Below, piece by piece: positions 1 to 64,000 of a DNA stretch of 64,000 nucleotides; the stretch's first letter is position 1, and each line of letters starts with the position of its first letter. Origin of the DNA: Candidatus Hadarchaeota archaeon (GTDB lineage: Archaea; Hadarchaeota; Hadarchaeia; Hadarchaeales; JAGGTB01). The notes below the pieces were generated by a model that was given only the letters and a program-made list of their open reading frames with translations, was not told the origin of the DNA and searched no databases. Made by a program: the position numbers and the translations under genes. The stretch is taken from positions 77,820 through 141,819 of the forward strand of contig CAYLJV010000004.1 in NCBI GenBank assembly GCA_964384105.1. Direction: 5' to 3'.

Positions 1-49
1 AAGGATTTTGGAAGCTGAATATGTGGAAGAGGGAACAGAGCATTAGAAA

Positions 50-694
50 TTATTTCTGTCCGTAATCTTTGGAATACATCTTCGTCATTTTTTCTACGTC
101 ATCTTTGCTCAGCTTATGTGGTGATCCTAAAAGTTTGGAAAAAACATGGATCTTGGCGCTCTTCTCAGTTATCTCAGCTACCTTTAGCGCCTCTTTCATG
201 TCTTCTCCAACAGCTACCACTCCGTGGTTGGCTAGGAGTACGGCTTTTTTGTTGCCGAGTGCACTCATAGCAGAGTCAGCTAAATCCTTAGTACCGGGTA
301 ATTTGTATTCAGCCGTTTCTACACTTCCACCTACTATCTGAACCATATCCTCGACAATTGGGGGAATATCCTTTCTGCTGCAAGCTACAGCACTTGCGAA
401 GGTAGAATGAGTGTGAACAATAGCGTTCACGTCTTTTCTCGATTTATATATCTTAGTATGAAGTTGATATTCGGTTGAGGGTTTTCTTTTTCCTTCTTTT
501 ATTTCACCGGCGAGATTCAGGATTACTATGTCTTCCTCGCCTACTTCCGTATAATCTATTCCAGAAGGGGTTATGGCGATTTTTTCCGGTTCTTTTTCAA
601 GTCTGTGGCTTAGATTTCCCCAAGTACCTGCTACTAATCCTCTTTCGTAAATCTTTATTCCAGATTTTACCAATTCTTTCTTTTCGTTTACCAT
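50..694 (-). CDS. Class II aldolase/adducin family protein (L-fuculose-phosphate aldolase-like)
   Basis: GNLS, ITPSG, PSTE..LH, HTHS and LLANHG motifs of Zn-dependent class II aldolases. Confidence 0.9.
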   Translation of the reverse strand: MVNEKKELVKSGIKIYERGLVAGTWGNLSHRLEKEPEKIAITPSGIDYTEVGEEDIVILNLAGEIKEGKRKPSTEYQLHTKIYKSRKDVNAIVHTHSTFASAVACSRKDIPPIVEDMVQIVGGSVETAEYKLPGTKDLADSAMSALGNKKAVLLANHGVVAVGEDMKEALKVAEITEKSAKIHVFSKLLGSPHKLSKDDVEKMTKMYSKDYGQK

Positions 695-710
695 GTCTCT
701 TCCTTCAAAA

Positions 711-1850
711 TTAGAGAGAAGATACTGCTTTTTCTAGTCTTGCTAGGGCCTCTTCGATGTTTTCTACGGAGTTTGCGTAACTCATTCGGATATGCCCTTC
801 CCCAGCTGGTCCAAAGGCACTGCCGGGGGTTGTTGCTACTCCCGCTTCTTTGAGTAGGTGTTTGCAAAGGTCCATAGATTTCATCCCTAGGTCTTCAATG
901 TTAGGAAATACATAGAATGCACCATCTGGTTTTACACAGTTAATACCGGCTATAGAATTCAGACCATCGACTATAACGTCTCTTCGTTTCTTGTATTCTC
1001 CAACCATTTTACTAACGCAGTCCTGAGACCCTTCTAAAGCGGTTACACCCGCATACTGGGCGAATGAGGTGGGACAAGTTGTGGAATTTTGTTGGATTTT
1101 AATCATTTCTGAAATAATATCTTTATCTGCCGCAGTGTAGCCCAATCTCCATCCGGTCATGGAGTAAGTCTTGGAAAAACCATTAATGTATATGGTCCGA
1201 TCTCTGTGTTCTTCGAATGAAGCAATACTGACTATATCATTATCATAGCTTATTTCATCGTAGACTTCGTCGGTTAGTATCCAGAGGTCGTGATCCGAGG
1301 CGAGGTCTGCTAGAGCTTTGAGATCTCTCTTTTCTAATACTGCTCCGGTTGGATTGTTTGGGTAATTAAGTAGTATCAGTTTAGTTTTCGAAGATATTTT
1401 CTCTTTCACATCTTCTGCTTTCAGTCTGTATCCCTCTTCTTCACTAGCTTCGACAAATACTGGTTTTGCGTTTATTATCCTTGTCATTCCTTCGTAGGTC
1501 CAGCATGGGGTTGGTAATATTACCTCATCATCTGGGTCTAGTGTGACTGTCATAGAAGAAAATAGGGATTTTTTTGCTCCTGGAGTGACTATTATTTCCT
1601 CGGGACTCCTATCTATTCCCTTTTCACTTATTTTTTTGGAGATAGCTTTTCGGAGTTTCGGTATTCCCGCACTCGAGGTGTATCCTATCTTACCTTCGTC
1701 AAGAGCTTTTTTTGCACTTTCTTTAATGTGTTCAGGGGTATCAAAATCAGGTTGACCCACTTCTAAATGTACGATATCTTTTCCGTCCGCTTCTAGTTTA
1801 TTTGCCAGTGAAAGTATTTCAAGAGTGCCAGAACCGGGCACATCTTTCAT
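711..1850 (-). CDS. PLP-dependent class I/II aminotransferase (aspartate aminotransferase-like); true start may be ATT at 1868
   Basis: GQPDF, NYPNNPTG, DEVY and FSKTYSMTGWRLG (PLP lysine) motifs. Confidence 0.92.
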   Translation of the reverse strand: MKDVPGSGTLEILSLANKLEADGKDIVHLEVGQPDFDTPEHIKESAKKALDEGKIGYTSSAGIPKLRKAISKKISEKGIDRSPEEIIVTPGAKKSLFSSMTVTLDPDDEVILPTPCWTYEGMTRIINAKPVFVEASEEEGYRLKAEDVKEKISSKTKLILLNYPNNPTGAVLEKRDLKALADLASDHDLWILTDEVYDEISYDNDIVSIASFEEHRDRTIYINGFSKTYSMTGWRLGYTAADKDIISEMIKIQQNSTTCPTSFAQYAGVTALEGSQDCVSKMVGEYKKRRDVIVDGLNSIAGINCVKPDGAFYVFPNIEDLGMKSMDLCKHLLKEAGVATTPGSAFGPAGEGHIRMSYANSVENIEEALARLEKAVSSL

Positions 1851-1921
1851 ACGATTTGCTATTCTAATCTTAATCTCCCGCTAAAGTTTTACGATTGTAT
1901 GTATAAGTTTTCTTCGATTAT

Positions 1922-3502
1922 ATGCATTGGGCAGATCAGGTTGCAGAGGAACTCAAAAACAGGCCAAAGGAAGACCATGTCGTAGCTAGCGGTATCTCGA
2001 TTTCGGGTAATATCCATATTGGTCATTCTAATGACGTGTTTATTGCTGATGCGATTAGACGGGCCTTAGGGGAAATAGATGTTGAGGCTCAGGCGTTGTG
2101 GTATGCGGACGATTTTGATCCAATGCGGAGGGTCCCGTGGCCACTTTCCGAGGAGGATTACAAGGAGTATTTAGGCATGCCATATGTGGATATTCCCTCT
2201 CCTGACCCCGACTACGAGAGCTTTGTAGATTATTTTGAGAAGCCATTCCTAGAATCTCTGGACGATTTTGGGATAAAGGTAGATATCTATTCTTCATACG
2301 AGATCTATCAGAGTGGAAAACTAGTCGATCAGATCAGAACTTCATTGGAAAATTCTGAAAAGATTCGAGTTATCCTTAATAAGTTCAGATCTAACAACCT
2401 CCCGAAAGATTGGCTCCCTTACGATGCAGTCTGTGAGAACTGCGGTAGGATAGCTACCACTCGAGCTTACGATTGGGAGGGCAATTACGTTTATTATGTC
2501 TGTGAAGGCGCGGATTATGTGGAAGGATGTGGATATGAGGGAAAAGCGGATTATACTAAAGGTGAGGGTAAGCTAACCTGGCGTGTTGAGTGGCCGGCCC
2601 GCTGGAAGATGTTGGGGGTTACTTGTGAACCCTTTGGCAAAGACCACGCTGCCGCTGGTGGTAGCTATGATACAGGGAAGTTAATTGCGAAGGAAGTCTT
2701 TGACTATAAACCACCTGAGCCGATTCCTTACGAGTGGATAAGTATGAAAGGTAAGCCACTTTCCTCTTCTAAGGGACGGGTCTTTACTTTGAAGGAGTGG
2801 CTGGAGGTCGCTGACCCAGAATTACTCAGGTACTTTATCTTTAGAAGCAAGGCTATGAAGGCGAAGGATTTCGATCCGGGCCTTCCTCTTCTTGAACTCT
2901 ATAAGGAGTATAGGCAATTGGAGAAGGTTTACTTTGGAAAGGATGAGGCCAAGGAGAGTCGAGAAGAGCAGTTGAACAGAATATATGAACTCTCTCAGGT
3001 CGAGGATGTTCCTAAGAAGTATCCTCAGAGAATTCCTTTCAGTTTGGCTACTATAATGATCCAAGTGGCTAGAGATTCGGACCATGTCATCAGGATACTC
3101 AAGAGGAAGGGTGTTCTTGAGAATCCTACGAATTGGGAAATTAAACAAGCGGAGGAGCGGCTCGAGAGGGCTGAGAATTGGGTGGAGAAGTACGCTCCAG
3201 ATAATGTACGATTGGAGATACTGAAAGAAGTTAGCGAAGAAATAAAGGAGAATCTTTCGCCAAAACAAAAAGAATGTCTTTCTTCTTTGGCTAAGGATCT
3301 TTCAGAGAGGGATTATGGCCCTGAAGAAATTCATAATAGGGTGTATGAAACCGCTCGAGAGAATGATTTAAAACCTGTTAAACTCTTTCAAGCTATTTAC
3401 AAAGTATTGTTGGGCCAAAAGTATGGTCCACGGGTAGGAAACTTCCTTACAGCTCTTGAGGACGAATTTGTTATTGAAAGATTCAATAATGCCGCAAACT
3501 GA
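1922..3502 (+). CDS. lysS: Class I lysyl-tRNA synthetase
   Basis: MHWAD N-terminus, HIGH motif, GKLTWRVEWPARW, EPFGKDH, LSSSKG (KMSKS-like), GPRVG. Confidence 0.97.
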   Translation: MHWADQVAEELKNRPKEDHVVASGISISGNIHIGHSNDVFIADAIRRALGEIDVEAQALWYADDFDPMRRVPWPLSEEDYKEYLGMPYVDIPSPDPDYESFVDYFEKPFLESLDDFGIKVDIYSSYEIYQSGKLVDQIRTSLENSEKIRVILNKFRSNNLPKDWLPYDAVCENCGRIATTRAYDWEGNYVYYVCEGADYVEGCGYEGKADYTKGEGKLTWRVEWPARWKMLGVTCEPFGKDHAAAGGSYDTGKLIAKEVFDYKPPEPIPYEWISMKGKPLSSSKGRVFTLKEWLEVADPELLRYFIFRSKAMKAKDFDPGLPLLELYKEYRQLEKVYFGKDEAKESREEQLNRIYELSQVEDVPKKYPQRIPFSLATIMIQVARDSDHVIRILKRKGVLENPTNWEIKQAEERLERAENWVEKYAPDNVRLEILKEVSEEIKENLSPKQKECLSSLAKDLSERDYGPEEIHNRVYETARENDLKPVKLFQAIYKVLLGQKYGPRVGNFLTALEDEFVIERFNNAAN

Positions 3503-3531
3503 CTTTTTTAAAACTTAATTTTATTCGATTA

Positions 3532-3744
3532 TTAAGGTTCTGAACCGAAAAGTTGTTCTACCAGAGATTTATCTTTAGGTTTCGTTTTCTCCCTTTCTGC
3601 TTCTTTGTCTACTTTGCCCTTTTTTATTATGATACCTTTGCAGTTTCTACAACGGAAGAATTCGTTGTTTCCTACATCGGCCCCTAGATACTTTAGGGAA
3701 TCGTGCTCACAGTCCTTGTCTCCGGCTACACTATAAAATGTCAT
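3532..3744 (-). CDS. Small putative zinc-ribbon protein
   Basis: 70 aa with CEH...CRNC ligand pattern. Confidence 0.65.
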   Translation of the reverse strand: MTFYSVAGDKDCEHDSLKYLGADVGNNEFFRCRNCKGIIIKKGKVDKEAEREKTKPKDKSLVEQLFGSEP

Positions 3745-3844
3745 TTCACTTTTAGCTGTCTTTTTGGTAACAAGTAAACTTTTTGGGTGTTTTAACTTTT
3801 TGGATGTTTTATGATAGATACGGCTTTGCTGATTGGTAAAGATT

Positions 3845-3997
3845 CTAGGAATTCTCTTCCGATATTTTGTCTATCAGAAACAAAATGGGGCTAAAAAATA
3901 ACGCAACTAGAATCAACAGTATTTTCACCGGTTTTGGAACATATCCTTGGTCGAGCATGTCATAGAGTCGATCTATCTCTTCGTCTCTAGTCGTCAT
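3845..3997 (-). CDS. Small putative membrane protein (50 aa, not in ORF track)
   Basis: Manual translation MTTRDEEIDRLYDMLDQGYVPKPVKILLILVALFFSPILFLIDKISEENS; one hydrophobic stretch; TTTATATA box upstream. Confidence 0.5.
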   Translation of the reverse strand: MTTRDEEIDRLYDMLDQGYVPKPVKILLILVALFFSPILFLIDKISEENS

Positions 3998-4136
3998 TGT
4001 CAGTGGACTTTCACCAATAAGTTATATAAAATTGTTTTTACCAACGCTCTTTCAAATTGTCAATGGTTTATATTTAAAAGCAGTGTTAGAGCTTTAAGAG
4101 AATAAAAATTAAACTATAGTTTTGTGAGGAAATTAG

Positions 4137-5321
4137 ATGAACATTTTGATTTGGATAGGAATCGCCGCCGCAGTCCTATGGATTTTCATAATAATTTTGG
4201 ATCGATTGTATGATTTGGAGTCCAAAGGTATCTCAGTAGCTCCGGGAATGGTTACTTGGCGTACCCAGCATGGTCTCGGTTTCATTGACAGGATAGCTAA
4301 GGCTGGAAAAGGTCTTTGGAAAGTTTTTGGATATCTTGGAGGTAGTATAGGGGGTATCCTCATGGCAGTAATGTTTGCCTTGCTGATCCTCAATACTGTT
4401 ATGTTGTATACAGTGGGGGCACCGCCGGGTACGGGAGGTGCAGGTGTTAGGTTTGCCATACCAGGGCTCACGATACCTCTTCTAGCGGGGATAATCGGTC
4501 TCGCTACCGTATTGATTGTTCACGAACCGGCTCACGGCATTGTTCTCAGAAAACTTGGTATGAAGACTAAATCAACGGGTTTGGCACTCTTTTTACTCAT
4601 CCCTGGAGCTTTTGTTGAGGAGGACGAAGAGGAGTTCAAAAAAGTATCTGTTTCGAAAAGGATTCAGGTGGCGGGGGCTGGGTCTTTTGCTAACTTAATA
4701 TTGGCGATGGGTTGTTTCCTGATTGTACTAACTCTCATTTCACCTTTATCTGGTCTATACATAACCAATGCAGTTGAGAATCAACCAGCTGCGATGGCGG
4801 GTTTGCCTGATGGGTCTCGTTTGGTGGGAATAGACGACACTCAGATCGAGGATTACTCGGATCTTCAGAATTTTATGGAAAACGCTTACCCAGGTCAGGA
4901 GATTGTCTTAAGGACCACGGAGAACCAATATCTTGTAACTCTTGCGAGTGATAATGGTGAACCGCATATTGGAATTGAGTTCATAGCGGCGACTTCGATC
5001 TCTAAAGGCACATTGATGAGGCCAGTCGGAATATATTCAGTGGCAATTAGCGAGATATTGATGAATCCGATAGTGAATCAATATACTTACGATAGTCCCA
5101 TCCCTTGGTCTATCTTAGAATTGCTCAAATGGATATTTACTTTGAATCTTTTGGTTGGGCTCTTTAACCTTCTGCCGCTCAAACCACTCGATGGGGGGCA
5201 CATAGTGCAGGGTCTTTCTGAAAAGATCGCGTCTAAGTCGAATGCAAGCAGGATAGCTAATGGGATCAGTAGTATAACCTTGATAGTTATTTTGTTGAAT
5301 TTCCTCCCAGCTCTCACGTGA
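4137..5321 (+). CDS. Site-2 protease (peptidase M50) with PDZ-like insert
   Basis: HEPAH (HExxH), GAFVE, AGSFAN, NLLPLKPLDGG; multiple TM segments. Confidence 0.93.
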   Translation: MNILIWIGIAAAVLWIFIIILDRLYDLESKGISVAPGMVTWRTQHGLGFIDRIAKAGKGLWKVFGYLGGSIGGILMAVMFALLILNTVMLYTVGAPPGTGGAGVRFAIPGLTIPLLAGIIGLATVLIVHEPAHGIVLRKLGMKTKSTGLALFLLIPGAFVEEDEEEFKKVSVSKRIQVAGAGSFANLILAMGCFLIVLTLISPLSGLYITNAVENQPAAMAGLPDGSRLVGIDDTQIEDYSDLQNFMENAYPGQEIVLRTTENQYLVTLASDNGEPHIGIEFIAATSISKGTLMRPVGIYSVAISEILMNPIVNQYTYDSPIPWSILELLKWIFTLNLLVGLFNLLPLKPLDGGHIVQGLSEKIASKSNASRIANGISSITLIVILLNFLPALT

Positions 5322-5542
5322 TAACGATGGACGATATCGAGGTCAACGTTAGAATTGTTTCGGACGAAGGCTCTGGAACTTACAAACTGGGTTCTGGGTC
5401 AAGTATTAGAGACCTGCTCGAAAGTCTCGACAGAAATCCTGAGACCGTAGTGGTTAAGCGGAACGATAAGATAGTTCCCGAGGAAGAAGAATTGGAGAGC
5501 GGAGATGAAATAGTGGTAGTACCCGTGGTTTCGGGTGGTTAG
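5318..5542 (+). CDS. Ubiquitin-like sulfur carrier (SAMP/ThiS/MoaD family)
   Basis: beta-grasp size, C-terminal VVSGG; directly upstream of ncsA. Confidence 0.92.
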   Translation: MITMDDIEVNVRIVSDEGSGTYKLGSGSSIRDLLESLDRNPETVVVKRNDKIVPEEEELESGDEIVVVPVVSGG

Positions 5543-6502
5543 TTGAAGGAGTGCAGTTTTTGCGGGAGACGGGCCGTTTACAATCACAGGACCGCTGGCG
5601 TTTATAGATGCGACAGATGCTTTTCCAAAAATATAGAGAAAAGATTTCGTCGGACTGTTAATAAATACGACCTCGTGGAACCCGGCGACAGAGTCATAGC
5701 AGGAGTTTCAGGTGGAAGTGACAGTGTTGTCAATCTGAAGTTACTTGCCGATTACTCTAATTATCGTGATATCGAAGTTGTTTCTTTGACCATAGATGAG
5801 GGAATAGAAGGATATCGAGACGAGAGTATTCCGATCGCTAGAGAAAATTCGGAGAATTTAGGTATAGAACACGTCGTCGTAGGGTTTGAGGGGGTTTTCG
5901 GCGAGAATCTGGACGAATTGGCGAGAATTTCAGAGGAAATAAGCGGACCCGATCCGTGCACGCTCTGTGGAATTCTACGCAGATCCCTCCTCAACCAAGC
6001 TTCTCGCGAATTGAATGGGGATAGATTAGCTATCGCCCACAATCTCGACGATGAGGTCCAGACAATCATGTTGAATTACATAAGAGGGGACCTTTCAAGG
6101 CTCAAGAGAATAGGCCCAAAGACCGAAGCACAGGAAGGTTTCGTTCCGAGAATCAAGCCGTTGAGAGAAATAACCGAGAAAGAAGCCGCGATCTATGGGA
6201 TGTTGAAGGGTCTAAAGATCCATGTGGCGACCTGTTCTTATGTGGGGGGTATGAGAAGCGAGGTTCGGGACTTTATTAATAAGTTGGAAGAAAACCACCC
6301 CACCACAAAATTTAGGATATTGAGAATGTTTGATGAAATGAATCCCCATTTACCTTCTGAATCGAAAGATTTTGAGTTAGAACGTTGCGAAATATGTGGC
6401 GAGCCCGCTACAGGTGGTTTGTGCAGGGCATGTGAACTGTTAGAACGACTTGGTATAGAAAGAAGGAAAAAAGTCTTATTTCCGACTAAAGACAAAGGGT
6501 AA
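5543..6502 (+). CDS. ncsA: tRNA 2-thiolation protein (TtuA/Ncs6/NcsA)
   Basis: N- and C-terminal CxxC zinc fingers, SGGSDS PP-loop, CTLCGILRR, HNLDD, RIKPL. Confidence 0.93.
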   Translation: MKECSFCGRRAVYNHRTAGVYRCDRCFSKNIEKRFRRTVNKYDLVEPGDRVIAGVSGGSDSVVNLKLLADYSNYRDIEVVSLTIDEGIEGYRDESIPIARENSENLGIEHVVVGFEGVFGENLDELARISEEISGPDPCTLCGILRRSLLNQASRELNGDRLAIAHNLDDEVQTIMLNYIRGDLSRLKRIGPKTEAQEGFVPRIKPLREITEKEAAIYGMLKGLKIHVATCSYVGGMRSEVRDFINKLEENHPTTKFRILRMFDEMNPHLPSESKDFELERCEICGEPATGGLCRACELLERLGIERRKKVLFPTKDKG

Positions 6503-6506
6503 CACT

Positions 6507-6821
6507 GGTGGCGAGCTAGGCCGGGGAGCTAGCGGTTCCCTATACGAAAATCCGCTATATGTCGGGCCGAAGCTCTGGGGCGGCGTTCGGAACCACACGT
6601 CGGCTCGACTCGGAGCGTAGACGCCTCGTCCTGTTGGGTCGCTGGTGGCGGACTCTCAACCGGAGGGTTGAGACGAACCGCCTTCGCCTGCTGAATCCGG
6701 TCAGGGACGGAAGTCCGCAGCTGTAGGCAGGACAGTTGGCGCTTGCAGGGTCGCGGGGCCGAGCTACCGACCGAGTGTCAGGCGTGTGGGGAAGGCGTCC
6801 ACCCAGAGCCCGTTCGCCACC
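6507..6821 (+). ncRNA. ffs: Archaeal SRP (7S) RNA
   Basis: ~315 nt, GC-rich; ends pair (GGTGGCGA/TCGCCACC); helix 6 CTCAACC-GGAG-GGTTGAG; helix 8 CAGG-GAC-GGAA-GTC-CGCAG. Confidence 0.93.
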
Positions 6822-6912
6822 ATATTAATCCTGGTTTAGAGCATTGTCGAAAAATCAATATTTAATATTAATGAATGTTTAAGTTGAGGAAAAAGAAAAA
6901 TAACTTGCAGAT

Positions 6913-7002
6913 GCCGGGGTGGCCCAGTCTGGTAACGGCGCTGGCTTGCTAAGCCAGTTGCGCGAGAGCGCTTCCTGGGTTCAAATCCCAGCCCCGGCGC
7001 CA
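6913..7002 (+). tRNA. tRNA-Ser(GCT)
   Basis: Acceptor GCCGGGG/CCCCGGC, anticodon arm CTGGC-TTGCTAA-GCCAG, long variable arm, TTCAAAT T-loop, G73, encoded CCA. Confidence 0.97.
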
Positions 7003-7074
7003 TTTCTTTTGTGCGAAGTGAATAAGGAAATTGTAGCGTTTTGATAATTCTAGTATTAAGATTCTTGATATTGA

Positions 7075-7345
7075 GAAGGAAGGCCGGGGACGTTACCTCT
7101 TTCGCGGGCAGGTTGTTGCCTATACTCTTTTATGTCGGTCGCCAACCGACTACAGTGCCTGCCGGCGCGCCCGGGACCCTCTGAACCACAAAGTGGTTCT
7201 CCAAGTCACCGCTTGGCTGTTTGAACAAGGAGTGAGAAATCTGCCAGCGGGACTTTTAATCCGCCGGTGTTGAAAATATAGTTCCTCAAGAGAAAAGTCA
7301 ACGACCGACGGGAGCATGAAAGGATAGTCCTTTAATCAATTTATT
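7075..7345 (-). ncRNA. Candidate unclassified structured RNA
   Basis: GC-rich intergenic block with at least 6 helices; imperfect pairs are G-U on the minus strand but A-C on the plus strand; TTTATATA upstream on minus. Confidence 0.5.
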
Positions 7346-7511
7346 CTGGTTTTACCTCCTTAACAGTATATAAACTATATACTTCTATGTTCTATAACAT
7401 ATTTATATTCCCGGATTTTTTTAAAAAAAACGGAATCATCGATTGCGAATAGGTGAGATGAATCGGGAACATAAACGAAGAGACTCATTTTGGAGGGCTC
7501 TTAATTCTGGA

Positions 7512-7862
7512 CTATAAATTGTTTTGGCGCATTTTCAAGAACTCGGACCATTCATTGGGTTTTATTCCTGCTATCCTCTTCGCTTCTTTTCTAATGGCTT
7601 GTTCTCCTCGTGTTTCAAGTATGTATTCAATCCACTCTGATTTTCTATGATTTTTCAAAAATTCTTTTAGATCCTCCAATTCCAGAGTATCTATTTTTTC
7701 GAGTGTATTTTCTGAGTCATCTTTTACCGAAGCGGGGGACTCGTAGTCTTTTTTTATCAATTCTTCGATGTATTTTGAAATGTTTGAGTGATCCTTTTTA
7801 AGCCGCTTGATTAGTTTTTCCGACAATTTAATCTCTAGGCGGATTTTGCTGTCTTTGCACAT
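7512..7862 (-). CDS. Hypothetical protein with RHH/CopG-like N-terminus
   Basis: IRLEIKLSEKLIKRL..NISKYIEELIKKD resembles a ribbon-helix-helix. Confidence 0.55.
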   Translation of the reverse strand: MCKDSKIRLEIKLSEKLIKRLKKDHSNISKYIEELIKKDYESPASVKDDSENTLEKIDTLELEDLKEFLKNHRKSEWIEYILETRGEQAIRKEAKRIAGIKPNEWSEFLKMRQNNL

Positions 7863-7941
7863 CGTTGATATCTCTTCCGTTAGTAGTAAAAATAGATAGG
7901 GGGAGTAAAAATTTAAGGAACTCGATCTGTTCTTTTTCGTG

Positions 7942-9214
7942 AACCGTTCAATTTTCTGATAAGTACCGATACAAATTTAAAAGAGGAGCCCCGGAAGCCA
8001 GAAGAAAAGGGGGATCGGGAGGTGACTTCTCACTTCCGAGGCATTAGTATTAGATCAAGTGATTATGGGCCACCTGTATCTTCAGGAATTCCCGCATCCT
8101 CTGGGGGCCCAGCATTTTCTGAATTGTTTTCATTGTTATCTTCCGTTGATCCTGCGTTATCTGGAATGTTTCCGAAGGAGTTCTCTGATGGTCCCATGTT
8201 CCCTGGTACATCAAGGTTCTCGAGGAAATCTCTGATATTATCCATGTTTATTTCTCGGTCCTTCAGGATGTTTCGAATGATTCCTGGGGGTAGTGTTTTT
8301 TCCTTTAAGAAGTTCTCGAGATCTTCGGTTGGGATATTTCTGTTTTCCAGTATCTCTTTGAGTATTCCTGGTGGTAGTTCCTTACCCTCCAAGAAGTTCA
8401 ATAGGTTCTCGTAATGTATTTCACGATTTTCTAAAACTTGCTTCATAATACCCGGTGGCACGAAATTGTTCTCTATCATTCTTTTGACGTTTTCCCAAGC
8501 GTTGTCCATTTCTTGGATTTTTTGTTTCAGTATTCCTGGTGGTATTTCCCCTTCACCGAATGCATTTTCGATATTCTCTAGGACTCTTTCCTGTACTCTG
8601 CTGCGAATCATGGCCCTTTCAATCGCCTGCTTAGCTTGAGGTGAGACTTTGTTCTCTAGATTCTCTAAAACTCTAATGTGGTTTTGTACTGCTTCTCTTG
8701 CTCTCTGGATCCCCTTACCATTATTAGCGAATCCTGCAGCTTTTCCTATCCGGTCTCCTGCTTCGCTAAGCAAGTTAGCGTGATTGTTAGAGATTCCTCC
8801 TGAGGCTACATTTTTGTATTCTTGAATTCGTTCTTGAGCTCTATCTAAATGCCAGTTTGGATTATCGGAATTTGCTAATTCCTTTATTCGTTCTCCGGCC
8901 ATTTCCAATCCATAAAGTGGACTTTCCGGATTCTGATCAGCAAAGGAATCTACTGCTACAGGAGTTCCGACTGCTCCGCCGGCAACCGCTACGATTGCAA
9001 CAACTGCCGCTGCGGTGACCACTCCTGCTTGTCCTAAGTTTAACATTTTTTCTTTCACCTCCATGATTTTTCTTAATCTTTTGGTAAATCCATGTCCAGG
9101 ACCTTATTTAAATAATCTCCAACAACCGTTCATCTTGTGATTTTATTCCCTATTAGGAAGTACAATTTTATCCTAAAATCCAAATAGAGATTTTAAAACG
9201 TTCATTTTTCAGAT
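7942..9214. promoter_or_regulatory. Three copies of a ~19-bp motif (AAcCGTTCA..TT...GAT) at 7942, 9124 and 9196
   Basis: aaccgttcaattttctgat / aaccgttcatcttgtgat / aaacgttcatttttcagat; upstream of the 7862 and 9064 starts. Confidence 0.5.
8063..9064 (-). CDS. Secreted/surface helical protein (DUF5667-like) with internal PPG repeats and an acidic tail
   Basis: GQ followed by a hydrophobic stretch; PESPLYGLEMAGERI; four PPGI(L/M/I)K/R repeats. Confidence 0.75.
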   Translation of the reverse strand: MEVKEKMLNLGQAGVVTAAAVVAIVAVAGGAVGTPVAVDSFADQNPESPLYGLEMAGERIKELANSDNPNWHLDRAQERIQEYKNVASGGISNNHANLLSEAGDRIGKAAGFANNGKGIQRAREAVQNHIRVLENLENKVSPQAKQAIERAMIRSRVQERVLENIENAFGEGEIPPGILKQKIQEMDNAWENVKRMIENNFVPPGIMKQVLENREIHYENLLNFLEGKELPPGILKEILENRNIPTEDLENFLKEKTLPPGIIRNILKDREINMDNIRDFLENLDVPGNMGPSENSFGNIPDNAGSTEDNNENNSENAGPPEDAGIPEDTGGP

Positions 9215-9381
9215 AAAAGCTTAATTAAAACTTTAAATTCTAATCAGAAGAATTTACCAAAAATCGTTATAGGTCCCTTAAGTGGTCGGTTCTTGTTGGA
9301 TGTGTTTTGTGATTGTTCGGAATTTGAGTAGAAAATGATAGTTTTGGCGAAAAGTAAGAATGGTCGAATGCGATAAGTTGA

Positions 9382-9717
9382 TTATTTTACCATAGTTAAG
9401 AACATTTTGAATTTTTCTTCGGCTTTAAGTGAATGAGGTTCGCTTGAGGGTATTACCGTGCTTTCTCCCGATTTTAGTTCCAGATCCTTTCCTGAGATAG
9501 TAACTTTTGCCTTTCCTTCTAGAATCTGTAGTAGGGCTTCGTATGGGGCTGTATGTTCACTAACTGTTTGTCCTTCGTCAAAAGCGAAGAGGGTTAGAGT
9601 TCCTGTTTCTCGATCTACTAATGTTTTGCTTACGATAGAACCTTCTTGGTATTCTATAAGCTCCCCTATTTTGAAGATTTTGCCGGATATTTCTCTTAGT
9701 AAGCTATTTTCACTCAT
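9382..9717 (-). CDS. Cupin domain protein
   Basis: LFAFDEGQTVSEHTAP...PHSL cupin motifs. Confidence 0.9.
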   Translation of the reverse strand: MSENSLLREISGKIFKIGELIEYQEGSIVSKTLVDRETGTLTLFAFDEGQTVSEHTAPYEALLQILEGKAKVTISGKDLELKSGESTVIPSSEPHSLKAEEKFKMFLTMVK

Positions 9718-9799
9718 GGACCCTGCTCCATATACGATTTATGGCTTATTACTGATAGGTAAAAAGAGTTTTTGGTCTTGTTTCCAAAAAATTTCACAA

Positions 9800-11683
9800 T
9801 CAAGTTTCTGAGTCTTGAACTTTTGGCTTATTTAGCTGTACTTCAAATCTGGATCCACCTAGTTCCGATTCTTTAAAGTTTATAGTTCCATTGTAACTCT
9901 CAATTATCTTTTTTACTAGGGCTAATCCAATTCCTGAGCCGGCCGTTTCTCCACATTTGAATCCTTTGTCAAAGATTCTATCTTTTATACCGTCAGGGAT
10001 TCCTTTACCATCGTCCTCTATTACGACCATGCATTGTTCTGGTGATCTTTTTGTAGAGATTTTGATTATTTCACAATCTGCATGCTTGATTGAGTTTTCT
10101 ACAAGGTTGGAGAATAGCTCCTCTAATAGTGGACCTGCTAAAATTTCGCAGTCTTTATTATCATATTTAATCTTTGTACCTTCATCATCGGCTTGATCTT
10201 CATATTTCTGGACAACTCTTCTTATTACTGAAGAAACATCAATTTTGTCGACTTTGCTTTTGTCTACTTTTCGAAGAGTTCTAATTTTCTCTATGAGGTT
10301 GTTACCCTCCCTGCTCGCCTTTCGAGCTTTTTTAACGTATTCCTCTGCCCCCTCAGGTAAATCGAAATTTCTTAACAGCTCGTGATATCCTTCGATGATC
10401 TGAATTTTATTCTTGAGATCATGTCTTAGAAGCGAATGAAGGAATTCTTCCTTTTCCTTTGTTTTTCTTTTCTCCGAAGCAATTAACGCCTTTTCATAAT
10501 TGGATATGAGGTTTGATTTCATGGAATCGAGTTTCTGAATCTTTTTACGTTTTTTGCCAAGCAATGCGGCTGTTATGATTATTGGAACTGCCAGACCACC
10601 TACAAAGAAGGATACAACTAGGGGGAGAGCATTCGATAAGAAGGAAAACCCACGGAAGTAGATTACAGTCAAAACCGCAAAAATTGAGATGCCAAAGATC
10701 CATGAAGCCAAACTAAATTTTAACATACGTCTTGCGTAGGTCCACTGAGAAGTTAGTAGTTCCTCGAGTTTTCCTTTCGTTGCTTTTAATCTATTTTTTA
10801 TATCCTCTGGGTTACTTTTCCTTATTTCTTCAGACTCTAAGTTTCCTATCTCTCTATGTTCCTCTATTATCTCTTTTTTGGGACTTTCTGAGAGTTGTTG
10901 CTCAAGTATTTTTTCTATTTTCTTATTTTCTGTGATATCTTGAGCTAACAAAAGAGTCTCGTCTGATCCTAATATTACCTGCTTAAATAAAATGAATTGA
11001 GCATCTTTCTTTTCCTTGGGGGTTATCTTGATTTCTTTTTGTTCACTGTTGGGATTTCCGGATATTACTTCAAATTCTTTATTTTGAATTTCTTTCTTGT
11101 TTTTGTTTGAAGGATTGTTTTCAAGCCAGCTATACAAGTTTCCTAAATCTTCTGTTCCCAAACCCAGCATTTCATCCATTTTTGAGTTGAAGATTTTTAC
11201 ATTATCTTTTGATCCGCATATCACTATTCCTATTTCAGCGTTTTCGATTGTTTTTCTGTATCTTTTTTCTGATTTTTGGATTTCTTTTTGGGCTCGATGT
11301 CTTTCTACTGCCTGAAATATTGCATGTTTTAATTCTCCGTATTGTGCCTTTTGGTCTCCGCCTTTCTGGATATATTGATCGGCTCCGAGATTGAGGGCTT
11401 TCATCGCTACCTCTTCCCGACCTTTTCCGGTGAAGATGATGAATGGGATATTGCTGTTTTTTTCCTTCCTTAAGATTCTCAGAAATTCAAGGCCGTCAAT
11501 CTCGGACATTTGATAGTCAGATATTATAGCGTCGTATCTTTCATTTTTTAGAAGCTCTAAACTTTTTTCCACGGAGCTCTCAGTTTCTACATTTATTTCC
11601 TTCTCTCCTTTTTCTATGTACAGCTTTGCTTGTTCCAGTAAATCTGGTTCGTCGTCTACAAAAAGTACTCTCAATCTAACCAA
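9800..11683 (-). CDS. Hybrid response regulator / sensor histidine kinase (REC-PAS-2TM-HisKA-HATPase)
   Basis: VDDE/ISDY/FTGKG receiver; LRHDLKN H-box; NLVENS, DDGKG and GSGIGL boxes. Confidence 0.9.
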   Translation of the reverse strand: MVRLRVLFVDDEPDLLEQAKLYIEKGEKEINVETESSVEKSLELLKNERYDAIISDYQMSEIDGLEFLRILRKEKNSNIPFIIFTGKGREEVAMKALNLGADQYIQKGGDQKAQYGELKHAIFQAVERHRAQKEIQKSEKRYRKTIENAEIGIVICGSKDNVKIFNSKMDEMLGLGTEDLGNLYSWLENNPSNKNKKEIQNKEFEVISGNPNSEQKEIKITPKEKKDAQFILFKQVILGSDETLLLAQDITENKKIEKILEQQLSESPKKEIIEEHREIGNLESEEIRKSNPEDIKNRLKATKGKLEELLTSQWTYARRMLKFSLASWIFGISIFAVLTVIYFRGFSFLSNALPLVVSFFVGGLAVPIIITAALLGKKRKKIQKLDSMKSNLISNYEKALIASEKRKTKEKEEFLHSLLRHDLKNKIQIIEGYHELLRNFDLPEGAEEYVKKARKASREGNNLIEKIRTLRKVDKSKVDKIDVSSVIRRVVQKYEDQADDEGTKIKYDNKDCEILAGPLLEELFSNLVENSIKHADCEIIKISTKRSPEQCMVVIEDDGKGIPDGIKDRIFDKGFKCGETAGSGIGLALVKKIIESYNGTINFKESELGGSRFEVQLNKPKVQDSET

Positions 11684-11794
11684 TGAATGGTTTTAGTATT
11701 ATTGAGTTATTAATTTCATTATCTCGAAGCAGCTACAGAGTTATTTTTGGGGGAAGAGCTCTTGATAACTGCTGATTGGAATTATATTTGAATA

Positions 11795-12457
11795 TTACTT
11801 GTTTTTCAGCTTTATAGATAACCAACTTATCAGAGTCACCAGCAGAGCTGTAACAACGGAGAACAATAATTTTCCTTTCAACCCTCCGGATTCTCTAATG
11901 AAGGAGATCATATCGTATATGCCTGCGCCGATGTAGTAAGCAGGAAATGCTAATATTATCGGCAAAAGTTTACATAACAGATTTTTCCGATTTTGAGATG
12001 CTAGGTAACCATTGAGATATATCATAGGCCCAGAAAATAGAAGGAACAACCAGAGTGATCCGGTGAAATTTTCATAGATTAATATATGTCCAAAGTCCGG
12101 TGTTAGTCCACCAGGATTTGATGTTACTCCAATTATAGGAAGGATGATAAATATTCCAATTGTTCCAATTATCGTTATAATAAATCCGAGAGATAGAATT
12201 AACTGAGCACGAGATTCCTCTCTTTTGATGATTCTATTCAAGGGGTAAAATAAAATTAGTACTGAGGCTATCGAGCCTACGAAAAATTGTCTTAGCGGCT
12301 CCTCGAGGATGTAACTTGGCGCATTTTGTGGCGAGTTTAACTTTATCCACCCATAGCTCAGTAGGAGGTAGATAGAGCTTATAACCACTGCTATTAGTAA
12401 AGAGATGATTACTATCCTAGATTTCAAAATGGTTTGACTTTCTTTTTGATTTTTCAT
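11795..12457 (-). CDS. Hypothetical multi-pass membrane protein
   Basis: About six hydrophobic segments. Confidence 0.7.
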   Translation of the reverse strand: MKNQKESQTILKSRIVIISLLIAVVISSIYLLLSYGWIKLNSPQNAPSYILEEPLRQFFVGSIASVLILFYPLNRIIKREESRAQLILSLGFIITIIGTIGIFIILPIIGVTSNPGGLTPDFGHILIYENFTGSLWLFLLFSGPMIYLNGYLASQNRKNLLCKLLPIILAFPAYYIGAGIYDMISFIRESGGLKGKLLFSVVTALLVTLISWLSIKLKNK

Positions 12458-12621
12458 TTTCTCAGTTTGTTATTTTTTAGATATCTAAAGTGCGGAAGTG
12501 GTATTTGAAGGTTGGTGTTTTCTTTTTTAAGGGAAGTTATTTTTACTTTTTGTTTCGTCTTGGATACAAAGTTTATAATCAGAGTTCTTCATAAACTTCG
12601 TAGAATAGTAGGTGAACATAA

Positions 12622-13923
12622 ATGCCAACTTCCTCTAAGCGAGTTTTCGGTTTTGTTATAGTGCTGATACTTGCTTCTGCCTTGACTGTGGGGTATGCTT
12701 TAGATAGTTATCTTATTTCAGAAGATAGTGATGAGATAAGTAAGGCTCAATTCCTATATTCTAACTTTTCGAGAGAGGAAGAGCCAAATGTTACAGAAGA
12801 GGTACTCTCTGAATTAGTCGGCGGAAATAATCAATTCGTTTTCGATTTGTACCAAGAAATTTTGGATGAAGATGGTAATCTTTTCTATTCGCCGTACAGT
12901 ATTTCTTTAGCATTAGCCATGACTTATGCAGGGGCGAGAGGCGAGACCGAAGGGCAGATGTCAGATGTTCTCAATTTCACCTTATCTCAAAACGATTTAC
13001 ATCCCGCTTTCAATGCGCTAGACCAACAGTTGACTGGTAAGGAAAAACCCGAAAATTTCGAACTAAATATCGCAAATGCTTTTTGGGGCCAAGAAAATTA
13101 CCATTTTGAGGAAGCTTATTTGGATACCCTTGCCAGGAATTACGGAGCGGGTATTGGCATTCTTGATTTTATGGGGGAACCAGAGGAAAGTCGAGAAATT
13201 ATAAATGAGTGGGTTGAAGCTAAAACTGAAAATAAAATTGAGGATCTGCTTCCAAAAGGTTCGATTAGTCCCGCAACTAGGGCAGTTCTTACAAATGCTA
13301 TATACTTCCTTGCTAAGTGGCAGAACCCCTTTCAAGAATCGAACACAGAGGATGGAAAGTTTACTCTCTTGAATGGTGAAGAAGTTAACGTGCCGATGAT
13401 GTTTCAATCGAGTAAATTTAGATATGCTGAGGGAGGCTCATACAAAGCAGTTGAGTTACAATATAATGTGGAAGATATGTCCATGTTAGTTGTATTGCCG
13501 GAAAGAGGCTCGTTCTCGGATTTTGAAAAGTCTCTTAATAGCGACTGGCTAGGCGACATTATTAGCAATTTGGAAACTAAAGAGGTAGAGCTCAAGATGC
13601 CAAAATTTGAGTTCGAAAAAAGTTTGAACCTGTCAAAGACTCTCATCAAGATGGGTATGCCAGTTGCCTTCAGTCCTGACGCTGATTTTTCAGGGATTAC
13701 AGGGGATAGATCTTTGTTAATAGACGAAGTATTTCACAAAGCGTTTGTATCTGTAGATGAAAAGGGAACAGAAGCTGCGGCTGCTACCGCTGTTGTTATG
13801 AGAGAGACTTCGGTTATGCCTACCGTTGAGCTATCGTTAGATAGTCCATTCATTTTCATGATACGAGACAATGAGACGGGTACTATCCTCTTTGCTGGAC
13901 GGGTTCTGAATCCAAATGCGTAA
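12622..13923 (+). CDS. Secreted serpin (serine protease inhibitor)
   Basis: SPYSISLAL, NAIYF..W, hinge EKGTEAAAAT, PFIFMIRD...ILFAGRV; N-terminal anchor. Confidence 0.96.
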   Translation: MPTSSKRVFGFVIVLILASALTVGYALDSYLISEDSDEISKAQFLYSNFSREEEPNVTEEVLSELVGGNNQFVFDLYQEILDEDGNLFYSPYSISLALAMTYAGARGETEGQMSDVLNFTLSQNDLHPAFNALDQQLTGKEKPENFELNIANAFWGQENYHFEEAYLDTLARNYGAGIGILDFMGEPEESREIINEWVEAKTENKIEDLLPKGSISPATRAVLTNAIYFLAKWQNPFQESNTEDGKFTLLNGEEVNVPMMFQSSKFRYAEGGSYKAVELQYNVEDMSMLVVLPERGSFSDFEKSLNSDWLGDIISNLETKEVELKMPKFEFEKSLNLSKTLIKMGMPVAFSPDADFSGITGDRSLLIDEVFHKAFVSVDEKGTEAAAATAVVMRETSVMPTVELSLDSPFIFMIRDNETGTILFAGRVLNPNA

Positions 13924-14006
13924 TTATGCGGAGTTTTGCTAATTTAGGACTGAACCCCGGGATTTAAAGGGAAGAAGAACGTTTAAGGACAAAACGGAGA
14001 AACAAA

Positions 14007-14135
14007 ATGCCATGGGAAAAAGCATCTAAATTTTACAGGCAAAGAAAAAAAGAGGCTTACAGTCGTATCAGGCAGGAAGACCTTTTCCAAGAGTTCAAGG
14101 AGTTTATTGACTGGAGAACCAATCAGGCAATGTGA
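14007..14135 (+). CDS. Possible 42-aa small ORF or gene fragment
   Basis: MPWEKASKFYRQRKKEAYSRIRQEDLFQEFKEFIDWRTNQAM, preceded by GGAG. Confidence 0.3.
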   Translation: MPWEKASKFYRQRKKEAYSRIRQEDLFQEFKEFIDWRTNQAM

Positions 14136-14222
14136 TGATTAATTGTTCTTTTCTGTTTAGAATGCTATTGTTACTGTTAGAAAATTACTTCTAATTTTGT
14201 TTTTGATTTGCATATATTGTTC

Positions 14223-15899
14223 TCAAAAGTTTTTATTTGCTTTTTTGTCCTTTTGAATGGCTTTGTAGACGCTGTAACCCCCACTAAGATTTGAGGCCTC
14301 GTATCCCTTTTGGGTTAGCATCCTGTTTGCTATATATGATCTCAAACCGATTCCACAATAACTCACAATTTTCTTGTCTTCTGGTATCTCGTCAATCCTG
14401 TTCCTGAGCTCGTGTAGGGGAATGTGGATCGAATTTTCGATCTGTCCCTCTTTTAACTCTGATTGCTTTCTAACGTCCAAAATAGTAGTGTTTTCTTTAT
14501 CTAAAGAATCTAGATCGTGCCAGTGAACTATGTCCATCATATCGTTGATTATGTTCCCAGCCACGTAACCTGCCATGTTAACGGGATCCTTTGCTGCAGA
14601 ATATGGTGGTGCATAGGCTAGTTCAAGTTCCTGCAGGTCGAATACAGTCTTTTCGAACCTTATTGCGTTTGCTAAAACATCTATTCGTTTGTCTACTCCC
14701 TCTTTTCCTACTATCTGAGCTCCGTATAGTCTTCCATTTCTCGGATCAAAGATTACTTTTATAGTCATCTTTTTCGCGCCGGGATAGTAGCCGACGTGAG
14801 ATCTGGATATTGTGAAAGATTTTTCGTAGTTGATACCTTTCCTTTTGAGTGTTTTTTCGTTCATTCCAGTGGACGCTACTGTTAGGTCAAAAACTTTTGT
14901 TATGAACGTTCCTTGAGTGCCTTTGTATTTTTCTTTCTGTCCGGCGATATTATTGGCTACAATTCGCCCCTGTTTATTCGCAGGGCCTGCCAAGGGAATA
15001 TAGCAAGGTTCTCCATCAACTTTGTGTTTTATCTCAATAGCGTCACCTATAGCGTAAATATCGGGATCGGAGGTCTCTAAATATTCGTTTACTTTAATTC
15101 CTCTTACTTCTCCTATTTCTAAACCTGCCTTCTCGGCGAGTTCAGTTTCTGGCCTGACCCCTATTGCCAGGATTATAATGTCGGATTTCAGTTTTTTACC
15201 GCTCTCCAGAACTACTTTCGATTCTCCGTCTTCCCTTTTGAAAGATTTAACTCCATCTTCGAGGTGAAGATCTATGTCTTTTTCCCTAAGATGGTTGTGT
15301 ATTTTGACTGCCATGTCGTAGTCCAATGGGGGCATAACTTGGTCCATCATCTCTACTAAAGAAACGTTTAAACCGGCATTTTTGAGATTCTCTGTCATCT
15401 CTAGGCCAATGAACCCCCCTCCTACCACTACAGCTTTTTGAACCTTCTCCGATTCTACAAGTTTCTTGATAGAATCAGTATCAGGTATATCTCTGAGAGT
15501 AAAGAGGTTATCAACTTCATCTATTCCTTCGATAGGTGGCTTTAATGGCTCAGCTCCCGGGGAAAGGACGAGTTTATCGTAATCTTCGAAATAAGTTTTA
15601 TTGTTTTTTAGATCCTTGACTTTTACTTTCTTTTTCTCCGGGTCTATGTCTACTACTTCATTGTTGACTCTTACATCAACGTTGAACCGGGTTTCTATCG
15701 ATTTGGGTGTTCGGATTATCAGGTTTTCTCTATTCTCAATTTTATTTCCAATATAGTAAGGGAGACCACAATTTGCGAAAGAGACGTATTCTCCTTTTTC
15801 AAATATTATTATCTCAGCGTTTTCTTTCAATCTTCTTAGACGCGCTGCTGCGGTGGCCCCGCCTGCGACTCCACCAACGATCAGAATCTTCTCAGACAT
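14223..15899 (-). CDS. cdr: CoA-disulfide/persulfide reductase with C-terminal rhodanese domain
   Basis: GGVAGG FAD motif, SFANCGLPY, GGGFIG, YAPPYS, YCGIGLRS rhodanese; start moved to MSEKIL. Confidence 0.93.
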   Translation of the reverse strand: MSEKILIVGGVAGGATAAARLRRLKENAEIIIFEKGEYVSFANCGLPYYIGNKIENRENLIIRTPKSIETRFNVDVRVNNEVVDIDPEKKKVKVKDLKNNKTYFEDYDKLVLSPGAEPLKPPIEGIDEVDNLFTLRDIPDTDSIKKLVESEKVQKAVVVGGGFIGLEMTENLKNAGLNVSLVEMMDQVMPPLDYDMAVKIHNHLREKDIDLHLEDGVKSFKREDGESKVVLESGKKLKSDIIILAIGVRPETELAEKAGLEIGEVRGIKVNEYLETSDPDIYAIGDAIEIKHKVDGEPCYIPLAGPANKQGRIVANNIAGQKEKYKGTQGTFITKVFDLTVASTGMNEKTLKRKGINYEKSFTISRSHVGYYPGAKKMTIKVIFDPRNGRLYGAQIVGKEGVDKRIDVLANAIRFEKTVFDLQELELAYAPPYSAAKDPVNMAGYVAGNIINDMMDIVHWHDLDSLDKENTTILDVRKQSELKEGQIENSIHIPLHELRNRIDEIPEDKKIVSYCGIGLRSYIANRMLTQKGYEASNLSGGYSVYKAIQKDKKANKNF

Positions 15900-16074
15900 T
15901 TTTCTCACTAGAAGCCTAAGATTGGGCATCCTTTTTTCTGAAGCAGATGTTCCCACTCTTATGCTTATATTCGAATATTCTAATCTTTTAATATATACTT
16001 TTTGTTTTTAACGAGCTTTCCGTGAATTGGAGATAGTAATTCGTAAAGAATAGTATAGCGAGTTTCAGTTCTTT

Positions 16075-16926
16075 CTATTTACTTAAAACTCCTAAAGAAC
16101 AGTAGCCTACGACTTGCCCGGTTGGTCCGGCAGTGTCCCCACTGGTAGCGTATTTGAATAATTCTGCTTTGTTTGCCCCCAGCTCTTTAGAAGCAACGAT
16201 CATGGCAGCCACGGGTCCATAACCACAGACGCTCATATTTTTCCTTGAAACCGTTTCGAGGAGCCCTTTCCAGTCGAGATTTTTTATTTTCTCTATAGCT
16301 TCCCGGTCCTTTGATTCGGCCATTCGTTGAGGTTCGTAGTGGGTGAGGTCGGTGGAGGCGATAATTAGAATTTCTTCTCCTTCGATAATTTCTCCGATTG
16401 CTTCCCCTAGGTCCCTGCTTGTTTCGGTGCTTTGCTTTTTCATACAGATTGGAACTATGGTGAAGTCTTCGTCGAATAAGTATTGCAAAAATGGGAGTTG
16501 AACTTCCAGAGAGTGTTCGTTTAAGTGAGCGGAGGAATCAAGCTCTGCGGTCTCCGATTCTTCCAGAATTTTGTCCCTGAGACTGTCGTCGATTTCGATT
16601 TGTCCTAAAGGCGTTTCCCACAGGTCCGAAGAATCGACTGAAACTTCAGGTCCCATTCCCGAGTGATTCGGTCCTATGATTATAACTGAGTCTGGTTTTC
16701 CGTCTTCTGCCAGTTTCGAAAATCCGTGAGCGGCAACCGGCCCTGAATAGGGGTAGCCGGCGTGGGGTGATACCAGTCCTATTATCTCTCTGGGACCCTT
16801 TTGGACCTCTGGAATGGGTCCCGGTCCATGTTCGTGTTTGAAACAGTCCTCTATCTGAGCGGTTAGATTAGACTTGGAACCACCGTAAAAACGACCAGCG
16901 ACAGCGGGATATCTTATATCTGGCAT
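16075..16926 (-). CDS. MEMO1 family protein (AmmeMemoRadiSam protein B)
   Basis: PAVAGRFY, PHAGY.YSG, GPNH, EHSLEVQLPFL, STDLTHYE, CGYG. Confidence 0.93.
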   Translation of the reverse strand: MPDIRYPAVAGRFYGGSKSNLTAQIEDCFKHEHGPGPIPEVQKGPREIIGLVSPHAGYPYSGPVAAHGFSKLAEDGKPDSVIIIGPNHSGMGPEVSVDSSDLWETPLGQIEIDDSLRDKILEESETAELDSSAHLNEHSLEVQLPFLQYLFDEDFTIVPICMKKQSTETSRDLGEAIGEIIEGEEILIIASTDLTHYEPQRMAESKDREAIEKIKNLDWKGLLETVSRKNMSVCGYGPVAAMIVASKELGANKAELFKYATSGDTAGPTGQVVGYCSLGVLSK

Positions 16927-17114
16927 GTGAATCCCCATCCTTTGCAAGCTTGGTAATCATTTATTACTATTTCCTATTCAAGTTTTCTCAGTATTTTTTA
17001 GCTATCTACGGCCAGTTGGTTGAGTGAAATAAGTTCGACGATTTGTTCTAAATATGAGTTATCTGTTAGACCTGAAATAAAAGAAAGTAAAAAGAAGAAG
17101 AGATAGGGGAATAT

Positions 17115-17882
17115 TTATTCTATCGCTGATTTTGTTTCTGGTAGTATCTGGCCGCCGTCTACGATGATGGTCTGGCCGGTAATGTAGGATGCCTCGTCGG
17201 AGGCTAGGAATGCCATTGCGTGGCCGATATCTTCTGGTTCACCCATTCGTTTCATTGGTATTGACTCCGCCTGATCCTCGATGTGGCCCTCTAACTGCTC
17301 CTTGTAACCTTCTGTGAGAATATTTCCTGGCTCGACGCCGTTCACGTTAATATTGTACTGGGCGAGTTCCAAGCCTGCAGCTTTTATGAAACCGTTTATT
17401 CCAGCCTTGCTCGCGGCGTAGTGGGCTAGTTTGGGGTAAGCGGTTCTGGGCCCGGTTATAGAGGAAGTTATGACAATTTTTCCATAATTCTGCTCGATCA
17501 TGTAGGGGAGTACCGCTTTAACGCTCAGGAATGTTCCCTTCAAGTTAATATCGAGAACCTTATCCCAGTCCTCCTCCGTCATCTCCTGGAGGCTGACCTC
17601 GGGGTAAATCCCAACATTATTACACAGAATATCCACACTACCGTACTCCTCGTTGCAAGTACTCGCCGCTTCTTCCATATCTTCCATTTTTGTGACATTC
17701 GCCTGAATGTAAGTTGCCTCGTATCCCTCATCTTCTATCTCTTCAGCCGTCTTCCTCGCCAACTCTTCTTCCAAATCTACCGCCAGAACTTTCGCTCCTT
17801 CCCTTGCAAAAACCTTAGCAATACCACGACCAATACCTCTACCAGCACCAGTCACGATAGCACTCTTGTCCTTGAGTCTAAT
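17115..17882 (-). CDS. SDR-family oxidoreductase (FabG-like), probable ATT start
   Basis: TGAGRGIG, YAASK; (M)RLKDKSAIVTG follows SD GAGGTGA, with an in-frame TAG just before the ATT. Confidence 0.92.
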   Translation of the reverse strand: MRLKDKSAIVTGAGRGIGRGIAKVFAREGAKVLAVDLEEELARKTAEEIEDEGYEATYIQANVTKMEDMEEAASTCNEEYGSVDILCNNVGIYPEVSLQEMTEEDWDKVLDINLKGTFLSVKAVLPYMIEQNYGKIVITSSITGPRTAYPKLAHYAASKAGINGFIKAAGLELAQYNINVNGVEPGNILTEGYKEQLEGHIEDQAESIPMKRMGEPEDIGHAMAFLASDEASYITGQTIIVDGGQILPETKSAIE

Positions 17883-17994
17883 CTAAATCACCTCTCGGTT
17901 ATTAAAATCTCGAAATCTTATAAAAATTGTTTCAATACTTGCTTTTATTTAAGTAGAATAAACTAACTATTTGGAGCTGGACCGATCATATATT

Positions 17995-18068
17995 GGGCCC
18001 GTGGTCTAGTTGGCTATGACGTCGCCTTTACGAGGCGAAAATCGAGGGTTCGAATCCCTCCGGGCCCA
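17995..18068 (+). tRNA. tRNA-Val(TAC)
   Basis: Acceptor GGGCCCG/CGGGCCC, anticodon arm TCGCC-TTTACGA-GGCGA, TTCGAAT T-loop. Confidence 0.96.
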
Positions 18069-18251
18069 CTCCAACCTTTTACTTCCTCCGATCGCAAAAC
18101 GTTGACGAAAATATTCATCTCTCTCTGGCGAAAGATCGATGTATTGGTTGGCTCAGTTGGCTTACCTTACTCGTGAAAAAACCGAATCAATAAGGATAAA
18201 ATCCTTATGTCTTAGACCATCTTTTCTACCATAGAAGGAAGAGGGGATATT

Positions 18252-19427
18252 ATGGCTAAAGTAGAATATTTCAAAGCTAAGGACATAATGGGTGAAAAAT
18301 TACCCCACGCAGAACCCAACGATACCGTTTCTGACGTAATCGGGCTTATGATGAAGTATAATCTAGAAGAAGTTCCTGTAGTCCAAGATGGCCAAGTGGT
18401 CGGGGTGTTAAGCGACACTCTGTTCACAGAACGAAGAAATCTGTCGTTTTCTACAAAGCTCGAAAATGTCATTCACAGAGGACCAAGCGTTGACGAAGAT
18501 GACTCGATAGTTGATGTCAGTGAGTTGTTGCTTTCTTCCGACTATCGTGGCGTACCTGTGACTTCAAAATCAGGGGTCTACATAGGCTTTTTGACTAGAA
18601 AAAACCTAACAGAGGTCATACCCAAACTGGGTGAACTGAAAAAAACAATGGTAAAAGAATTTATGACCCCTTCACCCGCAACTATCCAAAGTCATGAGGA
18701 TATCACCAAGGCGAAGGCATTGATGGAAGAATACGATGTGAGAGTTCTACCGGTTGTAGACAAGCGCGGCAAGCTTCTTGGCATGGTTGGTATAAAGGAC
18801 TTCATGGAAGAGGGATTCTGGCCGATGAAGTCGAGGATGAGTAGACAAGAAAAAGGAGATAGAACGGGTGAGAGAGAGTCACAAGAGATAGAAGTCCAGA
18901 GCATAATGTCTGAACCGCCTATCACCACTGACCCCGATTCAACGATACACGATGCTGCGGAGAAAATGATCGAGCACGATATATCCACTCTTGTCGTCAC
19001 TAAAAATGATGAAATAATCGGAGTATTAACCCGATACGACTTGATAGAGATTCTCGCCAGTTTCAGAGAGAAAAAAGAGGTCTACGTACAGATAAATGGA
19101 GTGGAAGAAGGGGGGCCTGAGGTTTACGATCAGATGTATGATCTTATTCAAGGCTTTTTGGAAAAAATCAACAAAGTCCTCAAACCCTTAGTTTTGAACG
19201 TTCACGTCGTTTCTCATCGAAAAGAGGGTACCCAGAGAAAGTATAGTGTAAGATTGCGTCTATCCACAGACCACGGAATGCTTTACGCCAAAGAAATCGA
19301 TTGGAACATGATGAAAGCTCTTGATGATGCTCTCGATAGTTTGAAAAAGAGGATCTTCCAAAAGAAGGAGAAAAGAATCGATAGACGAATGCATCCAAAA
19401 TATCAGAAGCACCAATCAGAAAATTAG
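18252..19427 (+). CDS. Four-CBS-domain protein with C-terminal HPF/RaiA-like domain (putative ribosome hibernation factor)
   Basis: Two CBS pairs, then LNVHV...KYSVRLRL..MLYAKE.DWNM.KALDDALDSLKKRI. Confidence 0.8.
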   Translation: MAKVEYFKAKDIMGEKLPHAEPNDTVSDVIGLMMKYNLEEVPVVQDGQVVGVLSDTLFTERRNLSFSTKLENVIHRGPSVDEDDSIVDVSELLLSSDYRGVPVTSKSGVYIGFLTRKNLTEVIPKLGELKKTMVKEFMTPSPATIQSHEDITKAKALMEEYDVRVLPVVDKRGKLLGMVGIKDFMEEGFWPMKSRMSRQEKGDRTGERESQEIEVQSIMSEPPITTDPDSTIHDAAEKMIEHDISTLVVTKNDEIIGVLTRYDLIEILASFREKKEVYVQINGVEEGGPEVYDQMYDLIQGFLEKINKVLKPLVLNVHVVSHRKEGTQRKYSVRLRLSTDHGMLYAKEIDWNMMKALDDALDSLKKRIFQKKEKRIDRRMHPKYQKHQSEN

Positions 19428-19949
19428 CAAGAAATTTCATAAAAAGACTAAAATTTATCTTTTTTTATTTTGATCGTAATTTCAAAAAAAAATCACCAAT
19501 TCTTTTAGTAGTGATTTCGAGCAATTTAGTAAATTGCTTCTTTACTCTTTACTTGTATTATTTGAAAAAAGAATACTATATATCTACCTAAAAACCTGGA
19601 GAACATAATTTTATGTTATTTTAGAATTCTAAGCAAGATATTGCTACAGAGAGAGTAAGATTTTTCAAGTTACTGAAATCCCCAATATAAATGATAGTAG
19701 CTATAACGATTGGAGCGATATTTGGATTTAATATCGGTCACCAATAATTTGAGAATGAATTCGAATTGACTGTAATCATTCTAAACAGTTTCGAATTAAA
19801 AAATTTCACCGACTATTGTTACGGGTTACAGGAGAAATAGGTAAACTATTGCCGTTTCTAACATAAGAAAAATGGACTTACGATATTAGTAATTCAAAAA
19901 TAAAAAAAGAAAGAGAAGTTAGTTTTCGATTTTATCTTGCTTTAGATTC

Positions 19950-20291
19950 CTAATCGGAGACATTCCATAAAGGTGAGTAGTTATCGTCTCCCGGGGCTGC
20001 ATGCCACGCACCTGGGCTTCCTGCACCGTTTCCGTTAGTGGCATTAATGGGTACGGATATGAAGATGTCGCCTGGTCCATGTTGACCCGCTTTACCGGGT
20101 AGTATGGAGTAATCTCCACCATAAATCGGGAACGTATTAGGGTTGTGCATCCCCACCGTTTCGTTCAATACTGGGCAAACGAATACATCCACCTTCTCTG
20201 GTTGATCTGCCGCCGCTGTGGGAGCTGCTGCCGAAGCCATTAACAGGCCGAAAGCAAATACGGATAGCAAAGCTATTATTTTTCCTCTCAA
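19950..20291 (-). CDS. Secreted hypothetical protein
   Basis: GGAGGTGA SD plus TTG; Sec signal peptide; His/Cys-containing mature part. Confidence 0.75.
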   Translation of the reverse strand: MRGKIIALLSVFAFGLLMASAAAPTAAADQPEKVDVFVCPVLNETVGMHNPNTFPIYGGDYSILPGKAGQHGPGDIFISVPINATNGNGAGSPGAWHAAPGDDNYSPLWNVSD

Positions 20292-20652
20292 TTTTTCACC
20301 TCCCCTCTCCAGATAGTTAATCGGGATATGAGGCGTTTTAGAGAAAGTACTAATAGAACTACACCTGTTCGGGACATAGTTTGTCTGATATTTTTAGTTT
20401 CAATCAGATAATGCCTATCAAAAGCGGTTCCTCATATCCCCTGGATTAGATGATATCAACCTAAGATAAAAAGAGATAAGAAGTGATACTAAGTAGCCAA
20501 GCTACATTTTCAAGTTCAAAAATAAAGTGTATGTAGTTCCTAAACTTAACCTACAAATTCATAGATACAAAATAAGGCTTAGATAACAATTACTAGAAAA
20601 TTGATAAAATTTTTAGGACACTATTATCAATAGAGGTTTAGATTAAACATGG

Positions 20653-20937
20653 GTGCGGGGAGATGACTCTTTGGTTAGATGTAAGTGCCAAATAATTTCT
20701 GATATTTTGAAAACAATAAAAAGAGAAAAAAACTGCAAGAAAACCAGAGTTATCAGATTTGCTAACCTAGACTGGAATATGGCAGATAAATATCTTGGTT
20801 TTTTACTTGAGAATAATTATCTAGAAACCTACGAGGACGGAAGAAGAGGAAATGAAAGCTACGGAATTACCGAAGAGGGAAGAGAGTTGTTAAAAACAGT
20901 TAACAAAGTAAAAAATATGTGCGAAGACTTAGGATAG
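20653..20937 (+). CDS. Winged-helix transcriptional regulator (archaeal HTH_45-like)
   Basis: IISDIL..KTRVIRFANL...KYL..L...Y.ITEEGRELL. Confidence 0.85.
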   Translation: MRGDDSLVRCKCQIISDILKTIKREKNCKKTRVIRFANLDWNMADKYLGFLLENNYLETYEDGRRGNESYGITEEGRELLKTVNKVKNMCEDLG

Positions 20938-21046
20938 GCATTTTCTTTAACTCAATAAAAGAACCTCTAAAATCGATTAAATCCTTAATCAAGGTTTATC
21001 GAAAAAGTAAAAAATTGTTTCTCGATTAATTAGATAGGGCGTATTT

Positions 21047-21379
21047 TTGGCTGAAAAGTTAGAGGGGAAAGTCAAATTCTTCAACCAAAAGAAGAATTAT
21101 GGTTTTATTATCCCTGAAGATGGTGGGGATGATGTTTTCTTTAGAGGTAGAGACGTTAAAAGAGGATGGATTAAAGACGGAGATAATGTAGGATTTAGAA
21201 GAGAACAAGCAAAAAGAAATCCAAGAGGCCGAAATGTTATAAAAAAGAAAAGCTTCAGAGAGCGTCTATCTGAGGGAATAAGTATCCCGAGTGCAATTAA
21301 AACAAAATGGGCTATCCTACCCTTTGTGATCATAGTGATTGGATTTTTTATATGGCATTTTTCCCTATTTCATCAATAA
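21047..21379 (+). CDS. Cold-shock domain protein with C-terminal TM helix
   Basis: GKVKFFN..KNYGFI (RNP1), DVFF (RNP2); hydrophobic C-terminus. Confidence 0.85.
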   Translation: MAEKLEGKVKFFNQKKNYGFIIPEDGGDDVFFRGRDVKRGWIKDGDNVGFRREQAKRNPRGRNVIKKKSFRERLSEGISIPSAIKTKWAILPFVIIVIGFFIWHFSLFHQ

Positions 21380-21482
21380 GGATTCTTCCATACTAGTGAT
21401 AAGTCTACAAATTCATGAACAAAATTTGGAGTGGGAAGCTTTAGTTTTCACCATTGTATTTTTCATTGGTATTCTGATTACC

Positions 21483-21767
21483 GTGCCACGAAAGAAGAAG
21501 AAAAAATCCAAGGTGAGAATTCGCGATATGGTGGTAGAGGAAGGGGCAGAAGTGAGAGTACGTACACCTCGAAAGAAGGAACGTTATTTTAGATTATCCA
21601 GAAATATTTCAAAAGGGGTTACGATATCTGGTGGAGTAATCGCTTTAGTGGGTTTTATATTGGGATTAGCATTTTTGAAATATGGTCTCTTGGCCTTAGG
21701 TATTGGTTCCGCTTTGCTAGGTTCAGGATTAGGTCTTTATATTTTTAGACCTTTAAGGCATTCTTAA
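21483..21767 (+). CDS. Small membrane protein
   Basis: Basic N-terminus and two TM helices; GTG start uncertain. Confidence 0.55.
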   Translation: MPRKKKKKSKVRIRDMVVEEGAEVRVRTPRKKERYFRLSRNISKGVTISGGVIALVGFILGLAFLKYGLLALGIGSALLGSGLGLYIFRPLRHS

Positions 21768-21841
21768 ATTCAAAAATTTAACCTATTTAATCTAAAGACG
21801 TATAATTTTGCATTATTAGACATAATTAAAATTTATAACTT

Positions 21842-22147
21842 TTAGATCAATTCCGTTATGTTGTAAAATAACTTGTCGATAAGAATTCCGTAGAAGAAAA
21901 TATTAATTATAGTTATCAGTGCCATGACAATTTTAAATTTGAGCTTTGAAATTTTGTGCCTAAATATTTTCATACCTAGAACAGAGCCAACGGCACCACC
22001 TATTAAAGAAACAAAGAAGAGTTTTTTCTGCGATATCCTCCACAAATTATGTCGGGACTTATACTTATCCACACCCATCAGTAAAAATGAGAGCAAGTTC
22101 ATTGTGGAAAGATAAATTATGAAGATTTTCGCTATTATGTTCATCAA
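21842..22147 (-). CDS. DUF1294 family membrane protein
   Basis: MGVDKYKS...WRIS...L...GGAVG..LGMKIFRHK. Confidence 0.9.
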   Translation of the reverse strand: MMNIIAKIFIIYLSTMNLLSFLLMGVDKYKSRHNLWRISQKKLFFVSLIGGAVGSVLGMKIFRHKISKLKFKIVMALITIINIFFYGILIDKLFYNITELI

Positions 22148-22216
22148 ACTACAACATGCATACTTTTACTAGAATTTTATTAATTCTTCTCGCAGAGATA
22201 AAAACCTAAGATCCCC

Positions 22217-22355
22217 CTAAAATCGCTTCAATTCTTGTTCCAAAGATAATTTACCCATTATATTTGCTCTTAGTGTCGTAAATCTTCCTTCATAGGCTTT
22301 TTTCACGCACAAAATTAGTATCTCTATAAAAAAAGCTAAAATTCTAACTTTCTTA
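22217..22355. repeat. Modular ~130-bp direct repeat, copy 1
   Basis: Blocks CTAAAATCGCTTCA / TTGTTCCA / ATTTACCCAT / GCTTTTT / CTCTATAAAAAAGCTAAAATT shared with copy 2. Confidence 0.8.
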
Positions 22356-22623
22356 TGAAATGGTTAATTGACTTGGACAAAATAGTACTTTAGAGTATGA
22401 TTCGATGGGTTTCCGGTTTAATGGATATCCTTAGCATCCTTGTAACATAAATCAAAGCAATTTGATAAGTTTTGATATTAGAAATAGATAAAAATAAAAA
22501 AGTCGGTGAGTTTATTGGAAGAAAAATTTAGAATTTTCAGAGTGGATTAAATCAAAGTTTTCAGGTTCACCTTCGGTTGTGGAACTTGAAGAAATCCTCC
22601 TGAAAATGTCTAAATCGAGGATT

Positions 22624-23574
22624 TTACATTTCTAAACGTTTTCGAACTTCGAACCATTCTGTATCTCCCTGGAAAAGCCCAGAGAACATGCCGGCAGTTT
22701 CGCACATCCCACATTTTTCGCATATTGGTTTTCTTCTGGAGTTGCTACTTCCAATAAAACATGGTGTTTTCCTTTCTCCTTTATGATCCAAGGATAGGAA
22801 GGCCCAACTTGGACAATTTTTTGTCCAATAATTTGTTCCAAGAAGATCCAATTGTTTATCCGTATTGTAAGATTTGTACGGGTATTTTCTTTTTAATTTT
22901 TTAATTTTCTTTATTATAGCATCTCTCTTTTTTCCATACGGAATCCATAGTTCGTCCTCATGGGAAAAGGGAGTATGAAACTGGAAATTTATCATATCAA
23001 CTATACATTCCCACTCTTCAAAAACTTCTTCAATGCATTGATAGTTCAACGAGTTTATCGTATAATTTATAATGAGATTTGAGTCACCACTGAAGTTTTC
23101 AACGTTTCTTTTTATTCTATTATAGATTTCTTGCCCTCGAATTTTATTATGTATTTCTTCATTTCCATCAATTGAGATATAATACTCGGATTGTCCGAAA
23201 TCCTTTAGCGGTAGAGTCCCATTAGTAACGATATCAAAACTTACCCCTTTCTCGTTGAAAAGTTCTATTATTTCCGGGCGTAGCAAAGGCTCGCCACCAG
23301 TTAAAGCGACCTGAATTATATTGTTTCCTATGAATTTCTCTTCGATAATATCTTCAAATTGCTTCTTAGAGAGTTCCTCCCCCTCAGCATAACTTTCTCG
23401 CCAATAACAGTGTTTACAATTAAGATTACACCTATTTGTAATGTCATAGACACCATAAAAGGGAACTTTTTGCCCGATTTTTGTTTGAAAATATTTTAGA
23501 AGAGTTAAAAAGTCCCTCTTGATTCCCTTCGGGCTAGACAAACTAGAAAATAATGCCCCTAATACTTCTTTCAT
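22624..23574 (-). CDS. Radical SAM protein with Cys-rich C-terminus
   Basis: CNLNCKHC, GGEP, C-terminal CEKCGMC. Confidence 0.9.
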   Translation of the reverse strand: MKEVLGALFSSLSSPKGIKRDFLTLLKYFQTKIGQKVPFYGVYDITNRCNLNCKHCYWRESYAEGEELSKKQFEDIIEEKFIGNNIIQVALTGGEPLLRPEIIELFNEKGVSFDIVTNGTLPLKDFGQSEYYISIDGNEEIHNKIRGQEIYNRIKRNVENFSGDSNLIINYTINSLNYQCIEEVFEEWECIVDMINFQFHTPFSHEDELWIPYGKKRDAIIKKIKKLKRKYPYKSYNTDKQLDLLGTNYWTKNCPSWAFLSLDHKGERKTPCFIGSSNSRRKPICEKCGMCETAGMFSGLFQGDTEWFEVRKRLEM

Positions 23575-23905
23575 TCAGTATTTTCCTCCTGCTAAGATTA
23601 CTATGAGTGTTTAATTTTTCCGTCTTTGGGTGGGGGCTTGTTAAAGTTATAGCTTGATTGGGGAGTATTAACCACAAAGTAACTTGCGATCATTGATAAA
23701 GAGTTTATTCGGATTGAGATGGGAGTATAAGTTGTTTTGAGATGGAGTCTAAAAAAAGCACAGTGACAGTGGCGGGATTTCCATGACGACAGGGTTGGGA
23801 AAAAGTTAGGGTAAGACTTCAGAAACTGTTATTTTTTGTTACAGGTGCACACAAAACACATATCTGATGTATTTACTAAAATCTTAAAACTAGACCAAAA
23901 AACTT

Positions 23906-24044
23906 CTAAAATCGCTTCATTTATTGTTCCATTCTCTATTTACCCATCAGAATAGTAATTGAATGGTCTTAGCATTCTTGGCTGGTGCTTTTTCTAACCC
24001 GAAATAGAGAACTCTATAAAAAAGCTAAAATTTAGCTTTTTTAT
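23906..24044. repeat. Modular ~130-bp direct repeat, copy 2, ending in a perfect 14-bp inverted repeat
   Basis: Same blocks as copy 1; ATAAAAAAGCTAAA-A-TTTAGCTTTTTTAT. Confidence 0.8.
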
Positions 24045-24201
24045 CATTTTACGTTTTTTACCTTAGATTTTAGGGTATCGAAGGAAGTTGAGCGTACTCA
24101 ATCGAGCATTTTGGGATTCTTGTTTGGAACAAATTTTATTTGGACAGGAACGATAAATGTAAAACTATATAGCGGTGTTATACTCTAAATTAGAAAGTGG
24201 A

Positions 24202-25428
24202 ATGGAATTAATATATAAGATAGCTCTGACCGTGGTTGGTTTATTCATAGTTTTAATTTTTCTTGGATACTATGGGATTGGGGAAAATAATCAGATGAAA
24301 GAAGTTAAAATAGGTGAAATTCCCGAAATAGATAAGAACGTTCCAGAGGTTACCCAGACAGCAACTTTTGCTTTAGGTTGTTTTTGGGGCCCGGACGCAA
24401 AATTCGGGGCGCAAAGAGGAGTCATAACTACCGAAGTGGGCTATGCCGGAGGTTCAACCCAAAATCCTACATATCAAAATTTGGGAGACCATACGGAAAC
24501 TATACAAATAGACTATAATCCAACTGAAATTAATTATCGAGAGTTAATCGATGTATTTTGGAACAGTCACGTTTCTACCTACCCTCGAAAAAGACAGTAT
24601 ATGTCGATAATATTCTATCACGACGAAGAACAGAGAGGAATCGCCATAGAATCCAAATTAGAAATAGAAAAGGAATTAGAGGAAAATGTGATAACGGAAA
24701 TCGTTCCTTATTCTCATTTCTATCCTGCAGAGGACTATCATCAAAAATACCATCTTCGGCGATATGAGGACTTTTTCGTTGCCTTTGAAAACATCTATCC
24801 AGAGTCCAAGAAACTAATAGAATCCACAGCTGTTGCACGCACTAACGGCTACTTGATGGGACACGGAAAAATAGAATCATTGAAGGATCTCGAAAAGTTG
24901 GGTTTGAATCCTGAGGGCCAGAAAAGGCTCTGTGAGATATGGAGTTCGGCTAGTAATGAAAAAACAACCGTTTGTAACGAGGTATCTAACCCCCAAGAGG
25001 AATCAAACGACGAAGAATTGAGAGAAAAACTGACTCCATTACAGTATGAGGTTACTCAAAACAATAGAACAGAACCAGCTTTCAATAATGAGTATTGGAA
25101 CAATAAGGCGGAGGGGGTATATGTCGATATTGTTTCCGGAGAACCTCTGTTTAGTTCCAATGATAAATTTCAGTCGGGCACGGGATGGCCTAGTTTCACT
25201 AAACCACTAGAACCAAAAAATATCATTGAGAAAAAAGATTCTAGCCACGGAATGACTAGGACAGAGGTCCGTAGCAAAAATGCTGATTTTCACCTTGGTC
25301 ATGTCTTTGAAGATGGCCCCCAACCTACGGGTAGGAGATATTGCATAAACTCGGCAGCCTTAAAATTCATTCCAAAAGAGGACTTGGAAAAAGAAGGTTA
25401 TGAAGAATATACAGAATTATTCGAGTAA
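24202..25428 (+). CDS. msrAB: Membrane-anchored methionine sulfoxide reductase MsrA-MsrB fusion
   Basis: GCFWG and AEDYHQKY (MsrA); GTGWPSF, HLGHVF and RYCINS (MsrB). Confidence 0.95.
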
Positions 25429-25659
25429 TCTTCCGATGAATCAAATTTTCTCTTTTTCAGAGTTATTACTTCGTCCATGGAAGTACGTATGTGGATCGAG
25501 GTTTAATCACTAAGGATAGATATATTCCTTTATTTTTCCTGTAATGTTAATTGAGAGATTTTAGAAGAATTATTTATTTTGTAAAATTTGAGATTCTAAA
25601 TTTGACCGTCTGATTGGGTGAAAAAAATGATATAAATTAAAACAACGATATAAATTGAC

Positions 25660-26157
25660 TTGTGGGGAAATTTTTTGAATATCAGTCTATCCAATAATCC
25701 TAAAAAAGCAACTGTGTTTATAGTTGTATTTGCTCTCTATATTTTTTTCAACACAAATGTAGTTTTTGGTCATTCTCCAACTGGCATGGATCTTGAATAC
25801 GACGAGATGAATGAAACACTAGAAGTCAATATTATACATACAGTAGAAGATCCCGAAGACCACTATATCGAAAGAGTAGAAATAATGAAGAATGGAGAAT
25901 TATTTGCCTCCGAGGATTATGCTAGTCAACCTTCGAATTCATCTTTTTCCTATAGCTACGAGATATCAGCAAGTACAAACGATGTTATACAAGTAGATGC
26001 TATCTGTAACAGATTCGGTAGCATATCAAAATCTATAAGTCCTTCTGAGAACGGCCCTAACGAAACAGAAAACAATGGTATTCCTTGGTTACCGGTAGGC
26101 GGGATAGTAATATTAGTAATTATCATAGTGGCTGTAGTTATTTACAAACGTAGCTAG
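25660..26157 (+). CDS. Secreted, C-terminally anchored hypothetical protein (His/Cys metal-site-like)
   Basis: Signal peptide, HSP...HTVEDP..HYI...AICN, C-terminal TM; start uncertain. Confidence 0.7.
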   Translation: MWGNFLNISLSNNPKKATVFIVVFALYIFFNTNVVFGHSPTGMDLEYDEMNETLEVNIIHTVEDPEDHYIERVEIMKNGELFASEDYASQPSNSSFSYSYEISASTNDVIQVDAICNRFGSISKSISPSENGPNETENNGIPWLPVGGIVILVIIIVAVVIYKRS

Positions 26158-26168
26158 ATGATGGAAAA

Positions 26169-26411
26169 TCAGAATGGATTACCATAAGCAGTGATAGAGA
26201 ATATAGCATGGAAGAATACCGAACCAAAGAAAATATACCAGTAATAACAATGCGCTTGGTAAAATTTCTGATAAATAGAGTATTTCTGTAACTTTCTGAA
26301 TCTTTCGGCTCCCATCAAACATCTGCAGGAGAGAACAACTAGTGCCATACTAACAAGATTTATTATCCCTAGGATATAGGATAATTTCGCAGCTAAAAGT
26401 AAATCGACCAT
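26169..26411 (-). CDS. Small membrane protein
   Basis: Two TM segments; SCRC and HCYYW motifs. Confidence 0.7.
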   Translation of the reverse strand: MVDLLLAAKLSYILGIINLVSMALVVLSCRCLMGAERFRKLQKYSIYQKFYQAHCYYWYIFFGSVFFHAIFSITAYGNPF

Positions 26412-26542
26412 TAATACTATATTGATATCTGTATCGTAAAAAATTATTTCGGATTACAAGAAATATTTTTAAAAAATTCACGAAGATGGATGGGAACGAA
26501 TCCGCGATGAAAATTAGGAAAAAGCTTATAATTTAAATGTCA

Positions 26543-26923
26543 TTACTCTTTTTTCTTGAAGAAAAGCCAGTTTTTTGGATTCTCGTCAGGTTGAAATCTA
26601 ATTAGGACATAGTTTCCATCTAATTTTTCCCCACGTATTTCGATAATGATCTCATCTTCCTTCCACTTGATAGGATTGTATGTTCCTTGATCCCATAGTT
26701 CGACCGTCCCCGCTCCGTATTGGCCTTCTTCTATCTCACCTTCGAAGAAAGCGTAGTCCAGAGGATGATCCTCGGTTTGAATCGCGAGTCTCTTGTCCGA
26801 TGGTTTTTTGGAGGGACCTTTAGGTATCGCCCAACTTTTCAGGACCCCTTCCTTCTCCAATCTTAAGTCATAGTGGAGGGTTGAAGCGTCATGTTTTTGA
26901 ATCGAATATTTGAGTTCTGCCAT
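26543..26923 (-). CDS. Stand-alone LigD 3'-phosphoesterase (PE) domain
   Basis: [46 protein letters not shown]. Confidence 0.95.
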
Positions 26924-27052
26924 TGTATCTTAAAGCTCTGTTTGTTTAACATATCTATTTGATTTTTCTTTATGAATAGATGCTAGCAGGTATTCTTACA
27001 GAAATTTATTTGAAAAAAGAAACTAATTCCTAAGAAGGGAGGTGAATACTAT

Positions 27053-28243
27053 ATGAAAAATTCTAAAATTACCCTAGAGATTTCCCCAGGCGTTCATTGG
27101 GTAGGAGTTAAGGACTGGGATCGAAGAATGTTCGACCGTTTGATTCCATTGCCGAATGGTACTTCTTATAACTCCTATCTTATCCAGGGAAATGAAAAGA
27201 CTGTTCTTGTAGATACGGTAAACCCAGGTTTTGAGGGTGAGTTAGAGGAGAAAGTTCGGCAAATCGTGGACCCTTCGGAAATTGACTATATAGTGATGAA
27301 TCATGCTGAACCGGATCACGCGAATGCTATTTTACATATGTTGTCGTTGACGAATGGCGGTAAAGTACTGATGACGGAGAGAGGTAAGGAACTAGCCCAG
27401 GAACTTCACAATATAACGGAGGATAAGATTAAAGCTGTGGAAGATGGTGAAACACTTGATCTAGGTGGGAAAACCCTAAAGTTTATTCACGCACCGTGGC
27501 TTCACTGGCCCGAGACAATGTTTACTTTCTACGAGGAAAAGGGTGTGTTGTTTCCGTGTGACTTCTTTGGAAGTCATTATGCCACTAGCAAATTCTTTGA
27601 TGAACAGCTGGGAGACGAGCTCTTGAACCATGCTAGGACTTACTATGGTGAGATAATGATGCCTTTCAGCAAAATGGTAAAGCAGGCTCTCGATAAAATC
27701 GAGAGTCTTGATATCAGTATTATAGCACCCAGTCACGGTCCGATGTATAAAAATCCAGAGACAATCATTGAAGCCTATGAAAGTTGGTCAAAAGGCGAGG
27801 TCAAGAAAAAAGTTCTCGTTATCTACATATCTATGTGGGGTAGTACCGAAAAGATGGCAAATGCAGTGGTGGATGCTATAACTTCAGAGGGCGTGGATGC
27901 TGTACCTCTTAACATGGCGACCAGTGATCTCAGCAAGATAGCTGCAGAAATAGTTGATAGTTCAGGGATAATAATAGGGACACCTACTGTTCTTGGCGGA
28001 TCTCATCCCATGATCCATCATGTTGCATATCTGGCTAGAAAGTTAAGCCCGCCGACTAAATTTGTAGGAGTGATTGAGTCGTACGGTTGGTCTGGAGGTG
28101 CTACTAAACAACTCTCGGAACTTCTTGGAAATCTGGACGCTGAAACCGTGGGTGCTGTAGAGGTTTTGGGTTCACCAAAAGAAGAAGATTTAGAGAAAAT
28201 AGCCGATTTAGGACGAGATATTGCTAAAAAGGTCAAAGAATAA
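27053..28243 (+). CDS. fprA: Flavodiiron protein (FprA)
   Basis: NHAEPDH, LHWPE, CDFFG, PSHG; flavodoxin SMWGST and SYGW. Confidence 0.95.
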   Translation: MKNSKITLEISPGVHWVGVKDWDRRMFDRLIPLPNGTSYNSYLIQGNEKTVLVDTVNPGFEGELEEKVRQIVDPSEIDYIVMNHAEPDHANAILHMLSLTNGGKVLMTERGKELAQELHNITEDKIKAVEDGETLDLGGKTLKFIHAPWLHWPETMFTFYEEKGVLFPCDFFGSHYATSKFFDEQLGDELLNHARTYYGEIMMPFSKMVKQALDKIESLDISIIAPSHGPMYKNPETIIEAYESWSKGEVKKKVLVIYISMWGSTEKMANAVVDAITSEGVDAVPLNMATSDLSKIAAEIVDSSGIIIGTPTVLGGSHPMIHHVAYLARKLSPPTKFVGVIESYGWSGGATKQLSELLGNLDAETVGAVEVLGSPKEEDLEKIADLGRDIAKKVKE

Positions 28244-28343
28244 GAGCGATTCCGCTTTAAATGGAGTTGAATTTGGAAATTTATTTCCTTCTTTATTATT
28301 TTTTTAAGGAGGATTTCCATTTTTTCTTTTTTTATGGCTGGAT

Positions 28344-28577
28344 TTACTCGCCTGTTACAATGCTGGTAGTTGTTTTATTGACCCCATCAATTTCCCTTAT
28401 TTTTTCGATAACTTCTCCTGTGATCGTAGACATATCCTCTGCCTCGACTTGAAGAATTACGTCAAACGAACCAGTAACCATATGCGCTTTTTTTACTCCC
28501 TTTACCTTTTTTGTTTTCTCGAAAACTTCTCTGAGTTGCCCAATATCCGTCTTTATCAATACAAAACCTGAAACCAT
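28344..28577 (-). CDS. Lrp/AsnC ligand-binding-domain protein
   Basis: FVLI...VTGSFDVI...IREIDGV..TTTSIV. Confidence 0.9.
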   Translation of the reverse strand: MVSGFVLIKTDIGQLREVFEKTKKVKGVKKAHMVTGSFDVILQVEAEDMSTITGEVIEKIREIDGVNKTTTSIVTGE

Positions 28578-28672
28578 ATATTCAACCTCATCTTCTCTTT
28601 TCCTTGTAATGCTTTTTAACTTACTCTCTTTCTACGATGTTTTAGTAGTTAAAGGGGGCAGGGACCTTGTGT

Positions 28673-28798
28673 CTACTTCTTGAGATGCCCAGTTCCACCG
28701 CATGCGGAGCATATTAGGGGGAGAATCGTACCTTTTTGTATATTTTTAGCTGGGAGTGTCCCCTTTCCACTACATCGGTCACAAAGTTTTTTACTCAT
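28673..28798 (-). CDS. 41-aa DnaJ-type zinc-finger microprotein (not in ORF track)
   Basis: MSKKLCDRCSGKG...ICSACGGTGHLKK: two CxxCxGxG motifs. Confidence 0.8.
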   Translation of the reverse strand: MSKKLCDRCSGKGTLPAKNIQKGTILPLICSACGGTGHLKK

Positions 28799-28926
28799 AT
28801 TCATTTCTTTACGGATTTAGATTATACTTATTAAAGCTAATCAATCCAGTATTCAAACTAATTTTTTCGAAAGTTCTGTCGGTGTGAATAAAAAGGTGGG
28901 CGACCATATTTGTTTCTAGATTCGAG

Positions 28927-30234
28927 ATGAAGACCTCTATTGCTTTTATATTGATCGGCGTTATTGTTGTGGCAGTTTTCGGTAGTTATCTAGCTTTTGA
29001 AGGTGAATTGTTAACTGAAGATTCGGAGAATGAGCATATAATAGTCACCGAAAATTCTGTAGTTGTATCTAGCCTTGACAAAGAACTAATAGGTCAGAGA
29101 ATTGAACAGGGAAAGAATTTTCTTCTTGAGATGGAACACGAAAATTTACATGGTTTTTATAGATTCTACTATCCTTTTGAAGATAGATTTGGTAGAGAAT
29201 TAGTAACTGCTTATTCGGCCTCGATAGTTTATACTCTTTTATATTACAACAACTATTTTCGAGAAAATGAATCAATTTTGAGAAAATTGCCTGAATGGGT
29301 GGGCTTCATAACTTCGATGCAAAATTTAGAAAAAGATAGCAGGGCATTTGGGGCTTTTCACGATTCTTATAATTTATTTGTCCAGGCAAAAGAAAATACT
29401 TTTGGAGTAGGAACTAGCGCATTATCTATTTTTACTTTACTTGAACTTTATGAGCAGACTGATAATCTTCAGTATCTGAAATCAGCTAGGATGGCAGGAG
29501 ATTGGTTGATCGCTATGCAGAATCCCGATGGTTCTATGACCTCTTCAGTCAGGAGGGGACCTGATGGAGAGTGGAGTAGCGATAATTTAGAATCCCTTCT
29601 TTATCAAGGGCAAGTTTTATCCTCTCTTTCGAGGCTTTACGGAATTACCGATGAAGAAAAATACTACAAGGCGGCTAGTAAAATTGCTGGTAGTTTTTTA
29701 GAAAAATATGAAAGAGCTGAGGGATATATCAGAGGAGATTACAGAGATGAAAATCCGATATCGAACTCGTGGGTAGTTATGTCCTTAATTGATTTTTACA
29801 GAGCTAGTGGAAATGAAAGGTGCAAGAAGGTAATTCTCGAATTGAGCGGTTTAGTTTTGCAAGACCAAATTGAGGACAAGTGGGACTCTCGTAATTTTGG
29901 AAGGTGGAGTGGGACAATTTATACAAGCGGTAATGGCTGGATGACAGAGGTAATGACGGAAACTTATCGGTTTTGTTTGGAAGAAGGCGAAGAAAATTGT
30001 GAGAAATATAGAGAGTCTGTTGTCAAGGGAGTGAGGTGGCTTATTCAATATACTTATTCCGAAGAGCATAGAAATCTATCTGATATTTCGGAAAGGGCTG
30101 TAGGGAGCCTCGTTCGATCTATGAAGAAAAGCGAAGTGAGGACTGATTCTGTGTGTCATGCTTTGAATAGTTACATTAGAATTTGGGACTATTTGGAGGA
30201 TGGGATTTTAATTTCGATTCCTGGAGATGATTAA
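28927..30234 (+). CDS. Membrane-anchored alpha/alpha-toroid protein, function unknown
   Basis: N-terminal TM; helical repeats such as AGDWLIAMQNPDGS and GVRWLIQY. Confidence 0.65.
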   Translation: MKTSIAFILIGVIVVAVFGSYLAFEGELLTEDSENEHIIVTENSVVVSSLDKELIGQRIEQGKNFLLEMEHENLHGFYRFYYPFEDRFGRELVTAYSASIVYTLLYYNNYFRENESILRKLPEWVGFITSMQNLEKDSRAFGAFHDSYNLFVQAKENTFGVGTSALSIFTLLELYEQTDNLQYLKSARMAGDWLIAMQNPDGSMTSSVRRGPDGEWSSDNLESLLYQGQVLSSLSRLYGITDEEKYYKAASKIAGSFLEKYERAEGYIRGDYRDENPISNSWVVMSLIDFYRASGNERCKKVILELSGLVLQDQIEDKWDSRNFGRWSGTIYTSGNGWMTEVMTETYRFCLEEGEENCEKYRESVVKGVRWLIQYTYSEEHRNLSDISERAVGSLVRSMKKSEVRTDSVCHALNSYIRIWDYLEDGILISIPGDD

Positions 30235-30297
30235 AAATCAATCTAGGAAATTGCTCTGACTATTAATTAAGAACTTTTGAAAAAATCGGTTTTTTAT

Positions 30298-30843
30298 TTA
30301 GCTTACTGTTTTAAGCTCGTCTATAATCCTGTTGAAGTTTGAATTTTTCCAATCTCTCAATTCGTCGGTTTTGTAACCGTGTTCTGAAGTCAACTGAGTT
30401 AAAATTTCTCTGAAGTTTACTATTATGAATTTGAAAACATCTTTGCTTATTTTTAGAGTTTTTGTTTTGAGAGCTAAATAGCCGGCTAAGTCAATCACGC
30501 TGGGGTATATATTGAATATATCTTTTTCCGGACTTTCCGGGAAGTAAGCTTCGAATATTTTCCATTTTCTTTTTATTATTTTTGGATCGGTTTCTTCTTT
30601 GAGAAAATCTAGACAGTAATGAAGGTCCATTATTTCTAATCCTAATTCTCCAAAATCATAATATGCAATACTTCTGTTCTCAATGTCCATCCATGCTCTT
30701 CTATTGAAATCGTGATTCTGAAATATGAAATCTTTTTCCTTAGGAAAGGAAGTTAATATCTCAATATTTTCTATTGAATCGCTTAGTTTTCCCCATTCTA
30801 GGAATCTCTCTACCCATTTTTCATGAGTTTTCCATTCTGGCAT
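30298..30843 (-). CDS. Hypothetical protein
   Basis: 181-aa ORF with MPEWKTH...HD...LH pattern (possibly metal-binding). Confidence 0.65.
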   Translation of the reverse strand: MPEWKTHEKWVERFLEWGKLSDSIENIEILTSFPKEKDFIFQNHDFNRRAWMDIENRSIAYYDFGELGLEIMDLHYCLDFLKEETDPKIIKRKWKIFEAYFPESPEKDIFNIYPSVIDLAGYLALKTKTLKISKDVFKFIIVNFREILTQLTSEHGYKTDELRDWKNSNFNRIIDELKTVS

Positions 30844-30977
30844 ATTAGTAAACTGGGTTTAGGTAGGCTAAAAAGACTAGGCAGTTCATTAATTCATTTT
30901 TTTGAAATATGTGGATTAGATTGATCTAGATTAACAAAATTATATTATTGGCGATTGTTCGAAATAAAACTGTTTTA

Positions 30978-31079
30978 AGGGCGGTTTCCTTGACTTGGAT
31001 GGAGGTGAGTCAACATCGGAGGAAACAGCCGACGAAACCCCCTCAGTTGGTTCTTTTCAGCATTGTCTTCGCCGCCCTC
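30978..31079 (+). ncRNA. Candidate three-way-junction structured RNA
   Basis: AGGGCGG/CCGCCCT closing stem plus TTTCCT/AGGAAA, TTGACTT/GAGTCAA and GCCGAC/GTTGGT helices (G-U on plus strand). Confidence 0.4.
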
Positions 31080-31108
31080 TGTTTTTAGATTTTCTTTGTG
31101 ATCATTTA

Positions 31109-31294
31109 TTAAGGTGTTCTGCTAGTAAGAGGTCCTCCGGTTTCCCATTTACTATTGCTGAATTCTTTGTTTTCTTCGTAGCAGTCCTTATGCGCTGAAA
31201 TGATTTCCTCGTCTACTTCATCGAACACTACTTTTCGATCATTTTTCCAAAGATTTTCTCCGCATATATCACATTTTTTTTCTTTACTCATCAC
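31109..31294 (-). CDS. Small zinc-finger protein
   Basis: CDICG...HKDC. Confidence 0.7.
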   Translation of the reverse strand: MMSKEKKCDICGENLWKNDRKVVFDEVDEEIISAHKDCYEENKEFSNSKWETGGPLTSRTP

Positions 31295-31468
31295 AGCTAA
31301 ATGAATGGAATTTGGGTAATTAATATAATGCTATTTATAAGGGGGATGTTGCGATTCGCGGATTAATCCATTATTCATTTATAAAGAGACGTTTTATTTT
31401 TCTATGGATGTGGCTCTGGAAAGCTATCCTCTTTAAGTATAAACTAAACATTAGAAAGAGAGAAGAAG

Positions 31469-32410
31469 ATGACGTACAGAATTGCTGTATCGAATCAGAA
31501 GGGAGGAGTTGGTAAGACAACTATTTGTCTTCATCTAGCTGTTGCTGTTGCTAATAAGGGAAGAAAAGTTTTGATAGTTGATCTTGATCCTTCTGGTTAT
31601 CTATCTGAGCATTTAGGCTTAGATCAGTATTATGAAGAGAATCAAAACAGTCTCGCTTATCATTTAGTTGAGGGTCCCCGTGAAAACCCCGAGGGGGCTA
31701 TTTTGAAAACGGGGGAGGGGATTGATGTGGTTCCCTCAGACTATGATATGCGGGGTGTAGAGGATAGACTGAGTGCAAAGAGAAATCGGGAAATGCGGTT
31801 GAAATTTTTCCTAGACCAGATAGACGATAAGTATGATTATACTTTTGTGGATTCGCCACCTTCTGTGGGAATACTTTACGATAATGCCATACTTGCCTGC
31901 GAAAAGGTGGTCATACCGATTAAGGATGAGGATATGAGTATTGTTTCTATCCACAGAGCTTTGGACGAGATCGATGAGATAGAAAAAGCATTTGGAACTA
32001 CTATAGAAATTCTTGCTATCGTCCCGAATCTGGTTAGGCCCGATGGAGTGGCTAATTCCACTCTGGAACGGTTGAGAAGTACAGAGGGTCTGAAAGAATT
32101 TTTAACCCCTTTCGAAATCAGGCAGAGAGTTGCCATTAGAAGAGCTATGAGTAATAGAACTACGTTGTTTAAACACAAACCATCGTGTGACCAAACGGAA
32201 AATTTTGAAAAGTTGGCAGAACTAGTAATATCTAGATGTGAGGAAGCGGTGGATTACCAAGAATTGGCTAGTCAGAATATTTCCGATATAAAGAGCAAGT
32301 CTAAAGAGTTTGACCTGGATTACGGAAAGTTACTGGATGTAGAGAAAGAGAACAAAGACAGAAAGACACTCAAGAGTTGGCTAGAAAGTAAAATCAAGGG
32401 GGAAAAATAG
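31469..32410 (+). CDS. parA: ParA/Soj family ATPase with a C-terminal helical extension
   Basis: KGGVGKTT deviant Walker A, DLDP, DSPP. Confidence 0.93.
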   Translation: MTYRIAVSNQKGGVGKTTICLHLAVAVANKGRKVLIVDLDPSGYLSEHLGLDQYYEENQNSLAYHLVEGPRENPEGAILKTGEGIDVVPSDYDMRGVEDRLSAKRNREMRLKFFLDQIDDKYDYTFVDSPPSVGILYDNAILACEKVVIPIKDEDMSIVSIHRALDEIDEIEKAFGTTIEILAIVPNLVRPDGVANSTLERLRSTEGLKEFLTPFEIRQRVAIRRAMSNRTTLFKHKPSCDQTENFEKLAELVISRCEEAVDYQELASQNISDIKSKSKEFDLDYGKLLDVEKENKDRKTLKSWLESKIKGEK

Positions 32411-32447
32411 ATGCCAGAAGAGATAAATCTAGAAGAGATGAAGAAAG

Positions 32448-32816
32448 TTGAGCAGAAGAAGTAAAATTAGCGAAGATGAAGCTAATAAGCTAGCTAATCG
32501 TTTAGTTAAGAGGCTCAGCGGTGAAAAGGAAACAAAGAAGGAAAGATTAAGACTTGGGGACCGACTTGGAAGGGATGATAAGGAATCGGAAAGTGGTTCT
32601 TCAGTGGAAGAGAACAAGAAGGTCTCTGATTTCTTCAATGAGTTCGAAAAATTGACAGGCAGATATCCAGAATTAAAAAACGTCAAGGTAAGTCAGTTAA
32701 AACAAGTTATTTCCCAAGTAGGCATGAAACATCCAAAAGAAGTCGCTGATATGTTGAGAGAGAGTGAATATAAATCTGAGCTACGTGAGATGAAGGATAA
32801 GTGGATTACTCACTAA
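32448..32816 (+). CDS. Hypothetical ParA partner protein
   Basis: Charged ORF directly downstream of parA; alternative out-of-frame ATG at 32411. Confidence 0.65.
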   Translation: MSRRSKISEDEANKLANRLVKRLSGEKETKKERLRLGDRLGRDDKESESGSSVEENKKVSDFFNEFEKLTGRYPELKNVKVSQLKQVISQVGMKHPKEVADMLRESEYKSELREMKDKWITH

Positions 32817-32832
32817 ATGAGTTTACTTGGTT

Positions 32833-34227
32833 TTATAGAATTTCGATAAACCTTATTTTCTGACTTTTTGTAAAGGACCAATCAGTCTCTGTGAATTCAG
32901 CCCCTACTGCCAGGTCTCCGGGATAGAGACCACCAGTGCTTTCTAAAACAAGCCAATTTTGATCATCTTTATTCCAATATGTGTAGGATAATGTAGTGCC
33001 GTAGTAAACGTCTATTGCTTTCATTATTTCCTCTGTCCTATTTTTGTCTCCTATGTATATCGAAGTAAAAGCGTGGTTTTCGGTAAGGATTATCCGGACT
33101 TCTCCGTCGATTGCTTCGATCATACTGGCCAGTAGGATGGAATGATCCTCACAATCCCCACCTTTTATGTTTAGAGTTTCTTCAGCTTGGGACCAGTAAT
33201 CTTCTCCTGGTTCGTCTTCTATATAGTCTATTTCTTTTCTTACCCAATCGAAAAGAGCACAGATTTTATAGATATTATATCCCTCACCGTAACTTTCTGT
33301 TATCTCGCTTGCTTTTTCAGATATTAATTTAGAATCAGGATCTACCAAACCATCAATTTTGTTGAAGTAGAAGTACTCCGCTTGTATGTACTCCATCTGA
33401 ATGTCATCTTCTAGTTCTTTGAAAGCGTAGCTATTCGGATCCACCCATTTTGTGCCAAAGTCGTACCACTCTTGTCTTCTGTCTCGTGCCAACAGAGATA
33501 TGCCAAATTTAACCTCGTATTCTCCTGGTTGTTCTGGCCCTCCAAATGATAGTAAACCCAAGTTTTGTTCCTTTCCGGGTTCGACTGTGAAGCCTACTTC
33601 TTTTGAATGCCAATGTTCATCTTCCATCCATTCTCCGCTTACACCAACTTTGTATACAAATATTGGATTTTCGCCCCTGTTTTTTACAGTGACATCTACA
33701 ACGCCACCTCGCTTTACATAAAAACGATGTCGAGCCCATTCTAATGAGAAGGCATATCCCGGGGGGAAATTAGAGTCTACTGATGGAGGTTCCTCATAAT
33801 TATTTGGATCGTAATCCGGGACGGCAGGTGCCTCGCTGTTACTGTAGGTTATGTTTGGGATTTTCGCTTCGATCTCTCTTGTAGAGTTTCCTACTGATAT
33901 TGTATGAAAACCGGCCTCTGTGAACTCTTTTTTGAAAGTGTATTCTTTCTCTTCCTTTCCACTAAGAAAGAGTTCTTCAGTATGTTCTATTTTTCCATCA
34001 ATTTTCAGTATGAGATTGTAGAAACCATTTTCATCGCCAATATTTTTAATCCTAAATGAGATTGTGGTTTGTTTATTTAGCTCGGTAGGTGTAGGTGTTA
34101 TTTCTAGATCGGCTATTGTGAACTCTGCAGGTGATTTCTTTTCTGTATTGTAATATTGGAGTATAATAAGCGATGTCAAAACAACAAGGATGATGATAGC
34201 TATACTTATTTTGGTGGAATTTTTTAT
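32833..34227 (-). CDS. Secreted transglutaminase-like protein with CARDB/Ig-like domains; probable ATA start
   Basis: GDCEDHS, NHAF, LEST catalytic-triad region; signal helix complete only from ATA at 34227. Confidence 0.85.
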   Translation of the reverse strand: MKNSTKISIAIIILVVLTSLIILQYYNTEKKSPAEFTIADLEITPTPTELNKQTTISFRIKNIGDENGFYNLILKIDGKIEHTEELFLSGKEEKEYTFKKEFTEAGFHTISVGNSTREIEAKIPNITYSNSEAPAVPDYDPNNYEEPPSVDSNFPPGYAFSLEWARHRFYVKRGGVVDVTVKNRGENPIFVYKVGVSGEWMEDEHWHSKEVGFTVEPGKEQNLGLLSFGGPEQPGEYEVKFGISLLARDRRQEWYDFGTKWVDPNSYAFKELEDDIQMEYIQAEYFYFNKIDGLVDPDSKLISEKASEITESYGEGYNIYKICALFDWVRKEIDYIEDEPGEDYWSQAEETLNIKGGDCEDHSILLASMIEAIDGEVRIILTENHAFTSIYIGDKNRTEEIMKAIDVYYGTTLSYTYWNKDDQNWLVLESTGGLYPGDLAVGAEFTETDWSFTKSQKIRFIEIL

Positions 34228-34405
34228 TTTGACACCTTTTTTAGAATATTTTGACTTCAGAGTTATCTTGTTTGTGCAGATTTTTAAATAATAGATAGTT
34301 CTCAGTTGCTTAGCTGTGGTTTTGTGGTGTGAACTCCCATGTTTCTAACGTTTTTCCTTATTTATTATTTAATTAATAGGAGATCCAAATAATAGCACGG
34401 ATTCT

Positions 34406-34747
34406 ATGAGCAAGGATTTAGAAATAGATACAAAGGAAGGTATAGAATTTTTAGAGAAGTATGATGGGGTACGAGAAGGATAAGAAAATTTCAGTTAAAG
34501 AAATACTTGGCCTTTCGGGAAAAACTGTAGAGAATTGATAGATGAAACGGAACAGAACTGGAACAAATCCCGAAGGGAGAGGGGGTTCTCAACTGAACAT
34601 CAGATTGGCAGATTCAAAAAATGGTTAGAAAAGAGAGTTATAGCGATCATACTATTTCCAATCCTTCGGGAGGGGTCCGAACTTTCTATAACTTCAACAA
34701 GTTTTACTAAACTCAAGCAGGCTTAATTCGAGGAATAGTGCAAAGCC
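34406..34747 (+). pseudogene. Degraded mobile-element remnant (IS5-family-like C-terminus and end)
   Basis: In-frame stops; WNK..RER..TEHQIGRFKKW resembles the DDE 'R..EH.IG..K' motif; ends GTGCAAAGCC, the reverse complement of the 56442 end. Confidence 0.55.
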
Positions 34748-35075
34748 AGAAACTCAAGTTATGGCTATTGATTGTAAGAAGATGAGAAAAATATACAATT
34801 CTACCAATTCAAAACGAAACAAATCACTCTTATTATTCCTTTATTCCTGTATCAGACAGGGCAATCATCAAGTCAAATATCCGAGCTGTATTACGGTGAT
34901 GTGAGTCCAGAGTTAAAAAAGAAAAAATACCCCTTAAAGATTTCATACATCGAGCGTAAAGGTTCTGGACTAAGTTCTTGCACTTTCTTAGGTGCTGACG
35001 CGATTGAGGCTTTAAAATATTATCACGACAAGCAACCCGAAAGACATATATAACAACTTTTCTTTCTTGAAATCT

Positions 35076-35134
35076 GGCGATGAGGTCCGCCTTGACCATT
35101 TGGTCTGAACTGTCCGTTAGGCTGATGACTTCTG
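35076..35134 (+). promoter_or_regulatory. Fluoride riboswitch (crcB motif)
   Basis: GGCGATGAGGTCCGCC...AACTGTC...GGCTGATGACTTCT matches the crcB consensus; ~110 nt upstream of an antiporter. Confidence 0.92.
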
Positions 35135-35243
35135 TGAATTGAAAGGAAGTTTCAGCCATGTTCAAAATATACCCGTATGAAAAAAGAAGAGATCCCAATA
35201 CAAGAACTATTCTAACATTTCTCACCAATAAGGGGGTCAAAAC

Positions 35244-36836
35244 TTGCTTTTAGGCATATTGCTCATCCTAGCAGTAGGTTTTCTACTCGGAGAGTTAGCC
35301 GGACGATTGGGGTTACCTAAGTTGATAGGTATGTTGTTCGGCGGAATACTCATAGGACCAAACGTTCTAGATCTCTTGACTGAACCGATATATGCAGTAT
35401 CAAACGAGATAAGATTGTTCGTTCTTTTAGTGATCCTATTCAAAGCAGGACTCGGTCTTGATAAGGAGAAATTGATGGCTCAGGGTAGCGTTGCATTGAG
35501 GCTTGGGTCCATCCCCTGTATTTTGGAAACGTTCGTTGTTGCCGCCACCACCAGGTGGTTGCTAGGGTGGGGTTGGATATACTGTTTCTTACTAGGATGG
35601 ATCATCTGCGCGGCCTCTCCCGCCGTGATAGTTCCAATGATGCTGAAGTTGAAGTCAAAAGGATGGGGTTCAGAAAAAGGGATACCCGACCTGATACTTG
35701 CAGGAGGTACCTTGAGTGATGCTGTAGCGGTAACAATGTTCGGCATCACGACTGCCTGGATAGTCGGTAACGGTCAAAACGCATGGCTACAATTAGGAAA
35801 CATTCCGTTCAAGATCATCATGGGAATCGTTTTAGGATATGTTGCTGGACGGTTAGCTTTGTTGGTCATCGATAGGGCAAAGCTGACAGGAGAGGTCATA
35901 CCCGAGCTAATAATAAGTCTTGGTATAGGTATCCTTCTACTTGTTGGCGAAGCATACCTACCTTACTCGGATTATCTAGCTATAATGGTCATGGGTTTTG
36001 TTATATTAGACAGGGATACTGTGCTTGCTAGAAGGTTGAGGCGTGAAGTCGACAAGGTGTGGCAGGTGGGGGAAATATTCCTATTTGTACTGATAGGTGC
36101 AGCGGTAGATATACATGTAATATCTTCAACCGGTCTTACCGGTTTAGCAATAATCGGCATCGGTTTGATCGTTGGAAGGACTTTGGGTATATGGGTGTCC
36201 ACTTGGCGTTCTATAATAAATTTTAAGGAGAGAATATTCATGATCATAGGTCAAACTCCTAAGGCAACAGTTCAAGCTGCCATAGGTGGAATACCTCTGA
36301 CTCTAGGTATGATGCATGGGGAATATATACTAGCCATCGCTGTACTATCCATAATCATCACCGCTCCTTTAGGGGCTTTTGGAACAGAGTATTTTACACC
36401 AAAATTCCTCAAAAAGGGTGAAGTAGATCCGACTAAAGTTACGGTGAAAGAGGATTATAAGTTTCTTGTCGCGATGGATGGTTCTCGTGCATCAAGCAAA
36501 GCTTTGAAGGAAGCAGCCCGTATAGCTAGGCAGGTAGATGCAGAGTTGATAATCGTCAACATCTTTAACAAGATCGACAAGAAGCTCTCATCCGAGAGGA
36601 TAGAAAGTGAACTCGAAGTAGTTGAAGATATCGACCATGAGTTTTTGATGTATGAAGGAGATTGTGCAGAATGTATAGTTAAGACCGCCCTGGCTTATGA
36701 CGTAGACTCCTTGTATATGGGTAAAACCGGTAACTCTTCAGGCAACAATACATTGATCGGTAGAGTCAGTAAGGAGGTGGTTGAGAAGTCTCCCATACCA
36801 GTGATACTGGTGGAGGATGATTCAGATGATGAATGA
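35244..36836 (+). CDS. Cation:proton antiporter (CPA1/NHA-like) fused to a universal stress protein domain
   Basis: AASPAVIVP, SDAVA, PKATVQAAIG; C-terminal VAMDGS...IGRVSKEVVEKSPIPVILV. Confidence 0.92.
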   Translation: MLLGILLILAVGFLLGELAGRLGLPKLIGMLFGGILIGPNVLDLLTEPIYAVSNEIRLFVLLVILFKAGLGLDKEKLMAQGSVALRLGSIPCILETFVVAATTRWLLGWGWIYCFLLGWIICAASPAVIVPMMLKLKSKGWGSEKGIPDLILAGGTLSDAVAVTMFGITTAWIVGNGQNAWLQLGNIPFKIIMGIVLGYVAGRLALLVIDRAKLTGEVIPELIISLGIGILLLVGEAYLPYSDYLAIMVMGFVILDRDTVLARRLRREVDKVWQVGEIFLFVLIGAAVDIHVISSTGLTGLAIIGIGLIVGRTLGIWVSTWRSIINFKERIFMIIGQTPKATVQAAIGGIPLTLGMMHGEYILAIAVLSIIITAPLGAFGTEYFTPKFLKKGEVDPTKVTVKEDYKFLVAMDGSRASSKALKEAARIARQVDAELIIVNIFNKIDKKLSSERIESELEVVEDIDHEFLMYEGDCAECIVKTALAYDVDSLYMGKTGNSSGNNTLIGRVSKEVVEKSPIPVILVEDDSDDE

Positions 36837-36919
36837 TACTTATACCGTACTGAAAACCTTGGCAGAGGTTATAGTAGATTCCGAGCGATCTACTTGCTGG
36901 AAATGTATCAAAAAAAGGA

Positions 36920-37300
36920 TTTTTTTCTCTCAATATCTAAAGTCGTACTCTTTTTTGATCAGCTCTCTGACCACATTCTGGTTGTCAGCTCGTTCGTGAA
37001 GTTTCCAGATGCCTTGAACCTTTTTAAAATCTTCAAGATAATATGGCTCTTCAAACATCTAATGATTTAACTATTCTTACGAGCATACGCCAATATAATC
37101 ATCCGACCACAATACCATATATCAGCCAAGCTCCAGCGTCCAATGAGAATGTATCAGGATAAGGAGGTTCCATGCTCTACGCACTCAAAAACTCGATTCT
37201 TATTCCCACTGAGATTCCCAAACCCATGACAAAGGGAACAACGAGTCAGGTCTTTTATCATACTATCTGTTGGGAAATATCCCCATAACTGATATTTAAG
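36920..37300 (-). pseudogene. Probable degraded membrane-protein gene fragment
   Basis: Coding-like fragments (MEPPYPDTFSLDAGAWLIYGIVVG*, KKVQGIWKLHERADNQNVVRELIKKEYDFRY*) interrupted by stops. Confidence 0.3.
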
Positions 37301-37488
37301 AGCTATTGCTAAATTAATTGGAATTAAGGTTTATTCTTAGAAACACCCCCGTTAACACCCAGAAACTCAAAAGACAAACAGAACCAACATGAAAATAAAT
37401 CTCAGGAAGGGCTAGATGAGAGTTATGTTTTGTGAACAAGTTGCTTTTCCAAATCGGAAATAAAAATAAGGAAAAGAGGGTTTCTCTA

Positions 37489-37776
37489 CTATTCTTTTAT
37501 GGCTTTTATTAGTTCATCAATTTTCATAGCTCGCATCGTTTCGAGCTGTATAGATCCTCTGGATCCGATTTCTACCGATATTTTTGCCATGGTTTCGGCG
37601 TCCGGGACTTCTAATACATTTACGAAGTCATATTGGCCAAAGACAATATATTGATTTTTAACTTCTCCACCCATCTTTTCTATCTCATCGTTGACTTCTT
37701 TTATCCTATCTGGATTCTTCTTCAGAGTTTTTCTTCCCTCATCTGTTAACCGACTAAGAACAATATAAGTAGTCAA
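37489..37776 (-). CDS. GYD domain protein
   Basis: LTDEG...GG.V...Y...GQYDFV; GGAGGTGA SD plus TTG. Confidence 0.9.
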   Translation of the reverse strand: MTTYIVLSRLTDEGRKTLKKNPDRIKEVNDEIEKMGGEVKNQYIVFGQYDFVNVLEVPDAETMAKISVEIGSRGSIQLETMRAMKIDELIKAIKE

Positions 37777-37971
37777 TCTTTTCACCTCCGTAGTAGTTTA
37801 GGCGGTTCAGTTTGTTAATTCTAATCTTTTTGATTGGACAGGAGAAAAACAAAAAGAAGTTAGATATATGGTGTTTTTTCTGTGAAAAACAATTTACTAG
37901 CATAGATAGGAGATTATGTTGGTCGGAACAGATTAAAACTTCAATAAGGTGTAAATCTATTCATAGGTATT

Positions 37972-39915
37972 ATGATGAAGAGAGGAGGAAAAAAGAAGAG
38001 AGACAGTGGAGCATCTTATGACAAAAGCCTTCTTACTGATCACGATATTTACCTTTTTAAAGAAGGAAATCACTTTAAGCTCTACGAAAAGTTAGGTTCC
38101 CAACTGATTTCCGATAGCGAAGGCGAAGGAGCTTATTTTGCGGTTTGGGCCCCCAATGCTTCCGAAATATCGGTCATTGGCGATTTTAATGGTTGGAACA
38201 GTGGGAAAAATCCTTTAGAGAAAAGAAGTGATGATTCAGGGATTTGGGAAGGTTTTATTCCTGGTATTAGCCAGGGGGAGGTATACAAATATCACATAAA
38301 ATCTGGGAACGGGAATTATGAGGTTGATAAGGCCGACCCATTTGCTTTCCGCAATGAAGAACCCCCAAAAACCGCTTCGGTAGTTTGGGATCTTGATTAC
38401 GATTGGGATGATAAAGAATGGATGAAAAAGCGGTCTGACTTTAATTCGCTTAATTCTCCTATCTCCGTTTACGAAATTCACCTCGGTTCTTGGAAACGAG
38501 TTTCAGGAGAAGGAAATCGATATCTTAACTATCGGGAATTTGCTCCAGAACTCGTGAGCCACTTAGATGAAACAGGCTTTACCCACGTGGAGTTTATGCC
38601 GTTACTCGAACATCCTTTTTATGGATCTTGGGGATACCAGGCTACGGGATATTTTTCACCCACTAGTCGGTATGGAGATCCGGAAGATCTGATGTATCTA
38701 ATTGATTACCTTCATCAACATGATATTGGGGTGATTATGGATTGGGTTCCGTCTCATTTTCCTGCTGATGAGCACGGACTTAGTTACTTTGACGGGTCTC
38801 ATCTTTACGAATACGAGGATCCCAGGAAGGGGTATCATCCCGATTGGAATAGCTATATTTTCGATTATGGGCGGGAAGGAGTAAGAAACTTCCTTATTAG
38901 TAGCGCGTTATTTTGGCTGGATAGATACCATCTGGATGGCTTGAGAATTGATGGAGTTGCCTCAATGTTGTATTTGGATTATTCTAGACGCTCTGGTGAG
39001 TGGATTCCTAATAGGTATGGAGGAAGAGAGAACCTCGAAGCCATCGATTTTTTGAAAAGTCTGAACAGAGAAGCCTTCAAAAAGTTTCCTGATATTCAGA
39101 TGGTAGCTGAGGAGTCCACAGCATGGCCTATGGTTACTAGGCCAACTTCAGTTGGTGGACTTGGGTTTAGCATGAAGTGGAATATGGGTTGGATGCATGA
39201 TACGTTAGACTATTTTTCTAAGGACCCAATTTATAGAAAGTTCCATCAGAACGAGTTAACCTTTAGCTTTTACTATGCATTTGACGAGAACTTTATTCTC
39301 TCCCTTTCCCACGACGAGGTGGTTCATGGAAAGGGTTCTCTTCTCGATAAGATGTCGGGGGATGATTGGCAAAAATTTGCTAATCTCCGTCTTTTATTAG
39401 GTTATATGTTTGCACATCCCGGGAAGAAATTGCTGTTCATGGGTGCCGAGTTTGGCCAGTGGGACGAATGGGATCATGATAAAAGTCTAGATTGGCATCT
39501 CGCACAATACGATCGGCATAGAGCTATTCAGAATTGGGTGAAGGACTTAAATGACTTTTACAGAAAGGAGCCAATTATGCATGAGAATGATTTCAAGCAT
39601 AAAGGATTTGAATGGATAAGTTCTGATTTTGAGAACAGTGTTTTATCTTTTTTGAGGAAAGATAATAAATCTAATTATATGTTGTCAGTCTGCAACTTTA
39701 CCCCGGTTCCTCGAGAAAATTATCGAGTAGGAGTTCCTCTGGAGGGTAAATGGAAAGAGGTTCTAAATAGTGATGCTGAGGATTACGGTGGGTCGGGATA
39801 TGGGAATTTCGGTGGTCTTGAGACGGCTCCTGTCTCGATGCACGGTAGGGAAAAATCCCTTTCTTTGACACTTCCTCCTTTAGGCATAGTTTTCTTCAGT
39901 GGACCAAAACGATAG
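37972..39915 (+). CDS. glgB: 1,4-alpha-glucan branching enzyme (GH13)
   Basis: [51 protein letters not shown]. Confidence 0.97.
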
Positions 39916-40125
39916 ATTAGAATATTGGTGACGAAAGTTGTGGGTTCCGGAGTTGAATCCTTTTTTAGAAAGTTGTTGTGGAAGTATTTTACTTGATGGA
40001 AAAAGATTATTTTCTTTACTGAGAAAAAGTGAATGGAGTTAATACGTGTTGCGAGGAAATGTGAAAGGGTATCAAAATTTACGAATTAACCCCAAAATCA
40101 TTGTATATTATGAAAAGGGAGAACT

Positions 40126-42549
40126 ATGAGCCAGGAGATCTGTATCCATGGTCATTTCTACCAGCCTCCTAGGGAGAATCCATGGTTGGAAGAGGTTGAA
40201 TTTCAGGATTCTGCTAAACCCTACCATGATTGGAATGAGAGAATAACTGATGAATGCTATGCTCCGAATACTGCGTCAAGAATTTTGGATTCAGAAAGGC
40301 GGATAATTGATGTTGTTGATAACTATTCAAGAATGAGTTTCAATTTTGGTCCAACTCTTCTTTCGTGGATGGAGGATCACGCTCCTGATGTTTATCAGAG
40401 TATTCTTGAATCTGATAAAGAGAGTCAAGAAAAATTTTCAGGACATGGATCTGCTATTGCTCAGGCCTATAATCATATGATAATGCCCCTTGCTAACGAG
40501 AAAGATAAGAGAACTCAGGTGGTCTGGGGTTTAAGAGATTTTAAAGAGAGATTTGAAAGAGACCCGGAGGGTATGTGGCTTCCAGAAACCGCTGTAGATC
40601 TGGAGACTTTGGATATAATGGCAGAGTACGGAATTAAATTTACAATACTTGCCCCCAGACAGGCTAAGAGAGTCAGAAAGATTGGGGAAGAAGAGTGGAA
40701 GGATGTTAGTGAAGAAAAGGTCGATCCGAGAAGACCATATTTATGTAATCTGAAATCGGGAAGAAGTATTGTCATATTTTTCTATAATGGTCCTATATCA
40801 AAGGATGTGGGTTTTGGAGACCTTATCCACAATGGTGAAAAATTTGCCGAAAGGTTAATCGGGTCCTTTTCTGAAGGAGATACCGACTCCCAAATTGTGA
40901 ATATAGCTACCGATGGAGAGACATATGGACACCACCACAGGTTTGGGGATATGACGCTGGCTAGATGCTTGTATAAGATCGAATCTAGCGACAATGCGGA
41001 ACTTACTGTCTATGGAAAATATTTGGAGGAAAATCCTCCGGAGTACGAGGTTGAAATCTTTGAAAATACTTCATGGAGTTGTGTACACGGTGTAGAAAGA
41101 TGGAAAGATGATTGTGGATGCAACTCGGGTTCAAATCCCGATTGGAATCAAAAATGGAGAAAACCTTTGCGTAAGGCAATGAACCAGCTTAGAGATTCGC
41201 TTGCTTCTATTTATGAAAAGAATGCCGATTATTTCCTGAAGGATCCGTGGGAAGCTAGAAATGACTACATAGATGTTGTCTTGGACCGTTCTTCGGAAAA
41301 TGTGAGAGCTTATCTTTCTAAACATTCGAAGAAGGATTTATCTCCTGAAGAAACTGTGAAGGTTCTTAAACTACTAGAGATGCAAAGAAATTCCATGTTG
41401 ATGTTTACTAGTTGCGGCTGGTTCTTCGATGAAATTTCGGGAGAAGAAGCTGTGCAAGTGATGCGTTATGCAGCCCGGGCAATGCAGTTAGCTCAGGACC
41501 TTAATGGAAGTAATCTGGAATCGGAATATCTAAAGATTCTAGAGCAAGCACCCAGCAATGTTCAGAAGTATAAGAATGGAGTAGAGGTTTTTGAAGATTT
41601 GGTTAAATCAAGTGTTGTTGATTTTCCACGTGTATGTGCTCACTATGCTGTGTCCTCGCTTTTCGAGGATTACCCAGATAAAACTGTGATTGATTGCTTC
41701 AATTTAGACAGGGAAATATATGAATTGGAGAATGTGGGGGATCAGAAGCTTGCTGTGGGGAAAGTGGGCGTGAGATCCAATATTACTTGGGAGGAGCGGT
41801 CGTTGGCCTTTGCGGTACTATATATGGGAGACCATAACATAATCGGTGGAGTTCTCGAGAACTTTGAGAATGAGTACTTTGAGGAGATCAAAGGGAGAGT
41901 AAAAAAATCATTTCAGAAAAGTAATATTTCTGAGACATTTCATGTGATAGATGAGAACTTTGGAGAAAACAATTACTCATTATGGCATCTCTTTAGAGAT
42001 GAGCAAAGAAAGGTCCTCAAACAGATATTAGAGCCTAAAATTAAAGAAACGGAAAAGATTCTCCACGAGCGATACCAGGATTTTTATCCGACGATAAGAG
42101 CGATAAGAGAAATCCAATATCCCATGCCAAAGATTATCAAAAGGATTGGGGATTTTGTCCTCAACTTGGATTTAAGGAATTTGCTGAGAAGAGAAGATTT
42201 GGATTTAGGAGAGCTTCAGGAACTTGTTGTTGAAATTAAAATCGGATCTTTTGAGGTGGATAAAACTATGATTGGCTATGAAGCTACGAGAAAAGTTAAT
42301 GAATTGATGGATAAACTTTCTCAAAATCCAGAGGATACATATATTCTAAAGAAAGTTGAGAATATTCTCGAGATTTTATTGGACTTGGACCTAGATTTGA
42401 ACTTTTGGAAAGCTCAGAATGCTTATTTCTCTGTAGGGAAAGCAATTTACCATAAAATGAAAGATAGAGCTGATCAGGATAAAGATGCTGAAAGGTGGAT
42501 AGAAACTTTTGATAAATTAGGAAATTATCTGAACGTGAAAATATCATGA
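40126..42549 (+). CDS. GH57 glycoside hydrolase with DUF3536 domain
   Basis: HGHFYQPPRENPW, GMWLPE, ATDGETYGHH, SWSC.HGVERW, MFTSCGWFF. Confidence 0.93.
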   Translation: MSQEICIHGHFYQPPRENPWLEEVEFQDSAKPYHDWNERITDECYAPNTASRILDSERRIIDVVDNYSRMSFNFGPTLLSWMEDHAPDVYQSILESDKESQEKFSGHGSAIAQAYNHMIMPLANEKDKRTQVVWGLRDFKERFERDPEGMWLPETAVDLETLDIMAEYGIKFTILAPRQAKRVRKIGEEEWKDVSEEKVDPRRPYLCNLKSGRSIVIFFYNGPISKDVGFGDLIHNGEKFAERLIGSFSEGDTDSQIVNIATDGETYGHHHRFGDMTLARCLYKIESSDNAELTVYGKYLEENPPEYEVEIFENTSWSCVHGVERWKDDCGCNSGSNPDWNQKWRKPLRKAMNQLRDSLASIYEKNADYFLKDPWEARNDYIDVVLDRSSENVRAYLSKHSKKDLSPEETVKVLKLLEMQRNSMLMFTSCGWFFDEISGEEAVQVMRYAARAMQLAQDLNGSNLESEYLKILEQAPSNVQKYKNGVEVFEDLVKSSVVDFPRVCAHYAVSSLFEDYPDKTVIDCFNLDREIYELENVGDQKLAVGKVGVRSNITWEERSLAFAVLYMGDHNIIGGVLENFENEYFEEIKGRVKKSFQKSNISETFHVIDENFGENNYSLWHLFRDEQRKVLKQILEPKIKETEKILHERYQDFYPTIRAIREIQYPMPKIIKRIGDFVLNLDLRNLLRREDLDLGELQELVVEIKIGSFEVDKTMIGYEATRKVNELMDKLSQNPEDTYILKKVENILEILLDLDLDLNFWKAQNAYFSVGKAIYHKMKDRADQDKDAERWIETFDKLGNYLNVKIS

Positions 42550-42669
42550 ATACGTTTCCAAACTTTGATCATAGTCTGCGATTTGATTCTTCTTTTATGT
42601 TAACTGGGAAGACTTTTGAATCGAAAAAAACTGCTTTCCTTGAGAGTTTCTTTCAGGAGTTGGTTTAAA

Positions 42670-44169
42670 TTGAATAAGAGAGGAAGCGGAGTACTACTTC
42701 ACATATCTTCTCTTCCTTCACCTTTTGGTATCGGGGATCTGGGGCCATCCGCATACGAATTCGCCGATATTTTGGGCCATACTTTACAGAGTTTCTGGCA
42801 GATATTGCCTTTGAATCCAACTACCTCGGATGGAAATCCTTATCATGGTGAGTCTTCGTTCGCAGGAAATCCGGATCTCATTAGCCCAGAACTCCTTTTG
42901 GAGCGTGGGTTGATTGATGAAGGTGATATGAATGACCCTCCTCATTTTCCAGAAAATGAAGTAGTCTACTCCAAAGTTTCATCTTACAAAAAACAATTGC
43001 TTGAGATAGCATACGAAAATTTCTTGGAAAATGGAAAGAACGAAGCGTTCGAAAATTTTTGTGCAAGTAATTCTTGGTGGCTTGATGACTATGTTTTGTT
43101 TTCGGCTCTAAAGGATCACTATGATGGGGCTTCTTGGAAGGATTGGCCTCCGGATATTAGAGATAGGGAGAAATCCTCCATAGAAAAATATAGAAAAGGA
43201 CTTGAAAGGGAAATTGAGAGGAAAAAGTTTTTTCAATATATCTTCTTCGATCAGTGGTTTTCGCTTAAGGATTATTGCAATAAAAACGGAATTAAGATAT
43301 TCGGCGACCTCCCGGTCTACCTGAACTACGAAAGTGCAGATGTTTGGAAAAATCCTGAGCTTTTCAAACTGGATGAAGAAAAGAGATTGAAGGTTTATTC
43401 TGGTGTTCCACCCGATGATTTTAGTGACACAGGACAATTGTGGAGACATCCGATATATCGCTGGGATAAATTGAAAGAACAGGATTATGCTTGGTGGTTT
43501 AAGCGTTTGGATCATAAGTTAGAGCTTTATGATCTTTTGAGGATAGATCATTTTCGGGGCTATGTGGCCTACTGGGAGGTTCCAGCAGGAGAGAATACAG
43601 CAGCTAGTGGGAACTGGGTTGATGGTCCGGCTTTGGATCTGTTTCCAAAACTGATAGATAGATACCCAAATATGCCAATTATTGTAGAGGACCTTGGTGA
43701 GATTACTCCAGATGTTATAGAGATTAGAGACAGATTTGATTTTCCTGGAATGGAAGTTTTGTTATTCGCTTTTGGTGAAGATTTTCCTACGAATCCTCAC
43801 CTACCACATAACCACAAAAAAAATAGCTTAGCTTGCACGGGGACTCACGATAATAATACTGTGATTGGCTGGTTTGAGAATGAGGCAGGGCAGAATGAGA
43901 AGGAGAGATTATTTGAGTATCTTGGCTATAGGGTTCCTACCGAAGAAATTCATTGGTCATTCATTCGTCTGGCAATGATGTCGGTAGCGAATCTCGCGAG
44001 TTTTCCTATTCAAGATATACTTGGGTTGGGGGAAGAGTCTCGTATGAATAATCCTGCCGGATCAAAGAAGAATTGGCGTTGGCGACTTTCCGCAGAACAG
44101 ATGGAGAGTTTTCCGAAGGAAAGGTTAAGGAATATTACTTCTACTTATGGTAGGTCAAGAGAAGCTTGA
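42670..44169 (+). CDS. malQ: 4-alpha-glucanotransferase (GH77)
   Basis: GVLLHISSLP, GVPPD.FS.TGQLW, RIDHFRG, EDLG, GTHDN. Confidence 0.96.
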   Translation: MNKRGSGVLLHISSLPSPFGIGDLGPSAYEFADILGHTLQSFWQILPLNPTTSDGNPYHGESSFAGNPDLISPELLLERGLIDEGDMNDPPHFPENEVVYSKVSSYKKQLLEIAYENFLENGKNEAFENFCASNSWWLDDYVLFSALKDHYDGASWKDWPPDIRDREKSSIEKYRKGLEREIERKKFFQYIFFDQWFSLKDYCNKNGIKIFGDLPVYLNYESADVWKNPELFKLDEEKRLKVYSGVPPDDFSDTGQLWRHPIYRWDKLKEQDYAWWFKRLDHKLELYDLLRIDHFRGYVAYWEVPAGENTAASGNWVDGPALDLFPKLIDRYPNMPIIVEDLGEITPDVIEIRDRFDFPGMEVLLFAFGEDFPTNPHLPHNHKKNSLACTGTHDNNTVIGWFENEAGQNEKERLFEYLGYRVPTEEIHWSFIRLAMMSVANLASFPIQDILGLGEESRMNNPAGSKKNWRWRLSAEQMESFPKERLRNITSTYGRSREA

Positions 44170-44192
44170 TTTGAAGTCCTAGTTTTACCGAT

Positions 44193-45005
44193 TCAGTCCA
44201 GAAATAGAGTTATTGGTACCCTCGTTTTCTCTCTTAGCTCTTCGACTTCGTTTTCTAGTCTCCATTTGTAAGAGGATTTATTTTTACTAATGCTTTCATA
44301 GTTTTTTCTTAAACTAGGGTAATTTTTATCGATAGTTTCCATTATGATTCTTTTTTTACTTCTCCAATTTATGTCTTCTATCTGAAGTTCTTCAATGAAC
44401 CCTTCCGTTCTTTTTAGTATTTCCTCGAGTTTGGTTATACTTTCGAAATAGGGCCCAATATGAACGTAGCAATCTATTCCACTTTTCGAAAGTTCTTCCA
44501 ACGCGCTCAGCCGGTCTTGTATTCTGGGGGCACTGGGTTCCCAGATTTCTCTATCTTTTTCGTTTAGAAAGTTTATTGTAAAGCCTACACAGATTCTATT
44601 TTTATTGAAATCATTTAGTATATCCAAGTCTCGAAGTATGAGATCACTTTTTGTTAAGATATTTACGGAGAATTTGGAATTAGCTAGCCTCTTTAGGATT
44701 TTTCTAGTAATCCTGTAATTTTCTTCTGCTGGCTGATATGGATCCGTCACAGAGGATAAAAGTATTGAACCTTTCCTTTTTTTCCTCAAATCTTTTTCTA
44801 AGATCTCTTTTGCGTTCTCTTTAACGTCTACGAAATTTCCCCAGGACTCATCGTGGTCGGTATACTGCGTCATAAATGTTGCATAGCAGTACTTGCATCC
44901 GTGTTCGCAGCCCGTGTAGGGGTTTATCGAGTAGTCTACTCCATATATACCCGAATTTGACATTATAGACTTACAAGCGATTTCGTTGATTTCCATATTC
45001 CTCAT
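44193..45005 (-). CDS. SPL-like radical SAM protein (DNA-repair associated)
   Basis: INPYTGCEHGCKYCYA, SVTDPYQP, LTKS; in operon with nre. Confidence 0.9.
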   Translation of the reverse strand: MRNMEINEIACKSIMSNSGIYGVDYSINPYTGCEHGCKYCYATFMTQYTDHDESWGNFVDVKENAKEILEKDLRKKRKGSILLSSVTDPYQPAEENYRITRKILKRLANSKFSVNILTKSDLILRDLDILNDFNKNRICVGFTINFLNEKDREIWEPSAPRIQDRLSALEELSKSGIDCYVHIGPYFESITKLEEILKRTEGFIEELQIEDINWRSKKRIIMETIDKNYPSLRKNYESISKNKSSYKWRLENEVEELREKTRVPITLFLD

Positions 45006-45008
45006 CTA

Positions 45009-46355
45009 CTAAAAGAAATTCTCAATTCTTTGTTGAATCTTTCTTTCATTGAGCAACTCCGAAACAGACAACCATTCGGTGTAGTCTAAGTCCATCTTTT
45101 CGTCCAGATAGGAAAAGACCTGACTTTTTGTTTCAAACTTTCTCGGATCAGTCCTCAGTGCATTTCTTACTGATTCTCTTACATTCCATACCCCTACGGG
45201 AAGTATGTATCCTGGGTGAGCCTCTCTTAACACTATCGCTCCAGCTTGTCTTCTTTTTTCATTCAATTTTTCTGCGACGGCGAGTCTGGCCGAGTAATAA
45301 CATCCCCCTAACGAAGCATATTCCGTTCTACCATTCCAGTATTCATGGTCGCCGAAGATTACAATTCTATTGCTGCTTGGATTCCAAGTGGTTTCTGGAT
45401 AGAATGCCTCGATAAGTTCATATCGCCATACCGTAGGTGTAAATATTATCACCCATTGGTTATCTAGGTAATTGGTTGTATAGACTTCGTATTCATCAAT
45501 TGGTCGAAAGTTCTTCACTTTCTCTCTTAGATTTTTACCAATCATATCGTCCACTGCGGTTATACTCCAGCGGGTGGGTACAAATTTCCTATTTCCTTCC
45601 AATCCTGTCCCACCAACCATAAAGATATCTTGAATTCGGGATATTCGAACACCACTCTCGTAGAGTTTCATAACTCCTGGTTCCGATTTTAGATCTGTGT
45701 CGTAGAATATTTTTTCTAAAATGTGATCACTGCTCATAGATCCCAATTCAAATCTTTTGATTCCTGCAGACGGCCCGTAAGGTTGGGACCTCCCGTCTAA
45801 TCTGAATGATTCTGAGAGCTTTTTGCTAAATTGAATTTCGACTTCTGCAGGATTTTTAGCTAAGGCTATATGTCTTGTTCTTTCAACTTCTCTATCCATC
45901 TTGTCCGAGATTTTGATGTCTTCTTTGAGTCGTTTCTTTCCTCTCGCTAGGCTACTCCTGAAACTGATTATGTCATCTATTTCGGTTTTTCCAAACCACT
46001 TTTCAGGTGTTGAGAGTATCGAAGTATCACCTTTTTCTGGAGGCACAAGAGGGCCAACATTTACTTTTGGATATCCATACCTTCCTATGAATACAGAGGG
46101 AGGCGAGTTACCATCTAAAAAATCCGTATCGAGATTCTTCGTCCTTTTTCCATCTACCCTCGAGTAATATTTTGCTAGAATGGGACATCTGGATTTCCCG
46201 CATAGCTTTTTGGTTCCCCTACACTTTAGGCAAACTGGTCTAGCTTTTGGATCTATTTTTGGAGCAATTTCCCTAGAGAAAGTCTTTAGGTTGTTTTCTT
46301 TTCCTTTCTTCGACTTTTTCTGGCTTATATACTTCTTAGGTGTTTTTCCAGGCAT
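45009..46355 (-). CDS. nreA: Nre family archaeal DNA repair protein
   Basis: CLKCRG..LCG..RCP, SPPSVFIG..GYP, VPTRWSITAVD, C-terminal PIP box QQRIENFF. Confidence 0.93.
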   Translation of the reverse strand: MPGKTPKKYISQKKSKKGKENNLKTFSREIAPKIDPKARPVCLKCRGTKKLCGKSRCPILAKYYSRVDGKRTKNLDTDFLDGNSPPSVFIGRYGYPKVNVGPLVPPEKGDTSILSTPEKWFGKTEIDDIISFRSSLARGKKRLKEDIKISDKMDREVERTRHIALAKNPAEVEIQFSKKLSESFRLDGRSQPYGPSAGIKRFELGSMSSDHILEKIFYDTDLKSEPGVMKLYESGVRISRIQDIFMVGGTGLEGNRKFVPTRWSITAVDDMIGKNLREKVKNFRPIDEYEVYTTNYLDNQWVIIFTPTVWRYELIEAFYPETTWNPSSNRIVIFGDHEYWNGRTEYASLGGCYYSARLAVAEKLNEKRRQAGAIVLREAHPGYILPVGVWNVRESVRNALRTDPRKFETKSQVFSYLDEKMDLDYTEWLSVSELLNERKIQQRIENFF

Positions 46356-46448
46356 CTCGTTCTCTTAGTTTATTTTGTTTAGTACAAAGATTTAATTCTT
46401 GATTTGAGCTTGTAAATGGAGTTTATTTCCCTTTTACTTTTACCATTT

Positions 46449-47264
46449 TCAAAGTTCCTTCAGCTTGCTCTCTACAATTTCTGAGATCGGACTATAAACT
46501 TCACCGGCATCCTCTGGGGAATTTATGGGATGAGGATTTATCCTGTATTTTTCAGATTTTAATAGATCCAGTATCTTCCCGGTTTTAATTTCCATCCTAT
46601 GTCCTGTCCATCTTTTTGATATCATTGAATGAGCTTTTGCGAATTTATTTCCATCACTAATGAAAGCACGTCCTGGTTCAACTGTTAAAACGAGATCAGC
46701 ATGTACAGGGATAGGCATGGCAATATCTGCGTAACTCTCTATGATGAGAATGTCTCGATCTTTGATTCTTTCGTATCTATCTTTAGTAGCTGGCAAGTGA
46801 ATCTTGTTCATATATTCATTGAACTTTTCTGTTGTTGAGAATTTTTCTATGCGATCTGCGTTTCCTTGTAATGCTTTTAAATCTTCAGGCGCTTTGATTC
46901 TAGAATTTAGTACTAGTGTCGTCTTATTTTCAGTATCAAATATTCTGTCAAGCACTATCGATTGTGTCTCACCGATCAGACCGGACCCGCTTTCTATAAC
47001 TGAATTCGGAATCCATAGTCTGTGAATTGGATTTATCTCTTCCTCTCTCTTTCCGGTTAATTCCGATAATATTTTGGCGTCATGTCCGAATAACCTTCCT
47101 TTTTTGATACTTTCTGAAACAATCCGATTATCGTACCAATAGTTATTTCCAGCTAGAGGCTTAAACAGTTCAATTTCTTTCGTTTTCTTTAAGTTTTGAT
47201 ACAGGCCTGTAGTAGCCGTTGTTTTACCTGCGGATTCACAAAGTCCATTTATAAGTATTTTCAT
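46449..47264 (-). CDS. Predicted P-loop NTPase (archaeal, BioD-like fold)
   Basis: G..ESAGKTT, FKPLAG, INPIHRLW, IIES. Confidence 0.8.
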   Translation of the reverse strand: MKILINGLCESAGKTTATTGLYQNLKKTKEIELFKPLAGNNYWYDNRIVSESIKKGRLFGHDAKILSELTGKREEEINPIHRLWIPNSVIESGSGLIGETQSIVLDRIFDTENKTTLVLNSRIKAPEDLKALQGNADRIEKFSTTEKFNEYMNKIHLPATKDRYERIKDRDILIIESYADIAMPIPVHADLVLTVEPGRAFISDGNKFAKAHSMISKRWTGHRMEIKTGKILDLLKSEKYRINPHPINSPEDAGEVYSPISEIVESKLKEL

Positions 47265-47382
47265 TCTATAATTTGTTGGAATAAGGATATTAAAGGTTCT
47301 TTTGCTCTTCCGAAGCTATTCATAAAAATTCAAAATTGTATATTTGATTAGAAGATGAATATTAAGTGGTTATGAGAGACGT

Positions 47383-47877
47383 ATGACTGAAAAAGAGGAA
47401 GTATTGGAATTAGAAGTTAGACGGTTTAAAATCTCCGATTTGGATAGAGTTTCTTCCATAGAGAAGGACAGTTTTCCAACTCCTTGGTCCAAAAGTATGT
47501 TTAGAAATATGCATAATAACAATCAGGCTGGTTTTAAAGTCGCCGTTTTAGGTTCGGAAGTGGTAGGTTATGTGATTTACAGAGTAGAGTTGTCGGTGAA
47601 TCCTAGCGAAATAGGTTACGAAAAAATAGGGCATCTGCTTAATCTGGCAGTTAAGAAGGGGTATAGAAGACGGAATATTGGTTCTTCTTTGTTGAAAGAG
47701 ACAGAGGAGTATTTTGGGAGAGAAGGCGCAGACGAGGTTTGGCTGGAAGCTAGAGAGGGGAACCAAGCCGCTAGGGAGTTTTATCTTAAAAAGGGTTTTA
47801 AGGACATGGGTGTGAGGAGAGCGTATTACCCGGATGGAACTAATGCAATCATAATGAGGAAGAAAATTGAGACTTAA
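47383..47877 (+). CDS. rimI: N-terminal protein acetyltransferase (RimI/Ard1)
   Basis: IEKDSFPTPW, NLAV..YRRRNIG, LE.R..N..A..FY...GF, YYPDG.NA..M. Confidence 0.9.
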   Translation: MTEKEEVLELEVRRFKISDLDRVSSIEKDSFPTPWSKSMFRNMHNNNQAGFKVAVLGSEVVGYVIYRVELSVNPSEIGYEKIGHLLNLAVKKGYRRRNIGSSLLKETEEYFGREGADEVWLEAREGNQAAREFYLKKGFKDMGVRRAYYPDGTNAIIMRKKIET

Positions 47878-47899
47878 TAAACGACTTTACTTTCTTGTT

Positions 47900-48154
47900 T
47901 TAGATTTCTAGTTCATCTACTTCGATTACGAGGTCACAGTGGTCTTGGCCCATTATCTCTTCTATAATGCTTTTGACTCTCTTTGCGCTAGGTGCTTCCC
48001 ACTCTTCGATGGCGATTCCGTTCTTTGAGGTAAGAATTCTCTTGAGTTTCACGTCTTTGTATTCCTCTAGTTTACCCATTATCTCTTTCTTTCTCTCTTC
48101 GCTTAACTCCGGAAGTTTTTCTTCAAAGTGGATTTCTAAAATCTTTGCCATCAT
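47900..48154 (-). CDS. Small hypothetical protein
   Basis: Acidic 84-aa ORF translationally coupled to the flavin reductase. Confidence 0.7.
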
Positions 48155-48711
48155 TTCCCTCTCTTTATTTTGATCACTTCATCAGCCAAGCAAAATTCTT
48201 CTCCAGAGATATGTCCGATCGAACCGAGTTTTTCTATATTAATCCGTCCATTTTTAAAGGCATTTTTTTCAACTTCTATGTTTACAATCTTTCCTACTAG
48301 AAAGTGGTGATCTCCGGTTTCAAAATCATCGTAATATTTGCATTCTATATTAACTGGAGATTCTTTTACACTTGGTGATTTGATCTTCTTGGATTCCTTT
48401 TCGGTTAATCCTATTTTTCGGAACTCACTTTCTCCTCGTTTAAGATTGATTTCTGTTTTAACACCTTTTTCCATCCAGTCTTTAGTTAAGGGGGCCACAA
48501 CAAAGTCTCGGGTTTCTTTTGCGTTTAGGATAGTATCTTTACCTTTTCCAACTCCGATTCCCAGTAGCGGAGGAGAGAACGAGACTGGAGTAGCAAAACT
48601 GTAAGGGGCGATATTAGAATTCCCATCCTTGTCAATTGTGGATACGCAAACAGTGAGTCTTGGCCCAAGTAATTTATAGTAACTTTTCTTGTCAATATCC
48701 ATATGAATCAT
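48151..48711 (-). CDS. Flavin reductase-like protein
   Basis: NIAPYSF, PPLLG, KDT..N, ECK, GDH. Confidence 0.9.
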
Positions 48712-48814
48712 CTCTTATTGGTTTCTTCTTCTTTATTATTTTTCGATATTTTCTGCTGTACTCAGGTTTCAAACTATTAATTAGTGGGATTAGCTAATAG
48801 GCCCATTTGGTGGT

Positions 48815-50095
48815 TTGATGAGAAATGCTAAAAGGTCAGAGATTGTTCAGATTCGTTCTCCAATAAAGAAAGAGATAAAACATTTGGGTGGATCAGATCA
48901 ACATTCTTTCTCTGAACTTTTGGAGCAGATTGCGAATAAAATGAATAAGTGGGGGTATAAACTGATTCATGTTACGAAGGCATTTCGAGACGGTGATAAG
49001 ACTTGTTCGGAAAGTTATTGGAAGAGGGATAAGATTAGGGGAGATATTAAGATTGTTTGGTTGTGCAGTTTAAGACTTGTTTTTGATAAGGGGTTTAAAT
49101 TCGAATTGGATTTTGATGTGTGGTTTGAGTTCTCGAAGCTCCTCCAGGAGACGAGAGAGAAGATATACAGAGACGGTTTTCCTTATACTTCAAGGCCTTA
49201 TGCAGAAAACTTTGGTAAGGAGGAAACGACCCGTATTTTAGAGAAGATTAGAAATTCAGTAAGACGCGTTTTAAGAGAGAAATGTGATGGGTGGGGTGAA
49301 CACGGTGTTATTGATAATGTAACTGACAGAAAATCGCAGGCTATTTGTCATCTTAAGAAAATCGGTCTTTCTTCTTTTCCAGAGTTCGACAAATTGAGAG
49401 AAACGTTGCGAGAGGTTGAAGAGATTCCCACTAGTGTGCTTGGAAATTCTCGAGAGGATATACTTGAAATCGTGGATAAAAAGAAGTGTGAGCTGATTCC
49501 TTTTTCAATAGATTCTCAATCTCTCGAGGGGTTCCTTGCTTTTTTTCTATGGTTCAGAAGTCCAGGAGGTGGGTTAGAATATCAGCTTTATCGGTTCGTT
49601 CAGGAGAATTGGAACGACCTAGTTAAATTGAGTAGGATTGAAGAGGCTTTGCTTAGATTGGAGGTTTATGATTACGTCAAAGTCGAAGAGGTTCCATATG
49701 ATTTAAGAAAAGAGCTCGAAAAAAGGGGGATTAAGAGATGTAAGAGGTTCTATGAATTAAAGAATCACGATGTTCTTAACAGGAGATTTTTTAGTGATAC
49801 GAAAAGAAAAGCTCGTCTCGGTGCTTATCTTTCCCCGTTACCGAAGAAACGTTTAGTTAGACACCTCAATGCTCCAAACCATATCGTTTTGAAAAATATT
49901 AGAAATCTTGTTAGGAGAAACTACCTCTTGGAGAAAAAAGTAAGGGATTTTAGTGGTAGAACTGTGAGGAAGATTAAACCTAAAAGGGGATTTGGTTCTC
50001 TTTCTGAATTGGATAGGGAAATCATGAAAAAATCTAAAAATTTTTACGAAGTGCAGAAGGATTTGCTCGACAAAATGCAAGGAGTAAGCTATTAG
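48815..50095 (+). CDS. Hypothetical protein
   Basis: 426-aa basic ORF; no motif recognised. Confidence 0.7.
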   Translation: MMRNAKRSEIVQIRSPIKKEIKHLGGSDQHSFSELLEQIANKMNKWGYKLIHVTKAFRDGDKTCSESYWKRDKIRGDIKIVWLCSLRLVFDKGFKFELDFDVWFEFSKLLQETREKIYRDGFPYTSRPYAENFGKEETTRILEKIRNSVRRVLREKCDGWGEHGVIDNVTDRKSQAICHLKKIGLSSFPEFDKLRETLREVEEIPTSVLGNSREDILEIVDKKKCELIPFSIDSQSLEGFLAFFLWFRSPGGGLEYQLYRFVQENWNDLVKLSRIEEALLRLEVYDYVKVEEVPYDLRKELEKRGIKRCKRFYELKNHDVLNRRFFSDTKRKARLGAYLSPLPKKRLVRHLNAPNHIVLKNIRNLVRRNYLLEKKVRDFSGRTVRKIKPKRGFGSLSELDREIMKKSKNFYEVQKDLLDKMQGVSY

Positions 50096-50151
50096 ATAGG
50101 GATTATGCAGGATTGATTCACTTATTGAGAATATTTTCAAATTAATAGATA

Positions 50152-50544
50152 TTACATTGAAATCTTTTTCTTGTAAGACGCGTAGGCATCTTTATTTTCC
50201 CATAGCTTCACTTCGATTGAATGGGGTTTATGGGAGTTTAATTTGTTAACTAATTTGTCCCATATGACTTTTGCAAAGTTTTCGAGAGTCGGGGACTTTT
50301 TTTCGAATTCAGAAAGGTCGTTCAACTTTTTATCCCTAAAATCGTTTAGGATATCTTGTAAAATTGTTTCTATTTCATTTAGATCCACTAGGTATCCATT
50401 TTCGTCTAATTCTTTACCGGAGATTAGGACTTCCAAGAGATAATTATGGGGATGTTCAGTTTTTTCGGGCCCCTCTTCATGCTGGAGAAAATGTTGAGAT
50501 ATGAATTCTTTTCTTAGAGAGATTGTATACATGTTAGTTTTCAT
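50152..50544 (-). CDS. 6-pyruvoyl-tetrahydropterin synthase / QueD-like protein
   Basis: F.SQH...HPHNY.LEV, VDL, LND, PTLEN, LWE. Confidence 0.9.
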   Translation of the reverse strand: MKTNMYTISLRKEFISQHFLQHEEGPEKTEHPHNYLLEVLISGKELDENGYLVDLNEIETILQDILNDFRDKKLNDLSEFEKKSPTLENFAKVIWDKLVNKLNSHKPHSIEVKLWENKDAYASYKKKISM

Positions 50545-51550
50545 ATGTTAGAATTATTTGAAGTACTTTTTCTTGTTCTTGATCTATTAGTTCGTAGGCC
50601 TCTGCGGCTTTCTCGATAGGAATCTCGTGAGTTATGAGCTCTGATAGATCTAGTTCATTAATTATCTCCCATGAGAGGCTTATCCTTCTAGAGTGATCCC
50701 ATCGGCCCAAAAACTTTGGATTAATTGTACTGACCTGGCTACTTAAAATACTTATCCGATTTCTGTGGAATTTTGATCCCAGATTTAGTGAATTTTTCTT
50801 TTTCCCATACCATGAACCCACAATAATCCTTCCGTCAAATCTAGTTAGCTCAATGGCGAGGTCCAACGTTTCTGGGTTACCCGAGACCTCGTATGTCAGG
50901 TCTGCTCCGGGTTCTGGAAAATTTGTCTTTTCTATTAGATTCCGAGACTCATCTGGATCTAAGGATATATCTGCCCCAAATCTTTTAGAAAATTCTCTTC
51001 TTAACGAGTGAGGTTCTACTGTTACGATTTCCGACAGGGGAAATTTGGAGAGAAGATTTGTAGTAATAAGACCTATCACTCCTTGACCAATAACTGCTAC
51101 GTATTCTCCAATTATGGGATTACCATCCATTATTAGATTAATTGCAGTTTCCACTGAGGGGAGAAAAGTTGCTTCTTTTTTTGTGATTTTTTTCGGGATT
51201 GGAAATAATTTGTCAGGTGTGGTAGTAAAATAGCTTTCGTGAGGATGAAAAGAAAAAACAAACTTGTTTTTCCAACTAGAATCAACATTTTCTCCTAAGG
51301 ATATTACCTTTCCAACGGAAGAATATCCATATTTGAGAGGATATTGAAAGTTTTTGGAAAGGTCCGCTATTTTGGTATCGAGAGGAAGGTTTTTCTCTAT
51401 CTGTTTTCGATAGAGTAACATCTCGGTACCGGCGCTTATTGAAGAAAAATCAGTTTTAACTAGTACTTTATTTGAATCTGGTGGATCGATTTCTTCAGAT
51501 TTTATCTCAACCTGATGAGGTTTGATAAGATAGAGAGATTTTCTTTTCAT
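50534..51550 (-). CDS. MDR-family (zinc-type) alcohol dehydrogenase-like oxidoreductase
   Basis: ISAGTE, YGYSSVG, GQGVIG, GSWYG. Confidence 0.9.
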   Translation of the reverse strand: MKRKSLYLIKPHQVEIKSEEIDPPDSNKVLVKTDFSSISAGTEMLLYRKQIEKNLPLDTKIADLSKNFQYPLKYGYSSVGKVISLGENVDSSWKNKFVFSFHPHESYFTTTPDKLFPIPKKITKKEATFLPSVETAINLIMDGNPIIGEYVAVIGQGVIGLITTNLLSKFPLSEIVTVEPHSLRREFSKRFGADISLDPDESRNLIEKTNFPEPGADLTYEVSGNPETLDLAIELTRFDGRIIVGSWYGKKKNSLNLGSKFHRNRISILSSQVSTINPKFLGRWDHSRRISLSWEIINELDLSELITHEIPIEKAAEAYELIDQEQEKVLQIILTYEN

Positions 51551-51557
51551 AATATAT

Positions 51558-52133
51558 TTATCGTATCATCTTTTCTTCCAGATCTCTTAAGGGCGTTTCG
51601 CTGTAATCAATTCCAATATCAACACTTTCTTTTCCTTTAACCACTATCGCTGCTGTTTTATTTCCCCTGATGTCTCCTCCTTTTTCGGCTCCGCTTCTAA
51701 GTGCTGAATAGATTCTCCTTGCTAGTGTACATTCAGTTTTTGTAAAATATCTTCCCATTTCATCAACTGTTTCTTTAGTCTTGAGCATATTTCCTATAGC
51801 GATGTAATATTTCCCTATTTTCTCATTCATTTCTTTAGGGCACGAATCACCAGTATGGGTGGCTTTTTTTCCAGAGAAACTTAGTATGGCTACCTGTCGT
51901 TTCTTCGATAGGCTGTCTTCCGCAGTTAATTTCCTTAAGATGTTAAGGGGGCTAAGACCTTTTTCTAAGAGTTTTATCCCTTCTTTCCCGTACATTACAT
52001 TCGTATACCCTTGAGTGACTATAGCTCCGGTATTCTTTTTTGTCCAAGGTACTCTATCCCTAACGGCTATAGACCCGGAAACTACTCCCGCTCCGATATT
52101 GTACTTATCTCTTGCCAGAATTGAGAAAGTCAT
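51558..52133 (-). CDS. DUF1028 family (Ntn-hydrolase-like) protein
   Basis: MTFSILARD, RQVA, HTG, GNML, GGD.RG. Confidence 0.9.
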   Translation of the reverse strand: MTFSILARDKYNIGAGVVSGSIAVRDRVPWTKKNTGAIVTQGYTNVMYGKEGIKLLEKGLSPLNILRKLTAEDSLSKKRQVAILSFSGKKATHTGDSCPKEMNEKIGKYYIAIGNMLKTKETVDEMGRYFTKTECTLARRIYSALRSGAEKGGDIRGNKTAAIVVKGKESVDIGIDYSETPLRDLEEKMIR

Positions 52134-52225
52134 TCTTTCATCTGGTAGTAGTGAAAAACAAGATCTAAATTAATTTTTCTTAATACTGATGCGATTAGAA
52201 TTAAGGTGTAGGATTCTTTAATTTT

Positions 52226-52456
52226 TTATTCCGTTACCACACTGGTATTTGTTGTTTTGACACCATCAATTTCCCTAATTTTCCCTACTATTTTTTCTGT
52301 TATTTCGGTCATTTCCTCAGTTTCTGCTAGAGCAATTACGTCGTATGCTCCCGTCACCATATTTGCTTTCGTTATACCTTCGATTTTCTTAATTTCTTCG
52401 AAAACTTTTCTCAGTTTGCCAATATTAGCATCTACTAAAATAAACACTTTAGCCAA
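52226..52456 (-). CDS. Lrp/AsnC ligand-binding-domain protein (paralog of 28344)
   Basis: VTGAYDVI...IREIDGVKTTNTSVV; TTG start. Confidence 0.9.
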   Translation of the reverse strand: MAKVFILVDANIGKLRKVFEEIKKIEGITKANMVTGAYDVIALAETEEMTEITEKIVGKIREIDGVKTTNTSVVTE

Positions 52457-52608
52457 TTTATCCCCATAATACAATCGTTGCTTCATTTCTATTAGTTTTA
52501 CCTTTTTCATCGATTTTCAGAATGTTTAGTAACTTCCGATATCTTTCAGGTTTTTTAATTCGGAAACGTTCTAATACCAGTAGATAGCCAATAAATAGGT
52601 GGTAATGT

Positions 52609-52824
52609 ATGAAAACCATAAGCTGTTCTCTTTTCCCGGATGAAGCGGATTTAAGCTTTGATGAAAAAGAAAATTTTGAGATAGGTATACCAGACGATGA
52701 TTACGATAAACTTTCGAAAAAAGCGAAAGAAGAGAAGATAAGTGTCAAAAAGCTGATTGAACAGGAATATTTCAGCGTTAGTAGAATACCCGATCGCTGG
52801 AAGGTTAAGCCCCAAGGTAACTGA
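52609..52824 (+). CDS. Small hypothetical protein (RHH-like)
   Basis: AGGTGG SD; IGIPDDDYDKL..KA...SV..LI. Confidence 0.6.
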   Translation: MKTISCSLFPDEADLSFDEKENFEIGIPDDDYDKLSKKAKEEKISVKKLIEQEYFSVSRIPDRWKVKPQGN

Positions 52825-53170
52825 TCTTGAAGTTAGTAGATTGAAGTGATTTGCCGATTTATTCTTAAATTATAGGTGACCTATATTAAATCCGCAAATA
52901 TTGCTTTGATTTAGAATTAGGGTCTATTTTGGTAGAATCTTTTACTTCATCTTTAGCTAGTTAAAAAGATATTTCTGAGTTTACCTACGCATCAATGTCA
53001 CCAAAAATAGCTTCGTGTGAAATCCTTATGAAAAGACTGGTAGATTGCCCGGAGGACTAACCTCCATTTTTTTATCACTACTGATTATCAGTCCTTATGA
53101 TTAGTTCGTAATCGTAATAAATAGTTCAAAATACTTAATAATTACATAATTAGACCTCTCGAGTGGTTAA

Positions 53171-54475
53171 ATGGAAATTCTTTTTGTTGATGATGACCTT
53201 ATTCTATTGGAACAAGCAGAATTGCTTCTAGAAAAAGAAAATAGAGAATTTAAGGTGAATACAGCTACTTCTGCCAGAGAAGGTTTGAAATTACTTGAAA
53301 AGAACAGTTATGATGCTATTATTTCAGATTATCAGATGCCCGAGATGGATGGATTGGAGTTCTTAGAGGTTGTAAGAGGGAGATACCAAGATTTGCCTTT
53401 TATCATTTTTACGGGTAAAGGTCGCGAGGAAGTTGCGATGAAAGCTCTAAATCTCGGAGCCGACCGATACCTGCAGAAAGGTGGTGGTCTTTCCCAGTAT
53501 GGGATGCTAAGTAATGCGATAGTTCAAGAGATTGAAAGAAGGCGAGCTGAGAACAGATTAAAAAATTCGGAAAGAAAATTCAGAAAGAGCTTTGAAGCCA
53601 TTCCAGACCCTGCTTTCTTGTTGGATAAAGAAGGAGTGTTTGAGGATGTTAATAACATGGCTTTGAAAAAATTAGGTTTTGATAGAGAAGAAATTGTTGG
53701 TTCTTCGCTTTGGGATGTTCCATTTTTTCCAAAAGAAACTGTAGAAAAGACTACAATGAATTTCAAAAGACGAAAGAAAGGCGAAAAAGTCTCACCTTAT
53801 ATCGTGGAGTTAAGTAGCGAAGACGGAGAAAGTGTTCACGTAGAGGTTAATGTGGGAGTCTTCGAGGCCGAAGAAGATTTTTCAGGGGAAATAGTGATCG
53901 CCAGAGATATTACCGACCGAAAAATTATCGAGGAAACTGTTCTCGATGCGGCTTCAGCATTGATATCCTCTATAGGGACCGAGGAACTTTTTCAGAAAAT
54001 AGTAGACGGCGCGAGGAGAATCTCGGATGCAAAATTTGTTTCTTTTGCCCTGTATAATCCCGAAGAAAACGCCGTTGTTCCGAAAGCTTTGTCAGGGGTG
54101 GGTTCTTCACTCATTAAAAATGTGTCTAGACTTTTAGGAATAGATCGATTGTTGGAAATTGAGTTGCCTGTCGATAACTGTGAGAGTTTCGAAGAATTTT
54201 TGGAATGTAAAGAGAGAAAACCCATTCACCTAAATGGTTTTTATGAATATACCTTTGAATTTTTTGATGAGAAAGCTTGCAAGATGATTGAAAAAATAGC
54301 CGGAATTAGGGAGATAGTCGCAATTCCTTTGCTGGAGGATAAAAAACTTGTCGGTCTCTTGAGCTATATCTTTCCTGATGAAGAAAAGCGAAATTATACT
54401 CCTCTTTTAATATTTGCAGATTTTGCGTCTCAGGCTATACAGAATTCCAAGAGGATTAATTCTTCTTCATATTGA
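53171..54475 (+). CDS. Response regulator REC-PAS-GAF protein without an output domain
   Basis: VDDD/ISDYQMP/FTGKG; PAS ending RDIT; GAF IPL...VG.L. Confidence 0.88.
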   Translation: MEILFVDDDLILLEQAELLLEKENREFKVNTATSAREGLKLLEKNSYDAIISDYQMPEMDGLEFLEVVRGRYQDLPFIIFTGKGREEVAMKALNLGADRYLQKGGGLSQYGMLSNAIVQEIERRRAENRLKNSERKFRKSFEAIPDPAFLLDKEGVFEDVNNMALKKLGFDREEIVGSSLWDVPFFPKETVEKTTMNFKRRKKGEKVSPYIVELSSEDGESVHVEVNVGVFEAEEDFSGEIVIARDITDRKIIEETVLDAASALISSIGTEELFQKIVDGARRISDAKFVSFALYNPEENAVVPKALSGVGSSLIKNVSRLLGIDRLLEIELPVDNCESFEEFLECKERKPIHLNGFYEYTFEFFDEKACKMIEKIAGIREIVAIPLLEDKKLVGLLSYIFPDEEKRNYTPLLIFADFASQAIQNSKRINSSSY

Positions 54476-54616
54476 TTTTTTTAAAATAAGAATTATTTTT
54501 TAGTGTCATTATAGGAAGTCGAGACTATGCGTTCTCTTTCTGACAATCTCACAGTAATTACTATTTGATAAGATGATAAAGATATTACACCAAAGTCACA
54601 ACAAAGAGGTTTCCGT

Positions 54617-54988
54617 GTGGGAAAAATTAAGAAAGGACTCTGGATTTTTGCAGGTTCTTTATCTTTAGGAGTCGGGATAATCGGGATATTTTTACCGTTG
54701 CTACCGACAACTCCCCTTCTTTTACTCGCAGCGGCCTGCTACGCGAAAGGCTCTAAGAGGATGCATGATTGGCTTCTGAACAACAGATGGTTCGGAAAAT
54801 ATATCAAGGCGTATAAGGAGAAAAAGAGAATACCAGTAAAAACAAAAGCAGTTTCCATTACTTTCCTTTGGGCTACGCTCGGATACTCTATTTTATTTGT
54901 GGTTTCCATTCTCATTATCAGGCTTTTGTTATTGGCTATAGGAGTGGGTGTCACCCTACATATACTCATGATAGGGAGGACGAAATAA
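54617..54988 (+). CDS. ybaN: YbaN/DUF454 membrane protein
   Basis: LPLLPTTP.LLLAA.C...S.R.H.WLL. Confidence 0.92.
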   Translation: MGKIKKGLWIFAGSLSLGVGIIGIFLPLLPTTPLLLLAAACYAKGSKRMHDWLLNNRWFGKYIKAYKEKKRIPVKTKAVSITFLWATLGYSILFVVSILIIRLLLLAIGVGVTLHILMIGRTK

Positions 54989-55038
54989 AACTGAATGTTT
55001 TAATTGGAGAAAAATCCAAAAAAAGAATGGAGGGAATT

Positions 55039-55260
55039 ATGAGAATTGAAATAAGAAATGTTGAGGCTAAGACTATAAACAGTAGTCTAAAGAGCCTCGT
55101 CGAAGCCGGTTTTGGCGAACGAGACCTAAAACTTATCGTTTTCCCCGAAGATATAGATACTCTAGCTGGAGAGTTGGGTTGTGACCCACTAGAAATAGAA
55201 GAGGGAACTAGGAATTTGAGGATAAAGGGTTGCGATGTGGAAATCGAAATGAAATCTTAA
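55039..55260 (+). CDS. Small hypothetical protein
   Basis: GGAGG SD before MRIEIRN. Confidence 0.6.
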   Translation: MRIEIRNVEAKTINSSLKSLVEAGFGERDLKLIVFPEDIDTLAGELGCDPLEIEEGTRNLRIKGCDVEIEMKS

Positions 55261-55340
55261 TGATTGGAACAATCATTGATACCGGTGGTGGAAAATCCTA
55301 TTGAATACAAATTTTTTCATTTTTTATATTTCTTAAAATT

Positions 55341-55937
55341 TCAAATCATCTCTGCATTGTCTGAGTATCCACTACTTTCGTAAGTTCCCTTGAAATCATA
55401 ATCAACAAGTTCGATTTTTTCGAGCCACTTAATCCATTTATATCCCCACTTACCAGGAACTACTAATCTCAGGTTTTCGGTCAAAGGTGTTCCGTCTCTT
55501 TCATATGCTAGTAGTATATCATCGCGTCTAGCCGTTTCTGTAGGTAAGTCAGTCTTAAAACCGTCTTTGGCGTAAAAGGCTACCTTTATCGCATTTTCTT
55601 TTACGTGAGCTTTTCTTAGGATGTAATTAAGTTTAACACCGGTCCAGTCGCCTTCGATTCTAGGCGATAGGGGCCCGGTAGCTACGCAGGATAATACTGC
55701 GTGTACGGTAGTTTCGGGCATTTCCTTTATGTTATCCAAGGTCAGTTCTAATGGGTTCTCGACGAGTCCAGTAACAGTTACGATATCTTTGCTCTGTGGT
55801 AGATTCTCGGTATCTTCGGGAGTTGTATCACGGATTGAGAATGATATAAATACAGAAATGGTCACCAGGCTTACGACTACTAGCAGAATCACAGTTGAGA
55901 GTTTACCTTTGTTTTCATCTTTTTTATCGTAAATCAT
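55341..55937 (-). CDS. Molybdopterin-dependent oxidoreductase (sulfite-oxidase-like), membrane anchored
   Basis: V.GLVENPL, LSCV, WTGV, LRLVVPG.WGYKW.KW. Confidence 0.9.
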   Translation of the reverse strand: MIYDKKDENKGKLSTVILLVVVSLVTISVFISFSIRDTTPEDTENLPQSKDIVTVTGLVENPLELTLDNIKEMPETTVHAVLSCVATGPLSPRIEGDWTGVKLNYILRKAHVKENAIKVAFYAKDGFKTDLPTETARRDDILLAYERDGTPLTENLRLVVPGKWGYKWIKWLEKIELVDYDFKGTYESSGYSDNAEMI

Positions 55938-56024
55938 TCCAGTGTTTACGGGTATCTCTATTTGGATATTAATAGTTTGAGTAGTTATAGAAAAAATCTT
56001 CAGGAATTGGAAGATGTCGTTAAG

Positions 56025-56279
56025 TTATACTCTCTTCAAAGCAAATTTGAACCAGTTAAAGTGTATGAGGATGTGTATCAGTGCTATTGCGCTGAAAATT
56101 AAACTTATATAGATGTGGATATCTCTCCACTCGAATCTGTTAAGGCCCAAGAACGTATCGAAGACTGATCCTTCCCCTTGGGGCAGTATAGTCCATGTTA
56201 CAATTCCGGAGATCAAAGCTACTAAAAACGTCAACAATGTTAGAATGTTTACACTTAGTTTCAATTCGATTTTATTCAT
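56025..56279 (-). CDS. DUF4405-like haem-b membrane protein
   Basis: ISG..., W.DIH.....F......H..IHFNW. Confidence 0.8.
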   Translation of the reverse strand: MNKIELKLSVNILTLLTFLVALISGIVTWTILPQGEGSVFDTFLGLNRFEWRDIHIYISLIFSAIALIHILIHFNWFKFALKRV

Positions 56280-56462
56280 TATTTCCTGCTTATTCTCCCA
56301 TTTTCTATTGTTTTTAACTTTATTATTTTCTTCTATAGTTCTTAAGGTCTTGAAGACGAAATCTGTCTGATAATATGACTTTTTGAACACAGATCCTACT
56401 TTTTAAACAGAGAGCACTTTTTTAACAAAACCGCCCACTAGGGCTTTGCACAAGAATTAACC

Positions 56463-57455
56463 CTATTTTTGTGCAAGGACCGAATCTGCACAAAAATTAA
56501 AATCAATTTCAATTCCCAGCTCGAACATCTCGTGAATGAGAACTATGATGTTGTGGGTCAAGCACTTCAATAGAATCTCGTTCTTCTGACTCAGTGGTCT
56601 TTCGTTTCTCAGTTTCATTCCTAACTTGCGTTTGAGCATGGCGAACACGGTTTCAGCATTACTCCGCTTGTGGTAGTGCTCCATGAACTCCTCCTTGTGA
56701 TAGTAAAAGTAGTCGTACATCTTCCTCCAGATCCGCGATCCCCTAGATTGTCCCGTGGCGTTGCTCCTGAACGGAATGTAGGGCACTCCTCCGTTTCGAC
56801 TGACTGCCTCCATGTTCTTTCGGGCACTGTAGGCCTTATCCGCACTTACCTCCCTTATGGAGAAGTGCTTTCCTGTGTTCTCCACCAGGGGAACGAACTC
56901 GGGGCTGTCTCCGCTTGGACCCTCCGTGACCCTAACTGCTGTTATCACGTTCGTTTTAACTCCGCTCATTACGTGAGCCTTTAAGAACTTTCTCAGCTCA
57001 CTCGGATTGTTATATTTGGCATGGTTCCACTCTTCGTAGACCTCTGTGCTGAATCCCGAGCTGTCCACCGTGAAGTCCTGTTCTACGCTTTCGAGCGGCT
57101 TAGCGGTTATGCTAATAAGCTTGTTCAATAATTCTGGGAGGTTTTTATCCCGGTAGAAGTTCAATATACTGTTGAAGTGTGGAACATCGTCCACAAGTCC
57201 CTGTTCTTGAGCCTCCTCGACCTCGCTTACAACTCGTCTGGAACTCTTTCCTGTGTACGTCTGCAACAATAAGGAGAAAAGCCTCGTCCTGATATCGTGT
57301 CCTTTTCTGCCCTTTCCAGGCTTTTGCTTCTCTTCGATTATCTTCAGGAGATCATAGACTAGACGTTTGAAGTGGACCTTCTCCGTAGTCTGGGCCAAGT
57401 TGTAAGCGGGCCAGTCTTGAGTACACTTTTCCTTAATTTCATTAGCTTTTTCCAT
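56463..57455 (-). CDS. DDE transposase, IS5 family (IS903-like)
   Basis: VDSSG, K.H, ADKAY, YHKRSNAETVF...KRK.G..LR. Confidence 0.93.
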   Translation of the reverse strand: MEKANEIKEKCTQDWPAYNLAQTTEKVHFKRLVYDLLKIIEEKQKPGKGRKGHDIRTRLFSLLLQTYTGKSSRRVVSEVEEAQEQGLVDDVPHFNSILNFYRDKNLPELLNKLISITAKPLESVEQDFTVDSSGFSTEVYEEWNHAKYNNPSELRKFLKAHVMSGVKTNVITAVRVTEGPSGDSPEFVPLVENTGKHFSIREVSADKAYSARKNMEAVSRNGGVPYIPFRSNATGQSRGSRIWRKMYDYFYYHKEEFMEHYHKRSNAETVFAMLKRKLGMKLRNERPLSQKNEILLKCLTHNIIVLIHEMFELGIEIDFNFCADSVLAQK

Positions 57456-57502
57456 TATCTTATTACCATATTCCCATAAGGTAATAAATAACATAAAAAT
57501 AT

Positions 57503-57524
57503 TTCCCTTAAGCTAATAAGGGAA
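57503..57524. promoter_or_regulatory. Inverted repeat, putative operator between the divergent transposase and RHH genes
   Basis: TTCCCTTA-N6-TAAGGGAA, flanked by two AATAACATAAA direct repeats. Confidence 0.55.
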
Positions 57525-57549
57525 TAAGTGAATAACATAAACTGATAAG

Positions 57550-57750
57550 ATGGGTGAAATGAAAATTGTTCTACCGGATGATCTTGAAGAGGAGTTCCGA
57601 GAAGAAGTTTTCAAAACTAGGGGTATGAAAAAAGGAAACCTCAGCAAATCTGTCAGAGAAGCTATAGAAATGTGGATCGAAGCTAAAAGAAAAAAAAGAT
57701 CAGATGCTGCCAAAAAGGCTTGGGAAAAAAGAAGAGAAGATAAAGATTAG
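57550..57750 (+). CDS. Ribbon-helix-helix regulator
   Basis: I.LPDDLEEEFR...KKG.LS..V.EAI..W. Confidence 0.85.
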   Translation: MGEMKIVLPDDLEEEFREEVFKTRGMKKGNLSKSVREAIEMWIEAKRKKRSDAAKKAWEKRREDKD

Positions 57751-57756
57751 TTTTTT

Positions 57757-58779
57757 GTGATTATGAGTTCGAAAGATTGGATAGAAAAAAGAATAGAAAA
57801 CTTGATTAGAAGATCTGAGGAATTTAAAGCTATTGAGCCTAATATTGCAAACAACTTCCAGTCTTGGACTGCATTAAAACTTATAGTTTTAGCGATTGTT
57901 GTAAATTTCTATACGAGTATCATAAGAAAATATCCTTTTTTTGAAAACGTTTATTTTATTGATGCTTTATCAGGGGCAGGTGTGTGTGATATGAGAGACT
58001 GTCCTGAATGTGTAATAGGCTCCCCCCTTTTAGTTTCGGACATGGCTGGTAATTTTTTCTCAAAAATGTATTTTATTGAACAAAATGACAATTACAGAAA
58101 CGCCCTTGGTAAAAGATTGAATTATCTCAATAAAAATGAAGCTTTTGAATTAGAAAAAAAGAATTATGAGATTAAACATGGTGACGCTAATGAAAAGATA
58201 CCCGAAATAATCGAAGAAATAAGAAAAGAAACAAATTTCGAAAATTGTAATTATCTGGCTTTTATAGACAATCAAGGTTTTGACGTAAAATGGAAAGCTA
58301 TGAGTAAATTAATTGAACCTTATGGTGATTTGTTAATTAATTTTCAAACGGGTAGTTATGCTAGAGAGTGGGGTAAGGCTAAATCAGGAGATACAAATTC
58401 AATTAAGTTACTTAACGAGTTCTTTGGCACTAACTTCGATGAGTTTGCTTGGTCTCAGGTAGATGGAGGGGATGGACTTAGAAATCTTTATATGAATAGA
58501 TTAGCGGATGAAGGAAGAGAAATTCAGGACTATATAACTATTCGTAGCAAGAAAGGAAGAACGTTTCGATACGATATGATTTACTGTACTCGAAAAACCC
58601 GTGGGGGGAGTCCGTATATACAGGTATTCAAAGATGTAAAACCAAAAATAGAGAAACACACTGGCGATTCTGTGGATAAAATTTTGAAGATAATGCGTGG
58701 AGATTATACTTCATTAGATTACTTCTTTCCCGAGAAAGATAAAACAGAACAGAAAAAATTGTACTCTTTTGAAAGTTAG
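57757..58779 (+). CDS. tcmP: Three-Cys-motif partner protein (SAM-methyltransferase-like fold)
   Basis: WTALKL...Y, IDALSGAG, GSPL, FIE, GDAN, AFID; next to DUF5131. Confidence 0.85.
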   Translation: MIMSSKDWIEKRIENLIRRSEEFKAIEPNIANNFQSWTALKLIVLAIVVNFYTSIIRKYPFFENVYFIDALSGAGVCDMRDCPECVIGSPLLVSDMAGNFFSKMYFIEQNDNYRNALGKRLNYLNKNEAFELEKKNYEIKHGDANEKIPEIIEEIRKETNFENCNYLAFIDNQGFDVKWKAMSKLIEPYGDLLINFQTGSYAREWGKAKSGDTNSIKLLNEFFGTNFDEFAWSQVDGGDGLRNLYMNRLADEGREIQDYITIRSKKGRTFRYDMIYCTRKTRGGSPYIQVFKDVKPKIEKHTGDSVDKILKIMRGDYTSLDYFFPEKDKTEQKKLYSFES

Positions 58780-58784
58780 ATTTT

Positions 58785-59474
58785 TTAAATTTTAAAATAC
58801 CCATTTAGTAATCTTTTTAAATTTCTCTTTGCTCTGATTTCTGTAAATTCTTGAATTTTCTCTTTCAAATTTTCAATTTTTTCAGAATCAGGCTCCATTA
58901 AATTGTTATTTTTACTATCAGCTCCAATGCTTACAAACTCTGGATTTACTGTTCTAATCCATTCGACAAATTGTTCTAAGTCGAAATCCATTATAGGCTC
59001 GATGGAGACCATTTTTCTTGACCAGTTGACTTCTAGAAAATCTTTATATCTTTGATACGGTTCCGGAGCTTTTGAGATATGGTAGTTTCTGTTTGTCTCT
59101 AGCGTGGTGCCAACAACACTCTCTTCTGGTAAAAAGTCAACAAATTCAGCAATTCGAGAAGGATTCTTACTCTGAAATAAGTATGTATTGGAAAACTCTT
59201 TGCAGTAGTTCAATATCCCCTTTATTGCTTGTTCGGGGACCCACTCTCCAAACAAATCAGTAGCGGACCCTACGAAAATAATTTTATCCGAACCGAGATT
59301 CGTCTCTAACTCTTCATCTACCAATTCGACATTACCATTATACTTTTTTAAATTTCCAAGAAATCCCCTTTCCATGTAGCAATACCCACATTCGTGCAGG
59401 CATCTGCCTGCAAGTGGATTCCAAGTGTGTGTTACCCACGGATACATATGTCCGTTCGTTTTGTTCAAACCCAT
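58785..59474 (-). CDS. DUF5131 / phage Gp37Gp68 radical-SAM-like protein
   Basis: TWNPLAGRCLHECGYCY, SATDLF, FQSKNP, GTTLET, SIEP. Confidence 0.88.
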   Translation of the reverse strand: MGLNKTNGHMYPWVTHTWNPLAGRCLHECGYCYMERGFLGNLKKYNGNVELVDEELETNLGSDKIIFVGSATDLFGEWVPEQAIKGILNYCKEFSNTYLFQSKNPSRIAEFVDFLPEESVVGTTLETNRNYHISKAPEPYQRYKDFLEVNWSRKMVSIEPIMDFDLEQFVEWIRTVNPEFVSIGADSKNNNLMEPDSEKIENLKEKIQEFTEIRAKRNLKRLLNGYFKI

Positions 59475-59478
59475 ATTT

Positions 59479-59688
59479 TCACTTCCTACATCTCCTCTGA
59501 ATCAGTCCTTCTTCTATAGCTCTTTCAATATCTATATCGTATTTTTCAAGTTCATCTAAGTGATCTCCTATCCAGTCCTTTATTATGAAATTAGCCACAT
59601 CAGATTCAGATTTTCCTTTTATCCCAACTAACTCCTTTACTACAAATTTTGTGTATCCCTCAGTATAAACATCAATTTTCTCGGACAT
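59479..59688 (-). CDS. Small RHH-like protein (69 aa)
   Basis: MSEKIDVYTE...GKSESDVANFIIKDWI; the ORF-track extension runs through non-coding repeats. Confidence 0.65.
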   Translation of the reverse strand: MSEKIDVYTEGYTKFVVKELVGIKGKSESDVANFIIKDWIGDHLDELEKYDIDIERAIEEGLIQRRCRK

Positions 59689-59691
59689 TTT

Positions 59692-59709
59692 CACTGTATT
59701 AATACAGTG
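59692..59709. promoter_or_regulatory. Perfect 18-bp palindrome, putative operator
   Basis: CACTGTATTAATACAGTG, 3 nt upstream of the 59688 start. Confidence 0.65.
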
Positions 59710-59755
59710 TATAAACAGTAAAAAGATTTTCCCCCATTTTAAAAATATCTTTAGA

Positions 59756-59900
59756 AAATAGGGATTTGCACAAAAGCCGCTTTTTGCAAAGTAATTGCAT
59801 AATATACGAATATTGCACAATATTTGTCCAAGAAGTTGCACAAAATAAGCCGGTCTACACAGAAACCGCACAGAAACCAACCATTTCTTGTGTAAACACT
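59756..59900. repeat. Cluster of transposon-end-like (TG)CACA..A(G/A)CC / TTGCA motifs
   Basis: GCACAAAAGCC, TTGCACAAT, GCACAAAATAAGCC, ACACAGAAACC, GCACAGAAACC within ~140 bp. Confidence 0.7.
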
Positions 59901-59909
59901 AAAGCAGGT

Positions 59910-62864
59910 CTAGAACTCGTCGATCTTCTGTTGTCCGCTGCCCTCGCTGATAATTTCTGCACCCGCTAATTCTTTAACTTCTTCTTTCCCCATTCCTTCT
60001 ATTACTGCTCCTACATCAGTACCGTCCCTTCTTGCTTTTGATAGAGCTTTAGTATAGAATGATATTTCTTCTGCCCTATTTCCTAACCCCAAAGGGGTGA
60101 GGACAGCCCTGTCAAGACCTTTACTTTTAGTTTCTTGATTCGATAAAAGATTGTTAATTTCTTTTTTAATGTTCTCTTTTTCTTTTTTAGTGAGACTATC
60201 AGGATTGAGTATAGGACAATTCTTTGCCTCATAAACCACAAATCTATTTAATCCTGCGTTCCACCTGCCGTGTAATTCCCGAAATAAATCAAAAAGAGAA
60301 CAGTTCATAATTCCCGCTAACAAATTTGTAGATACCTCCTCTTTTGGATAAACTTCATATAAATTACGGTTTGATACTAACGAGTCTGGATTAGTAGAAA
60401 CGAACATTCTTTTCCGAATCATTTCTGGGATCATTAAATCTGGTATTCTTAGATTTCCTAAATCAAACCAACAGCCGTTTTGACTTCTGTACTGTTGACA
60501 AGTTGGGCGTTTATGAGGTGGATTATAATGTCCCCAATCTTTCTCCCACATAGAATGAACAATATATTTGTAGAGGCCTTCGTAACCTTCATCGTGAAGA
60601 CAGCGTAATACGTATCCCTCTTCAGAAGATAGTTCGTCCAAGTTCACGTTTTTAGGCAAGGTTTTCTTATTAAGTTTAATTCCCTTTAATCGTTTTTCTG
60701 AGATATTCTGAAGTTTTTCTTTAACGTATTTATGAATATCAATAACTAAAAGTTCAGTGTCTTTTTCAGTGAAATCTATCGTGTCTGTTTGGCTTATAGA
60801 TTTTGCCACGGGGCTCAGAAACCTTTCATTTATGCCCCAACCTTTTGCTTCTTCTTCTTTCATATAGAAAAAATCATTAGCACCACTCGTAATTCCTCTT
60901 CTAACTTCCGCAATATCATTAAGCTTGCAGATTTTTTCGTGGTTGAGAAGCTTCCAGTAAATCGGTGGGGCATAAAGATATCTATTCCACTTTTCAACCT
61001 CTAGTAAATCCTCCTGAGTTTTAGTAATCAAACGATAATCTTTCTCGTCATTTAGGATATCGGGTTCAAAACCATCCTCAACTATTTCGACCAAATTTTC
61101 TAGATTCATACTTTCCTTTACTCTCAGAAATTTTACGATGTTGGAATTTCTTTCATCCTCGTTATCAGACTTTTCTAGTATCGTCACACAAGTTGGCACT
61201 AGTGGAGTTTCAAAAACCCGTTTACTAAAGCTAATGATAGCTTTAATCTTGAAATTTTCGAGAAAGAATTCCTGGAGATCCTTACCGTAGCCAACCGTCA
61301 ACCATTTGTCGGAGGTTATGAACCCGATTCTTCCTTTTTCTTTCAGAAACTCTGTAGCGTGAGTAAAGAAATATGCATATATATCAGACCTTTCACTCAT
61401 TTTCTCAAAATCTAATCGTCTTAGATGCTTTCTACAGAGTTCTTTGTCAGAAATTAGCTCTTGACGTATATAAGGTGGATTAGCAACCACTACATCAACT
61501 TCTGGAGGAACATTCAGATTTTCGTTCCACGACCCCTCTCCTTTAGCAAGGAATGGATCAATCCGCTCCACTGAAAGCCTCCCTTGGTTTGAATAAACGT
61601 TGAAGAAGTCTTGAACTTCTACATTAACATGTTCGGTTTTAGCACCTAAATCTTGAAGAGCCAAGTTTATGGCAGTGAGTTGAGCAGGGAAGCGATTAAT
61701 GTCGATACCGTATATCTGATCTAATAGTTCTGAGTGATTGGTCGATTGACCGGCATCTTCCTTTAGCTCTTTCAGAACATTATAGGAGTTAATCAAGAAG
61801 GTTCCACTTCCACAACCGGGATCTAGGACCTTGTCATCAGGATCTTTTATCGTCAATCTCGTGATAAGTTCCACTATTTGAGGCGGAGTATAATATTGAC
61901 CCAGACCGTGTCGAACCTCAGGGGGGATTGTGTCCTCGTAAATATACCCGATAGTATCATGCTTGAATTCTCCCAAGTCGTAGTGATCTAATTCTTCAAG
62001 GAATTCCCCAACTTCAAGACTAGCTTGGTCCGTTAGAGGTATCTCATCAAAGATGGGGTCATGTTCGTAAATCGGCTCGAAATCCACATCTTTAACTACC
62101 TTATCAAAGGCCTCTCTTCTCTCCTCTGGTTCTGCTAATTTTTCAAGAGGCAAATCAGGAACATCATAACCGGTATCTTCGAGGACTTTGTAGAAAAACA
62201 GTTTATTCATAAGCAAATAAGCAGCCTGGCTCGCAAATCTTGACTTCTGCTTGTCCTCTTCAATATCCCAGCCTTGTCTGTTAATCCAATTGTCGAATTT
62301 TCCTTTAAAAGAGGGTTCCTCAAGTTTTTCTTCCAACTTTTCAGGGAGTTCTCTAGTGAGGCGATCGTGAAATTCCTTAAGACGTTTTACAAAGGTATCC
62401 CTCTTGTGCTCCCACTTCACCTCTCCCTTTTCTATACCAGCCGCTTGTTCCAGGAGGTTAGAGGCAAACTTTCGAGAGTCAGTTACCTTGTAGGCTCTTG
62501 CTTTCCTATCAAGTAGATGAACTCCCCTTTCATGAGTTCGAAATAAGACCAATTGGCTACCATTATAGGTTGCAAAGTAAGGTGCCCCCAATTTGCCAGC
62601 GTAACCCCAAGCCTGTTCGATTACTTTTGGGGAATAGGGATCTAAATTTCTGTTAGGTCCCCCTTGAGATGGTCTTTTAGCTTCAATGACTAAGAACGGG
62701 CTTCCTCTCCGATCTTCGATAACAATATCGGCCTTACCACCATTGACGTTTTCTTCGGGCCTAACATTTCCGAACTCAAAACCATAGTATTCGGACTGGT
62801 CCTCTATAGCATCCTGTAAATGTCGGTAAAGCTCGAAATGTATCTCCGCTTCCGATTGAGGCAT
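59910..62864 (-). CDS. Type IIG-like restriction-modification fusion (PD-(D/E)xK nuclease plus N6-adenine methyltransferase plus TRD)
   Basis: ADIVI..IEAK nuclease; GQYYTP, DPGCGSG (motif I), NPPY (motif IV). Confidence 0.92.
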   Translation of the reverse strand: MPQSEAEIHFELYRHLQDAIEDQSEYYGFEFGNVRPEENVNGGKADIVIEDRRGSPFLVIEAKRPSQGGPNRNLDPYSPKVIEQAWGYAGKLGAPYFATYNGSQLVLFRTHERGVHLLDRKARAYKVTDSRKFASNLLEQAAGIEKGEVKWEHKRDTFVKRLKEFHDRLTRELPEKLEEKLEEPSFKGKFDNWINRQGWDIEEDKQKSRFASQAAYLLMNKLFFYKVLEDTGYDVPDLPLEKLAEPEERREAFDKVVKDVDFEPIYEHDPIFDEIPLTDQASLEVGEFLEELDHYDLGEFKHDTIGYIYEDTIPPEVRHGLGQYYTPPQIVELITRLTIKDPDDKVLDPGCGSGTFLINSYNVLKELKEDAGQSTNHSELLDQIYGIDINRFPAQLTAINLALQDLGAKTEHVNVEVQDFFNVYSNQGRLSVERIDPFLAKGEGSWNENLNVPPEVDVVVANPPYIRQELISDKELCRKHLRRLDFEKMSERSDIYAYFFTHATEFLKEKGRIGFITSDKWLTVGYGKDLQEFFLENFKIKAIISFSKRVFETPLVPTCVTILEKSDNEDERNSNIVKFLRVKESMNLENLVEIVEDGFEPDILNDEKDYRLITKTQEDLLEVEKWNRYLYAPPIYWKLLNHEKICKLNDIAEVRRGITSGANDFFYMKEEEAKGWGINERFLSPVAKSISQTDTIDFTEKDTELLVIDIHKYVKEKLQNISEKRLKGIKLNKKTLPKNVNLDELSSEEGYVLRCLHDEGYEGLYKYIVHSMWEKDWGHYNPPHKRPTCQQYRSQNGCWFDLGNLRIPDLMIPEMIRKRMFVSTNPDSLVSNRNLYEVYPKEEVSTNLLAGIMNCSLFDLFRELHGRWNAGLNRFVVYEAKNCPILNPDSLTKKEKENIKKEINNLLSNQETKSKGLDRAVLTPLGLGNRAEEISFYTKALSKARRDGTDVGAVIEGMGKEEVKELAGAEIISEGSGQQKIDEF

Positions 62865-63001
62865 ATACTCTATTTCTCAATTTGAAGTAAAAGAGTTTTT
62901 ATAAACGAAATTTGTCTGAGCTCTGGCTTTTTTTAACAAAGCCTAGACTTTCAAAAAATATAATAATTATTTAGACCTTATCTTTTAATCGAGAGTATCT
63001 T

Positions 63002-63961
63002 ATGACGAAGAAAAGCCATAAGAAAAAGCCAAATGAAGTCCCAAACAAAGAAAAAATTGAATCAATAGATAACCAAATTGAAAGCGAATTAGATAAGTTT
63101 AAAGAGAAATGCAATAATATAAATTGTTTTCCATTATTTCTCGATGGATCTTCTATCAACCATAAAGTTGTAGATTCCACCTTTGATAAACTAAGAGATA
63201 AGTACGGTGGTAAAAACGAGAAATTATGTGTTATCTTGGATTCGGGTGGTGGTAACATAGATTCTGCATATAATTTAGCACTTTTATTTAGGAGATATGG
63301 AACTAAAAAACTAGAATTTATTATACCGAGATGGGCAAAAAGTGCAGCAACTTTGTTAGCTTTAGGAGGAGATAAAATCTTTATGGGACCAGTAGCAGAG
63401 CTAGGTCCTATCGACCCCCAAATAACACAAATGAATCCCTTGGAGGGAAGAGTAGAAAGTTTTTCTCCTTTACATATTGAATCAACTTTGGAATTAATTA
63501 GAAATGAATTTGATCAAGGAAACGAAAAATTGGCTAAAAACTTAATTGAACGACTCCAGTTCCCATTAACACTGGGAAGTTTCAAAAAATCTCTTGATAT
63601 TGGTAGACAATATATCGTGAAATTACTTAGTACACGAATGCTGAAGAAAAAAGACGGCAAAGAAATGGCAAAGGAAATTGCATATAAACTGACGGAGGGT
63701 TATGCAGATCATGGGTTTTGTATTGACTGTAAAGAAGCGATTAATCTAGGGTTGAATGTTGAAGAGCTAGATGGCGAAGAATTAAATATTATTTGGAGCA
63801 TTCACAATTTAAATAAGCAAAAAAGGAGAATAAAAAGGGAATTGAAGGAGCAAGAAATGATGGATAAAATTCAAAAGTTACCTCCAGATATTCTTGATAA
63901 ATTACCACCTTCATTAGAAAAAGAAATTAATAATTTTACTATACAGGAGTCGGGAAAATGA
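63002..63961 (+). CDS. SDH/ClpP-class serine protease
   Basis: LDSGGG, AKSAATLLALG, LGPIDPQ, Y.DHG..I. Confidence 0.9.
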   Translation: MTKKSHKKKPNEVPNKEKIESIDNQIESELDKFKEKCNNINCFPLFLDGSSINHKVVDSTFDKLRDKYGGKNEKLCVILDSGGGNIDSAYNLALLFRRYGTKKLEFIIPRWAKSAATLLALGGDKIFMGPVAELGPIDPQITQMNPLEGRVESFSPLHIESTLELIRNEFDQGNEKLAKNLIERLQFPLTLGSFKKSLDIGRQYIVKLLSTRMLKKKDGKEMAKEIAYKLTEGYADHGFCIDCKEAINLGLNVEELDGEELNIIWSIHNLNKQKRRIKRELKEQEMMDKIQKLPPDILDKLPPSLEKEINNFTIQESGK

Positions 63962-64000
63962 GATTGAAAGATAATGATAAATTAGGTCTTAAATTGGCTG

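Follow-up and report, generated by a model that had tools for sequence, protein, structure and literature searches.

Gene content of the locus

At the right-hand side of the window, by which we mean the whole stretch of 64,000 nucleotides analysed, lies a gene for a DDE transposase of the IS5 family, accompanied by genes for a three-Cys-motif partner protein (TcmP), a DUF5131 protein, a Type IIG restriction-modification (R-M) enzyme, a ClpP-like protease and several small proteins (Table 1). The window ends together with contig C4 of the 12-contig, metagenome-type assembly, and the gene set continues on contig C8 (reverse strand). Besides the transposase, the passenger ORFs number at least nine.

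The transposase matches Pfam DDE_Tnp_1 (E 1.2e-17) and aligns over its whole length with that of ISVa2 (27% identity, E 7e-13), the two D motifs (VDSSGF and SADKAY) and YHKRSNAE lining up. The Y-2-R-3-E-6-K motif of this D, D, E catalytic domain is found at residue 274, and the IS903-like character claimed for the protein in an earlier note on this DNA is supported by these matches. With the NCBIfam IS5_2 model (NF033579) it reached 127 bits, under the cut-off of 140. The true start may be Met14. DNA and protein searches of the genome found a single, intact copy of the gene. As the earlier note had described, the ORF stops about 20 nt (21 nt by our count) inside the left end of the element; directly upstream of the gene, an end motif is lacking.

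Functions of the passenger genes were assigned by family matches. The 66-aa basic protein has no match in Pfam, NCBIfam, PADLOC or PHROG; it is kept in the same divergent position beside two transposase homologues (L134 and L168, 57–61% identity), and the intergenic region common to it and the transposase gene contains an imperfect palindrome. Possibly, it is a regulator of the ribbon-helix-helix type. TcmP scored 85.2 bits with NCBIfam TIGR04474 (cut-off 53); in the protein atlas, it was associated with TcmP clusters at 0.95–0.96 vs just 0.81–0.84 for clusters of RlmJ-type methyltransferases, the latter being a weak lead. The DUF5131 protein, with CX3CX2C at residues 25–32, scored 42.8 bits with Pfam PF07505 (cut-off 28.9), and DUF5131 is named among the radical SAM subgroups in PMC9477430. 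The two genes converge, with 5 bp between them, and their products match both partners of PDC-M41 (PDC-M41A, E 2.6e-18; PDC-M41B, E 2.5e-10) as well as of PDC-M30 (PDC-M30A and PDC-M30B), which in PADLOC are candidate, not validated, systems. The pair thus resembles a candidate phage-defence pair and may act on nucleic acid as a radical-SAM-dependent system. The small ORF of about 70 aa next to them has no family match in PADLOC or PHROG.

The R-M enzyme matches Pfam N6_Mtase (1.9e-34), Eco57I (5.4e-30) and MmeI_Mtase (2.7e-14) and PADLOC REase_MTase_IIG (9.1e-41), with BseCI as the nearest solved methyltransferase (2.5e-21). Its motifs (D46-x14-E61-x-K63, DPGCGSG at 348 and NPPY at 462) point to a single polypeptide of Type IIG architecture, in which an N-terminal PD-(D/E)xK nuclease is followed by a methyltransferase of the gamma class for N6-adenine (motifs I and IV) and by a specificity region at the C-terminus, for which cleavage and methylation are predicted. 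The protease matches Pfam SDH_protease (2.8e-16) and PHROG 11747 (9.2e-39), and scored 67.6 bits with NCBIfam Clp_like_SDH, under the cut-off of 250.

Table 1. Features of the element and its surroundings (window positions unless contig C8 is named)
Feature	Position	Strand	Basis or remark
Left copy of target duplication, GCCCACTAG	56433..56441		Same 9 bases beyond right end on C8
Left end, GGCTTTGCACAA and two TGCACAA-type repeats	56442..56500	+	12/12 inverted match to C8 right end; homologue ends; TGCACAA cluster
DDE transposase, 343 aa, IS5 family, distant IS903-group relative	56463..57494	-	Pfam DDE_Tnp_1; ISVa2 alignment; Y-2-R-3-E-6-K
Small basic protein, 66 aa	57550..57750	+	Divergent from transposase; conserved position in relatives
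TcmP, 340 aa	57757..58779	+	NCBIfam TIGR04474; PADLOC
DUF5131 (Gp37/Gp68) radical-SAM-like protein, 229 aa	58785..59474	-	Pfam PF07505; PADLOC; CX3CX2C
Small ORF, about 70 aa	59479..59694	-	Just upstream of DUF5131 gene, same strand; ORF list and translation
Internal third end, right-end type, GGATTTGCACAA...	59761..59851	+	Faces right; 12-mer match; G001 alignment; TGCACAA copies
Type IIG R-M enzyme, 984 aa	59910..62864	-	Pfam; PADLOC; motifs
Short palindrome GGCTTT-N7-AAAGCC	62925..62943		Between divergent R-M and protease genes
SDH-type ClpP-like serine protease, 319 aa	63002..63961	+	Pfam SDH_protease; PHROG 11747
79-aa ORF, start	63958..64000	+	Runs over window and contig end
45-aa ORF	C8 continuation	C8 reverse	ORF listing
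131-aa membrane protein	C8 continuation	C8 reverse	ORF listing
Right end	G000:C8:48778-48789	C8 reverse	Exact reverse complement of left end
Right copy of target duplication, GCCCACTAG	C8:48769-48777	C8 reverse	9/9 identical to left copy

Ends and extent of the element

The terminal 12 bases of the left end recur, as an exact reverse complement (12/12), on contig C8, with four TTGTGCA-type repeats before them and a second copy of GCCCACTAG after them. Across the join of the two contigs, the element measures 8,554 bp, 995 of which lie beyond the window. The terminal 12-mer occurs exactly at just three places in the whole 1.6-Mb genome, and GCCCACTAG has a single exact copy in the whole window. 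TGCACAA is found 12 times in the window vs 3.7 expected (a number reached by none of 100 shuffles), with clusters of three copies at 56447–56493 and three at 59767–59843. The left end at 56442, proposed in the earlier note, is thereby shown to be genuine.

Altogether, the region is very probably a single archaeal cargo transposon of 8,554 bp, IS5-family and IS903-like, with one DDE transposase gene at one end, whose last move took everything between the outer ends and whose choice of target would be anchored to promoters. The kind of element, an IS with passenger genes, is already known; we found no published description of this transposon family or of its target choice. The earlier note's notion of a single-transposase element with DNA-modification or defence cargo agrees with the one transposase copy and with the family matches of TcmP, DUF5131 and the Type IIG enzyme.

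Relatives and their cargo

The collection of transposase homologues, with mapping of their ends and duplications and cataloguing of their cargo, had been proposed in the same note. Complete elements, i.e. those with inverted repeats of at least 10/12 and an exact 9-bp duplication, were recovered at 37 of 160 homologue loci; three controls gave 1, 2 and 0 of 160. GGCTTTG-type ends lie just past the transposase stop, as at 56442. The note had reasoned that homologues whose true end directly precedes the transposase gene would speak against the proposal; the far end was found well beyond the gene instead, in elements of 1.8–9.2 kb. After removal of redundancy, 34 complete relatives remained (1,840–9,208 bp, median 4,960), their hosts being mostly archaea; one further complete element of 2,814 bp with a 9-bp duplication was seen in relative G054. 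Each of the 34 has one transposase and none has two; with two flanking IS copies absent here too, the element is no composite (compound) transposon.

Cargo was present in 34/34 relatives, down to the smallest (1.84 kb), and genes for DNA methyltransferases and restriction abound in it. Pfam counts among 136 cargo ORFs were N6_Mtase 8, Eco57I 5, N6_N4_Mtase 4, Methylase_S 4, MmeI_Mtase 4, DNA_methylase 3, Mrr_cat 2 and HNH 2, besides others, and eight of the 34 elements carry a relative of the R-M gene described here. None of the relatives has tcmP as cargo, the sole tblastn match (L189) lying outside the element side.

Target site

The target duplication is immediately followed by a BRE/TATA-like motif, GAAAGCTTTAAATA, which belongs to a DUF5320-like gene, and the insertion leaves this promoter-like motif and both neighbouring genes intact. 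In the flanks of the relatives, the offset at which TTTA[AT]A starts, counted from the terminus, is 15 in 8 of 68 cases, and no other offset occurs more than three times. The broader motif AAA-N1-3-TWTWWA, picked after the flanks had been viewed, starts at offset 9–11 on at least one flank of 15 of the 34 elements, vs at most 2 at every other offset and at most 2 in the inward control. The element of the window is in the same register as these 15, its BRE/TATA-like motif starting right after the duplication. Judged by motif, the pattern suggests a promoter-anchored target choice, which may provide the element with a harmless landing site.

Continuity across the contig join

The join between C4 and C8 is based on a 55-bp overlap, the last 55 bases of C4 being the exact reverse complement of the C8 end, and on the matching target duplication. 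As the assembler broke the path at this overlap in a metagenome-type assembly, one may ask whether a short element, or two copies, could have supplied the ends seen on C4 (left) and C8 (right), the cargo being ordinary chromosomal neighbours on a chimeric contig path. We consider this very unlikely. The ends of C4 and C8 match each other and no other contig end in the assembly, other ends of which also overlap, by 54–55 bases. Among public runs, one that is possibly the source sample (X1) yielded an independent Logan contig covering 55900–59969, with left flank, left end, transposase, tcmP, DUF5131 gene and internal end all on it; further pieces carry the tiling on to 64000, interrupted by two small gaps, another contig of the run extends 77 bases beyond the window end, and depth is even, at 6–10 in every bin both within and outside the element. 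In a second sample (X2), one contig (56321–56686) crosses the left junction. Moreover, the 9/9 duplication links the C4 flank to the C8 flank, comparable cargo lies inside duplications in 34 relatives, and the transposase is single-copy in this genome. On the other side, the element too is single-copy, a second copy with the same cargo not being found, and the search for an empty site gave none: in six same-genus genomes, nothing but an 87-bp repeat matched the left flank at the DNA level, and no empty-site joint was seen in four public runs.

Internal end and alternative boundaries

A third end, internal to the element, starts at 59761. It matches the terminal 12-mer at 11/12 positions, with a mismatch at terminal position 3, has three plus-strand TGCACAA copies and aligns, in the right-facing orientation, with a right end in a same-genus genome (G001; 76.5% identity over 81 bp), to which it is nearer than to the right end of its own element. 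The earlier note had placed a left-facing candidate end at 59778; that an end-related sequence exists near 59.8 kb was correct, but it is a plus-strand end from 59761 that faces right. Oriented as the left end is, it forms a pair with the true right end, and what the two enclose is not the transposase module (module 1, 56442–59760, with the transposase gene, the small divergent gene and the convergent tcmP and DUF5131 genes), as a 3.3-kb core with inverted ends would demand, but a module of 5,235 bp (module 2) with the R-M gene, the protease gene and three small ORFs.

Module 2 appears to be a cassette without transposase that became joined to the transposase module. Alternatively, the 5.2-kb cassette could itself be the mobile unit that matters, with the transposase module a separate, end-deleted IS that abuts it by chance and does not normally travel with it. 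The inverted arrangement of the internal and true right ends, the affinity of the former to another genome's right end and the differing GC content of the parts (transposase 46%, module 1 33.5%, module 2 37.4%) would fit such a history, which is nevertheless highly improbable: the bases left of 59761 differ from GCCCACTAG, so that no 9-bp duplication belongs to the cassette itself, while that of the outer ends is perfect; the mismatched base at terminal position 3 counts against it as well. An internal end-like 12-mer was detected in only 1 of the 34 relatives, hence nesting is no habit of the family. Since only the outer ends carry a duplication, the last event moved the whole 8.55 kb.

The 6.5-kb unit of the earlier note, spanning 56442–62943, bounded by 7-bp inverted ends and a 3-bp TAG duplication, and nested around a 3.3-kb core ending at 59778, deserves hardly any credence, even though its letters are all present (TAG followed by GGCTTTGCAC at 56439–56451, AACAAAGCC followed by TAG at 62935–62946, and the reverse complement of 59755–59778, which has CCCTATTTT in common with the left end): the family makes duplications of 9 bp, neither 59778 nor 62943 has one, and the perfect 12-bp inverted repeat with its 9/9 duplication is on C8. 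The nine bases outside 62943 (TAGACTTTC) differ from GCCCACTAG, of which TAG is simply the last three letters, and when aligned with right ends, the 59.8-kb end points the opposite way. In the window, GGCTTTG is found 8 times vs 6.7 expected (36 of 100 shuffles reach 8), so the match between 56442 and 62943 does not exceed chance, and a 3-bp repeat adds little to it. The stretch 62894–62943 shows no significant likeness to a repeat-like stretch at 56346–56434 (score 35 vs 29–38 in 20 shuffles). On these grounds, the short palindrome at 62943 was rejected as an element end.

Proposed transposition and comparison with known systems

For the 8,554-bp transposon, we propose that the transposase binds to the TGCACAA-type repeats of the two ends and cuts at the GG termini, with insertion at a 9-bp stagger, as in IS903-group elements. 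In the last move, modules 1 and 2 were carried as one piece.

The closest comparison is the IS903 group, represented by ISVa2 from the Vibrio anguillarum plasmid pJM1 (ends GGCTTTGTTG, 9-bp duplication CCTCTGAAC). Shared traits are the Y-2-R-3-E-6-K DDE transposase, alignable end to end at 27% identity, ends starting with GGCTTTG, the 9-bp duplication and a transposase stop near one end. The element differs in its size (8.55 kb vs about 1.05 kb, and not the roughly 1 kb of a simple IS with a transposase gene alone), nine or more passenger ORFs, subterminal arrays of 3–4 repeats, an archaeal host, a transposase under the NCBIfam IS5 cut-off and a fixed position before BRE/TATA-like motifs.

Transporter IS (tIS) are, by the ISfinder definition, IS-like elements with passenger genes. 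The element conforms to this in its single IS-type transposase, IS-type inverted repeats, duplication and passengers unrelated to transposition, but stands apart in that cargo is present in 34/34 complete relatives, with R-M genes dominant; no description of a tIS-like group within IS5/IS903 was found in the literature searched. In mobile insertion cassettes (MICs), IS ends surround passenger genes without a transposase. The module from 59761 to the right end is similar, with inverted IS-type ends around cargo and no transposase; it differs from MICs in lacking its own duplication and in being now part of a larger autonomous element.

Finally, bacterial transposon-like R-M units with inverted repeats and 8-bp duplications, without a linked transposase, were described by Furuta et al. 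2010 (PMC2853133), where, in the selection as reported, no archaeal case survived. Common to those units and the present element are R-M genes, Type IIG included, inside inverted repeats with a target duplication; here, in contrast, the element brings its cognate transposase with it, and archaea make up most of the hosts.

Boundaries of the element

The left end of the element, GGCTTTGCAC at position 56442, lies 21 nt outside the stop codon of the transposase ORF, and in the letters of the window nothing resembling an end was seen directly upstream of the transposase start. As no partner of the left end emerged from an inverted-repeat search within 56000-63400, the search was extended outside the window, and the whole genome (1.62 Mb in 12 contigs, with archaeal rRNA) was scanned for its reverse complement. 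The exact terminal 12-mer occurs at three places: the left end itself, position 29984 of the same contig (C4) and positions 48778-48789 of another contig, C8. Four TTGTGCA-type repeats come before the C8 copy. After it stands GCCCACTAG, identical to the nine bases directly before the left end (56433-56441); this 9-mer has no further exact copy in the window. The remaining copy (C4:29984-29995, outside the window) is located beside a gene end, has no matching duplication nearby and may be a solo end.

The earlier note had rightly recognised an IS903-like cargo transposon with its left end at 56442, now paired with the exact partner 12-mer and the same 9-mer on C8, and the letters it quoted are present in the window. 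Its right end at 62943 has to be abandoned: it shares only GGCTTTG with the left end, a heptamer with 8 copies in the window against 6.7 expected. The proposed 3-bp TAG duplication gives way to the 9-bp GCCCACTAG on both sides, and the proposed 6.5 kb to 8,554 bp, computed through the overlap of C4 and C8. TGCACAA is over-represented in the window, with 12 copies against 3.7 expected (none of 100 shuffles reached 12), and the clusters at 56447-56493 and 59767-59843 hold six of the 12.

The window (C4:77820-141819) ends where its contig ends, and C4 and C8 finish in the same 55 bases, in exact reverse complement. No other contig end matches either of the two. Overlaps of 54-55 bases also occur between other contig ends, the pattern of an assembly graph built with k=55. 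The 79-aa ORF that begins at 63958 stays open across the junction. The junction itself is one that we infer from this overlap and the matching duplication. Elsewhere in the genome, an exact 23-27-base repeat from the right end of contig C2 is found again at more than 20 places on C2, C5, C1, C3, C7 and C11, outside the window; it is a short dispersed repeat.

The stretch is present in four public sequencing runs of one study, one of which may be the source sample. In this run (X1), a single contig spans 55900-59969, that is, the flank, left end, transposase, tcmP, DUF5131 gene and an internal end; further contigs tile up to 64000 except for two small gaps; one contig extends 77 bases beyond the window end. 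The depth in X1 was 6-10 per bin throughout, in element and flanks alike. In a run from a different sample (X2), a contig over 56321-56686 crosses the left junction. The empty site, for which the earlier note had proposed a search, was found neither in the same-genus genomes nor in the four public runs, and no joints were detected in these runs. The left-flank DNA has no match in six same-genus genomes apart from an 87-bp repeat in one of them (G001); upstream of the right-flank homologues in G001, G003, G004 and G006 the DNA is unrelated, and the neighbours in G006 are merely paralogues of the left-flank genes. Taken together, this is very probably a genuine IS903-like cargo transposon of 8.55 kb that inserted recently.

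Transposase

The transposase carries a DDE_Tnp_1 domain, and its best NCBIfam model is IS5_2 (127 bits, under the cut-off of 140). DNA and protein searches found it to be single-copy in the genome. Matches were detected in 27 of 61 related genomes (this genome counted), the best full-length ones being about 45% identical and belonging to another family of the same order. The best plasmid matches were IS5-family transposases with 25-28% identity, among them that of ISVa2, which we take to be a member of the IS903 group; the two proteins align end to end with the catalytic motifs in register. On pJM1, ISVa2 extends from GGCTTTGTTGCTTAA to TTAAGCAACAAAGCC between two copies of CCTCTGAAC.

A transposase relic in the same-genus genome G001 (G001:C4:8911-9100, L039/L019) covers residues 303-343 at 71% identity, with one internal TAG; its left end is truncated, the terminal ~20 bases being gone.

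Cargo and internal end

Genes of the element and the basis of their assignment
Feature	Position	Strand	Basis
Transposase, 343 aa	56463-57494	-	Family matches, ISVa2 alignment, motif
66-aa basic protein, divergent from transposase	57550-57750	+	No family match; position kept beside homologues L134 and L168
TcmP	57757-58779	+	TIGR04474, 85 bits against a cut-off of 53
DUF5131	58785-59474	-	PF07505 above cut-off; CX3CX2C
Small ORF, ~70 aa	59479-59694	-	ORF list only
Type IIG R-M enzyme, 984 aa	59910-62864	-	Nuclease D...ExK, DPGCGSG, NPPY; Eco57I and MmeI domains; PADLOC IIG model, 9.1e-41
SDH-type Clp-fold protease	63002-63961	+	Family matches
ORFs of 79, 45 and 131 aa	C8 part of element		131-aa ORF is a membrane protein

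The presumed functions of the cargo follow from these assignments. Both TcmP and DUF5131 match the PADLOC candidates PDC-M41 and PDC-M30, and DUF5131 is named as a radical SAM subgroup in PMC9477430. PDB sequence searches with the two proteins gave no usable match, and the protein atlas lead from TcmP to RlmJ-type methyltransferases scored 0.81-0.84 only. The GC content is uneven: 46% in the transposase gene, 33.5% in the transposase and tcmP/DUF5131 part (56442-59760), 37.4% in the R-M and protease part (59761 to the right end) and 38.9% in the rest of the window. Such unevenness is consistent with a mosaic origin, and the transposase gene and the cargo may come from different donors.

An imperfect palindrome with 24-nt arms (79% complementary) at 57455-57540 spans the region between the divergent transposase and 66-aa genes, and relatives have TCTATATAGAA-type palindromes at the same place; these may be operator sites.

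The internal end (59761-59851) starts with GGATTTGCACAAAAGCC, agrees with the terminal 12-mer at 11 of 12 positions and aligns with right ends read inward (76.5% identity over 81 bp with the right end in G001). Its orientation is thus that of the left end and opposite to that of the true right end; with the latter it brackets 5,235 bp containing the R-M gene, the protease gene and small ORFs. This arrangement does not support the nested 3.3-kb core ending at 59778 that had been suggested. A left-facing end at 59778 requires a gap and gives a poorer match (10/13 by a count of the letters). The internal end lacks a duplication of its own, so it was the outer 8.55 kb that moved in the last event. 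An internal end-like 12-mer was seen in only one of 34 relatives.

Family of related elements

A protein search yielded 2,484 relatives of the transposase at E ≤ 0.001 among 3,842 candidates, the closest being 80% identical; the few named ones are archaeal, with one bacterial. A single-protein scan of genome contigs recovered no relatives, whereas alignment-based scans did, with named genomes and metagenomes contributing 80 loci each. The named genomes belong mostly to Woese-, Pace-, Nano- and Aenigmatarchaeota, Thermoplasmata-type and methanogen-related archaea, along with some Dehalococcoidia, Planctomycetota and Acidobacteriota.

The homologue survey called for in the earlier note was carried out on these loci: GGCTTTG-type ends and 9-bp duplications were mapped, complete elements being those with an exact 9-bp duplication and inverted ends agreeing at 10/12 or better, and the cargo was catalogued. 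Of the 160 loci, 37 contained complete elements; controls with reversed, direct and complemented ends gave 1, 2 and 0 of 160. Removal of the duplicates L143, L188 and L194 left 34 elements of 1,840-9,208 bp (median 4,960, the visible size being bounded by the 10-kb flanks taken per locus), with one transposase apiece. In the matches from the related genomes, the stop-proximal end likewise reads GGCTTTG. A complete 2,814-bp element in the relative G054 has GGCTTTGCTCATAAACTC as left end, GACTTTATGAGCAAAGCC as right end and ATGAAAATC on either side. Together with the 9-bp duplications in another relative, G044, this makes 9 bp, not 3 bp, the expected signature. In G044 (L003 on C56 and L029 on C13), two transposase-less MITE-like elements of ~60-90 bp with GGCTTTG-type inverted ends and 9-bp duplications (ATCCCATTC, TTTGGTCGA) have inserted so that they directly abut the left ends of full elements.

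The cargo comprised 136 ORFs of at least 70 aa. Among the 25 of 72 Pfam families listed with counts were N6_Mtase (8), UPF0020 (7), Eco57I (5), N6_N4_Mtase, Methylase_S and MmeI_Mtase (4 each), DNA_methylase, TaqI_C, DUF4143 and AAA_14 (3 each), Mrr_cat, HNH, Fic and Endonuc_Holl (2 each), and EcoRI-methylase, D12 and MvaI/BcnI with one match each. A relative of the R-M gene of our element is present in 8 of the 34; tcmP was not found as cargo of other elements among the relatives, and neither G001:C4 beyond its right end nor G006:C14 has cargo in common with the element.

Target site and back-to-back ends

Outward reading from the termini of the 34 elements gave 68 flanks. TTTA[AT]A begins at offset 15 in eight of them, with three or fewer at any other offset. 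AAA-N1-3-TWTWWA, a motif picked after the flanks had been inspected, begins at offset 9-11 in at least one flank of 15 elements, with two or fewer at every other offset from 0 to 54 and in the inward control. The right flank of our element reads GCCCACTAG, GAAAGC, TTTAAATA, and then a DUF5320-like gene 82 nt from the terminus (letters counted by eye), and five homologues of this gene within the genus keep the stretch TTTAAATA...TGAATATATATTC upstream. The element fits the register of its relatives, and targeting may be promoter-guided.

A decayed right-end remnant (...TTGTGCAAAGCC) in G006 (L214, G006:C14, about 27560) precedes the homologous BRE/TATA-like motif of a DUF5320-like gene by 9 bp. 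The adjacent 9-mer is different (TGTTTTTTG), and G006 has no transposase match. The same register with a different 9-mer suggests an independent insertion at the same promoter.

An end of the [GA]GCTTTG type facing away was found at exactly offset 9 in 6 of the 68 flanks, and in one at most at other offsets from 0 to 79. Next to our element, an 89-bp stretch (56346-56434) with three ACTTTTT(G/A/T)AAC(A) repeats ends in ...TTTTTTAACAAAACC / ...AACAAAACC, precisely 9 bp away from the left end. G001 has an 83% identical counterpart (G001:C4:14156-14241), which is separated by 14 bp from a right end of our element's type. The 89-bp stretch itself occurs only once in this genome and resembles an end from a different IS903-like subfamily (compare locus L006). 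The likeness of 62894-62943 to this stretch, as a possible decayed copy, was not above that of shuffles.

The simplest reading of the back-to-back ends would be repeated use of one promoter-anchored 9-mer, which would place ends of different elements exactly 9 bp apart and allow modules to fuse into larger transposons like this one. Promoters might be recognised via DNA bent by TBP/TFB, or via contact with TBP/TFB. We see about an even chance that the relatives form a large group of IS903-like cargo transposons, apparently not described before, whose hosts are mainly DPANN-type archaea, Thermoplasmatota and methanogen-related archaea, and that these transposons routinely ferry R-M and other defence genes and target the archaeal promoter with a 9-bp staggered cut directly upstream of BRE/TATA.

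Significance and comparison with known systems

Small archaeal genomes can acquire whole defence modules by one transposition, here a Type IIG R-M enzyme, a candidate radical-SAM defence pair and a protease. In practical terms, contig ends can split cargo transposons in two, and duplications should be searched for genome-wide, not just per window.

Neither the family nor its targeting was found described in the literature searched on DUF5131/TcmP, IS5/IS903 passengers in archaea, mobile R-M systems and promoter-targeted transposons (ISfinder, many subscription papers and supplements being outside its scope). Promoter-anchored targeting, if true, would be a site-selection rule undescribed within this literature for prokaryotic DDE transposons, offering a harmless landing site and a testable tie between the transposition and transcription machineries. 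The thaumarchaeal IS-like transposons of Krupovic et al. 2019 (PMC6563490) are described there as consisting of one or two genes. Furuta et al. 2010 (PMC2853133) report bacterial R-M units within inverted repeats with 8-bp duplications; these units are without a transposase, and no archaeal case passed the selection there. The element described here ties R-M mobility to an on-board transposase, a connection missing from earlier surveys of mobile R-M systems, above all in archaea.
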